A stretch of 64,000 bases of DNA from Utricularia gibba. Taxonomy: Eukaryota; Plantae; Magnoliophyta. Location: NCBI GenBank assembly GCA_002189035.1, contig NEEC01000007.1, forward strand, positions 434,001-498,000. The letters are read 5' to 3'. Below are positions 1 through 64,000 of the stretch, piece after piece (positions within the stretch are counted from its first letter, which is position 1; each line of letters opens with the position of its first letter). A program made the translations under genes and the position numbers. Under the pieces are notes generated by a model. The model saw only the letters and a list, made by a program, of their open reading frames with translations. It did not search any database and was not told the DNA's origin.

Positions 1-610
1 CGAAACCCTGAGATGTATGCGCGATCTAAAGTTCAGATTCCTCCTTTTCAATAGCACTGCAGATTTGGGTTTTTAAAAAAGGGTTCAAAGATCGATCTTT
101 TTTTATACCCATTACTCTAATCTTGGTGCTTATCCCATAAAGTCGATGAAACGCATTTTTCGAGCTATGGCGTGCAGAAGTGTTGAGATGAAGGCATCGA
201 AGGCAGGCAGCTGGGTGGCATGAAAGGGATATTTTGTGCAGGCATATCAATAAATGTATGCTTGGCATGCAAAGAAAGGATAGAGGGAGGAAGAAGACAA
301 TGGGGTCCAAATCGTATAATGTATGCAGGAAACAAACAGAAGAATGCGATGGGAATGGAAAGTGCTGGCTGGTATTTGTTTTGTTGCAGTTGTACCGGGC
401 GTGGAATGGGGCAAGGCTCTGTAGTTCGTCCCTTGGGCCTATGCATTTGGTGTTTCTGGTGAGAGGGGCTTTTCGAAATAATGGTGGCCTCAGTAGATCC
501 TAAGGAGGGGCACGTGGGCGTCTTGTTCCTTTCAGCGAGCCATCACTGCTAACCCTCTGGATCAAACTCGTGGAATCTAGTGGCTCTGCACAGGGGGATA
601 TTTATATTTT
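1..610 (-). promoter_or_regulatory. Probable promoter and 5' leader of a minus-strand gene lying off the left edge
   Basis: Minus-strand TATA-like TATAAATAT near 600-610, G-box CACGTG near 511, then a pyrimidine-rich leader with several short AUG ORFs; no recognisable CDS inside the window. Confidence 0.3.
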
Positions 611-1511
611 AATCTTCAAAAAGTAGAATATGGGGTTGGTAACTTTTGTTTATGAACCAAAATGCATTTATATTTCATCATAAAATTATTTTTAAGATAG
701 TTTTATGTAAGACCATAGGTGTGAGAGAGAATGTATTTAAATATAACAATTCTGATAATCTTGTATGAGTTATTTTTTTCAAAAGAATAAAATATAAAAT
801 CGTAAAAATTGAATATCTAAAATAGATAATATCATATGTAAGAATAGATTGTTACATTTTTCATAAATTGTAACTATTTCAAATTTAAATAATATTTAAA
901 ACATATTATAGTTATGAAAAAAATGCTATAAAATCAATTTTATAATCATATACGAGATACTGTTATTTAAAAAAAACAAAAATTAAAAATACTTCATATT
1001 TTTAAGAAATTACAGAATCTTAACTTTTATTTTTTATAAATAATTTTGAAAATTAATTTTCAAGAAGTTATGTCAAATCGAACCTTAGCTTATATTTAAC
1101 ATAATCACATGTAACTAAATTGTCGTAAAAACGTAAATCCGGACAGTTACTACTAACTCGAGTTATCTATTTCATTATAAGATATGGTTTCTAATGCGTC
1201 CATTTGTTACCCACAATTACACTAAAGAACAAAGTGGTCTTTTCCGGGAAAAAAAAGGAATTAAATTAAATGTATTAAAAAGTCTGGAATTATTCGTGTC
1301 AATCGCCGAATTTTTTGTAAAATTAAATAGGTGAACGGAAAACGAAATTAGAAAAAGGGGTAATTTATTCTACGTAAAGAACGACGTCGTTTCATAGTCC
1401 GGTATCCAAGGAAATTTGAACTATAAGAACATGCATGTCCAAGGTATATGTTCTTACAACTCACGGCAAAGCAACCACTCCCTCCTCCGCTGCCTCTGGG
1501 AAGAAACTCCG

Positions 1512-3548
1512 ATGGACCGGTCACGGCGAGAACCAGATCAACGTGGAAAACCAAGTCGCCACGCCCGTCGGTATGCGGAAGAAGATGAATTTTCCCCCCG
1601 CCGCGGGGATCCGATGGACGGCGATGATTTCGGCCCTGAAGATTTCAGAGACGTCTTCGGTGGTCCTCCGAGAACGGTTCTGTATCATTATTTCTCCAAC
1701 GGAAATACCAAATCTTCTCCCAGGGGGGTCTTCTACGAGGAGGTTTTCCGGCCGGCGGAGAAGGTAGCGCCGCCAACGGGGGTCCACCGATTTGGGCGGA
1801 GCTTGCCGGAATTCAAGATCCCGGCACCATATCGGAGCCCTGGAAAACGTGAAATCAATAGGTTTTATGATGATATCTTTGGTTGGGAAGGCGGGTGTGA
1901 GACTTTGGTGAGATCAAGATCGAGATCTATGGAAAACTCTGAGGCTTTGCTCAGTCCCGACGGCCACAGTCCTCCCCGTGTTTACGACGGCGCTGACGAC
2001 GACGGCGACATTGTTTTCCGTTTCGCCTCCAAACTCAGGTTATTACTGTTTCTGCTCTCACTGAGTTTAAAGCTTTCCCCTTTTGCCTCTCTGTCTTGGG
2101 TACTTGTGTCTGTAGCTGGATCCTTGACACGATGTCTCTAAAGGGTGATTTGATCGATTTTCAGGCCAATAAACGTCAAATCCAGAAGGGTCGACTTTGG
2201 GACAGAGGATCACAAAATCCGTCCCGACCCAACGCCACCCATCACCGGAAAAAGGTCGATTTCCGGCGAAGAAAAGGAGTGCATAGACAACATGAAAAGC
2301 TACCTTTTTGGAATGCGGTGGAGAAACAAATCGATGGACACGATTTCCATTGATCCGACATCGAACTGCAGCTTAAGAGCTATGGCAGATGATTTAGAAG
2401 AAGAGCACTCCCCATCTTCAGGGGTTTCCTCTGTTTATCACTCGGCTGAGAAAGACTGCAGTGTTCATGTAGTAATGGAGGATAAGATCCTGCATCCAAC
2501 GGATGAAGATCCCGATGACGACGACGACGACGACGATGTCCTATCCTCTTACATCATCGAGATCAACTCCGACATCAAAGAGGAATCCTGCGAATCCAAC
2601 GGCGTCGACGAGGCGATCGCTTGGGCAAAGGAGAAGTTTCAGACAGGATCGCCACAAGCTCAAAAAGAATCTCCAAGTGAGACACCATTACCAACAACAC
2701 CGTAACTTTCCCATAAATTCTTGCTGTTCTGATCCGATCAATGTCTTTTTCCGAAGCTGCAGAAGATGTGAAGGAGTACCAAGTCTCTGAAGTAGCCTCA
2801 GAGAGTTTGGGATCATGGGTAAGAAGCACTTGAAGCTTTCTTTTAAGTGCCATCTTCTCAGGCAGTGAGGACACCGCATTGACCAAAACTGATCTCTGCA
2901 GGAAGAACCAGTTGATGAAAAGCAGGTTGCTCACGAGGAAGCCGATGAATTCGACACCCTGGTGCGCCTAAAATCCTTAACTGATCACCATACTTGTTCA
3001 GCTAAAAGAGTACTAAACTCATCCAACTTTCCCAACACAGGGCCAGTTCGAGATGCGAATGCTTGATGAAAAGATAAGCCTATGGTCCGATGGCAAGGAA
3101 ACCGACATCCGACTGCTACTATGCTCTCTGCATCTCGTGAGTAATCAAGACAAGTGTGCTCTTTTTTGAAGCTCAAATCAAGCTCATACTTTACAATTCA
3201 TTCTTATTAGATTCTATGGCCCAAGAGCGGCTGGCAGCCCGTGCCACTGGGCAACATAATCGAAATACCGAAGGTGAAGAAAGCCTTCCAACGGGCACGG
3301 CTCTGCCTGCACCCCGACAAGCTACAGCAGAGAGGGGCAACCCTTCCTCAGAAGTACTTGGCTGAAAAGGCCTTCGCCATTCTACAGGTTTAGTTGCTTG
3401 ATTATTCTAGCTTCTTCTTCTTCTTCTTCTTCTTTTTTTCTTGTTCAAGTCACAGACAGGAGCAATGTGGGTGTTGGGTCGCTGTAAGAATGTGGTGTGT
3501 GATGTGCAGGACGCTTGGTCTGCGTTCAGCCTTCGGGGAATCTCATGA
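1512..3548 (+). CDS. Auxilin-like / JAC1-family C-terminal J-domain (DnaJ) protein, 7 coding exons
   Basis: N-terminal DFRDVFGGPPR, SSYIIEINSD and DEAIAWAKEKF motifs; C-terminal W-x-x-GKETDIRLLL...VKKAFQRARLCLHPDKLQQRG J domain with HPD; GT-AG joins keep frame (donors 2039, 2677, 2819; last exon 3510-3548 DAWSAFSLRGIS*). Confidence 0.9.
3411..3434 (+). repeat. (CTT)8 microsatellite in last intron of J-domain gene
   Basis: Read directly from the sequence. Confidence 0.95.
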
Positions 3549-3843
3549 CAAACAAACGTTACAAGGAAAGGACAGGAGCGATGGGCTGTGTCTGTAGAAA
3601 TCATCATATCGCAATAATTGAATCCCTTAGATAGTGATTCATCGAACATGTGCTCTTACCCCACAGTCCTTCTTGTTCACCTCCTGATTACATGAGAAAC
3701 ACATGTAAGACGAGAGGATCGAAGAGTATGGGAAAGAGCCAGTTCACCGGAGTGCTTGAGTAATGTGAAGTATATACAAAAAGTGATCCTTGTTCTGCTA
3801 TGCTTTCCCCAGTTGCTTCTTTGCTTGTAAAAACAGAGCAGTA

Positions 3844-3861
3844 ACACACACACACACACAC
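3844..3861 (+). repeat. (AC)9 microsatellite
   Basis: Read directly from the sequence. Confidence 0.95.
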
Positions 3862-4204
3862 TATCCTCCTTCGCCGGGTACATTTTTGTTCTCTGGTTTT
3901 CTTCTTCTTTTTCTTGAAGAAAAAACCGCCTCGGACAACTTCGACTCTGAAAATCACATCTGTGATGAAGAATGATAAAAACACACCTCAAAATGGGAGA
4001 CCTCTGTGGGGCCCACATTCCTCGACACTCTTGATGACTCTCTGTGCTGTCTCAAAGAAAAGAAAATTAAAAAAAAAAAAACAATCAAAATGACGATAAG
4101 GAAAGCAGCTTTTTTTTAATAAAAACCTGTAGTGCATCACAGGGTGTTTTTATCATGTAGAATTTATTTATTGTAGAGGGACCGGAATGCAAATCACATC
4201 CGGT

Positions 4205-4390
4205 TCAATTATGGAAGACCGGTTTACGGTGACCGTGAATAGGATGTGGTTCATCTTCGCCCTTTGAAATAGTTAGCCACCATCTTACCGTTCTTCTGGC
4301 ATTCCAGACATTGTCTTTCAAACCAGCATGAAGGTAACTGTAGAACTGTACAGCAAACACAAAGAAAATTGTAAGATGGAGTAACTTCAA
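4205..4390 (-). other. Candidate small secreted peptide ORF (GOLVEN/RGF/CLEL-like C-terminus), no in-frame AUG
   Basis: Hydrophobic signal-like N-terminus LKLLHLTIFFVFAVQFYSYLHA; ends HRKPVFHN*, resembling the xxxHRKPPIHN type of RGF/GLV end; begins at TTG and lacks the DY motif. Confidence 0.3.
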
Positions 4391-7300
4391 AGATCTGCAT
4401 AAGTGTCATGGCAAGTGTACTTGGGAAGTTTTTTTCTCTTAGAGCTTCCTCTGATTCAAGGAAAGGTAATGCATCAGCAACTCGGAAGATTAAATGAAGA
4501 AGATGAGCATAGGGGTGATTTTGAAAAATACAAAGATTATATGAGAAAATTATCTATTATGTGTGTAATTTTTTATATTTAATGTGTGAAAGAGAAATCG
4601 AAAATAAATACTTTTATAAACCATCTAGAATTAGTCACCTTATAGTTGCTCGATCTTCAGTATGATATACTTAACTGGAGATTTAGAAGTAAATCTTCTC
4701 AAAAGTCCCTGGAATCATTGTTTTCCATGATTGAAAAAACTGGTATTTCAATGAAGGTTAAGACCAGGACCATGCACCATTTGCTTTTCAAATAGGAAAC
4801 TGAGGTTGAGACCTTGTGAAGTAGAGGTGTGGCTTGATTACTAAAGATATATTTTTTTTGTTGAGAAGAACTTAATTAAAATTTAAGAGCTAATGAAGAT
4901 GGATTAAAAAATAATATTTTCGTTAATCATCTATTTAATGGTTACCATGGTTTGATTCTCAACTTGAGTTAAGGTTACCATGGTTTATGAAACGTGTGGT
5001 GATTGGCATGCACTGGATCCCTGCCCAGTTCTCCGAGGGCATATGCTGGGCCTGAATACGGACTTTTAATGGGCCGGTTTACGGATTGGTCGGCCCATTT
5101 CACACCTAGTTAATTATATGATTTTCTCAATTATCTTTTAACTCGAGGCATCGAAAATCAAAATATAAATGTAATTTTTATTTGATAATATCCTTTTTTT
5201 TTTAAAAAAAGGAAAATAGTATCGAACTTTTCGGCGGTTTAAAAACGTGTAGACCCGCATGCCGCCAAGGAATGAAAAGTGCAACAAGAATGGTCGTGAT
5301 CGAGGAGAGGGACACGTGCCTTTCCATCTTGAAATTCCAAAAATACCCCCGTATGGTCCCCCCTCCCCTCAAAAAGCAGCCAGATTCTTGTTCCAGTTAT
5401 TATTCCGAATATAAAATATTTTAATTAAGGCGTTGCTGATATTTGAGGAGTCAGCGAGGTGTGGATGGAGCATTGAAGAAGAAGATGCCCCCCCTTTTTT
5501 AGATGGTGAGATTTGTTTGGGACTTGGCCATTGTGTCGCCCCAATTGGTCAGAATCACCAAGTGTACGGTCCATCCAAATCAAGCATCACACCACACCAC
5601 ACAGTGCGCCTCTTTTAGGTGCTTTACACATTTATGCCCTCAAAAGCTCCTAAATTTAAACCTCCATTGGGTATTAAATCACTCCCCATGTTCATCACAT
5701 GGTGCAAAGGACAATTGTACCCTTTCATGTGTGCGTTCAATAGTGGCTGCCTGGCCCCAGCAACACCCAGGGTAATGATGTCATTTGAAAACTTCTTAAC
5801 ACGCGGTGGGCCCCTACCCTCCCCACCACTTTTCTTCTTCTACTTCTTCTTTCTTTCTGTGTGTATATATTATGTTACGTGTCCAGCTTTTTCAGGGTTT
5901 TAGTCCATGTCGATGACGTTGGCTAAACTAACTTTTACATCAAGAATAAGATAATACTTTATTTAATTAATATTTATAACTGAGGTATGATATTCTTTTT
6001 ATAATTCATATTGAACATTTAGTTTATTTTGACATGGGTATGGTATGTGCATGATGGTCATATTTAATGTGAAAAGTGGGATGTGCGGAATGGAGGAGAC
6101 GGCGTGGGGATGGATGGGATGATGGATGATTCATCATCCATGGAGAATGAATTCCTCATGCGATGGATGGGGACAAGCATGCACATGCGGTCCAATGCGA
6201 CCGGCCTTCCCACTTCGCCCAGCCCACTGTTCCTTTTACGGTTTTTTTAATTAACACTGCCCCCCCGGTGGCCACCTTTTGTGCGGCCTTCAGGTGGACG
6301 GGAATCCTCCCTTTATTCTCCACCCCGCCTCCCAACGGTGCTCGTGGCAGGCCCACAGTATTTCAACAACTCGGAACCCTCCTACCAGCTCTTCCTAACC
6401 GATGTGGGATTAAATTCACCTTTTGCCAATTATAGAATCTCAACCCACGACTAATGTTCCCCCCTTTCAGTTCGCTGTTCTCCGCGTCTCCCTGGTCCAA
6501 TCCAATGACAAAAATAGTAAGAAATAGAGCATAATAAATTTTTGTTTCATATTATGACATAAAAGTTCTATTTAATTTTTCTTTTTGATAAAAAATACTT
6601 TTTTTAGATTTATAAGTTTTTAGAATAGGAATCGTTTATATTTAATATCAAAATTATTTTTGAAGCTCATATTATTTTAAACACATATATGTTTTCAGGG
6701 CCGTCTCCATCACTAGTGATCTTGAATCATTTTCGATAATCCAAAATACTTAGGATATGGATTGGAGTACCAAAGACAAAAATTTGGATCTAAAATCAAC
6801 AACGAAAGGGAAATAAAATTATGAAATAAACGACAAAATTCAAGAACCCGTATTGTAATTTAGTTCCTTGGAAACATCTTCTGATGTGTACTGATTTTTA
6901 ATTTAAAAAAGAATTGGGGTCGTGTCGTGGGGCTAAAATGATATTAGTTTTAATTTTTTTTAGTTTGTATATGAAAATTAGAATTACATTTGAAAATATA
7001 GTAAAATATAAATACGTAGAAGTCAGACATTTTCCTTCGTTTCCAAGCAAATTTTCTGGGGGTTTCTGAGTGTGCAAAGCTGGGGAGGAGGTGAGCTGCC
7101 AAATTCATGTGAAAAATCCCATTTTTGTTCAAACCCGTTTCTTTATTCTGCAGCAAATTTCCTACAACAGGGAAAAAGTAGATGATCTTTCCAAGAACAT
7201 GCTTCCGCTTCCTTCCTTTCTTTCCTTGTTTTGTTGATCTCTGTAATGATTTCATGGAGTTTGGAAGTGGAAAAGAAACTTGCTTGTGAGGTGTGAAAGA

Positions 7301-7952
7301 GGACGACGAAGGTAACTTGTGGCTGCGAGTTCTGGGCCAGCGAAGATTTAATGGCGTAAAACCGTTCTCTCTCTCACCTTCTCACAACCACAAGTCTCGA
7401 TCTCGTTTCTGAAAAGAAATCTACCTAAGTCGTAGCTTCTTCTCCCATCTCAGTCATAAACAACAACAATAACAACAAAAAAGTAGCCCCAGATGAGTTT
7501 TTTGTGTAAAGTTTCGCCTTTGCTTCAGTTGGGTTTCTTGGTTTGCTGCGTGTCCTCGATATGAGATCTGGGTCTTGTTTGATTTTTAATGTTGATTTGA
7601 TTTTATGGTTTTACCTATGATTTTTTGTTTGCAGATCTGGTTGCAGTTGCAGTCTTTGGGGGTTTCTTGTTTTGGAAGCACTGCAAAAAGCTTTCGTTTA
7701 CCCGCCGTTCTGACCTCTTTCTCTGTGACGGGTACTAGACTTTTGTATGTATATTGTATCGACACCTCGCTTGAACATCAGAAGCTTTCACTGTGAATCT
7801 CCATCAATGCGGAGGATGGTCAAGGTGTTGCAGCCGTAGACAGTTTTTTATAGTAGAACCCTAATTTTAGATTTCAGATTTTTCGCCCCTTTTGGGTCGA
7901 GAGGGAGAGTTTAAAGAGGGGGCTCTGGGAAAGGTATGATAAGGGTTATGTT

Positions 7953-9314
7953 ATGGATGTAGATGAGATTCGATGCAAGTTTCGGAGAGGTAACAATGGC
8001 GATGGGAGGTTAGAATCAGGGAGTGAGAAAATGGAGGAGCAGTTTCAGGACGACGAGGAAGAAGGGGAAAGTGAAAGAGGCAGCGGTGCTAAAATCGGGG
8101 GCGGAGGAGGAGTTGATATTACAGCGGCGGTGGGGAGATTTTACGGTTGGCCATCGTCGCGAATCGTTAGGGTTTCACGAGCTTCCGGTGGTAAAGATAG
8201 ACACAGCAAAGTTTTGACATCCAAAGGGCTGAGAGACCGCCGTGTGCGGCTGTCGGTAAACACCGCAATTCAGTTTTATGATTTGCAAGATCGGTTAGGG
8301 TACGACCAGCCGAGCAAGGCGGTGGAGTGGCTGTTGAAGGCGGCTGCGAGTTCCATCTCCGAGCTTCCACCGATTACGAGTCCGTTCCCGGAAACACCGA
8401 ATCAGCTCAGCGATGAGAAGAGATCGAGTACCGGTGGTAGCGATCAGCTCGTGTTTGACTCTGCGGATGCAGAAATGGACGGCGGCTGTGGCGGCGGAGA
8501 TCCGAGCTTCGGTCAACAGTTCGCAACGAAGTCTTCGGCGTGTAGCAGCGCCTCTGAAGCCAGTAAGGGTTCTGGGCTTTCGTTATCCAGATCTGAGAGC
8601 AGGATTAAAGCTCGAGAAAGAGCAAAAGAGAGAGTTGCAGAGAAGGAGAAGGAAAAGGAGAACGCTTCCATGAACAACAACAACCCTATTTCTCAAACAA
8701 CTTCTTTCACGGAGCTTCTCAATGGAGGAGGGGGAGCAATGCACAACAATGGCTCCAGTCCGAGTAATAGCTCCGTTCTCGAGAACCCCAGCTCCGGCGC
8801 CACTGGCGGCGGTACGGGAACTGATTCAAGTTTCTTCCTGAAATCCTCGAGGCAGTGGGATTACTTGTGTTCCGGGATGCTAACTCCGACGCCGTCAGGT
8901 CGCGGCGGAGAAATGCAAAGCCATTTTAATTCTCCGATGTTCGGTTTAGCGGCGGGGGACCACCAATCGGAGCTGCAACAATTTTCGTTTGTACCTGACC
9001 ACTTAGTACAAGTGGTGAATGGTTCAAATATCAATGCAAATCACCACAATGGAAGCAGCAACGAATATAATAATCTGAGTTTCTCAATCTCATCTTCTGC
9101 TAATTCTTCAGGCCTTGCTGGATTCAACAGGGGGACCCTTCAGTCCAATTCTTCTTCGCCCTCATTGATGCCTCATATGCAGAGGTTTTCCGACGGTTCT
9201 CCGGCGAGTTTCTTCTCCGGGGTGGATAACCATCACCAGTTTCTAGCCAGATACGACGCGGGTAATAACTACGGCAGCCGGCAATCTGCACACAGAGGAA
9301 AAGGAAAGAACTGA
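7953..9314 (+). CDS. TCP2: CIN-class TCP transcription factor, TCP2/TCP24-like, intronless CDS (453 aa)
   Basis: [34 protein letters not shown]...[23 protein letters not shown] domain; R domain [13 protein letters not shown]; miR319 site; probable 5' UTR intron 7313-7634. Confidence 0.95.
9129..9148 (+). promoter_or_regulatory. miR319 (JAW) target site in the TCP CDS
   Basis: AGGGGGACCCTTCAGTCCAA, complementary to miR319 UUGGACUGAAGGGAGCUCCCU; encodes the conserved RGTLQS peptide. Confidence 0.95.
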
Positions 9315-11155
9315 TGAATACTCTTACTGTCAAACTTCCTCAATGGGTAAGTTTTATCTCTTCAAAAATCTTGTCTTTGAAAGTTGATTTTCATTTTATT
9401 ACACTCTTACTGTCAAACTGTCCAATCATGTTCATTCCCCACCTGGAATTTATGGGTTTTTTTCTGGTCTCTCTTTTCCGCCATTGATGGACCTGGAACT
9501 CTCTCTGGATTTGACAAATCACATCCATTAGTACAAGTTTCCCCATTTTTATCGGTATCATCAAATCAGGACAATATCACTACAGTATTTTCAATGAAAC
9601 CCTTTTCCTCGTGTCTGTTATGGGGACCCTGGATCCCTTCCTGAAGAAGATCCCTACCTTGAGATCCTTTTCGGTCCACTTTTCTCTATCGTATTTAATT
9701 TTACTATCACAAACTCTTGTCAATTCCGTGTTCCAAGAAACCCTTTGTCTCACTCTCCCCAAATCACTATTTTGTTATAACAGAATAAATCACCAAAAAA
9801 AATTTTTAACCTCAGACAAGCTTACTTGAGCTCATCTTCTTCCTATTTCATTACTTTATTTCATTGCTTTGCAATTAGTGGAATTCATAATGTTCTATAG
9901 ACATTTGAAACTCTTTCTCTTTTTAGTCAAATCCAAACAGTATTCTTCCTTTTTTTACGTGACATAAAAAAAAGTGTCTTTGAATAGTAAAATCCGTGGA
10001 GAAGGAGAAAAACAGGTGGTTGTCAGCAGTAGTTTTATGAGACTCGTGTGTGCCCATTTGATGCGTCTGTTTCTTTGCCTTTTCTCTTTTCAATAGTTGG
10101 TGTAGATATCCTCAGTAAATGATGCATTTCAAAGGGTTCTGTTCTGATGAAAATGGCGCTGTAAAACCATTGCTCCCGGAAACAAGTGTGACGTGCCAAG
10201 TGTTGGTGCAGGTGGCCGTTGTGTGAGGCTGCGCTCATTGAAGGGAGACCAGACCATCTTTTAGTGTATTGTGCAGCAGCTGGTGTTTGGGTATGTAACT
10301 CTTTTGTAGTATGTAATAAAACTCAGTGTGTTGTTGATGCTCTTTCTTTGCCGTTTTGGAAACAAAAGTGCGCCTTCTTTCCTTCTGTGATTTTTATAGA
10401 ATCCTCTCGTGTTATTCATTTATGGCTTCTTGCAGTTGCTTTGCTTCACGGTGAATCTTTTTTTGATGCATCTGCTGTAATTTTGCCTGTATGCTTGTGA
10501 TAAACAAGAAGCTCACTACAACCAAACGGCAGTTTATTGTATGTGGGGTACACATACTTGTGAATAACCTTCTTGTAAGGGGCACCAAGCACCACCACCA
10601 CCACACAAAAGACAAGTACAAAAGTGTTGGATTCTATTCACAGGGAGGCAGCTACACAGCAGCAACTCACCGTGTCCATGGGGTTCACCTTCACCAAACC
10701 CGCAGTTGCAACTCTGTTTTCGGCCATGGAATTCACTGCCATCAAACACGAGCCATAGTTTAGAAATGTAGAGAAAACAAGCACAGAGAAGGAGAAACTT
10801 CCCATGTATGCGATCCCCTATCACAAGGAGGCCGTGGGAATGAGAAACTACTACTAAATGATATCCATCTCAGCTCTAAGATATAATTTGAAGTAAACAT
10901 GGCAGTGAAGTTCACTGGCTTTACCAAAAAAAAGATGTATTTTTGTACCAGGGGATCTGGCTGCATTACCCTCAAACACAAATGGTACCAGCCAAGAATC
11001 AAAGAACACAGAATCAGAGTATACGTCACAGGGTCAAATGGGTGGTATATGCTGATGATATCACAACTCTGGTAATCAGTCGAAATCTGGATAAATATAG
11101 GATAATAACTTGAGTGGCTCAAACACATTGAAATGCTTATATAGAAAACCAACCT

Positions 11156-12310
11156 TTAGAAAGAGTTCATCTCTAGGCAATACGTCCTCCTCTTTACCAG
11201 CATTCGAGCAGCAGTTTCAAACGGCTCCTCGAAGGATGAAGCGATCCAATTCACTTCTGAACCCACCAACTCCTTCTTAGGCTGATCACTTGGCCTGACT
11301 GCAACCAAGGTCGCCCCTTTTAAAATCAACCCGTTAGGCAATTCCAGATGCTGTGCATACCACAGCCGCATGTTCAGAGCAGGAACGAGGGTCCTCTTTG
11401 AGGCTGATGACGCAGACAGAGGTTTTACTCTCAGCTCCTCCAATTGCTCCTTGTTCATGGACAACACTCCCTGACCATCTACATCGGTCAAAACCAAGCT
11501 CTCCATTGTCTTGTGCTCTTCTATGATCGGCTGAAGCAGATAATGCCTCGCAGAAGCTGCTATCAATGAGCTGATAGTCCACACAACCCGCAACTTCAGA
11601 CCTCCGTTAGTGTAAAACGACTCTGGGATGCTCCCGTTGTCGGTTTCCCCTGCAGTAGTATTACTGTGGAGATTATCATTGCTTCCAGAACTACCAGGGG
11701 ATTCGCAGTTCCTATTGGTACTGTGAGCAATACTTGATGCACCAAGAATTGCACAACTATCAAGCGTTGATCCAAAATTAGCCTTCCACTTAAGCAGAAC
11801 CCCTTCATCAAGCCCTAATTCCCCTCCTGGAAGTTCGATCCTCAAGAACCTGATTTCATTAAAATTTTTCAAGACCTGTGTAGGCGAATGGTGGGTCACG
11901 CTGGTCTGCTCTGAATCGCCATCAAGATCTTCAGATAGACTCAAACGACGATGCGAAGGTGCTATAAGCTGAGAAAGCGATTGCAACGGCTTAAAGAAAA
12001 CAGAAAAAATCCGAAAAAGAGCGGAAATTGGGCAACGGGGTTTGTGAACAACGGCTAAAGCAGCAGCCGCCGATGAAGATGCACCTGAAGGCCCATCATC
12101 GGAGATGACACAGTCCACACGCACTATAACGTTATCCACCTGCGGCACAAGAGAGTGGAATCTCTTGGAAACCACACAGCACTTACCCAAGTCCTTAACA
12201 TCGCCGATTTTATTGAAGATCAAGAGTATCAACGAATCAGGAAGCCGATCGATGTGGTCAATCGGCTCCGGACGCACTTTTCCTCCCAGATCTGGCAGCA
12301 TCGAACCCAT
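11156..12310 (-). CDS. F-box protein, plant family with C-terminal RRTYCLEMNSF, intronless CDS
   Basis: F-box IDRLPDSLILLIFNKIGDVKDLGKCCVVSKRF; family motifs VTHHSPTQVL, GGLKLRVVWTISSLIAASARHY, KRRTYCLEMNSF; likely start MGSMLPD at 12310. Confidence 0.92.
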   Translation of the reverse strand: MGSMLPDLGGKVRPEPIDHIDRLPDSLILLIFNKIGDVKDLGKCCVVSKRFHSLVPQVDNVIVRVDCVISDDGPSGASSSAAAALAVVHKPRCPISALFRIFSVFFKPLQSLSQLIAPSHRRLSLSEDLDGDSEQTSVTHHSPTQVLKNFNEIRFLRIELPGGELGLDEGVLLKWKANFGSTLDSCAILGASSIAHSTNRNCESPGSSGSNDNLHSNTTAGETDNGSIPESFYTNGGLKLRVVWTISSLIAASARHYLLQPIIEEHKTMESLVLTDVDGQGVLSMNKEQLEELRVKPLSASSASKRTLVPALNMRLWYAQHLELPNGLILKGATLVAVRPSDQPKKELVGSEVNWIASSFEEPFETAARMLVKRRTYCLEMNSF

Positions 12311-13094
12311 ATCCTCCAAATTCACAAAAATATCCTCCAACGAACGACTCACTATCCCCCAGAAACCACTATATCGAGAAACCTCAACAAAGCTAGACGA
12401 GAGCAGGTGAAGCAGACCCACGATGATAGGAACGGCTGAACCCAAAACACGCAGTGTGTGTGTATTCAGTGGCGAGAGGAGAGAGAAACAAAAAAGAAGA
12501 AAACATCGGATCATTTATTTTTTTAACCTTTTCCCCCCACAATATTCATTTAATTAAGAGTAAAATGCAAGTTGGATTTCTTAAAAAACAAAAGAATAAT
12601 CCCAATTTTATAATTTTTTAATAGTAAAATCGTGTAATAAAAAAAGATTCAAAATAGCTGTACGAGATAGGCGGGTTGTCCGTATCCCAAGAATGCGAGA
12701 GCGGGCGCGCAAGAGTCGGATACGTAACCGCTGTGTGTTTGTGTAAGGATTCTCATCCCAAAGGTGTCGCAGGCAGAGTGATGGATCCCGAAAGAGGCCA
12801 AGTTCGGCGATTGTGTGCGAGGGGCGGCCCCCTGGACAATTTGCCAGCAGGAGTCTATAACAGGGTGAAGGTGATTGATGCGCCGCGATCCTTGCAGCAG
12901 TTATGTAGGAAAAAGAGAGTCGTAGAGGAGGAATTATTGTGTCTCCGCGATGTCTCCCTCCACAGCTTGAAGACAAATGCATAAGCCTCCCTATTCAGAC
13001 CGCCAAACAGCCCCACATGCGAATTAAATGTAATGAGGGAGACAGACAGATGGTGGCCTCAAGGATTCTTTCTTTCTACCTGCTGAGTCTGGAA

Positions 13095-15836
13095 TCAGGA
13101 TGCTGTGGCATACGGGTTGCGGCCGCAGCGGTCGCAGATGTGGGAATTGGCGTGGGATGGCGGTTTTGGGGTCTGCTGCTGCTTCATCTGCGGGAGATCG
13201 AGCTCCAGGACATGGCGCAGTGCTTGGGAGCCCTGCTGTAGCTCCTCCAGGCTGAAAGAGGAGGAGCTGGTGAGTGGGTTGCGATCATGGTGATGAGGGA
13301 AGCATCACAATTTACAGAATTAATCACTATTACAGGAGCATCATGATGAAGACAATTCTCTGTTTTCATGGAGGTGCAAGAAGAGTGACGTAAACAGGCA
13401 CAGTATGTGTTACCTTATGGACAAAGGAGGCGTTAGTCGGATGATGGAATCATGAGTGGGCTTGGCGAGAATTCCCCTGTCCTTGAGCTTCAGGCAGACG
13501 TCATATGCAGTTACGGGAAACAATGACTTGCTGTTCAGCTCAACAGCAAGGAACAAGCCCCTGCCTCTCACTTCTTTCACAATGTCAGGGAACTCGCTCT
13601 GAATGTTCACCAGTTGCTGCTTCAGAACCGATCCCATTTCAGCTGATCTACATGGGAATGTGTACCAAAGAAACGTCCTTTAGATGTCAAATCCACCGAG
13701 GAAACATTCTATTACAACCCAACTCAGCTTATAAAACCAATGGGATCTCAATTTCATTCTGGAGGAAATGAAGATGTGATCACCTTTCAGCCAGTCTCTC
13801 TTCTCTTATGACATCAAGGGATGCAATCGCAACTGCACTGGCCAAAGGATTTCCTCCGAAGGTGCTAAGAGGCATATGTGATCTTCTTATTCAAATTTTC
13901 ATGGTTTGAAAACATGATATGATATTGCTGACTAACCTTCCGTGCTCCCAGGCTTAATGCAGAGCATGACATCTCTGTTTGCCAGAACTGCACTCACGGG
14001 CAATACCCCACCTCCTAAAGCCTTTCCTAATATCTGGAGAATGAAACCATACAAAATATGAAGGTCACTGAAATCAGCAAAAGCCATGTAGCACAACGTT
14101 TTGTACTTGATGATCAAAGATGACCATGAAAATATATGGAGTTTCCCATCATAAAATCTTTCAGCCACCACGAACGCCTTTGCAGAATATGTTACCACCA
14201 TGAATTTTCATTAACGTAGAGTGGATTTGCAGAACGTTAATGATCAAAGAATGTTTTCTTACAACAATATCAGGCCGGACATTTTCCCAATCGCATGCCA
14301 GGAGCTTTCCAGATCGTGCCAAGCCGCTTTGTATTTCATCAGCAATCATGAGAATGTTATGCTTAGTGCAAAGATCTCTGACAGCCTTCAGGTAACCATC
14401 TGGAGGAACAATAACCTGCAAAAAAGGGGAAAACAATTGGTGAGATTTCAAATTTGGAAAGATTCAGCAGAAGGACAAAACACACAAAAGAATCAGTTTG
14501 CATACCCCTGCTTCTCCCTGAATAGGTTCAAAAAGGAAGCCAGCTATTCGATCTCCCTTCTCTAGCCATGCCAAAAAACAATAAAAAAAAAGTCACTCAA
14601 GGTTTATGGAATTGTTCTAGCTTCGAAGTGGCCTAAGAACAAGGTATATTCATAGCAATCCTAAAAAAAAAGTCGCTCAAGCTTTCTTATTACTAGCTTG
14701 ACATGAAACAAAAAAAAAAAAAATTCACACCTTCGAAAGTTCTTTTCAGACCATCAATATCCCCGAAGTCAACCTTGAGTTGTCCCGGCAGCAGGGGCCA
14801 GAATTCACGAGTTGCCTCGTTGTCACAGCTCATAGATACAGCCGCTAGAGTCCGACCATGAAAACAGCCACAGCATGAAACAATTAAGGACTGCACAGGA
14901 ACATGGGAGCCTTTGAAAACTAGTAAAATGGCATTGACAACATTAGCAAAATGGAGTCACTCCAGATAACTGCAAACCTCATCTCTTGGAATTTTTTTCT
15001 TCAGATACCCCCACTTCTTACACAACTTTAAAGCCGTTTCTACACCTTCAGCACCTGTGTTCATTGGAAGCACCATATCATACCCCAGCATGAGTGTGAG
15101 ACATTCTGCAAATACCGGGAAACTGTCATTATAGAAGGCTCTAGAACTGAGAGTAAGCTTTTGTGTTTGCTCCGCCATTGCTTTCACGATCTTTGGATGA
15201 CAATGGCCCTGAGGTGAACCATTCAAAATTAAAACCTTCAGACAAAGGGATTTGGCACGATATTTGGATGCAAACATAAAGTTTGCGGAAGAAAAGCATT
15301 TGATCATTGGTGCCATGCATTATTTTAAAGAAAGAATCGGAAACCCAATCATCAACATGGTGATATTCAACATTACCAGATACTGACTGCCACCATTACC
15401 TGATTCACTGCGGAATAAGCTGATAGAAAGTCTACATATTTGTTGCCCTCTGGGTCCCAAACAGATGACCCTTGGCATGAGAAAAAACTACAGGAATAGG
15501 GTGGTAGCTGCATCGTTGTCAAAGCTTTCATGAATATCATCATTAGAGCAGAAAGACAAATAAAAAAGGTAGTCTGGACAAGATAAAAACCATTCATTTC
15601 ACAGATGCCACCTAAAAATCTCATTTTGCCTCTACAACCAAAAAAAAAAAAAAAAGAAAAACAGAGAAGGAAGGCATAGTGAAACGCGAGAATCACTTGT
15701 GGGCACTGCACTGAGACTCCAGGTTTATGAGACGCTCCGAAGCGTGCGCTGAACAACTGCCTTCTGGAACAACGCTGAATCGTCTCGCCCGTCGAATTCC
15801 ATCCAACAAACCCCTCCAGCATTTCATCGACGCCAT
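13095..15836 (-). CDS. OAT: Ornithine delta-aminotransferase, mitochondrial, multi-exon; two apparent -1 frameshifts in this assembly
   Basis: [53 protein letters not shown] (PLP lysine), TFGGNPLA, C-terminal CDRCGRN; frame breaks near 15470 and 13948. Confidence 0.93.
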
Positions 15837-17601
15837 GTCTCTCCCAAGATGGCGAACCCCCCACAATCTTATCCACCCCTCCAAAAAAAGGAAATCCAAC
15901 AGACAAAAAATCGATCCGCGCGGTAAGTTAGGCACAAAACTTTCCCGTTTTGCCGAGCCGTTGACACCACCGAATGGGAAGCAGCTCAACAGCTGAGAAT
16001 GAATAAGACAGCGAACAAGACGCCCATATTACCGTCTTATCTTTTTTGTTTCAAGTGCACGAAAAAGATCAATGCTTTCTTTTTTTTTTGGTGGATTTGA
16101 TATCCGGTAAACAAGCCGCCATGTTCGTTTCATAATCTCGACTTAAACGCAGTACGAGATATATACAGTCGAACAACACAATAAAGTACATTTGGAAAAA
16201 CATGAGACACCTACCATCACAATAAAGTAGGATATCATTGCTCAAGCTCGGGAGCGGCGGCGGCGGCATTGGGGCAGCCGATTCTTCACAAGGGCTTTAA
16301 CACGAATACCATCACAAAATTTCAGCACAAAAAACTCAACCTGAACTGCACACTGTTGGAAGCTAAGGGTTGCAAAGAGGAGATCAATGTGCAAATGAGG
16401 AAGGCTACTTTGTAAGGTTGGAGGATCTCGATTTCACAACACGATGTTACTAGAATCCCACTATTCTACGCACGCATATCATGACTCTTTGTTACATATG
16501 CTGAAGGACAGATTCAACCAGCATACAGGTAGTTATCCACTAGCTTTTCTGGAGCATGGCGTTGAAAACCTGCATTCTACTCAACTGAAGTTCCCTCATT
16601 CGCAGTCCCTATAGGAAATACATACCACTACAACCCATGCCATGAAAAGGGGGGATAGGGGAGGGGCAGCTGGTATAGGCAGAGGAGCGGGGGAGTGTTC
16701 CTGAAAACTCGGTCAAAACTGTTTATCAATTGGTTGCAACTAAAGAACGCAGCTTCAAGAAAACAGATGGCATTACAGTGTAACGGGATATGTTAAAAGG
16801 CAATAGGAAATGCAAACAGTTTCGGCAGAAAAGCAAACACGGATGGTCAGTATATGTGGTGATGAACTCCTCAAACTATAATGAAGATGATGACACTGTT
16901 TTTTCTAAGGAACAAAAGTATACGCCTACAAGTTTTGACGTGCAGCTAAAAATATTTTCATGTATAAGAGACCATGAAATGGAGTGTATAACTAATAACT
17001 AGACACTAGTTTCTAGTAAAATGGAGTAAAACTACTGATACTTCAGATTGCATAGTCTTTTACTCCTAAAGGCAGGAAACACGTTAAACGGAAATGCAAA
17101 GCAACAGGGAAAAGTTAAAAGGCAAGAACAGACAAACAGATTAATTGTGGGAAAAAAAATAGGAGATTTGGTAACCGACAGGAGATGCTGAGGAATGCAA
17201 GAAAAATGACTTTAAACAAACACAGCATCATTTTCGCAGATCAGCAGTAAGCAAGGAGAAAAACATAAAAGGATTCATACATTATGATATGGAACAGAAA
17301 AACCGCATTCAATCCAGCAGATGAAATGTTGGGAAAAGATCGGCAGAGGGAAACTAGGAAGAGAAGAACTTTTAGCTCTCATATAACGATGCCGTTACCC
17401 TGGACTCAACAGCAGAAACCCAGTTCAATCGAGCATGCTGTCAAGCCCCCAGAAGCAACTTCATAAGTACCCCTAGGAGAGATGAGACTACTCAAAGAGG
17501 TATCAACCCTGCAGAAGGAGCCTAAGGGAATGATGGGGAACTAAAATATTTCATTAGAGTCAGATATCATCTAGCCCCAACATCAGAGCCACCAAACCAC
17601 T

Positions 17602-20562
17602 CTCATAGCTTAGGTGGCCATAATGAATGCCTGAATTAAGTTTTCAGCGGCTCTCTTTTCCTCATTGGTCCCAGATATCAGTGCAACACGATCCCCACGG
17701 GAGGACCGAGAATCTGAAACCTCAATAGCCGCTCCAGATATCTGAAAAAGGAATACAAACATAAATCAGAAAATTAAGAATAAGTCTTCCTACGGGAAGC
17801 TCAAACAAATAGAGAATGCTTTCCTAAATAAGAAATATATCATCGATAATGCGTCACATACACAAACCAAATGCATGCCTGAAGCCTTTCTCAGATAAAA
17901 ATACCTTGCGGATGTTCTCAATGTTCGTGCCACCTTTTCCCATAACTTTACTAACCGCATTTGCAGGTATAATCATTTCCAAGGTTGATGGCGGAGGAAA
18001 TCTAAATTTAAAGCAGTATGCAAATTTATATAGCTATTAAACAAACAGAACAACAAAACTTCAGTATGGAGACGAGCTACCTTGAATAAAGTGTTGACGA
18101 GCTTGAAATTGCCCCATATGCATCATCCCCCTGGTTAATAGAATACACATAACGAGAGAGACTAGATTAGGAACCAGGTGATAAATGAACAAACACTCGA
18201 AGATTCACAGCAGAAACTCCATATCGAAGCGAATATTTTCATTTTATAGCTAGACACAAATCAGTTCTATGAAGAATTGTAAAAATGAAACTATCAAAAG
18301 AAATGACCAGATGACCCCACAAAAAACCATTCAGATATCAAAATCACCTTGGATTGGTTTACATTTACTCATACCCTCACTGCGTTTTCTTCCCATTGCA
18401 GACTATGAAGATGCATAGTATCATATCTCCAAATAAGTAACAACTATATTTAGTGAAGTAAATTGCAGTGAACTTTTCAAATAACTAAAACGCAATACTG
18501 CATCTCTTAAACAAACAAGTGCTCCAGATTCTCATACAACCAAGCAGATCTTAGCAGCCAGAATGCAGTACAGCATACCTGCAAGGAGCCATATCCATAA
18601 TGACCGGAGGAAAGCAAACCCAATCCAGCTGCAGTATCAGTCCTATGCTCGTAATTCATTGGAGCACCAGATACCATGCTACGCAGCATAGATGGCATAG
18701 ATATGGCTTGACCACTACCATATAATGGCTCAACACTAGCAGAGGACTTGTCAGCCCCATCTCTATCCTTAAGCACATCCTCTCGGAGGTTCAAAACTAT
18801 CTGAACAAGAGCATCTCTCACACTTGCAATATGTCCTCTTATCTGCCAAAAATGCCATATCCATAAGGTATGTAGCACCAGTTACATTAAATGTTGCAAC
18901 AAAACAGAAATAGTCAATTTACCTCAACTAATTCATCATCTTCGTGAGCACACTTAGGCTTTTTGCCTTTTGAAATCATAATATCCGCTTTAGTTCTTTT
19001 CCGGATTTCATTGATGATTGAGCCACTTTTCCCAATGATACAGCCGATTACCTTTGAAGGAATGAGGAGGCGCATTGTTGCAGTTTCATCATCTTCACCA
19101 TGCATCTTCCCTTGCAGGAGTAAAACAGCTTCAACAGCCACAGATCTTGCATTATCTTTTGACTGCCAACGGAAAATATTTTGGGGATCTTACACAGAGA
19201 TGATTGAAGCAATAAACCCATATGAACATATGAGATCAAACTCATGGTAAATGACAAAGTTTGGCATGAACATATGAAACAGTGAAAGAATTCTGAATTA
19301 CCTCTTTGGAAATCACAGTGACGATACATTCATCATAGTTGGCTTTTTGATCCCCAATCTCAATATATGCACCACTATCTTGCCGTATATTTCTAATGGT
19401 ATTCCCACCTTTGCCAATTACACGTCCAATCTTGCTAGTTGGACACAACAATTTAACAATCAACTCCTCAGATCGTGATGCCCCGAAAAACCAGAGAAGA
19501 GTGGAAGAGCAGAAGAATACACAGGCCACGTGCTACTAGAGTTGGCATATCCAGAAATATCTGCCGCATGAGAAGAACCTAGAAGAGAAGGAACTGATCT
19601 ATCCAGCTCACTAGGAGCTACACTAGAATAAAGTCCATTTGCAGGGTACAAGGGCATATCAGATGGAATGATGATGCTTGGCAGTGCATTTGGAATAGAT
19701 GTATCAAGCGGGATGCTTTCCTTGGCAGCAAATCTAAACATGATCGTGGAAACAGCAAAAAGTGCTCTCTTCACAGCCTCTGACTCGCCAGATATCTATC
19801 AAGTGCTTAATTATCAGTATCAAGACATGGCCCAATCCTTTAAAAATGTAGTACAGTTACATGATGCGATTGTAACTAAGAAGAAAAACTCTAAGACGCA
19901 AATTATCAGCATCAATTCAATTAAGAGGTCTGAAGTATTACTTCTATGGAGAACAAACTAACCAGGACAAAATTGTCAAACTCCAAGGCACAAGAATGAG
20001 CCGGATCGGTGACATCCTTAGAAATGACTCTGACGATTGCCTTTGTCCTGGTTCTAATTTTCTTAATGGTAGCACCAGCTTTCCCTATAATATTAGCAGC
20101 CTGGCTAGATGGAACAAGGAGATGGCATTCTTCCTTTTCTTTATCCCTCCCTTTTATGTCAGGGTCTCTAAGCAAATCAGAAGAATTTGCGATAGCAGCA
20201 TGCACCTTTAATAGTGCATCTTGCGCAGCACAAAGAGGTTTGCTCGCGTTGAATTCAGCATCAACTTCAATATCCTCTTTTCCCCGAGCATGACAAAAAA
20301 TTATAATGATCCTATCTTTTGATCCGGGAAATGGATCCACAACTTTAACCTTCGCCCCTGAGTCTTGCCGAATTGAATTTATCACCTTACCATTCTTCCC
20401 AATAACACTTCCAATAATTCCATCGGGGCAAAGAATCCTATAAACTACGAGTTCATCACCCCCTTTATCTTCTCTATAATTTTGCCTATCATTTCTCCTC
20501 TTATGGGTTCTATTATCTGCATCATCCCAGTATGGTCTTGCGCGCTTCCCAAACTCACCCAT
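17602..20562 (-). CDS. Multi-KH-domain RNA-binding protein (HEN4/PCBP-like, five KH domains); one apparent -1 frameshift
   Basis: Repeated GxxG KH loops (IGKNG, IGKAG, IGKGG, IGKSG, MGKGG), AQDALLKV motif, end AAENLIQAFIMATKL*; frame break near 19481-19490. Confidence 0.92.
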
Positions 20563-21119
20563 GGAACAGGCTTTCCCTCTGTAAATTGAATAATCGCAAC
20601 GTAGAATTAAAACCCCAACAGCTTAACCAGTTTTATTGTTCATAAAATAAAAAAGGAAACCATTAGCACAACTCCATGGGGGATAAAAACACTATCTTTC
20701 GCTCAATTCCTATGTACACAAGATTTTATACTGAAAAAGATCCAGAATTGATCAAGAAACCCATCAATTCACTACGGAATTACACAAAAAATAAAACAGA
20801 AAACGCAGAATACTTGAACACAAAGTATCAACACAATAAATCAACTAAAAACAAAACTATAATACTTCTGCCAAATATATCATAAAGCGAGTAAAAGTGT
20901 GCCAAACACCACACACAAGAAACAAGAAACCAAATTCAGCCCCACCCATCCCCGGCCAAAAGTGAATACAGCCGCTTCCCCTAGAATTCTAAACCAACCG
21001 CATACCAAAATGGAGCCCAAATCCAGTCAGAATTTCAGCCTCCCTGTTCTTGTTTTTCTTCGTTGCAATTGGAAACTTTGTAGCAATCAATCGCTGATAC
21101 GATGTTGGGCATGATAACA

Positions 21120-21240
21120 GAGCCTGTGGGCTGATGGGCCTTACGGGCCCAAACCATTTAACAAACACCACTCCAACAACAAATTATACCATTTGACCCA
21201 AATACTATGTCTATTAAAAGGGCCCACATTTACGCGGGAG
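21120..21240. promoter_or_regulatory. Short bidirectional promoter between the KH gene and NAA38, with site II / TCP-type motifs
   Basis: TGGGCT, TGGGCC, GGCCCA and GGGCCCAC clustered between head-to-head genes. Confidence 0.6.
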
Positions 21241-21731
21241 GCATTTCCCCTGCAATTAATTGATTTAGGGCTTCGAAATCGCCGGCGGGCTCGGAGTTGA
21301 AGAAGCTCGACGATTCGCCGGGTGGAAGCTGCGGCCTTTATCGTCCTTCGGGTGTCGTGAATCTTGGTGATCGGCCTCTCTGGAAGATTTTCTTCTACAG
21401 GTACTGAAATTTTCGTTCAAGGTTATCTTGCGGAAAATTTCACTTGCCCTGTTTAGCTGACATCTAGTTCCCAAATTCTTTTGAGATTTCGCAATTGGTG
21501 CTTCGGATTGGTAATAATTCAATGATCTGGTTTCAGTTGATGAATTTATTCTCGTATGGGTTCTTATAGATGGTCTCACGTTCAAGAGACACTGTTTGTG
21601 ACTAGTACGAAATGGCTTTTCTAATGTGATTCCTTTCCTTCATAGGGGCTATGGCCGTGCGAGTTCTTTTCCGATCAACGGATCTGTCCCCATAGTTTAT
21701 CAACGTTTGCAATTTTCCCTTCCAGTGAGTG

Positions 21732-22088
21732 ATGGAGGCAGAAGAGGAATCATGGGCCTCTTTGGATAGAGGGGAAGGCTCTGTTTCAGCCATCACAGAA
21801 CCCTCAATATACATTGCAGAGACGAAGAAACTGATGCATCGCCAAATGCTGATAGGAATCAAGGATGGAAGGTTCTTTGTAGGATCATTCTACTGCATGG
21901 ATAAACAAGGTAACATCATTCTCCAAGATGCGGTGGAGTATCGTAGCATGAGACGAACCTCGCCGTCTCCCATGGAGCATCGCGGGGTCGGCCTCATTCT
22001 TATTCCGCCGGCCTGTCGAATCTCTTGTCATGCCGATTCCTCCATTGAGGAGCAACTCTCTCTTCTGTCCCTTGTGAATGAAAACTAG
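21732..22088 (+). CDS. NAA38: Sm-like protein, NatC auxiliary subunit (MAK31/LSMD1-type)
   Basis: Sm fold: MLIGIKDGRFFVGSFYCMDKQGNIILQDAVEYR ... RGVGLILIP; probable 5' UTR intron from about 21401. Confidence 0.8.
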   Translation: MEAEEESWASLDRGEGSVSAITEPSIYIAETKKLMHRQMLIGIKDGRFFVGSFYCMDKQGNIILQDAVEYRSMRRTSPSPMEHRGVGLILIPPACRISCHADSSIEEQLSLLSLVNEN

Positions 22089-22241
22089 CTTCCAATTGAT
22101 CCGATACTTGGGCTTTCCGGCAGTGGCCCATTATACATGGGCCTGGTATGACGAAATATTTACTCGAATTTTAAAAATATATATTTCTCCAGCAACAACC
22201 TTTTTATGTACATAAAGTGTAAAGACCCTTTTGCCCATTGG

Positions 22242-22510
22242 CAACGTGTAAACCGCCTGGGCCACAGCTAACCAATCGGATACTCCTCGCGTTGTCCACG
22301 TGCGCTGGGGGCACGTGGGTCTGCGACACGTGGCAATGGTCAGAAAAGATGCCCCCGAGGAAATTGTAACACACCACCAAATTGGTAAGAAATAGTTCAT
22401 TTGGACTGTGTCCAGACGTGGCCTACGCTGTAGACGTGACAGGCTAGGGGGCACCCGGTTAACCCATGCACCTAAATCCATGTACATGTCCCAATGGACA
22501 TTGACGTGCA
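22242..22510. promoter_or_regulatory. Dense ABRE/G-box cluster between convergent NAA38 and NCED 3' ends
   Basis: ACGT-core boxes at 22244, 22297 (CACGTG), 22312 (CACGTG), 22327 (ACACGTGGC), 22415 (GACGTGGC), 22433 and 22503; CCAAT at 22272. Confidence 0.55.
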
Positions 22511-23331
22511 CTTTTGTAGTAAAGAAACATATCTTGTACGCCGCACCAACATGCCTTAACTGAATGTGGACAACTACAACGTCCGGTAAGATGGGCGCAC
22601 GTTATAAACTAACATATCCCCGCCATTCACTCAATCCCCATCACACCCTGAGAAGCTCCACGTTGTTGCCCCAATCAAAAGTCCTACTTCTTATTGTGAG
22701 TGGTGCGTTGCCTCGTGTTACTTGAAAAGGTATAGAATCTCAATTTATATTTTATCTTAAATATTTAGTATTTTTTAAAATATTATATCACATCACATAC
22801 GTAATATCTGAATTTAACAAGGATCAGATGGGTGGAACGAACAACATGGTTTAGGTTGGTTATGGTATGAAAAAAAGAGGTTCCAATGTTGTGAGTGTGA
22901 TGGAGTTTAGTGATGTGGAAGGAGGGATAAGCGTTATTAAAATCCTTTGACGGGGCCTTTCACCTAACTCATAATAACACAACTTTACATGCCCTCCATG
23001 AACATTGCCCACCTTTCCAACCGCAGGTGGTGGGGTTTGAGTTCTATAATTGTTCAGATAGTATTCCAAAATTGACCATTGTATTCTTAATATGTATGAA
23101 ATAATATGAAAACTAATTTGCCTATAATCCTGGTACAATTAGGGTGGAGCCGAACTCTGATTGGCCAGCGCTTAATTAGGGTGGTGGTAACATGATTAAT
23201 GATGAAATGGAATATAATAATAATAAAACCCTAAAGTGGAAAAAAGCAGAGACGGGGAGAGTGGCGGCGGGACAGTCCTGCAAAATCTTTCCTGTTTCTG
23301 TTGTTGTTACAGATGGGTTGGTTTGGGTCTT

Positions 23332-25103
23332 TCAGGCTTGGGTTTCCAGCATCTCCGAGGGGATGAAGGTTCCGTGGAAGCCGTAAGGAACGCGGGAAGG
23401 GAGCTGGACGGAAGCTTCCATGGCTAAAGTCTTGGCGTTCACGATTTGGAACTCTGAGATCCCACTGGTTTCGTCATGCACGAAGCCCAGAATATGCCCA
23501 TCGTCTTCCCTGCCCGATCCCTTACCGCTTGGCAGAAAGAAGGGCTCCCCGCCGAACCTTCGGTTGCCATACATGTACTTCTCCACGTCTCCGGTGGATA
23601 AATCGACTTTGGCGAAGCCGGAAACTTTGGGCCACGGCTCTGCAATCGCTAAGTAAACGTAACGGGTTTTCCGGCCGAGGAGATTCCGGTTCACCATTCC
23701 GGCTTCTAGATTGATCTGCTCCGCGGGAGCGATGATGGGGCGGCGTGTCGACTGGCGGGTGGTCAAATTCAGGCGAATCTCCGACAACACGCTGTTCAAT
23801 TTCTCATCGCATTCGTTGAAAATCGAATCCGCCGGCGTCATGCAAGAGCCGATTACCACGACTTCGTTGGTCTCTGGCTCCTCCCAAGCGTTCCAGAGAT
23901 GGAAGCAGAAGGTGTTGGGGCAATCGATCCAGATAATGTCGTCGGATTTTGCCGCGTTTTTCGACAAGATTCCGAATCTTGATGCTTTATCCTTGTCGTA
24001 GATTACAGGGGACCCCCTTTGATCATTTCTTGCAGCTTGAAAACCAATTGGTGATCGGGGATCACAACGAAGTTTTCGGTTATGGCGAAATCGTGCATCA
24101 TCGTCGGAACATCGAGTGGGATTTCGACGTCGGGGGACTTCTCGCCGTCGGCAGAGAATTTGAAATACCTCAGATACGGTTTCTTAACGACGTCGTAGCT
24201 TAAAGCGAACATTTCTCCGGAAACAGGGTCTACTTTCGGGTGTGCAATCATCGTACTTTGTAATTGCTCCTCAAAATTGTATCTTCCGACGGTCTCCATG
24301 TCGCTGGAGGAAGAGATTCTCACCTGATAAGGTAAATCGTCTTCCGACATCGCTAATAGCCGCCGGTTGAAATAGATGACTCCAGCGTTTGCCACCCCTA
24401 TTCCACGGCGGTGATCGACCAATCCGAACAATCCCCTGCCGTAAAATAGCAGCAGCCGCACGATGCCCAGATGGCCGTGGAGTTCTCCGATGGCTTTTGG
24501 GAAAACCGGCCGGCCCAATTCGCTCTCCTGCATCAGTCTCTGTGTCTCCGTGAAGCGGCACGAGTAGCTGACAGAGTTTCCGCCGGAAAAACTAACGGCG
24601 TGAAGCATTCCATCCCCGTCAAACAAGTGGTGCCCGCCGAGTGGCTCGTAAAGTGGGTTAGCTCCGTTTCGAACATAAACACCGTTAATGCACGCCGGAA
24701 TCACTCCGTTAACGTGTAAATTGTGTTTCACCGGTTGCGCCTGCACCGGCCCGTAGTTCCCCGAAATCTGAATTCTGGGATCTGCAGTTTTGGGAATCGG
24801 GCGTTCCGCTTCCCACGAAAGGAGCATGTTTTCGATAGCGTCGAAGGCTCCCGCCGCCACTCGCTGCAACAAATTCCAGTGACCCGGCGGCGAAGTCACA
24901 GCTCGGAACCCACTTCCCCCCACCGGGAAACCACGATCAACAGCAGAAACAGTTCCAAATTCTCTCCGTTCCGCGTGTTTCTCAATGGAATTGAAGTTTG
25001 AGAAGCGCAGATTGGCCGGCGGTGATTCCGAGAAGCATCTACCTCTCCCCTGCGGCTTCCGGAGAGTCGATTGCAATACGCAGTAAGAACAAGAAGCCGC
25101 CAT
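23332..25103 (-). CDS. NCED: 9-cis-epoxycarotenoid dioxygenase, intronless; split by a -1 frameshift at 24013-24017
   Basis: Transit peptide, WNLLQRVAA amphipathic helix, [19 protein letters not shown], and four Fe-ligand His motifs (MIAHPK, TMMHDF, FCFHLW, PYGFHG) spread over two ORFs. Confidence 0.95.
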
Positions 25104-25430
25104 TTCAATAGCAGCGACCTGAGAACTCCCACCAAGTGTGAAAGAACAGTGCGAGTAGCTTGTGAGGAAGAACTGCAGGGGGAGTGGAGTTTTAATAGAA
25201 CTTTCAAAGGGGCTAAATTATAATTTCACCAAACTTTAAATATTTTAATTACTTAAATTATTTAAAACCATTTTTTACTTTTCGAATGTGATTAGCGTTG
25301 CACATTGTAATACATTAAAATCCTTTTTTTTTAAATTCAATATTCCTCATTAAACTACTACATAATAACATTAATAAAAAGAATTCCTATTTCCGATTTG
25401 GAAATTCGGTGGTACCCCACCTAGGTCAGA

Positions 25431-25500
25431 CATGACGTTTTTCCCGGTACACCACGTGGAACACTCATATTATTCCACGTGGCAGTGTATCACACGTCAT
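25431..25500 (-). promoter_or_regulatory. ABRE/G-box group in the NCED promoter
   Basis: CACGTG at 25453 and 25476, ACACGTCA near 25492, TGACGT near 25433; about 350 bp upstream of the ATG. Confidence 0.65.
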
Positions 25501-28500
25501 TCGTAATTCTTTTTTATTAAATTAATGTATTTATGGAAAGAAATTAATACCGAATTTGTGTCTAAAAAGGAATTAACGGTCCAAGGCATTCCCAATGTGA
25601 AGACGTACCAAAAAGATGGGGCTCTTGAGCGGAATGCGGCCGCGGGATGGGCGGATGGGACGCAGGCGGTCCCAGCGGTAGGCCGGTTGCCGGCCGGATA
25701 CCCACCCGGCCACCTACTTCGTTCGGCCTACCGGTCCGAGAGCAATCTCCAGACATTTGTCCAACACGTCTTGTCTAAAAAAGCACACAACAACAATTGT
25801 ACAATAAAGTAATGTCGGGAAAATAAACTACGTTAATACTATAATTTATTATATTCTTGAGGACTAAAAAAATATTATAAAAATATACTCTGAGGTTATT
25901 ATTCCCATAATAAAAAATATTATAAAAATATTGCATTCAACGCTTGAATGCATGCCCTACAGTGACCCTATCGGGCATGCATCATTCATTTCACGTAAAC
26001 GTGGTCGGGAGCCGCAGCAAGTTCAAACCTTGTCGGACTCGGACTCCCCCGGTCGGCCGGAGAGACTGCTCAGTTGAAGCCTCCCCCGGCAACCCGTACC
26101 GGGTAGTCGGTGGGTTCATCGAACCGGTTTACGCCGATGTATATGGACCGGTGAGTGCTCGTATGATGAAGATGAAGATGAAGAAGGTTCCCACACATGG
26201 AATTTCGAAAGATGCGGCGAGAAATGTAGTATATAGTTATGGAGTTATTACACCGGTCGGACATATGGGGAACTCTAGCTGGTACGGCCATCGAGTAACC
26301 CCGACGTCCATCAACGACAAAATAGAAAAAAATGTTGAAATTTAGTATTGGATGAGTTGGGAGAGAGCACACATGAAATCAAATACACAAAAAACATAAA
26401 TATCAATAGAAAAAATTTAGTCTAATCGATCTTTTTAATATATTATATTATTTCAATTTTATTTTTCGATATAATATTGTGTATTTTAACAAAAAAATAC
26501 TATGTTTTTTGAATTGTTGATGTTTGGATAAAAGTAGGGAACTCGTGGCATGGCCGTCGACCAACCCGGGCTTCCATGTTTCCATCTTATGATCGGAGGA
26601 TCCGGAAATAAGTTTACACACATATCACGGGTTAATATCATGATGTAGGATAATTTTTTACGATAATATCGGTTTTAATCAATTAGTTATTATGATTACA
26701 TGTTATTTAAAAAATCTACTACAAAATTATAAGAGTTACTATATTTAAATATGTTCCTTATCCCATATGTAACTAATTTGAAATAATGTGACTAGGTTGG
26801 CCTTATGTTCTTCCTCCCTTGTTTACCAATTCAACATTCTTGTTAAGTGACTTATCCTATTATTGTCTCATGTTCAGATTTGACTTTAGTATTGAATATT
26901 ATGACTCATGTTATTTTTGTACAATATTATTCATTTTAGATATTAGATCTTCATGATTTGATATTTTTTTCATTTGAATCAAAAGTCTAATACAAGATTG
27001 AGATATAATCTTTATTGGATCATGTTTCCCTCCCAAAGTCTCTAACATGGATCATTTTTATGACTGGTGCTCGGCACGTGTTGGAAGCAAGTCGGAATCT
27101 TTTACCTGGCAGTGTGAAGGCATTAAATTAAAGGCGTTGGGAGTACCTACTCTTCTTACACTTCGCACTTCCCGGCACCTTCTTCTTCCGACATTGTCAC
27201 TATTCATTCCATGTTCCTAATCCTCAAAACTACACGAGATGTATGTCCAGGCCGAAGACCCAATTTCGATCGCAATAAGCAAAACATCACATCATCAGTT
27301 TTCTGAATTTCAGAATGGAAATTTCTTTCGAATTTCGAACATCGAACATCCAACCAACAACGTTTTCATATGCGATAGACAGAATGTGAGCGTTGACAAT
27401 GGGAATACGCGTGCCTTTTGGACATAGTTGCATGTGTGTTTCTAAGCCATTGTCCTTTTTGAATACCGACGTGGGATTTGTGCTCATAATCGACAAACCA
27501 CCTTCTCAGAAGCATGCCTTTCGTAACATTACGACCAGGTTGTATTATTTTGATCTAGTAGTTTATCTTGATGATAAAAAAAAAAAAAATTCATTTTTGA
27601 CATTAGAGATGTGATGGATTATGCGAATTCGTGTTTGAAATCCTTCAAATACACAAAACGAGAATTATATTATAAAAACGTAAATGTCTCCACAATGAAT
27701 CTTTTTTTTTTTTTGTTGATTGGGAAAATTGGATAAGAATGTGGGTTTGCGCATATGATTTGCAAGTTGCAAATGACGAAGACATTTGGAGAAAAGAATG
27801 GTGTTTAGAAACCCTAGGGGCACGACTTTTGGTCTTGCTGTCGCAGAAATTTCTCTTCTCGTTGCAACTTGGAGCTGATAGACGGATAACTCCTGACCAC
27901 TCACCGGTGGCCACTTGTTGCCGGTGCACCGGACGCTTCTCCTTCTTCCTATACATCAACATCACCACCATAACGCACCATCAAATTCCTCGTTATCGTT
28001 TTTCGAGTATTGTGAACAGTGTCACAACATGAAGAAGAAATCCACCAAATGGAAGGGACAAGACACTTTTCAGGGCAAATTCTCATCATCTACATAATCT
28101 TTAGAAAATACAAGGATCTACATTCATTCATACAAAAATTCTCCTATGAATATCCCAAAACCATAGTCTTAAATTGGACATATCGACATTGCGAATGCGA
28201 GTGTCATTTGCAACAATCAAGTGTTGTGTAAAGATCAATTCCTACAATGGTCCTTGTAGTTCATTCAACAACATCCCTTAGATTATCCTCATACATTCAC
28301 ACTAAGCACACAAAAATTTAGCTACCAATCTCGAAACGCAAACTCGACTACATTGCGTCTTGAAGCGAAAACGGCTATTCGTAATGAACATCAGATCATA
28401 GATTAATATTCATTAGAAATCATACTAAGATGGTGACCTTGTTTGATAGATAAACCATGGATAGTTAGTTAATTTGGGCCTTGGGCCACTGGGGCACGTG

Positions 28501-29326
28501 CTAATTATGAAATGGGCCGTGGGCTTTATTACATAACACCGAACCGCTTTATAAACCATGGTTTTTTCCATGAATTACCATAAACGCCATTAGTGTCAGT
28601 AGGTTTCAGCTGGAATGAGCAGGGTCAGCATTGGTATTTCCAAAATCGAAGCATATCCATTTCAATTTCGAGTCGAATATTCCTCTCCTTTTTGTGCACA
28701 AATCTGGAAGATTTGAAGGCTGTCGTTGGCAGAGTCAGCAGGCTACTTTTAGTCTCGCCTTTCTACCAAATTCCATGCAATTTTGTCGGCGCTGGAATTA
28801 TTATGAAAAAAAAAAGAAATTATTAATGTGGAAAATACATGAAATGGGAAATTAATAATTAGAGTGGAACATATCATAAATAATATCATAAAATTTGATA
28901 ATCATCGTTTTCGAATCACAAAAAACATTAGGTGTAACATCAATTCTATTGTATTTGATAGTTTTATTTACATTGAGAATTACGTGTTATTTATTATATG
29001 TATGATGTCTAAAATAATGACATCGAGTCTCCAATAATATTTCTTAAAATTATTATCCCACATAAGATTTAGTAATTTAATGAGTGTTTATTTATTTGAA
29101 TATATTTGAAATGGTATTTCTCTTTTTATTTCTACAATTTGCATTAGAAATCATAAGTTTTATTTTTAAAAATAGTATGTATTTTTATAAACTTGAGAAT
29201 ATTTTGATTTTTCATTCTCAGAAATTATTTTCAAAAATTGAACTAAATACAGTGTTAGTGACATTAGTTGTAATGAAGGGGAGAAAGCTGACGTGTCATT
29301 CATTGGATGGTGGAAATTAGGTTTGA

Positions 29327-30460
29327 TTATTGTTGAGTAGAAAATTTCTCGAAAAAACGGAGCCTGTTCTCGCCGAGCCTCGTCTTGTAGGCGGACTTCT
29401 TGTACTCGCTCCATGTGAACTCTCTGTAGAGACTTTCTTCTCCGTCCGCCGTTAACGCCGGGAGGGGTTTTATCAGGACGTTCAGCGCCGGACCTCCGAA
29501 GAAGATCATGGAAATGCGGGACTCGTTCCCCTGTGCAATCACTCTGTGCTTCACGCTCCTGAACCTCCCGTTCGTCAGTACCTTCACAACGTGACAGCCA
29601 TGAAATGCTAGATTCCTTGTACGATGGTAATGGGGGTGGGAGAGGGGAGAGTGTATGCGCTGCTCTGCGTACCTGTAAGGAGTCGCCGACATTGACGTAG
29701 AAGGAAGTGGGATCGGGGGGACGGGGAGCCACCCGCCGTCTCGGAGACAAATCTGCAAGCCGGAAATGTTGTTGGATCTGCAGACGGAGATGATTTGGGG
29801 GTCGGTGTGTTCTCCGAATCCCATCATGTTCACCGCCGGCGACGGTGGGTAGTGGTTCAGACGGAGCAAGGAATCGCTGTTTTCGTCGTTTATCATTTTA
29901 CTTAAACAATCTCTTGTCGCAGCTCCCAGCTCCTCAGCCATTAGTTCCAGAACTTCACTCGCCATTCTCCTCACAAGCTCAGTGTACACCGTCAAAAGCT
30001 CCCTGTAACGAAAAAAAAAAAACAGAGCACTGGTTAAAGAAAACCGTATCTAAAATGTGGAACAAGTTTTCAGAATGTAATTTCACCGGAGAGACGATGG
30101 GGCTCCGTGGAAGAGTTCGCCGGAGTTGAGGTTTGCACTGAAAAGCAGATACTCCACCCATCCCACATCTCCCCTGGCGCCAATGTTCTTGTTCCCGTAC
30201 CCAAAAGGGTCCGCAGCGCAGGGCTTTTGCTTCTCCGATAAAGGGAGATTGAAAAAATTGAAGGCTTCGTCCTCTAGCTTTTCAAGGAACTCAATGGAGA
30301 CTCCATGGCTGATGACCTTGAAGAAACCGAATTCCTCGGCGGCATTGACAATTCGGGTCTTGGCATCGTGGCGCGAGAGATCGACGACAGGGATCCCGGC
30401 AGTGAACGTGCATGGCGTGACGCAGTTATCGAGGATCGGGTGAGATGATAAAACCACCAT
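29327..30460 (-). CDS. GA2ox: Gibberellin 2-beta-dioxygenase (C19 class), 3 exons; -1 frameshift at 29715-29720
   Basis: IPVVDLS, EEFGFFKV, GDVGWVEYLL, LRLNHYPP, GFGEHTDPQIIS, NVGDSLQ|VLTNGRFRSVKHRV, SRISMIFF; canonical introns 30085-30003 and near 29672-29583. Confidence 0.95.
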
Positions 30461-32486
30461 TCTTGAGCAGGCAGGAAGAAGAAGAAGCAGAGAGCAAAAG
30501 ATGGGATTCTGGTTGTCTGAATATTTGAGGCTCAGAGGAAAAACAGACCTCCATAAATAAATAACAAAGACGCGAAAATGATGAATGCGTGATGACGTGG
30601 CTCATGCAAAAAACCCACTGTCCCTTTCGAACCACTTTTGCTTCTAAACTTGTAAGAAAATACAATTAAAAATCAGATATTTCACCATAATAATCAATAT
30701 TTCGGGAAAAAAATCCCTATTTAATAAATATTTTAAATAAGGTTTTTACAGCGATATTATAATTCTTTCTTCTTATTAAGCTGTGTGAGTGGAGTAAAAC
30801 ACAGGTCGCAGTGTCCATGACGCCAGCTTTACACCAAGGCTTTCCATGAATCGATCGCCCCTTTTTCTCTTTAATAATGTGGGTGGGCACTGAACAGCTC
30901 ATCCCCCCCGTAAAACTCGATTTATATGTACGTTTTCGATTGCATGGGCTCGCCGAGCCCAAAACCCAACCCAACGGGACGGGGCTGCGTGCAGCGGCGG
31001 TGGAAGATGATGATGACCGGCAAGTGGGTTTTTACTTCCCGATGAAGGACACACAAAGGGAAGTCTTCCAGGGGGCAAAGTAGGGGCCCCGACGGCAAGT
31101 GGATCACCTAAAACGATGCAAGTAGAGGATGACTTGCATGAACACCCTGAGAATTAATTAATTCTACATTGTAAAATTAAATTGATTTAAGTACGCAAGA
31201 TATATTAATTAAGAATATTTTTTTTGAATACGATTCATATTTTTTTAAGTATCTAAACTTTACCCACACATACAATTGACTTATCGAATCCTTAATTTCA
31301 ATATTATTGTAATACAATGAATTTTGATCATAGAATTGAAATAATAGGATAATGTTTCATGGATGAGTAGGATAAAATAGTTTAATTTAATTGATTTTAA
31401 ATAAAGTTGATATACATTGATTATTTTTTACATAATATTAAGAAAATGGGGTTAGAAATATCATAATTAAAAAGTTTAGTTGGAGTTTTTGCGGCTGGTA
31501 GCGTCCACGACCCACGTGAAGCAGATTGGGGCCGGGCCGGTCCGCTCCGGTCGTCCAGTAGCGCGCGGCAAGAACTGATGCCGTCCACGTGAAGGTGAAG
31601 CCTTCATTTAATCTCCGCCAGTCGTCACCTGCCTTCTCTCGGGAATGGCTGTGATTTGACGTTACCAGCAGCCGGCCCGGGCCACCGTGGTTTTCCTGAA
31701 CCGGGTCCTCCCTCACTATAATTAAAAAATAAGAAAAATGGAATTTACATCAGATTCAGAAAAAAAGGATTTTTTATACTTAAATATCAATAAATATGGT
31801 ATTAGGATTGGGATGTAATAACGTTATTCTTATCCTAGAAATGAATAATATAAATGCAACTTGAATTTTTTTTAAATGTATTATTAAAAAAGCATATCCG
31901 GATGAATTAAAGAAGGCTCCAATTATTGGTTGGAACTGCACGGCTATGGGTCTACTGTTGGCAGGTGCAATTCCATAGACCACCATGGGGGTATAATTAT
32001 AGAGTTTTGGAATTTCTCATTTTTATTTATTTAAATGATTTTATTTAGTGAATTTTGTGTGTGTTGTGTGGGTGGGTGTGGTCAACCGTCGTGTCAGGAA
32101 TGCATTGGCCGAATCAGGGTGTCCTATGCGGTGTCAGTGTCCGAAAGCTGTTAAAAGAAAATCTTAAAATATCTCGTTATTTATAGTTTTTGTTGTCTCT
32201 TGTCTTTCGGTATTCCACTCTTGAAAGACGTGTAGTGTATTTATGGGTGGCAGCTGGCGGGCATGGAGGTGGTCTTCTTTTGGAAAGGTCAATCCAGATG
32301 GGCTTTTGCTCAACCTCTTGTTGGGCTATCAAGAAATGCTATTTTTAGAGAGCCCAGTGATGGGAGCGAGTGGCCCATTATGCTAAGTGCTTCGGCCCGT
32401 AGAGAACTAGGGCTTTTAAAGGACAAGGTCGAATGTGTATCGTTCTCTTTGCAGCCGCCGGATCTCGTCTGCGTCGCTCCGAAGAA

Positions 32487-33415
32487 ATGGCGATCTACAG
32501 GGTCTGTTGTGTGGCATCGCTTGGCTTTTTCGGATTTATGTAGATTAATTCTTCCTAATGCATGTGAATTTCTTGCGTTCGCTGTTTTTTTTTTTTAATC
32601 CCGGAAGGATGTAATTGTTTGTTTGGGGGTTTTGTGCAGTTCCATCAGTATCAGGTGGTGGGGAGGGCTTTGCCTACGGAGACGGATGAGCATCCTAAAA
32701 TCTACCGCATGAAGCTATGGGCTACAAATGAAGTCCGCGCAAAGTCGAAATTCTGGTGATTATAGCTGTTCTTGATTTCTGGGTGTTTTTTTTTTAATTT
32801 TGAGATCGCCACTATTCATCTGTGTCGAAGGGATACACCTTCAAGTTTGCTTTTTTCGCGTCGCTTAGGTACTTCTTAAGGAAGCTGAAGAAGGTGAAGA
32901 AGAGCAATGGCCAAGTTCTCGCTATCAACGAGGTACATTTCGCCACTGCATTCTGTAGATATCCTTGTCCGCCGCTAAACGGCTGCCTATTGCAAGATAC
33001 GTTGAAGTTTAACGAGGTTCCTCCGTGACTCCTGCATGAAGTAGTATACATATTCTGCTTTACGTATCTGCAGATCTTTGAGAAGAACCCGACTACTATT
33101 AAGAACTACGGGATATGGCTAAGATACCAGAGCCGCACTGGTTACCACAACATGTACAAGGAGTACCGTGACACCACTTTGAATGGAGCCGTCGAGCATA
33201 TGTACAACGAGATGGCCTCCCGTCACAGAGTCCGGCACCATTGCATTCAAATCATAAAAACTGCCACCATCCCTGCAAAGCTCTGCAAGAGGGAGAGTAC
33301 CAAGCAGTTCCATGACTCCCATATCAAGTTCCCTCTGGTTTTCAGGAAAGTGAGACCCCCTACAAGGAAGCTCAAGACGACCTACAAAGCTTCAAGGCCC
33401 AACTTGTTTATGTGA
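32487..33415 (+). CDS. RPL18A: 60S ribosomal protein L18a (eL20), 4 exons
   Basis: MAIYR|[12 protein letters not shown]...KSKFW|[15 protein letters not shown]...|[33 protein letters not shown]...RPNLFM*; site II motifs upstream. Confidence 0.97.
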
Positions 33416-34196
33416 TCTCTTTCTTCCCTGGAGAAACTCAAGTTCCAATTTTCTGCGCGCATCTTTGTGATGGAGTTTACATTGCAATTCAGGTTAACCG
33501 TTTGGTTTTCTGTGGAAGTTCTGATTCATCGTTTTCTTTGAAATGAAGTTAAGAAATTCTGCCGTTAGTGTATTCGTTGCGACCTTTTTTGAGTTCCAAT
33601 GTAGTTGACCTTACCCGGCCGGATGTACTGAACCCGTATACAGTGTCGTTTTCCATGCACCATGGGGACGAGAGCTTTTTGCTGAGAGGTATATGGACCA
33701 GAGCTTTATCCGAAATTCCTTGCCGGTTAAAGAGGGGAGGGATAATGAGATTGGGGATCCATGATATCCGTAAGAATAATGCACCGTGTTTGAAATCGAC
33801 GACGCCGATCGGATTGTCAACTCCATCCCACAGTGATGGCGATGCATCATACAGACACGTGTGATACATGGGCTGCGATTTTTGCATATTTGACAGGCTC
33901 GGTGTGGGAGGGGGTGGAAGATGACGGAGATCTTTAGATGCGTGCGTGGGAGAAGTGGGCAGTGGAATCAAGGGGATTAGATTGGATATACTTTCGGTTT
34001 ATCGTCGAACCCAATTCTTCTTCTTTTTTCTTGTCTGGTTTGGTTCTCAACGGGGATAGAATAGAGAGCTGCACTTCAGCTGTATGTTTCCATTTCTACT
34101 TATCAGAGATTCGTTACACAGCTGGGCCTCGTGTATTGGCCTTCCTTTTGGGGATTTTTGGCGTTAGGGCAGGGAAGGAGGAAGGATCGTGTGTAA

Positions 34197-37011
34197 ATGT
34201 TGGAGTTGAGGGAAGCTCTGCTGGGTGTCAATCTTGGGCTGGCTTTTGTTTGTGGGGTGGTCTCCATTGTTGCCTTCTATCAGGTAATCAACCCTGGTTT
34301 TTATTCTTTATTGATTTATTGGCTATTCACCCCCGTTGAATGCATGAAGAAGAATTGGGTCATGCTTCTTACCAATGATTATCACGCCGATGTGCAATTA
34401 GGCTTTGGATAGCCTTTATTTTGAAGTAGGCTTTCAGGCGATTTTACGCCTGATGGCGCTTGGAATTGCAGCGCTTCCCATCTAATGTAGAAAGTGATTA
34501 GGTGACCTGAGGGAGTTTTTATACTCAGGCTGTGTTTTTTTTTTACAAGTCACATGAAGATTCATTTTTTTCTATAAGGATGGTTTAACTGGATGCCCAA
34601 ACTTTTGGATCATGAGTAACGCCAGATGTTGTTTTGAGACTAGGATTCAAAGCTGGTAGAAAAATTTATTTTTCCCTAATTCATTCAATCACAAAGACGC
34701 GATTGAGATATGCCATGTATAATGTTGTCAGAAGCATTGTTGCATACTTTCTTTTGACCATGCCTTTTTTTTTCTCTAGTTACTAAGAATACACTCAAGA
34801 AATGTGCAGCTTGGATGGACCCGTCAAAAGGCAAGATGCTGTTCCTTTTTTTTCTCTGGGTTCATTGCAAGTATATCTGGTGAGCGTTGCCATAAATTCT
34901 CAGGTCTTCCATGTGCTTATTGGAACCTCTAACTTGGGTGAGCATTGCTAACTTTAATATTGGGACAGCTTCCTAAGTTGCTAGAGTTACCTTAGGGCAT
35001 GAATTTGATTTTCCTCTATTTCTGATTCAGTTTTTTTTTATTTGCATATATTTCAGGGTATTTCCTCTATTTTGTGTTGACTGTGGTCGCCGCCTGTAAG
35101 GGTTGGATATGCTGGTCATGTTCCTGTGGCTTTTTTGCTATGGGTATGAACTTCAAATGTGTGCTGTTCCACTTTTTTGGAAGGATGTGTTCTGGTTACA
35201 CGATAAACTCATTTCTGATGCTTTATCATGTCAGCATTCCCTAGGATCCTGTTTTTTGCTGCTTACCTTCTACTCTTGTCATTCTGGTAAGTCGCCCTGG
35301 TCTTCCTCAACAAGCAAGGTGACTGTTCTGTTCTACTGTCATGCTGTCATCTGAGTTATGTGTATGGAACTAAACTAAAAGTGGAATATGAACGTCGTTT
35401 GCTCGATTATTCAGTTAAATTTCATGTTTTTCTACCTGGAGATTCACATTCTTTTCACCATTTGATTACAGGGTAGACCTTTGTCACCAGTCAAACGATG
35501 ATTATGATGAGGACGAATACAACTCTGAAGAAGCCTTTCTGGAAAAGATGGATTTAGCTGATTCAAGTAGCTGTAACTGCATAAGGCTGTGTAAATGTTG
35601 GCCATTTCACGTAGGTTCTCGACAGAAAACTGTAACTCTGGTAAATAGGATATTTTTTATCCTTAAATTCCGCCATTTATTTTCTGATAATTATGTACAT
35701 CATGCATGTTTTCTAAACACCTGGACAGGCAACTGTGTTAATATTTGCAATAACCTTAGCGTCTGCCATGCTGATGTGGTTTTGGATGGGGAAAACAAGA
35801 CGAACTCCAGGATAGTTGCTCAGGCACGTTTTTTGTCATTCTGCATTCTCTGTCTTGTGATCACCTCTGCACATTCGTCAACCTGTATGATATTGCAGGT
35901 ATATGTAGTTCTCATTGCTGTAGTTTATCTTTTGCTAGGTGGGGCCTTGGCATCCTATGGTGAGCACCTGTAGCATATCTATTTCCTTGTTCCATCTTTC
36001 ATACTGCTTAAATATCGCAATTTTCTAGGCTTTTTATGATTTCTATTTACTCTCCTTGCTCAATTGCATGTTCAACATCATGGGTTTTTGCTGAAACCTC
36101 ATTTGTTCATTTGTCACTGTGCCATGTTTACTGAGAGTGCATTTCAGTTTCTCATTTACCTTTCAAATTTTGGTACACAGGACTTGTGTTAGTCTTGAAA
36201 ATGAGAAAAGTTAGATCTGAGCAGGTTGCATATGAGATGCGGAAGGTTAGTTTCATCGCTAACTTCATACATGTGTTTATCAGCCATTTGATTTCGTTCA
36301 CGGCCCAGTAATGCATGCAACAGATTTATTCATTGAAATCTGTTTGTTCAACACATCGGCATATATTCTATGTGCACTGCTGCATATGCATCAAGTTATT
36401 TTTTTGCTCTGTATGATAGGTGGCCGGTTTGGCCATTGTCTCCATCGTTAGTTTCACATCAAGTTCTGTCATCGCCATAACTACCAATATACCAGTAAGT
36501 TCATGGCCATGGTGTGGTTATAGTTTCTGGTTTCATTTCCGTCTTCCTAATCCTATGACGGTTCAGCTGTTTTATGGCTGGGAAGAAGGACGCATGGATG
36601 ATGTCTCCGCCTCTGTTCTGCTGGTGCTATACTACATTATAGGTACTTCATCTGAACATTTGAAATGATCGTCGATCCTGACGAATCAGAGTGATCACGG
36701 TCGGGCTTCGCTGCAGGATCATCGCTGCCGTCTGTGTTCATTTTATTTGTGATGAGAGACTTGCCGCAGCCGCCCCTTGTCAACAGAGAGGAAGAATCAA
36801 GAACCATTGCCTTCATCAATGAAGAAGGCTCTGCATCACACCATCATCCACAGCGCTGGACTGCTGCTGCGAGCACGGGAAAACCATGTACTCGTTTCAG
36901 ATTCTCAACTACCTTTTGCATCTCGATCTTTCGCAGGGCCCTGTATTTGATTCAACCTGTTCATGGATGCAGTTCACTAGAGCCAGCCGGCCCCAATCTG
37001 AGCCACCCTGA
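34197..37011 (+). CDS. DUF1084 / TOM1-like multipass membrane protein (putative 7TM), about 11 exons; one apparent frameshift; last exon uncertain
   Basis: Assembled exons: LAFVCGVVSIVAFYQ|LLRIHSRNVQLGWTRQK|VFHVLIG...AFPRILF...LLLLSFW|VDLCHQ...GSRQK...KVRSEQVAYEMRK|VAGLA...LYYIIGSSLPSVFILFVMRDLP. Confidence 0.85.
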
Positions 37012-37549
37012 AAGGCAACATGAAAAATGGCAGGTATTTGGACGAGGCTGGCGGTTGTACACAGTAGTTGCAAATGCCTGGGTTGATCTCTTGTCTCGTC
37101 CTTGCTAACCACAAGGCTAATGTGCTTCTGTATTGCACCCATTTCTGTGACTGATTGTGTTTAGTGGTAATTGGAAAAATGGGAGCTTTTTTTTCAACGG
37201 CGAATTGATCTATTAACCGACAGGCTCAGGCTGGTTTTGGTTTCGGTTTGGGTCGTTTGAAAATTGGCTACTCGAATGGTGAAGGGATAGCGAATTGAGG
37301 TTTTTCTTCTTTGTAAAGATTTGAAAAAGTTGCCCGGCTCCGACTCCGGGGGCGTCTGTTTCCTGCTTTTCGAGGCACGGAACTGTTGGCGCCGGCGGGC
37401 ACCGGCGGAAGTCATTGGGAGGGGTGAGGACTTTATAGTAATTTCTCACTACCATTTATTTTTCTATATTTATTTATATTTTTATTTGGGGAGGATTCCA
37501 ATCTGCAGCGATTGGTTGGGAGGGGACGTGAGGGGTGTGGGTTGGTGCG

Positions 37550-37730
37550 TTGGCCAATCAGAGTTCGCCACGTGTGGAGTCGGGTGGAAGTTACCGTTGT
37601 ACGTAGTAGTGGAGGAGAACGTACGGGTGGTCGCCATGTGGACAACAGAATTCGGGCGACCAATAGGAATGGAGATTTCGGTATGAGGAGATAGGACGTT
37701 GATTTCCTTCTTCGTCCATAAATAACTGCC
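37550..37730 (+). promoter_or_regulatory. Light-responsive LHCB promoter elements
   Basis: G-box GCCACGTG at 37567-37574, CCAAT boxes near 37554 and 37661, GATA-like motifs, TATA-like ATAAATA near 37718. Confidence 0.6.
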
Positions 37731-37810
37731 GGCTGATACGTTCTTCTCCACCCTCAGCAGCTCCGACGAGACATAGCAATCCTTTCGTTCTTCTCTTCAG
37801 GGTTCCTCCA

Positions 37811-38605
37811 ATGGCAGCTGCAACAATGGCTCTCTCCTCCTCCTCCTTCGCCGGACAGGCGGTGAAGCAGGCTCCCTCGACGCCGGAGCTCACCGGAAAG
37901 GGAAGGATCTCAATGAGGAGAACCATCACCAAGTCCACCTCAAGCAGCCCCTGGTACGGCCCTGACCGTGTTAAGTTCTTGGGTCCCTTCTCCGGCGCCA
38001 CCCCGAGCTACCTCACCGGAGAATTCCCCGGAGACTACGGATGGGACACCGCTGGCCTCTCTGCCGACCCTGAAACCTTTGCAAAGAACCGTGAGTTGGA
38101 GGTGATCCATGCCAGGTGGGCTATGCTTGGTGCTCTTGGAATCGTCTTCCCCGAGCTATTGGCCAAGAACGGTGTCAAATTCGGGGAAGCCGTCTGGTTC
38201 AAGGCAGGCGCTCAGATCTTCAGCGAGGGTGGCCTTGATTACTTGGGCAACCCTGGTTTGGTTCATGCCCAGAGCATCTTGGCCATCTGGGCCGTCCAAG
38301 TTGTCCTGATGGGCGCCGTCGAAGGCTACCGCATCTCCGGTGGACCCCTCGGAGACATCACCGATCCCCTTTACCCCGGAGGCAGCTTTGACCCCCTGGG
38401 ATTGGCAGATGATCCAGAGGCCTTCGCTGAGCTCAAGGTCAAGGAGATCAAGAATGGACGGCTAGCCATGTTCTCCGTCTTTGGCTTCTTTGTACAGGCC
38501 ATCGTCACCGGAAAGGGACCATTGGAGAACCTCTCCGATCACCTCGCCGACCCCGTCAACAACAACGCCTGGGCTTATGCCACCAACTTCGTCCCCGGCA
38601 AATGA
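37811..38605 (+). CDS. LHCB1: Chlorophyll a/b-binding protein of LHCII, type 1, intronless
   Basis: [61 protein letters not shown]. Confidence 0.97.
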
Positions 38606-38808
38606 AAATCCTTAACTTCTCATGTTTGATGGCAAGTTTCAGTGAGCTTTAAGGGAACATTTTACTGTACATTTCCTTGGCAACTCTGGTTTTCATTGCT
38701 CTCTAATCAAAACTAAACAATGCTACCAAATGCAGCAGCAAAACATAGCTTAAACACAACCAACACAGTTGTGTAACCTAAAGAATGAACCAACCTAGAC
38801 GACGTGTA

Positions 38809-41800
38809 TCAAGAAATACTTAAATTGGCTGCCTTTCCCCTGGCAACAGAGCTTCGGTATAGCTCTTCATACTGAATAGCTGAAGATCCCCAACTAAAGT
38901 CTATATTCATCACCTTTTCAACCAGCTGATTCCAATTGTCAGTATCGTTATTGTAGAGATCAAACGCTCGTTCCATTGCATGGTTGAGTCCCTGAATCAT
39001 TCATGACTGTGAGCTACAGAGACAACAAAATGAGTTCTTTGCTCTTATTGGATGGCTTACTTTCTCATCAGCACTACAAAATGTGAATCCATTTCTATAC
39101 AGGACTGGTGTTTCATCATCATGGACATCAAACACGCTGCAAGAATAAGGTGGATCAAGTTTAATTGCCGAAGGAGATGAGAGCTGTAGAGAAATTATGT
39201 TGTACCTGTCGCCAAGTCCACCAGTCTTCCGAGCGATTGGAATGGCACCATATCGCATGCCGATCATCTACATATGTGCAACAGAGGTATGATCATCTCC
39301 TGAATATCTCATTCTTAAGTCTGTAGTTCGTGTTGATAAGATACCAATACCTGTGTTAGCCCACATGGCTCAAAGAGAGAAGGAATAATATACATATCTG
39401 AGGCTGCAAAGATCAAGTGCGCTAGAGATTCATCGTATTTCAGAACCAATCGTGCATGCTCATCAGACTTGAGTTGGTTGCTGAGTTCCTCAAATTCTCT
39501 CTGCAGAACACAACCATCATTTTTCAACAATCGTAGTTGGGTGGTGAAAAAAGATATCAGCAATAGTCAGTAATTTTTTTTTTTTTTTTTGGATGGGGAG
39601 AGGGTATCACCACTACCAGCGAAAAAAAAAAAAAACCAACAGATCAACAATAAAAAAAAATGCTGGAAAACAGCACTATCCTGAATTGAGGGGACAGGAC
39701 TTGAACCAAGGAGAACGAACTGACCACCAAGCTCCAGCGTCCGGAAGATTGCATACCTTATGAGATGTGTACCTTTTTGTGTAACCAGTCTGGTTATGCA
39801 TGCAACCTGCCATGTTAAAAATTGTAAATTGAATGGAGACTTTGGGCAGAGGAATCCCAATCAGCACTAAGAAAAGCACGTCTGTGATTTGCTTTACCAG
39901 TGGTTGCCTCGTGTTAGCTGAAGACAGCCCCAGGCATCTTCTCAATTCTGCTTTGTTAACTGCTTTTCCACCAATGTCGTTGGAATCATAATGTACTTTC
40001 AAAAAAGGATCGGTTGCAGGATTCCAAGCATCAGTATCAATTCCATTCAAAATACCAACGAATTTTCTGGAATATAAGTTTAGTGTTGATTGCAGGCCTC
40101 TTCCACCCTGCAACATGTGAATATATATCATCAGTGCAGAAGATGGAATAACTCTCCATCTCAAGTTTAACAACATTTTTATTCGAAAGAAAAAAAGTCC
40201 TTTTGGACACAGCAGAGTGTTTTTCCAGGATGCTACATATAGAGTGTGAAATTTTTACCTCTGGAGTGAGCACCTCTTTGGCATAAGATGGTGAAACAGT
40301 GGTTACAATATTAGAGAAAACAATTGCGCCCTGGTAAGTGGAGAAACCATAAGAAGGGCAAAGAAAGGTTTCAAGTGAGATGATTGTGACTAAATATGTA
40401 CTGATGCACAGGCAAGGGGAAAAAAGAAAGAAACGATAAATCATGCGGTTACCTTAACGGGGTTGACCCTGTCAATGACAAAGTTGTCCTGCATTCTATC
40501 AGGTCTGTTTAGGTGGTTCACATCAAGACCACAAGATGCCAAGGCTGAAGCTGGAGTGGATCCCTGATACTCAATATTGTGAAATGTAAAACATATACGG
40601 GCTGAGTTCAACCCTCTGTGCACATACAAATCCCAGTAGAGGGGTGCCTGACAAAATAAAAGACCAGAATGGGGTAAAAAAAGGAAATAGTACTTAGCGG
40701 ATACAGATGCAAGAAGTTGAAAACAATCATACAACAAATGCTGTCTGCCAATCATGGCAATGAATGATGTCTGGTTTCTTGCCGGCTTGAAGAAGTAATT
40801 CAAGTGCTGCCCTGCTAAAGAATGAGAACCGTCTAAAATCATCATGCTCACCATAAACTTGACCCCTCCAGAAGAACTTGTCCGGGTGGTGAGGCTCAAT
40901 TAAGTAAACAGGCAGGCCTGGAATTACATTACAACACAACCAAAGTATTAAGCTCGAAATCTCCCATAGGAAAGGAAACTGATAATAAGAAGATTCAGAC
41001 CTTCAACAATCCCAACCCAGATTTTGTTTTGAAAAATTTTGCCATCAAAATATGAGTCTACTGGCAATTCCAAAGCCTGTAGGAAAGTAAACATTCAGTC
41101 AATGGTAGTCGTAAAGTGCAAGAACACAACTCCATGCACAGACTATTAAGAAAAAATAACACCTCATATTTTATGTACCTTTAAGTCCTTAATGATCTCA
41201 TGATTAATGCAATCATATTTTGGCAGAATAACTTCTACAAGGTGACCTTTCTCCTGCAGTGCTTTACTCAGTCCAGTCACCACATCCCCCAGACCACCAA
41301 CCTTAGCGAAGAAAAAAATTAGTCCATGATTGAATTCATTGTTGCAAGCATTAAAAAATATAAATTGAGAAAATAAATCACATAGAAAGAAGAAATTTGA
41401 CTGCTGTATCAGCATTCAAGATATCAATCAGCATACACATCTCTGAATGACTATATCTATTCTACACATAGCCCACAAGTGATTAGATAATGCATTTAGC
41501 AAGCCAAATCAAATTGTCCTTGTGTTGCATACACCAAGATCACGGAACAGTAAAATGAGATCTAGCACGTGGAACAAAAAAAATGCATACCTTAGCCACT
41601 GGAGCCATTTCTGCTGCAATGTGTATTATATGTAACCTCCTGAATGACAACAGAGACAGTCACATAACCTGGAAGCACATTAGAAGAAGAGCTTTCATTT
41701 GTGATGCATACCGTGTTGTTGAGGATATCAATTTGCGAAATGAAGAAATCATTTCATCATCTTTCTTTTCCATAGATGACATATACGCATCAGAAACACT

Positions 41801-43789
41801 TTTCTTTCTGTTCCAAATCATATCTCTCAAGGAGTTAGCTTCCTCCACAGATATTTTCTTTTCAAGAAACCATCCATCCACTATCAGTAATAAACGACTC
41901 CAAAATTCCCAAGGAAGTTCATGTAAAGATGGAGACGTTTCCATATTTTCCCTATTTTTGTTTTCCTTCTTCAAAAGGCTCAACGCATTCTGAAATTCCG
42001 TCACAGAATCTTTATATTCTACAATTTGCGAATGAATCTCTTCATCAGATTTTTGCAGGAACTCATCCAAAGCTCTAATCCTATGCTGCATTAACTCATG
42101 TTGTTTTTCTATTTTCTTGGCATCATTTAAAAATTCTACTAGCTGCTCAACCCTTTCACATAGCTCTTCGTTTTGCTCAAGTAATTGGGCAGTTTGTTCA
42201 TCCGGTTTAGTAACCTTGGCTAGCTCACCTTGTAGATATTCTACCTTCTCATGCAGATATTTGCACTCCAACTCCAAACTAGAAACTTTTGAAGAATCTT
42301 TGCGAGAACCAGCAAGCTCAAGCTCCAACTCCTCCAAAGAAGACTCTACAATTGTTTGCTCTTTCTCAAGTACTTCAAGTCGTTCATCAGCTTTTTGGAG
42401 GTTTCCGATCTCATCTTTTAGTACCTGTATTTCATCCTTTAAGGAAATGTTCTCACTCCTTAAAACACTCAGCTCTTCACTTAAACATTTTACAACTTCA
42501 GCCTGTGAGGCAGCAAGATTGTTACTGATGTCTTGAACGTCTTCAATTTTATAACCATTTGACATTTCTGCACGTACTTTCTCCTGTTCGGCCAGTTTCA
42601 GCCGTGCATCAGTTTCAGCCATCTTCATCTCCAAAAGGTGTACTTTTTCCTGCAAAACCTCTTTCTCCCTGTGCATCTTTTCACGATCTCCAATGGCACA
42701 GATATGGGCTTCATGAAGCAGACGTATGTCTATATGATAAAACATTCCATTTCAGTTTTATGAAGTACTCAGATAGCCCAAAAAAGTTTCAAACATCCAA
42801 AAGGTTGATGATTCCAAAAGCATGTGAAAGTAAATATAACTTACTCCGTTCAGCAGTTCTTATCATAAAAAGTAAATCTTGAAGGTGACCCCTTGGCATC
42901 TTGTCTCGTTCATCTAATATAGCCAACTACATTTCAAAAAGGTGAACAATAACTAAACAAACAAAAACATAAGGAAACGCAGTTAAAACAATGTCCCGGA
43001 AGAATAGCAATGATAAACTTTCAAACATTTATCTTGAATACTTCGTTAAATGAGCAGTTAACGAACACATTGTCAACTTGAAAAATTTTGATATAATATG
43101 CTGAGAGGAAACCGATCAAATAAATCATGATCTATACTTTCCAACAAGTTGTAACTCATACTTGATTTTCATTTAGGGGGAAATAACCGATCACACTTTC
43201 AGAATTTGAATATGATGATTCCACTGTCTGCATAGATCTGGCACCATTTGGCACAAAAGAATTGCTTCCATCGTTCTTAACAGAATATATGGCATCAGGA
43301 ACGACAGAAATGCTGCCATTAGAAGACACGGTTTCTTCATTTCGATCTAAGCTCATATCCTTGTCCATGATAATTTTTGATCTGTTCCCGCGAACTGGCT
43401 GGAAACCCTTTGGTTTGGGATGCACATGGCTGCGTTTCTTCAAATGACTTCTCTTTTTATGAAAGCTGCAAGGTTTTGGAATCAAAATAACCAGGTTTCA
43501 GAAAGAGGGGAATTGATACTAATCCAAAACTAGGAAATGATACAGGTTTTGTGTTAAAACTAGCATTCATCCACCAAGATCATCAAATGCTGCACGCCCG
43601 GCTGACATCAAGGCAAGCGAAATGCGGTAAGACAGAAGCCTAAACCTATTAGTACCTGATATTATCCCGTCGACTCCCACAAAAAGTAGGTACCAAGCAA
43701 TGGGTGTGAGCCGACGCTTGAAGTGGAACATGAGCACCTCCGACCAGCTGACCGCCGAGCAAAGACGCCTGCAGCGCCACCGACTCCAT
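38809..43789 (-). CDS. SS4: Starch synthase 4, plastid, about 16 exons with N-terminal coiled coils
   Basis: Start MESVALQAS; coiled-coil exon with [16 protein letters not shown]; [11 protein letters not shown]|[53 protein letters not shown]. Confidence 0.95.
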
Positions 43790-43963
43790 CGATTTTCACG
43801 CACTCACATCAACAGCCCGTTGCTTCTCAGAAAAAAGCTCCAAAGCCGTTGCGTAGGCCCAAAGACTTCGGCTTTACTTCGTTGCAATCTTCTCCGCACG
43901 GGGAGGCTTCGCATCTACTTCGGAGGGGATTTTCCGCTGTACCCCGGTGTACATACGGCAGGC

Positions 43964-43972
43964 ACACGTGTC
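43964..43972. promoter_or_regulatory. ABRE/G-box ACACGTGTC in the divergent SS4 / AWPM-19 intergenic region
   Basis: Motif read directly; sits between a plastid starch gene and an ABA-inducible family gene. Confidence 0.5.
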
Positions 43973-44626
43973 AACGACGTAGCACCTGAGCAGGTGACAC
44001 GCGATTTTTTTTCAATTTAAATATTTTTTTTGAAAGCAAACTCAGACGATGCTTGAAATTCATTGGCCAACCTCGCCAAGAAGATTGAAAAGGAACGAAT
44101 CGATGTTGTTCCTGTGGCTCAAAATTGTTACAAGTTCCACTGGCAACCTGCAGCTGCTTGGTTCAACCCCAACTCAAACGTGTGTAACTCGATTCTTCAC
44201 AAAAGTGCAGCGATAATGATCATGCTTTCACAGTTTCTTCCTGGGGGCAGTTTTCTAATCGTAATGGGTTTTACCATACCACTGTAAATTCCCTGAGTTT
44301 TTGTAGTGAAAGTATGCCCTTTTCGTCAAAACTTCCTCTTGACAGTGTTTGAAGAATATTTCTTTCTTGACATCTCTGATGTGCATCCAACATGGCTTAT
44401 GAAACAAGGAATGCTTGTTTACGTGTACTGCTCTTTCTTCTTTCCTGACTTGAACACAAAGGTATTAGCTTTACAGCCATACCTAGATTCTGAAGAACAA
44501 ACACCCTGACAAGAAAAGAACCAAGATCCCCTGATATCTATTTAAGTTCCGGGTGTCAAGCTCAGAAATGTACTCTGCATCAAGAATTAAGAACAATCTC
44601 GTGTACACAGCATACATCATCCAGGG

Positions 44627-45356
44627 ATGGCTGCTGGGCAACTGAGGCCTGTGGCTGGGCTGCTTCTGGCACTCAACTTCTGCATGTATGCAATAGTTTT
44701 AGGTATCGGAGGCTGGGCTGTTAACAGAGCTATTGACCATGGCTTCATAATTGGTATAACCCTCTTTTGATCTTCTTCCATGGTTCTTGATTCCGATGCA
44801 TTCACTCAGAGACTGTTGGTTTCTCTCAATGTACATGCAACAGGTCCAGGACTCTCTCTGCCAGCCCATTTCTCACCGATATACTTTCCAATGGGCAACG
44901 CTGCGACAGGATTCTTCATCCTGTTCTCCCTCATCGCCGCTGTGGTCGGAATCGCATCATTAATCTCCGGATTGAACCATCTTAGCTTCTGGGACGCAGA
45001 CAGCTTGCCCGCTGCTGCCTCTAGCGCCACCATCGCTTGGGCTCTGACTCTTCTCGCCATGGGGTATCCCCCTCTTTCTTTTCCCCAATTGTTAAAACTT
45101 CAGCCAATGATCCTCTACTAATTCTGCTACCATTTTCAGCTTTGCTTCTAAAGAGATCGAGCTATCCGACAGAAATGCGCGTCTGGTAAGTGCCCTTCTC
45201 ACCAGGACGCAGTAGAACGATAAGACAGAGAGCTTATCCAACTAATGTTCGTGTTTCTTGCAGCGAACAGTGGAAGCATTCATCATCATCCTCTCTGCAA
45301 CTCAACTCTTTTACATAGCCGCCATCCACGGGGCTTCAACCAGGAGGAGAGGCTGA
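44627..45356 (+). CDS. AWPM-19-like (PM19) plasma membrane protein, 4 exons
   Basis: LLLALNFCMYAIVLGIGGWAVN, PMGNAATGFF, AWALTLLAMG|FASKEI, RL|RTVEAFIIILSATQLFYI. Confidence 0.92.
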
Positions 45357-45879
45357 CGTCACGCAGTTTGATTGCTGATTGTTTTTTTCTCGAAATTTTT
45401 ATTCGTTGTAAAAATTGTGTGCATCAAATAAAAAGGTGTGTGCTATTTTATTATTCTTCAAATTTCCAATATACTCGAAACGACGTCGTGTTCGAAATTA
45501 ATTCAACTATTTTAGAATTTTTATGATAAAATTATGGAGCTTTAATATTATTGGATTATTGTTAATAGAATCTCAATAATTATTTGTCATTTTATTTAAT
45601 TAAGGCTTCTAAAATGGATTTTTAAAATATGTTTATTAACATCATTTTGAGAAATGAGAACATAAAAGCGAGGCCAGGCTGTGGCTTGTCTGGAATTGGA
45701 TCCACCGAAATCTCGTCGACGGTAACCTACGCCGTGGTTTCCGGCCTAGGAGGTGGGAGCCAAGTTCGGAGTTCTGATTTTTACAGAAAATTCTGCTTTG
45801 GATTGGGAGTTGAAGAAGTCTACGCGGATTTTTCCGGTATAAATCGCGCGCGGCATCACTCTGCTGGAAAGACTCCGCC

Positions 45880-47940
45880 ATGGATGCTCTACGAAAGCAA
45901 GCGAACAAAATCAGAGACCAAGTGGCCAAGCAGCAACAGGTGGTGTGGCCGATCTTTTTTTTTTTTAAACTGAATCGTAGTTGAGGATCAATTAAGTTAA
46001 TAGGGAGTGCGGTTACTTGAATCTGTAGGCTGTGATAAAGCAGCTCAGCGTGAGCGGTTACGAGAGCTCGGATGTTATGGTCACTGATGAGTTGGAATTG
46101 CAGATGCATCAGCAGTTGGAGAAATTGTATAGGTCCACTCGCTCTGCTAGGGTAATTATCTTCCAGAACGTTTCAATGGTGCTGAAGTTGCTTTCTTTGT
46201 TTAAGGCATTTATAAGATATTCATTAAATGAGTTTTTTGGGGTGTTTTTGTTTATGATTCATGGGATTTTTTTTCTTTTGTTTTACTTTGGTGCAGGATT
46301 TTCAGAAGGAAGTCGTCAAAGCTGCTGAGGGATTGACAGCAATCGGCTACAAACATATAGAAGTTGGTGAGTCCATTTGTTGCAGATTTGGCAAGATTTA
46401 TGTATTTTTTTTTATGTATCACACGCTTAAGTCAGTGCTACATTGCATCCTGGTAGTTAGGAACCAAGTTATCCGAAGATTGTGCTAAATATGGGGTTGA
46501 TAATGCTGGTGATGACGAGATTCTGGCGAAGGCTGCTTCTGCTTATGGGGATGCACGTAAAATAGTGGAGAAGGAGCAAGAGGATTTTAATAAGTTATTG
46601 TTTGAACAGGTTTTCTGACATCCGCTTTCCTTGTTATCATATTCTATGGATTGTTTTTTGAATGGTCTTTATTACAATTCTTGAGAATTCATATGTACTA
46701 TTGAAACTGTATTGGAAGATGAGTAACCAAAAAACACAAGGACAATGTTGCTATGTATCATGTTCCATTTTCTTACTCTCATGAAACTTTAGGTGCAGAG
46801 ATCTAGATGATTTATTTTGATGATGAATTCTATTGTAATTTTTTATTCTACTGTAGGTTCTAGAACCTTTGAGGGCAATAATAACTGGTCCCCCTTTGGA
46901 AGAAGCCCGGAGATTGGCTCAACGATATAGTAAAATGAGACAAGAAGCTGAGGCGCAGGTTTTTAAAAAATAATTAAAAAAAACATTTTTCGATTCTTCA
47001 AGCACCTAACAACATGTGATCCTGTTTTCTTGATTCTATTTGAAATATATGCAGTCAGCTGAAGTGTTTAAGAGACAAGCGCGCGTGAGGGAGTCTCCAA
47101 TCGCGGAGCATGTAGCTAAGCTCCATGTTGCAGAATCTAAAATGCAAGAACTCAGGGCTAACATGGCTGTACTTGGTAAGGAAGCAGCCACAGCATTGTC
47201 TGCAGTACAATCACAGCAGCAGAGGCTCACTTTCCAAAGACTTGTTGCAATGGTAACATAGTTGATAGCCTGATCACAAAAAATAGATTCATCTGACTAA
47301 AATCAACATATTAGTATGCTTGTGTTCCTTCCATGTTAGATTGAAGGTGAAAGACTATATCACGAGAGGGTTGCCACAATCCTGAGCAATATCGAAGCTG
47401 AGGTACGTCCTCTTGGCATGTCAACCCGCATGATTTAAATCTCAGACAACGTGTTGCCTCAAATTTCGAGCAGATGGTCTCAGAGAAGCAGAGGAAGGAG
47501 GCAGCCCCACCCGTTGCCCCAGCCAACGGCTCCACGCAAAAAACCAAGTACTTTCTAGCAGAGGTATCCAATAAACCCAAAGTATGATCATCGATATTCA
47601 GTAATGAAGCTAACATGCCCTTTCCTTGGTGCTCTCCTTCTACCACAGGCAATGCATGCTTTTGAAGCTGCATCAGATAAGGAACTGAGCTTGGAAGTTG
47701 GAGATTTTGTCGTCGTTCGAAAGGTTTTCTAACTGCCCGCTCTATCTTCTGTGTACCGATATCCGGATCATCTATTATCATCAACCTTATAGAGCGTGCT
47801 TCACTACCGCTCTTATTCAGGTGAGTCCATCCGGATGGTCCGAAGGAGAATGCAAGGGAAGAGCTGGTTGGTTCCCAACTGCATACGTAGAGAAACGCCT
47901 GAGGAATCCCACAAGCTACACTGCCACTGAACCTTTCTGA
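45880..47940 (+). CDS. SH3P3: BAR + SH3 domain protein 3, 10 exons
   Basis: MDALRKQANKIRDQVAKQQQ|AVIKQ...LYRSTRSAR; C-terminal SH3 (ELSLEVGDFVVVRK|VSPSGWSEGECKGRAGWFP); all joins in frame. Confidence 0.93.
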
Positions 47941-48122
47941 ATGCAGCAGCTACTTCGGGTGCATTTTCTTCTCGTAGGCGGCGATCAAAGGTTTCATGAA
48001 GTTCAGAAGACGACTCACCCAATGCCATGGCCATGGGAGACTACTCTAATCTTGTGCAAGTGTGATATTTGTTCTTCTTCAGATTATTCTAATTAATTTA
48101 TTCCAAGAAATACCTGTTTAAA

Positions 48123-48142
48123 ATATATATATATATATATAT
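48123..48142 (+). repeat. (AT)10 microsatellite in the short SH3P3-eIF4E spacer
   Basis: Read directly from the sequence. Confidence 0.95.
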
Positions 48143-48269
48143 TTAATTATAGAATAATCCGCTCTTGGCTTTGGGCTTCTCAAGAATTGGAATGGGCTCG
48201 GCTCGTTATGGAAGTTTTAGACTTCTATATAGCCCAAATGCTGTTCTACTAGCGCGTTTCCTTGGTAGA

Positions 48270-49482
48270 ATGGCTGAAGAGGCACAGAAATTGGATCCAA
48301 TCGCCGTCGGGGAAGGAGACGAGAGCACGTTGCCGATTGCGAAGGGGTACGGTGGTGTAGGAGGAGAAGAATCGGAGGCTGAGGAAGGGGAAATTGTTAA
48401 TGGGGATTCAGAAGATGTACCGAAGGCTCTGACGCGACATCCCTTGGAGCATTCGTGGACATTTTGGTTCGATAATCCGTCTGCGAAATCGAAACAGGCC
48501 GCGTGGGGGAGCTCAATTCGCCCCATTTATACCTTCTCCACAGTAGAAGATTTCTGGAGGTAAACCCGCCGTCCGATATTTTTATGGAATACTTCATCTA
48601 TTGGCTTGTTTTCCATGTACGATGTAATTGGGTAATTTTGATTCTTCCAGAATTGTGCCTTTTAATGTTTAGCATTTACTTCGACTGTGATTGTCCAAGA
48701 ATAAGACTGAGATCATGGGCGTTTTCTTTATGTTTTTTTTTTTTCTGGGCTTGCAGCGTCTACAACAATATACACCATCCCAGCAAGCTAGGAGTGGGAG
48801 CGGATTTTCATTGTTTCAAGAATAAGATCGAGCCCAAGTGGGAAGACCCTGTTTGCGCAAATGGGGGGAAGTGGACTGTCGCGTTCTCCAGGGGGAAGTC
48901 GGACACTTCATGGTTGTATACGGTATGTTCTTGATTTCCAAAAATCGTCTACCTATTTCGAGATGCTGAGTTCACTTTCGGCCATCTATCATGCTCTTCC
49001 ATTTGTGAGCCCTTTTCAGTTGCTGGCGATGATCGGAGAACAGTTTGACTATGGAGATGACATCTGTGGGGCAGTTGTGAATGTCCGAGGCAAGCAGGAT
49101 AAAATTTCTCTGTGGACAAAGAATGCTGCCAATGAAGCCTCTCAGGTTTGTTTAAGGAGTCTACACGTTGCTCTCTGTCACACCTTTAGTTGCATTAGGC
49201 CTTTCCATATCAGAAAGGCTTCTACTCCATGCTATGACGATTATCTCTGATGAAGGATTCCCTTTGTATCAATGTTGTTCAGATGAGCATTGGGAAACAG
49301 TGGAAGGAGTTTCTGGACTACAAGGACAACATTGGTTTCATATTCCATGTGAGCTTCATTGTAACCTTAGCCTCCTAACTACCCATCAACATCCTCAGCA
49401 GCTTATATTGATATCCATACACTGGATGCAGGAAGATGCGAAGAAGCTCGAACGGAGTGCTAAAAATCGATACAATGTCTAG
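48270..49482 (+). CDS. eIF4E: Eukaryotic translation initiation factor 4E, 5 exons
   Basis: [58 protein letters not shown]. Confidence 0.96.
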
Positions 49483-50152
49483 AAATTTTCATCGGTTATT
49501 TAGCTTGGAGGTAATCTTCTCCCTGGTTTTATATGAACCTGTCTGTGGTTTTCATGCCTTTTCAAAGGCCTTGGATTGAACACTTTGATGTAGCTAAGAT
49601 GTTTCCCTTTTACCTCACTTCTGCTCCTTCAAGTAGAGCAAACCAGAGTTGCTCTCATCCCCCATCTGTTATCTCAAATACCTCCCATCCCAGAAAGTGG
49701 AAAAAATTAAAATTGATTTTTATTCTTAAAAAGGAAAGCTTTGTGTCGTACAATTTAACTATTTTTGGAAATTGAAATTCTGCAAGTTTCTTATTTTTAA
49801 AAAGTGAATATTAATTTTGAAATTTTTTATAATAAAATTGTTTTCTCAAAAACAAATATAATCCAAACATTTAATTACAGAAGTTGGTGGGCCTGTCTGA
49901 ACCTTAGGTACAATGCATCCGAAAGGTATGGGCGTTTAAAAAATCCTATTGATTTACATTTTTTTAAAAAGAAAACAAATGATACTTGACATAAAAAATC
50001 TATTATTGCTTTTAAAAAAAACACATTATTTTATGTGATATAAGAATTAATAAAATTTTATAGATAAAAAATGATTAAATGTGAGGGATCTTTTAAAATG
50101 AGGGATATATTATTACAAGAAAACGACCAATAATATAATAAGCATAAATACA

Positions 50153-50203
50153 CCACCGACATCGCCAATTTAGGTGAATGATAATTGCACCCACCGACAC
50201 GTC
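50153..50203 (+). promoter_or_regulatory. Tandem DRE/CRT cores with an overlapping ACGT box upstream of the GDSL gene
   Basis: CCACCGACA repeated at 50153 and 50191 (ACCGAC core); the second copy overlaps ACACGTC. Confidence 0.45.
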
Positions 50204-50758
50204 AGCTACTTGCATCTCAAGATAGAAATTAAAAAAAACATGCAAAGTGAATGTGTATTTTTTTTTCCTGTTTATTAGTAGTTAATATTACAATTGGTTT
50301 AATATTTGTACCTACCTTTCATTCAATTTCCACCTACTGCAAGAGATAAGAATTGTTAGCTTCACCACATATACCTTAGCTACTAAAATAAAATTAATTT
50401 TTTTACTTAATTCTTTTTTTCTGTAATAATAATTATTTCCTATGTCTTAATTCAAATAATTCTTTAATGGCATCAAAACAACATAATTTATTATATTTAA
50501 TTATTTTTTGTAAGAAATATATTTATTGATTTGATGCTTGTGAATGTTGTTTTGTATCAATGATTTACATTGAATTTAATTTAGTAATTTGTAATTATGT
50601 TTTATGATATTAAAAATAATAAAAACATTATTAAAAGGATTAAATTCATTTTATTCCGGTATTAATGGAAAACAGCGTCGGCGGACTCGACAGTAGTAGA
50701 TCTACATGGGGGGTTGCTATTTATTTAACCGCCGGTTGGCGTCGTGGATTCTTGCGTT

Positions 50759-50803
50759 ATGGCAAGCGGGTACGTGAGGTGGGTGGCTGTTTTGGCGGTG
50801 CTT

Positions 50804-50835
<32 letters not shown>

Positions 50836-52145
50836 GCAGGTTCCTTGCTTCTTGATCTTCGGAGATTCGTTGATCGACAATGGCAACAATAACAACGAGG
50901 TGACCACGGCGCGAGCTGACTACTACCCTTACGGGATTGATTATCCAAGGGGGACGCCCGGGAGATTCACCAACGGCAAAACCGCCGTCGATTTCATCGG
51001 TATTTTTATGGGCGAATTCCGGTGGTTTGTGTTTCGAATGGATTTTTTTTTTCTTGAATAAATGTGTGAGATGACAATGCAGCTGACTTACTTGGTTTTA
51101 CTGAGCCCATTCTACCGTACAAAGTCGCCAGGGGGCGTGAGTTACTCAGGGGGGTGAACTTTGCTTCCGGCGGCGGCGGAATCCGGCCGGAAACTGGCCA
51201 GCAGCTGGTTTAGACCGACTAACCTTTTGCGCTTCAATGCCATTGGATCGTACCGAGAGACTAACTGATTTCATGTGTTCAGGGATATAGAATCGATCTC
51301 AATGGGCAAGTGAGGAACTACAACCGGTACGTAGATCAATTGATCGACATTCTCGGGGGCGAAGACTCCGCCGCGGATCACCTGAACCAGTGCATATTCT
51401 TCCTCGGATTCGGGAGCAACGACTACCTCAACAACTACTTCATGCCGCTCTACTACTCCACCAGCAGCCAGTACACCCCGGAGCAATACGCCGACGACCT
51501 CATTCGACGCTACACCCCCCAAATAAAGGTGCACTGCATGCCCTTTTCATCCCGTTAACAAATTCATATCTTTCCGATCGTAATCCCTTTTCACGGCAGT
51601 CGCTCTACGACAACGGAGGGAGGAAGTTCGCGATTATGGGGATCGGAGAAATCGGTTGCAGCCCGAGTGAGCTCTCACAGAGCAGCCCCGACGGAAAAAC
51701 CTGCGTCGAACGAATCAACAGCGCGAACCGAATATTTAACAGTAAACTCCGGTCGGCCGTCGACCGCTACAACGACGAAACCGACGATGCTCAGTTTATC
51801 TACATCGACAGTTACGGCATCTTCAATGACCTTGTCACCAACCCTGCAGCCTACGGTACCTTCACGCTCCATTCTTACAATAAATTTCCGTCCACTAATA
51901 CCACACATTTTGTCTCAGGCTTTCGGGTGACGAACGTGGGATGCTGCGGTGTGGGGAGGAACAACGGGCAAATAACTTGTCTTCCTGAGCAGATCCCATG
52001 TTCTAACAGGCACGAATACGTATTCTGGGACGCTTACCATCCAACAGAAGCTGCCCATAGAATCATTGGCAGAAGATCTTACACTGCAGAGAAAGGCTCC
52101 GACTGTCACCCCTTCGACATTCGAAGGCTGGCGCAGCTCAGATGA
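50759..52145 (+). CDS. Secreted GDSL esterase/lipase, 5 exons
   Basis: Signal peptide; [22 protein letters not shown] and WDAYHP blocks; all joins in frame. Confidence 0.96.
50804..50833 (+). repeat. (GCG)10 poly-Ala repeat in the GDSL signal peptide
   Basis: Read directly from the sequence. Confidence 0.95.
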
Positions 52146-52341
52146 GAACAGAACGATGGTAATAATTTAATTCCTTTTTTTTTTATTCTTGGTGTTTAAT
52201 AAGTTGTACCCAGAAGACAGTGAATGCACCCGATCAGCTGCTCTTGTCGTTCCGGACAGAGTGGCTATTTATTGTCTTTTTAGTGCTGGAAATATGGAAA
52301 ATAAATGCGTTGATGTATTGAAAAATGCTCTACAACGATAA

Positions 52342-53305
52342 TCAAGGAGACGCCGATGGGGCGGTGGTATCCGTTGGGATAACGTCGACGGCGAAGCCTT
52401 TCCGGGTAGTCATCCAGTAGTCGGAGTACGGATTGGTTGTCTCCGGGACGGGAATGCCTTCCCTGGACTTCCGTAGCTCCTCGCCTGAGATTTTGTACTT
52501 GTCATCCCTTGCTCTGATCATGTCCTCCCCCACCATCCCCTGCGGCGACACCATGAACGCCGGTGCCCCCATCGGCAGCTGGTCACCTAGCACGGCATCC
52601 CATGAATATTACCATCGGCGATGACATCAACGTTTTGCGATTCGGGTAGATTAAAGAAGTTACCCCGATCAACTTGCCAAGTGCACCAAAACTTGCCGTA
52701 GGTTTGTGCCATGTCTTTCGCTTCTGATCTCTGTATCATCTCTGGAACTCCTGGATTCACCCATAGCCCTTGAGTGACCTGCGACCCGGTTAAAGCTCAA
52801 CATGGAAACTAAGTAAATTTTTCAATGAAATGGGTGATGTTAGAATGAGGCATCTTACCTCGTATCCATGAGAATGCCAAAGCTTCTGCTCCTCCGGGGG
52901 CAGAGTATCGAATACCCTCTGTGAAATTATGTACTCCACACCTTCATCATAGAAATAATTCTCTGAGGGATCAAAACCAATCGAATGGACGCAATCATCC
53001 GCGGGATGGATTCGTAGCGTACCGATAAGCCGGGCATCGGACTCGTCGGAATCGTAGTCTGCGCACTGAAGGAAGTCCTGGGAGAGGCGGGAGGCGTAGT
53101 GATGGACCTGGATCTGCCGGCGCATGTCATGACTGTAAATCGCGAACGTGCTGACGTGTTGTCTCATGTTCTTGATCGGACTTAAAGATTGCACTATTTG
53201 AGCGGCGCCGTCGAGGATCATTTGCCCCACCGTCGTCGATTTCCCGGGCGGGATTGATCCGTCGCCGGGCGGCATTGCGCCGGGAACACCGTCGCTTGAA
53301 GCCAT
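52342..53305 (-). CDS. OBAP2: Oil body-associated protein 2 (DUF1264), 4 exons
   Basis: RQIQVHHY, DFLQCAxYDSD, LIG|VEYIIS, EEQKLWHSH-x-YE, YGKFWCTWQVDRG|DQLPMGAP. Confidence 0.9.
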
Positions 53306-53928
53306 CGGAGATTCGGAATACTCGGTTCTGGCGATGACACCTTTTTGGTATTGAAAATGTAAATAGGTAAACGTTCAGTGACGTGGGATCCTCTAATTTC
53401 GCCGCGTGTCATTGGCGTGGCACGGCTTGCTTACTCTTCTCGTGTGTAGAAACTGTTTCAAATTTTATTTTCGAATTATTTTAAAAATAATATAAATCGA
53501 AAAATATTTATTATTTTTAGAAAGTTTACAAACCTATTTTTTATTGTACTAAAATTACTAGAAAAATATTTTTCGATAAATAAAATTAAGTGAAACCTGA
53601 ATGTTTGGTTCCATTGGAAAGTTTTTCAAATTTTAGATATTAATTAAAATCCAATAATAGGATAAAAAATTTTCATATTGAAATTTATTTGTTTATGTCT
53701 ATTTAATTAAAATATTTATGTTGGGATGATTTTTCTAGTTTAGGGTGTCCGACAGAAATTGATCAAGACACCGGGTACTCTACTTCTCTTCTTGCCCTAA
53801 ACCCATGGGCGATTTCTTTTTGAATTTGAGCTGGGGAGTTGCAAATTTGTGCTTATCTGTCTGACTATTACCTTTTGCTGCAGGGTTATTGAGGGTTGTG
53901 ATTGGTTAATTGGAGAGCCGAAGTGGAA

Positions 53929-55033
53929 ATGCAGGTTAGGTTTTTTGTATCGTGATTTTTGTTTCCGGTCGTGTTCCGTTGTGCTCTTTTTTTTGGTGTT
54001 AGTGTCTAAATAGTTGTGTGATTCGGGGGTTGAGTTTGTTTATGGGTTTTGGATTGGTAAGATGGCGAAATCGAATTTTGGAGAAGAATCATCATGGATT
54101 GTGTTATGCATATTCGTTTTAATTGCTTTATGGGTGGGATCGCCCGATGAACAGATGAGGAGATTTAACGGTGAATTTATAAATTTTGTTATTTGATTGA
54201 GGGTATATGGAGAAAATCAATGTTACCAATGAATTGTGGCGTGAATGACACAAATGCTGTAAAATATCACAACAGTCAGTTCAGAATGCCACTCTTCTTT
54301 GATGATGTTATTAGGCATCAAGGGCAAGGCTTTTTAAGGAATACAAAGAAGTTCAAAGAGAGAAATCTGCTGATCCTGACATACAACTTGTCTGTGATGA
54401 TTCTAACATATTTAAATGGACAGCTCTCATAAAGGTTTGCTATACTATTTCCTTTTCCTCTTAGGCCTTTCATTAACTTCCTGCGGTATTTTGTTTGTAG
54501 GGTCCATCTGAAACTCCATATGAGGGAGGCGTTTTCCAGCTTGCTTTTGCTGTCCCTGAACACTACCCCCTGCAGCCTCCTCAAGTTAGGTTCTTAACGA
54601 AGATATTCCACCCGAATGTGCATTTCAAGGTAACTAATGCTCGAAAAGGCAATCTCCAACAGCATGCTTGGTGGTATGTATAGACGCTGAGGATGTATAT
54701 GGTTTTATATGTCATGCAGACAGGTGAAATATGCCTTGATATATTGAAGAACGCTTGGAGCCCTGCTTGGACTCTGCAGTCAGTCTGTAGAGCTATAATT
54801 GCACTAATGGCTCATCCTGAACCAGATAGTCCTCTCAACTGTGACTCAGGTAACGGCAACAAGTGCTCCTTCTCATCTCAAAATGTGTACTGGAAGCGGA
54901 ACTGAATCTAGTCCCTGTGCTTACGCAATTCCTGCATTAACCAGGGAACCTCCTCCGCTCCGGTGACATCCGAGGATACCAATCCATGGCCAGGATGTAC
55001 ACCAGGCTTGCCGCCATGCCCAAGAAAGGTTGA
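53929..55033 (+). CDS. PEX4: Peroxisomal ubiquitin-conjugating E2 (UBC21), 5 exons
   Basis: MQ|[25 protein letters not shown]|[29 protein letters not shown]|NLLRSGD...AAMPKKG*. Confidence 0.96.
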
Positions 55034-56660
55034 AAAGAATAAGTTGGAATTACTGGTATCATGTAGATTTCAACTTGGATGTGTTGCTATACTACTCTTG
55101 ACCTCCCAAAGCCAAATCCTTTGGTGGATTTTATGGATTTACCTTTCTTGAAGAATTGCTCTGATTTTTACTTAAAAAAAATAAAAATTTAAACACGTTT
55201 TGTAGTTTAAAACAAAAGGATGTGGAGATTCAAAATATCGTACCATGGAATATTTGATTTTTTAATGATTGTTTGATTATATTGATAAGTAGGTTTATGG
55301 TTTTGTGAAATGTCCAGGAACCACTACGCCTCCTATGAATAAAGAAATGTGACTGCTTTTCAGGACGCCACCTATTCTAACTTGATATCATGTTCATGTG
55401 CGCGTACTAAAAAATCACTGCATCACCATTTTTTTTGAACTTGCAAGGGTGTGTGTGTGCATGTAAAAATACTGCCGCTGGGGTTCTTGGAAGATACGGT
55501 CATAGACCAGTGCAGCCAGATACTTTATTCCCTGTTTTTCCTGTGAACAAAGGAATTACCTGCGGGATGGTTCATTGGCTAGTGGATGAAGTTAGGCCGA
55601 TACATCTTTTCGCAGATTGAATGCAGAAAAGTCTTAAATTTGTTGAATTTCTCCGACACTTGAGGTTCCAGAACATGCCATGGTTTTATATATTTGAAAC
55701 GTCGTGATTCAATTTTAAGCATCTGAAATTCAGGGTAGCAGCATGCTGAAGCTGGATGATCGAGTCGAGGCAAGAACAGGACTTGGTTTAAATCTCTATC
55801 TGTTGTCCTAAATCTGCCAGATGTGCTGTCCAGCTTCCTGAAACAGGCGCGAGGTGTGTGTGGATGGGTGACAACTCTTCCAGCGACATTTAACACACTC
55901 TTTGCCTGTCGATCCATCGTCTCTGCTGCCAATGGACATTGCTTAGCAAGGGCTCTTTCACGCTACCTCGCAGCTCTTGTGGACGGTGGCTCTGTTCCAC
56001 CACCACATTCTTCTCCCACCAACCCCCACTGGGAAGCCGAACAAGAAGCTGCACATCCCCTTAAGCAGCAACGCAGGCTACACCACTGCCCCTGTCGATG
56101 ATGCCATGCCAGCATAATAAAACGCAGCAGTTCAGGAGCAAGGGGTAAGCTTTCTCAAAACACCAAGATTTATAATGCATTCTGTGGTTCAGGGGAATAC
56201 GAGCATCTGGTGCATCCGAGTGGGAAATTTGGCCTCCGCTTCAAGAGGAATCTCTCATGAGATGGGAATATAATAGGCTTCGGACATGCGGGCATGGGCG
56301 GCTCCACTGGGTTTGCCATCTCTGTTACTCTCAACAAAATGAACATGGAAGGCAATACTGCCAAGGTGATGCAGCTGGTTTGCTCGGAGCTCAACATCCC
56401 ATTTCCAAGTGACTGTTACACATTGATCGGCACGCCTGATGTTGCTACTCCAAACCAGCACCTTTGATCAACTGAGCTGCTGAAGACTTTGCACAGGGTG
56501 CAAGAAACATACATAGATCAACAACTACTACTGCAACATATTTATGTAAGCAGAATTCCATGTACATACAGATCTATCAGCGATTTAGATTATTTATTAC
56601 TGACAATAACATTAACAGGTTGGAATGGGGCAGTGCAATACAACTGGTTTTAATGATAAA

Positions 56661-57913
56661 TCAAGAGATGATGCCATTACTTAAGAAATTACTGACAATC
56701 TTGTTGAACTGGGAAGCGTTCTCCAGATGCGGAGTATGCCCAGTATTCTTGATCACTTCTAGTCTCGCCTTTTCCCCAGCCAACCTGCGATTCGAACATC
56801 ATCAGAATCTTCTCTTGGTTTTGAAGACGAGAAAGATTCATCCTAGCGAAATGTAGGACAAGAAAGAGGCGAGCATTCAAATGGGTCTTACTTGAGCAGT
56901 TCTGTGGTTTTCTCTAATAAAAAGATCTGATCTTGATCACCCCAGATGATGAGCACATCCTGTTTTCTCAGGAAGGAAAGAGATGAGCGATGCAAAAGAT
57001 CTGATCTTGATCTCCAAATGCAGTCATGAGAGTTGAGAGAGGTGGGAGACCTGGGAGAGAGGAGGTATGATGACATTTTCGTCATTTCCAAGGCTGAGGC
57101 CTTCCAGGAGTTCAGATTTCTCCTTCCTGTTCTCCATGTAGAGTTTCTGGATCCATTTCTCATGATTTTCACTCTTCGTTTGCTTGCAAAGGAAGCGGAA
57201 ATGCGCACGCAAAAAAAAAAAAAAAAGGGTACCTCGATGAAGTCATTGAGCAGGAATTCCGGCATATATGGAAAGCGGTGGACGGTTAGCCGGAGAACGG
57301 TACGCAACTGCGCGGCGGTCGCCGGCAGCAACAGTTCCTCCATATTCTTCGCTTTTCCCTCCTCATCAACCCCAGATTGTCGCTCAGCCGAAGATTAACC
57401 GCTGAGCTAGCGATAACTACTTTCTCCACCCTTTCTGGCCACATTTCGGCGATCCGGTACGACACGAATCCGCCGTAGCTAGTCCCGATCAGCGAGTATC
57501 TAGACATGAAATTGGTCGCGTAAGCAGCATTATGGCAGAGTTATTTGATTTAGTGAATACCTAGAAACCCCCAGCTTCTCGAGAAGTTTCGCGACGCAGT
57601 TCCCCTGAAAAACCTCTGACCTCTCCGACGAATTGGAGAAGGATTCGCCGAAGAAGACCAGGTCTGGGACGTAGACGTTGAATCTCGGTGCGAAAAAGGT
57701 GACCTGCGGCCGCCACTGCCAGATCCCCGCCGGCCCGAAGCCGTGAACGAGAACGAGTGACGGTTTGGAGGGCTCCGGGATCAGGGGACCCCAAAAGTGA
57801 ATAGTTGTCTCCCCGTCGATTTGGAGGTTCTGAGAAGTCAGTCCCGCCGCCACAACGGAGCGCCGGAGGAAACTACCATAGAGCGAAGCGAAGCTGAGGC
57901 AGGAGCCCGTCAT
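56661..57913 (-). CDS. Alpha/beta-hydrolase (abhydrolase_1/6 plant family), 5 exons; one apparent -1 frameshift
   Basis: HGFG oxyanion motif, VYVPDLVFFG, nucleophile GTSYGG, acid WGDQD, His in TGHTP; frame break at 57353-57359. Confidence 0.9.
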
Positions 57914-58064
57914 CGTTCACCTCACCTCACTGCCTCTGCGCGCGTGTTTCAGTTGGAAATACACTGCAACTGTAATCTCCATTATACACGTTGGTGGGCC
58001 CCCACCGGTTGGAATATTTGCGACTTGTCGTTTTCAACCCCGAAACAATTTCTATTTCATACAA

Positions 58065-58084
58065 CCCCCCCCCCCCCCCCCCCC
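58065..58084 (+). repeat. C20 homopolymer (G20 on the hydrolase sense strand)
   Basis: Read directly from the sequence. Confidence 0.9.
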
Positions 58085-58630
58085 AAGTCCCCTACCTTTT
58101 CTTCTTAATTTTATTTAATAAACATTATTTTTAATTTTTTTAAAATAAATCCCCTCCTATTATCCAGTGATCGGAATGGAATAACGTAAAATTATGAAAG
58201 TTCGATATACAGAAAGTATAGGAGAAATTTAAGTAAAGATGTAAAAATATTAGGTAAATCTTACATCACCTACAAATAGAATAAAGATACAATTTATGTA
58301 AAAAAATAATCTCTAATTTTGTATTCTCGAAAAGTAAGAATATAAAATCGTAAGAATTAAACATATAAAATCAATAATATCATACAAAAAAAAGAATGAC
58401 TCATTATATTTAAATTTTGTATTTTTAAAAAAAGTAATTTTGATATAAAAAAATATTTTTAATTTTCGTGTCTGCATAGGTGTGCGCATGGTGTCCTAAG
58501 CCTATCATCCTTTTGTTCGAATCCGGGTACGTGTAAGGTGAAAGACAATGAAAATGAAGGCCTGGTCTTCCTCCAGAACAAGTCTGGTAGTCTGTGAGGA
58601 TGAAGAAAGAGCGAGTACAAGCAGCATTCA

Positions 58631-61419
58631 TCACAACAGCCCTGCTTCAAACAAGTTCCTCCTCCTCAAGGTCTCGTGGACCAACTTGAAAGTCTTCTTC
58701 ACAAGCTTCTGATCCAACGCATTCGTTCTGTAGATCTTGAACACACGGTCCACGGAGTCCGGGCTCGTGCTTCGGAAGTACACTTCTTCGAATTTTTTCT
58801 TCACAAACCTAACAGCAAGCAAGTATAGATAGATATCTCAGAAGTTGGCCACTGGTTGTTGATGTCTAGAGCGGGGGAAAGTGCTTACTCGTATGCATGC
58901 TCAATTTCTTGTTTCCCTGCGGAGGCGGGCTGGTAATCTTTGAACCATTCGCAGACGCTTAAAGGCACCTGCATGTAGAAACCAGATGGTTGAGATGATG
59001 GAACATCTGGGATTGGAGGGAATCTGATGTGAACTTACTTTTGGAACCTTCCTCTCGAATAAGTCGAATTTGTTGAGAAACAACATGAAGGAAGTTTTCT
59101 GCGCAAGGAGCAGAGAGTGTTCAGTAGATGCATAACAGGGTTTTCTATGAGAATTATTTGGTGATATGGAACTGAACCTCAAAACATGGTTGCTTTAAGA
59201 TCCACTCAAAGAGCTCCTTCGTTTCCATCATACGGTTCTTGTCATCCTCGAGGAGAGTCTGATCATACCTGGGAGAATGCACCAAACAATAGTGAACTAA
59301 CTAATGGTGAGCAGATGACAACTTTTGCATGGTTCACCCAAAAGGGAATCAGGAGGGAGTTAGGGACTGTTACTCGCTTATGGCTGCACAGAATATGACT
59401 GCTGTAACGCCTTCAAAGAGATGAATCCATTTTCTTTTTTCATTTTTCTGGCCTCCAACGTCGAACAACCGGTATACTTCTCCACTTCTTTTATTTTCTC
59501 TGACTGGGCTGCACACCATGATACGTTAGTTATAACATTCAAATGCAGGAATAAACCAACGTGTGCTTGGAAGATAATGTGCTAAGCTGAAAAGAGAATT
59601 GCTGTACACCTGAACTGGATTTCAACAACACCGGTGGTCCGGACCCTGGCATAAAGAACATCTTCCTGCATATGTGATAAGAAGATTATCGTATTATTCG
59701 ACTATTGTATGTAGAATAAGTAACACTGTGCTAAATAGACAGCATTCTGAAGACTCTTTTTTCTTTATTCATGGAGTCCGTTAGGCTTTCAAGCTAAACA
59801 TATATCCCACAAAGTGAATAGACAGCATGCTGAAACCTGGGGCTTCTAGTTCTGTGGTACCTTTGTTGGAGTGTAAACAGGATTTGATAATCTTTGCAAG
59901 TTCTCTATGTAGTAATGTGCACAAGCTGGAACTTGAAGTTTGTTGCCACATGCGAGTGTTTCCTGAATGGCATCATCATGCCAAAGTGTCTCAATCTCAT
60001 CAGCAATTTCTGGAGTCAAAAATGGTAAATCCAATCTGCTACCGATCTCTGAGAGCCTCTCTCCAATTTCCTGTTAGCAAAAGCATTGAAGTCCATCTGA
60101 GTTACAAGAAGCAAGAATCTGTACATTTTTTCAACAATCCCTCTCTTGTTTATGTCATCTTTTTGTGCTTCAATGATACCAGAATTCTAATGTTTCTCAC
60201 AGGGTACATTCACTCTATTTACACCATGTACTTTTTCCATGCATACGTGACAGAGATTTTCCTAGAGTAATTTGTTTGTCTCTCCCAGAGACTTCTAGGA
60301 AGGTCATTTTGGCACCTCTCCCACCAAAACTCTAGAACTCAGAGCTAGGACAAATATCTTTGATAAAGAGTTTGTTCTGTAACAACTTTTGCTTTCTTCC
60401 TCACCATAGCTGGAGTTTGCAGAGGTGGCATAGCTGTTCACATCTACTAAAAACATGATGGAAGGTTTCCAAGTACCTTATTTTCATCAGACACAAGGAA
60501 CTTCGAGCCATCACTGAGACTTTGAGACAATTCCTTCGATCCATCGAAAAGTATCTGAAAACAAGGATCTAACTTGCATTAAGTTGAGAACCTCACAACT
60601 GCAACATGCATAGTTGCTCCTGCAAAAGGGAAACAACAAACACACCCCTTCATGTACATCATACTTTTATTGTCTGATATATGTTGGCATGAATGACTGG
60701 GATGTAGCTTTCCAGTTCAGCATCATCAAAACCATTCTGAAAAAGTAGTTTTATCTGCAAATAAACAAAGCCATTGTCTACTTAAAACATTGAAAAAAAT
60801 CATTACTCATGCCAGAGGAATAAAAAATTCTGGCACAACATACCTGCTTGAAGATGGTGGATTTTCCGGAATCACTGGAACCTAGAAACAGATGATGCGT
60901 GAAATATCAAGTAAAAGGGGATATCTGATATATAAAGGAAATGCTGCACCCAAGATGTCATATTTCGCAAGGAAATTCTATGAAAAAAGAAGCCTCCATG
61001 GAACAAGTAATAAGTCACATCACACCGAATAACAAAAGAAAAATAAGTACACCGGCCTTCCATCTGAAAACCAACCCCACCACCTTCTTGTTAGGACTGG
61101 AGTCAAAAACACAAGCAACGCAACTCCAGCCAAATCCCATAATCATTTACACAACCCCAAGATAGTAACTTGTTCACCAACAGTGGCACACCCATCAGCT
61201 GAAGGCGGAGACAAATACCTAGTAAAAGAAGTTTTTGAACGTGCTCCTCTTCTTTCGACTCCCTTTCAATCCGCTTCTCAATTTCTGCAGTCTAAAAACA
61301 CAAGCAGCCTTAATCCCACTCCATTAAAAAAGAATCATCGCTAAAAAACATAACTTTACCTGCTCAATCTCATCAGAATCCGCTCTCCAGTGCTGCTGCC
61401 TACAGCAGAGTGACCCCAT
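58631..61419 (-). CDS. GPA1: Heterotrimeric G-protein alpha subunit, 12 coding exons, divergent nucleotide-binding motifs
   Basis: MGSLCC acylation start, KLLLLG|, [30 protein letters not shown]-terminus [11 protein letters not shown]; all exons join in frame. Confidence 0.96.
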
Positions 61420-63129
61420 TATCGATTAACGTGCGAAGCGCAACATACGGTCAATGACGAGTACGGGATCGATCAGTGAACATTGCCAGCCAAAGAGAAA
61501 TGCAAGGACGGAAGTTAATAGAACCCAGGAGAAATGGTTAAAAGAAAAGGCGCATTCGTCAGCAGGAGGCGGGGAAAAGGTCAGCAAGGGCGGCGACGGT
61601 GGCCGGTGGGTGAGTACAGTGGGGGAATTGAATAGGTTTTTTTAGCACAGAGCGGAGTTCAGTGGCGAGGAGTGGATCGGATCAGCGAAAATATTTTGGA
61701 ATAAAAGGTTTTTAAAAGCTCTGACCAGTCAAATAGATGGTGACATACACACTAATGGCTCCACTTCAGAGCTCCACCGAATAATCTGGTAAGGCTCTTC
61801 AATGCAACTTTTTGCCTGGTAACACCAAATCGGATACCAGCTTTCAGACAAACCTTGTCTTTCATGCCTCCTCTCGTTTATGATCAGATGATTCTCTGAG
61901 AACGAGGAAAGCTACTCGAAAAAAAGGGAGTTTTTCACTAGCAAATCAATGAGGATTGGAGATCCTAAAGACTGAAGATACGGTCTATGCAGCAGTAAAG
62001 ATGGTCCATCGGCGCAAGAGCTGGGCCAGCCTCATAAGTCGGCCTGTAAGAATCTTTTCTCTGTCTCATTTGTTTGAAAAGAAACAGGAACTAGCAGGTT
62101 TCTCCCAAGTCTTTTCGCCATGGAATCAATTCCTTTGGAAAAGTTTCTAAGAATGATGGTCTTGTTTGATGAAACTTTTTGAGAAAAATCTTGTAGATGA
62201 TGAATTTATCATAGTCATTGGTGACCCAGAGAAAAAAGAGACCCAATCTCGTACAAATGGTGAATATCGTAGTAGCAGATGGAAGGGAAGATGCAAGAAA
62301 GGCAAGAACACAAGGGTGTGAAACCATTGCAAGTTAGTAAACTGGGGCGCTATTTACCGTCTCTACAGAAACACAGTCATTTTGGGGGGTGATTCCTGGA
62401 ATCCCTCATGAATTTATTCACACTTTCCGATACGTAACATGGGCATTTACTTGCCCAACTGCCAACTCCCCCAACTTTCTATTTTCCGGATCAAAATCAG
62501 ATCTTGCTGCTATTTACCATGGCTACACATATCCACTCCCCAAACCAATTTCTTCTTCCTTCCCATTTCTCCCTACATTCATAAATTGGGAAAGTGGGAT
62601 TTTGATATCTTGCCATGTGAATTCGTTACCCAGCTTCTGTGTTTTACTTTTCTTTTTACCCTTTTGTTCCCCCTTTCTGTGGCATTCTGCGCGGGTTCTC
62701 GCCCAGCTGCCACAATGATGGTGAACACAGACAGTCAGATCTGCCTCTCAGATGGACCCAACTCTTGGGAAGCTACTTCCCTTGTTCTTTCAAGGCATCC
62801 TTGATTCATAATCAGAAAAAAAAAGGATTTTTGTTTAACGGCCTGATGCTTCTGCGCCGATAGAAGCAATACAGAGAGCCATGATCCTGAAAAACACACT
62901 CGGGGGATTTTTGTGTTACCAATTCAAAAAATAAGTATATGAATTATATAATCATATAAGATTGATATACTTATGATAGTTAATTAAATAACGATTTATA
63001 CGTAAACTTAAATATGAATCTACTATATTGTAATATAAAATACCATGTAACTATTGTGACAACTATAAGGACAAGATTTGGGAGAGTTTCATTGGATATT
63101 ACTATGTATATAAGCTCACACAAAAAACC

Positions 63130-63460
63130 CAGGCCCATGGGTCGAACTATATGGGCCGTATCTGGGCTCATATTTACAATATACGATGCGAATAATCCTA
63201 ATATCGAATTATATCTATTCGTTATTTTTTCAATATCTGTCGATTAAAAAAATAATTTAAATTGGGTTCACGTAATAATGATTGGGGTGGTAATTTGGAT
63301 TACTAGAACTTTAGGGGTCTTTAATGCAAATTATTGAAGAAACGTATATTACAATTCGGCCCACGATGGTTAGTTAGTTATGGTGGGTGGAGGAGGGAGT
63401 GAGAATTTCCCTCCATTCCAAAATTTCATACTCCCTCCCGAGTTTCCTTTCAAAACCCTA
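63130..63460 (+). promoter_or_regulatory. Site II motifs and telo-box upstream of the UBP gene
   Basis: GGCCCA/TGGGCC/TGGGCT at about 63132-63168 and AAACCCTA at 63452-63459. Confidence 0.55.
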
Positions 63461-63499
63461 CCATATCTTCTCCGCCAAAATCCTTCATTCCACGCCGTC

Positions 63500-64000
63500 A
63501 TGGTAATGCTGATCTCTGCTTCTCCTGGGTCTCCGGCGGAAGATAATTCGCCGATGGAGGATAATCGTCTTCACTCTTCATTGGCGTCGACATCTGAATC
63601 TCCAAATCGCGCATCTCTCGACGGTGTCTTTTTCTCTGATTGGTTTTCCCAAGAAGATTGCAAAACTGAAGTTGTAAGCCACGTTTAATTCGTTTTTTGT
63701 TTCTTAGTATGGCGATTTTTTTTCATTTCTACGGTCGGTGTGGTGTTGACTGGTGTGCGCCGCCTATTTTCCGGCTTGTTTATTATTTGAATTGTATCAT
63801 ACGCCACCGCGTACAGATTTTTTTTTTCTGTTCGTTTTTGCTGATTATTATGTATGTGAAATTGACAGGGGGCTGGGCTCGAAAATTTGGGTAATACGTG
63901 CTTTATGAATTCGGTGTTACAGTGCTTCATGCATACAGTTCCACTTCTTAATCAAATCTTCTCAGATGGGCGGTGCAAGCATTCTAATTGTAAGTCAAGT
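63500..64000 (+). CDS. Ubiquitin-specific protease, UBP20/21-like, 5' part only
   Basis: Exon 1 ending EDCKTEV|GT; exon 2 Cys box [23 protein letters not shown]; truncated by the window edge. Confidence 0.9.

Follow-up and report, generated by a model that had tools for sequence, protein, structure and literature searches.

The P-loop glycine is among the most studied residues of GTPases, as the site of the Ras G12 changes in cancer and of the G42 mutants of Gαi1, with Gαz as its natural exception. The nucleotide cycle of plant GPA1 is unusual in its own right, the protein being self-activating and hydrolysis being the controlled step. The GPA1 gene of Utricularia gibba described here, which lies within a 64-kb stretch of DNA analyzed as a whole (the window), encodes Ser in place of this glycine. 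The locus raises the question of whether the G-protein cycle of this plant has been rewired in convergence on Gαz, as the initial annotation proposed, or whether the residue has changed in a protein whose cycle is only modestly affected. A fixed, expressed Gly-to-Ser replacement under purifying selection is a natural experiment on the importance of the glycine in a self-activating Gα, and the same experiment bears on whether selection still maintains nucleotide cycling in GPA1.

Gene structure and transcription

A complete GPA1-type Gα gene, modeled from three-frame translation and splice sites, was found on the minus strand at positions 58631 to 61419. It comprises 12 coding exons for 382 amino acids and 11 introns, all of them GT..AG, and its residue numbering is that of AtGPA1. 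The features of the gene are as follows.

58448..61600, minus strand: transcript contigs, untranslated regions included; the 1556-nt contig of run X1 lacks the introns, and the 5' end lies at 61600 at least
61360..61419, minus strand: exon 1, starting MGSLCC, with the lipidation sites Gly2 and Cys5 retained
61219..61291, minus strand: exon 2, whose last base (61219) opens the Gly45 codon
60844..60881, minus strand: exon 3, 38 nt, with the P-loop (G1 box) GSSDSGKS, from the sequence, the gene model, and spliced contigs
60877-60879, 60874-60876, 60862-60864, and 60859-60861, minus strand: P-loop residues S46, S47, K51, and S52, respectively, in exon 3
60665..60754, minus strand: exon 4, from the gene model and spliced contigs
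60477..60554, minus strand: exon 5, in which the helical domain begins, from the gene model and spliced contigs
59861..60070, minus strand: exon 6, 210 nt, a fused exon, from the gene model and comparison with relatives
59610..59665, minus strand: exon 7, with switch I (RVRTTGV), in which the catalytic Arg190, the Mg-binding Thr193, and Thr194, an RGS contact, are retained
59374..59508, minus strand: exon 8, with the G3 box and switch [14 protein letters not shown] and with Gln222 retained
59178..59268, minus strand: exon 9, 91 nt; 94 nt in relatives, i.e., one codon longer
59039..59098, minus strand: exon 10, with the G4 box NKFD, from the gene model
58889..58968, minus strand: exon 11, from the gene model and spliced contigs
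58631..58808, minus strand: exon 12 and the stop codon, with the G5 box TNALD, from the gene model

All of the G boxes are recognizable in the encoded protein: GSSDSGKS still fits the pattern GxxxxGKS, and DVGGQ222, NKFD, and TNALD are present. The nucleotide-contacting and catalytic residues K51, S52, T53, R190, T193, D218-G221, Q222, and NKFD are retained, as is T194. A second Cys is introduced near the amino terminus by S6C (61402-61404, exon 1), in a column that is 99% conserved as Ser. When single exons were matched to Pfam, exon 8 alone scored 52.9 bits against the Gα family PF00503 (cut-off, 48.8), and exon 6, as a 70-amino-acid fragment, scored 45.5 bits. The best PDB match of exon 6 was AtGPA1 (2xtz_A; E = 1.8e-22), followed by rice RGA1 and a Selaginella Gα, and 69 of its 70 amino acids align to AtGPA1 residues 86-154, which shows the all-helical domain to be present. 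The best matches listed in the PDB were Gα chains both for exon 6 and for the P-loop region.

Positions 60881 to 60844 of the minus strand read (ag)GT TCC AGT GAT TCC GGA AAA TCC ACC ATC TTC AAG CAG(gt), and the last G of exon 2 together with exon 3 encodes G45 S46 S47 D48 S49 G50 K51 S52 T I F K Q. Codons 46 and 47 are TCC AGT in U. gibba versus GCT GGA in Genlisea, Sesamum, Paulownia, Erythranthe, and Olea, so that four of the six bases differ, two in each Ser codon. The two third-position changes among these are unremarkable, because dS on the U. gibba branch is about 0.5.

Transcript contigs from four public runs of three studies, all of the same organism, were mapped on positions 58400 to 61600. 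They omit exactly the 11 introns of the model and hence represent spliced RNA. Exon 3 is covered by spliced contigs of all four runs with zero differing letters, and the sole coding differences are two synonymous third-position changes in the third study. Since spliced contigs from three studies carry exon 3 unchanged, assembly error and lack of expression are excluded. The initial annotation had read GSSDSGKS from a 38-nt exon and had attributed it to multi-base codon substitutions; both statements proved correct to the base, and the RNA agrees with them in every letter of exon 3. The P-loop variant of U. gibba GPA1 is real, rare, and transcribed. No second GPA1 copy, GPA1 motif, or further G..[DEN]SGK[ST] frame was found within the 64-kb window, and a hidden alternative exon with a canonical P-loop, or a tandem copy, was rejected for this reason.

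Orthology and rarity of the P-loop

Homologues were collected by searching a representative library with exon 6 and then by three word-index searches, with Andrographis GPA1, with a Sesamum scaffold carrying the U. gibba exons (profile A2), and with a Genlisea scaffold carrying the U. gibba exons (profile A6) as queries. The best matches of U. gibba GPA1 are the GPA1s of Lamiales, with 80 to 83% amino acid identity (83% to Sesamum), while these are 90 to 97% identical to one another. In a maximum-likelihood tree, U. gibba GPA1 is placed within Lamiales as the sister of Genlisea aurea GPA1 (support, 95/93), at the end of a branch of 0.28, the longest in the tree (median, 0.057). High substitution rates have been documented in Utricularia (PMC4358910). 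The pairing with Genlisea is not just a product of long-branch attraction, because the two proteins have about nine derived residues in common, including G205R (59499-59501, exon 8) in a column that is 99% conserved as Gly. The P-loop of the Genlisea protein (M569_00991) is the canonical GAGDSGKS.

The coding exons of the Genlisea, Sesamum, Paulownia, Erythranthe, and Olea genes were also mapped on their genomic loci. Each of the five genes comprises 13 exons, of matching sizes, the 38-nt P-loop exon included. The exon sizes of U. gibba differ from these only by one intron loss and one deleted codon (exon 9); exon 6 unites what in the five relatives are two exons, 6 and 7, of 108 nt and 102/105 nt, from which we conclude that the intron was lost in U. 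gibba. By tree, exon structure, and shared residues, the gene is a plant GPA1 orthologue. It departs from the canonical GAG(E/D)SGKS with Gly47, which does not remove it from the GPA1 orthologue group, because that group is defined by descent.

The rarity of the loop was assessed among 142 representatives of angiosperm GPA1 clusters of at least 340 amino acids, in 139 of which the P-loop was readable. Position 47 is Gly in 139 of 139, so that alignment to angiosperm orthologues bore out the unusual character that the initial annotation had assigned to this loop. The residues at positions 46 and 47 are AG in 130 sequences, TG in 4, SG in 3, VG in 1, and GG in 1. The same annotation had called GAGDSGKS occasional, which it is not: this loop was found in 50 of 129 full-length matches and in 47 of 117 real gene models. 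The five Lamiales relatives whose codons were compared all have Asp48, which is ancestral in Lamiales and hence not new. Position 46 is variable in other plants (A, T, S, V, or G), and G47S is the only unique change in the P-loop. Two apparent non-Gly loops, P0097 and P0206, were discarded as mispredicted, since both models read through the 38-nt exon. Outside plants, Ser was found at the same position in animal Gαz and in a Gα of the amoebozoan Stygamoeba (GASESGKS). A literature search for the P-loop motif string found no paper.

In a local hmmsearch, the U. gibba protein would rank 36th with profile A2 and 3rd with profile A6. Searches of the protein database with these two profiles returned no protein of U. 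gibba and none of a near relative, and given the expected ranks, the database seems to be without a full-length GPA1 of the species or its close congeners.

Selection on the gene and the predicted effect of Ser47

Selection was examined by codon-model likelihood with F3x4 frequencies on 382 codons of six taxa. The ω on the U. gibba branch is 0.145, compared with a background of 0.080 (likelihood ratio test versus one ratio, p = 0.028), and ω on the Genlisea branch is 0.078. An ω of 1 on the U. gibba branch was rejected (p = 3.6e-10). Pairwise dN/dS between U. gibba and its relatives ranged from 0.05 to 0.16 at pairwise dS of 1.1 to 1.6, which is near saturation and makes the ω values rough. 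U. gibba GPA1 is under strong purifying selection and is not decaying, with a mild lineage-specific rise in ω.

Private replacements number 38 in U. gibba versus 21 in Genlisea; those of U. gibba comprise 14 in the 122 residues of the helical domain and 24 in the 260 residues of the Ras-like domain. No other sequence in the set has as many changes at columns of 97% conservation or more as U. gibba GPA1, which has 11. Two of the replaced columns are invariant in all 119 other sequences, namely, that of R226K in switch II (59436-59438, exon 8), which is otherwise Arg, and that of D368H in the C-terminal helix (58676-58678, exon 12), which is otherwise Asp. Together, R226K and D368H could represent a coordinated functional change.

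The counterparts of residue 47 in Ras and Gαi1 are Gly12 and Gly42, respectively, beside the γ-phosphate and the catalytic Gln (PMC3285607). The effect of a replacement at G42 depends on the side chain, because G42V drastically reduces GTPase activity, with displacement of the catalytic Gln, whereas G42R hydrolyzes GTP normally and does not reach the active conformation (PMC3285607). AtGPA1 and rice RGA1 hydrolyze GTP at 0.047 to 0.052 per min (PMC3386157).

The reading that we favor, with a probability of roughly 0.55, is that U. gibba has an expressed, selectively maintained GPA1 orthologue in which A46S and G47S arose after the split from Genlisea and have a modest effect on the cycle, and not a demonstrated rewiring. 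The P-loop would have changed from GAGDSGKS to GSSDSGKS after that split, and the protein is predicted still to bind and hydrolyze GTP. The small side chain of Ser47 most likely perturbs the positioning of Gln222 mildly and may thereby make hydrolysis somewhat slower, as Gαz tolerates, and the cycle as a whole probably changes only modestly, because plant GPA1 is already hydrolysis limited. On this reading, Ser47 belongs to a set of about 38 replacements specific to the lineage, which became fixed while substitution was fast and constraint slightly relaxed. By analogy with Gαz, which is regulated by RGS, and with the Stygamoeba protein, Ser at position 47 is compatible with a working Gα. The effect may nevertheless not be mild, since the glycine is invariant in all other angiosperm GPA1s and nearly invariant across Gα proteins, and substitutions at it would normally be harmful.

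The GTPase of Gαz is slow, reportedly measured by Casey et al. in 1990 at about 0.05 per min, and a Gαz-like loop would not be needed for a slow plant Gα, because this rate is about that of AtGPA1. The reading of the initial annotation is an adaptive rewiring of the cycle. In such a case, Ser47, perhaps together with R226K, would markedly slow GTP hydrolysis or alter sensitivity to RGS1, and the protein would remain GTP bound for longer, in convergence on Gαz and possibly with a change in or loss of RGS1. That Ser47 is unique versus 139 angiosperm P-loops, that R226K lies in switch II in a column of Arg in all 119 others, and that ω is raised on the U. gibba branch would be consistent with this, as would the resemblance to Gαz at three of the four positions that vary in the loop (a hydroxyl residue, Ser, and then D or N); the G42V mutant proves the site able to control GTPase activity (PMC3285607). 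However, RGS proteins contact the switch regions, in which Thr194 is retained, and the replacements are evenly spread over the protein and not clustered at the pocket. Canonical AtGPA1 (0.047 per min) is, moreover, as slow as Gαz, which leaves little room or need for convergence, and loss of RGS is unreported in eudicots (PMC11061236). We regard the rewiring as unlikely. Kinetic convergence on the slow Gαz in particular appears weakened, because AtGPA1 and RGA1 already hydrolyze at 0.047 to 0.052 per min, because different side chains at G42 act differently, and because 37 other replacements, distributed across the entire protein, accompany Ser47 in a fast-evolving lineage. Still bolder, and correspondingly harder to credit, is the proposal of a natural "Ras-G12S-like" plant Gα in bladderworts, in which Ser47, together with R226K, would markedly alter hydrolysis or RGS1-assisted shut-off and would have coevolved with an altered or lost RGS1. 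If true, it would provide the first case of a rewired G-protein cycle from a eudicot.

A relaxation of constraint on the nucleotide cycle would account for the same replacements in another way: the protein would be kept for nucleotide-independent roles, as a scaffold or a partner of Gβγ, so that the pocket now tolerates change and its GTPase function drifts. The 11 changes at highly conserved columns (97% or more), a number that no other sequence compared reaches, and an ω about 1.8 times the background point in this direction. Arabidopsis GPA1 mutants unable to bind nucleotide complement several gpa1 developmental phenotypes, including morphology (preprint PMC12879661), and XLG2, a plant relative of Gα, is reported to bind nucleotide substantially less while nucleotide-independent interactions with its RGS protein and with Gβγ are kept (bioRxiv 10.1101/795088). 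An ω of 0.145 is, however, far below 1, and all other nucleotide-contacting and catalytic residues are intact, with only one truly invariant pocket residue changed. Such a drift therefore seems improbable to us.

In Arabidopsis, the P-loop of AtGPA1 is phosphorylated by receptor-like kinases, and its serines are regulatory (PMC12879661). S49, S52, and T53 of the G1 motif are phosphosites, and phosphomimetic changes abolish GTP binding or the interaction with RGS1 (PMC12879661). With five hydroxyl residues within S46-S47-D-S49-G-K-S52-T53, the two added serines of U. gibba might extend this kinase-targeted loop and give extra control of nucleotide binding. The proposal is purely inferential, and Ser46 occurs in other plants too, without a known role; we consider it very doubtful. 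That the loop is an artefact or belongs to a dead copy, whether by assembly error or as a pseudogene or unexpressed paralogue, has next to no probability. Assembly error and non-expression are refuted by the intact frame and the full-length spliced transcripts of three studies with identical exon 3, and the canonical splice sites, the rejection of an ω of 1, and the lack of a second P-loop exon or GPA1 copy within the 64-kb window also speak against a dead copy.

Either kinetic outcome would be informative for a maintained GPA1 with Ser47. Normal kinetics would mean that plant GPA1 depends less on this residue than its invariance leads one to expect; altered kinetics would point to a lineage-specific rewiring in a plant whose genome is minimal.

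Comparison with Gαz and other known systems

The closest counterparts of the gene are the plant GPA1s of Arabidopsis (AtGPA1; PDB 2xtz), Genlisea (M569_00991), and Sesamum, with which U. gibba GPA1 has 80 to 83% full-length identity and the same numbering, as well as the lipidation motif, the helical domain, the residues of switches I to III, the NKxD motif, and the C-terminal helix in common. It differs from them in having GSSDSGKS in place of GAG(E/D)SGKS, in the changes R226K and D368H at invariant columns, in the loss of one intron and the deletion of one codon, and in having the longest branch in the tree.

The likeness to Gαz (GNAZ) that the initial annotation had pointed out holds at the level of sequence. 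In PDB 9md1_A, residues 35-57 of Gαz are [23 protein letters not shown], with the P-loop GTSNSGKS, and Ser (Ser42) is indeed present at the equivalent position; like GSSDSGKS, this loop has a hydroxyl residue, then Ser at the Gly42 position, and then D or N. The kinship, in contrast, goes only through the shared Gα fold. By descent, the U. gibba protein falls outside the metazoan Gαi class, its top matches and the tree leading to plant GPA1, and in the PDB search, the G(z) chain scored just 27.2 bits with the U. gibba P-loop region.

The G42V and G42R mutants of Gαi1 and the G12 mutants of Ras, which are engineered or arise in disease, are altered at the same site as Ser47, adjoining the γ-phosphate and the catalytic Gln. 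Their side chains are bulky or charged and the proteins have a fast baseline GTPase, whereas U. gibba GPA1 carries a small, natural Ser in a family with a slow baseline. The Gα of Stygamoeba regulata (EukProt EP00013_P029702) resembles U. gibba GPA1 in having Ser at the third P-loop position (GASESGKS), but it belongs to a distant amoebozoan and is 40% identical over the exon 6 stretch.

Exon structure and surroundings of GPA1

Comparison of the window's GPA1 with the GPA1 genes of Genlisea, Sesamum, Paulownia, Erythranthe, and Olea revealed two structural differences, located in the first two of the following features.

59861-60070, minus strand: fused 210-nt exon of GPA1
59178-59268, minus strand: exon 9 of GPA1, 91 nt (94 nt in the five relatives)
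about 56700-57916, minus strand: alpha/beta-hydrolase-like gene, ~0.5 kb beyond the 3' end of GPA1
63490-64000, plus strand: ubiquitin-specific-protease-like gene neighboring GPA1, start near 63490

The fused exon corresponds to a 108-nt and a 102- or 105-nt exon that are split by an intron in all five relatives, and the absence of this intron from the window is a loss specific to this lineage, whose genome is compact. Exon 9 has lost one codon, reading EDDKNRM versus EDDNKNRM or EDDKKNRM in the relatives. The tight gene spacing around GPA1 is consistent with a compact genome.

A 155-nt, low-depth contig from X1, one of the public runs with contigs placed on this GPA1, maps to the border of exon 7 and to intron 6 (59664-59809) and has one base inserted behind 59756. 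Its probable source is unspliced pre-mRNA or trace DNA in the library.

Gene models lacking the P-loop

Two public gene models, P0097 from Sesamum indicum (UNVERIFIED_CONTAM) and isoform X4 from Castanea sativa (P0206), were rejected as P-loop variants, because their P-loop is missing through omission of the 38-nt exon that encodes it and translation of intron sequence instead. A careless census would mistake both for P-loop variants.

Replacements at conserved positions

Three further replacements were found in the window's GPA1 by comparison with 119 other angiosperm GPA1s.

61402-61404, minus strand: S6C (Ser in 118 of the 119)
59436-59438, minus strand: R226K, switch II (invariant in the 119)
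58676-58678, minus strand: D368H, C-terminal helix (invariant in the 119)

The protein begins MGSLCC, placing Cys6 beside the palmitoylated Cys5, and Cys6 may provide another site of lipidation. Arg226 presumably corresponds to G-alpha-i1 Arg208.

In Genlisea aurea GPA1 (P0205, locus L001, KE527014.1), switch I carries R192Q and reads ARVQTTG; we take residue 192 to be the equivalent of G-alpha-i1 Lys180. G205R is common to this protein and the window's GPA1, and with the Genlisea R192Q, both Lentibulariaceae GPA1s are therefore atypical close to the switches.
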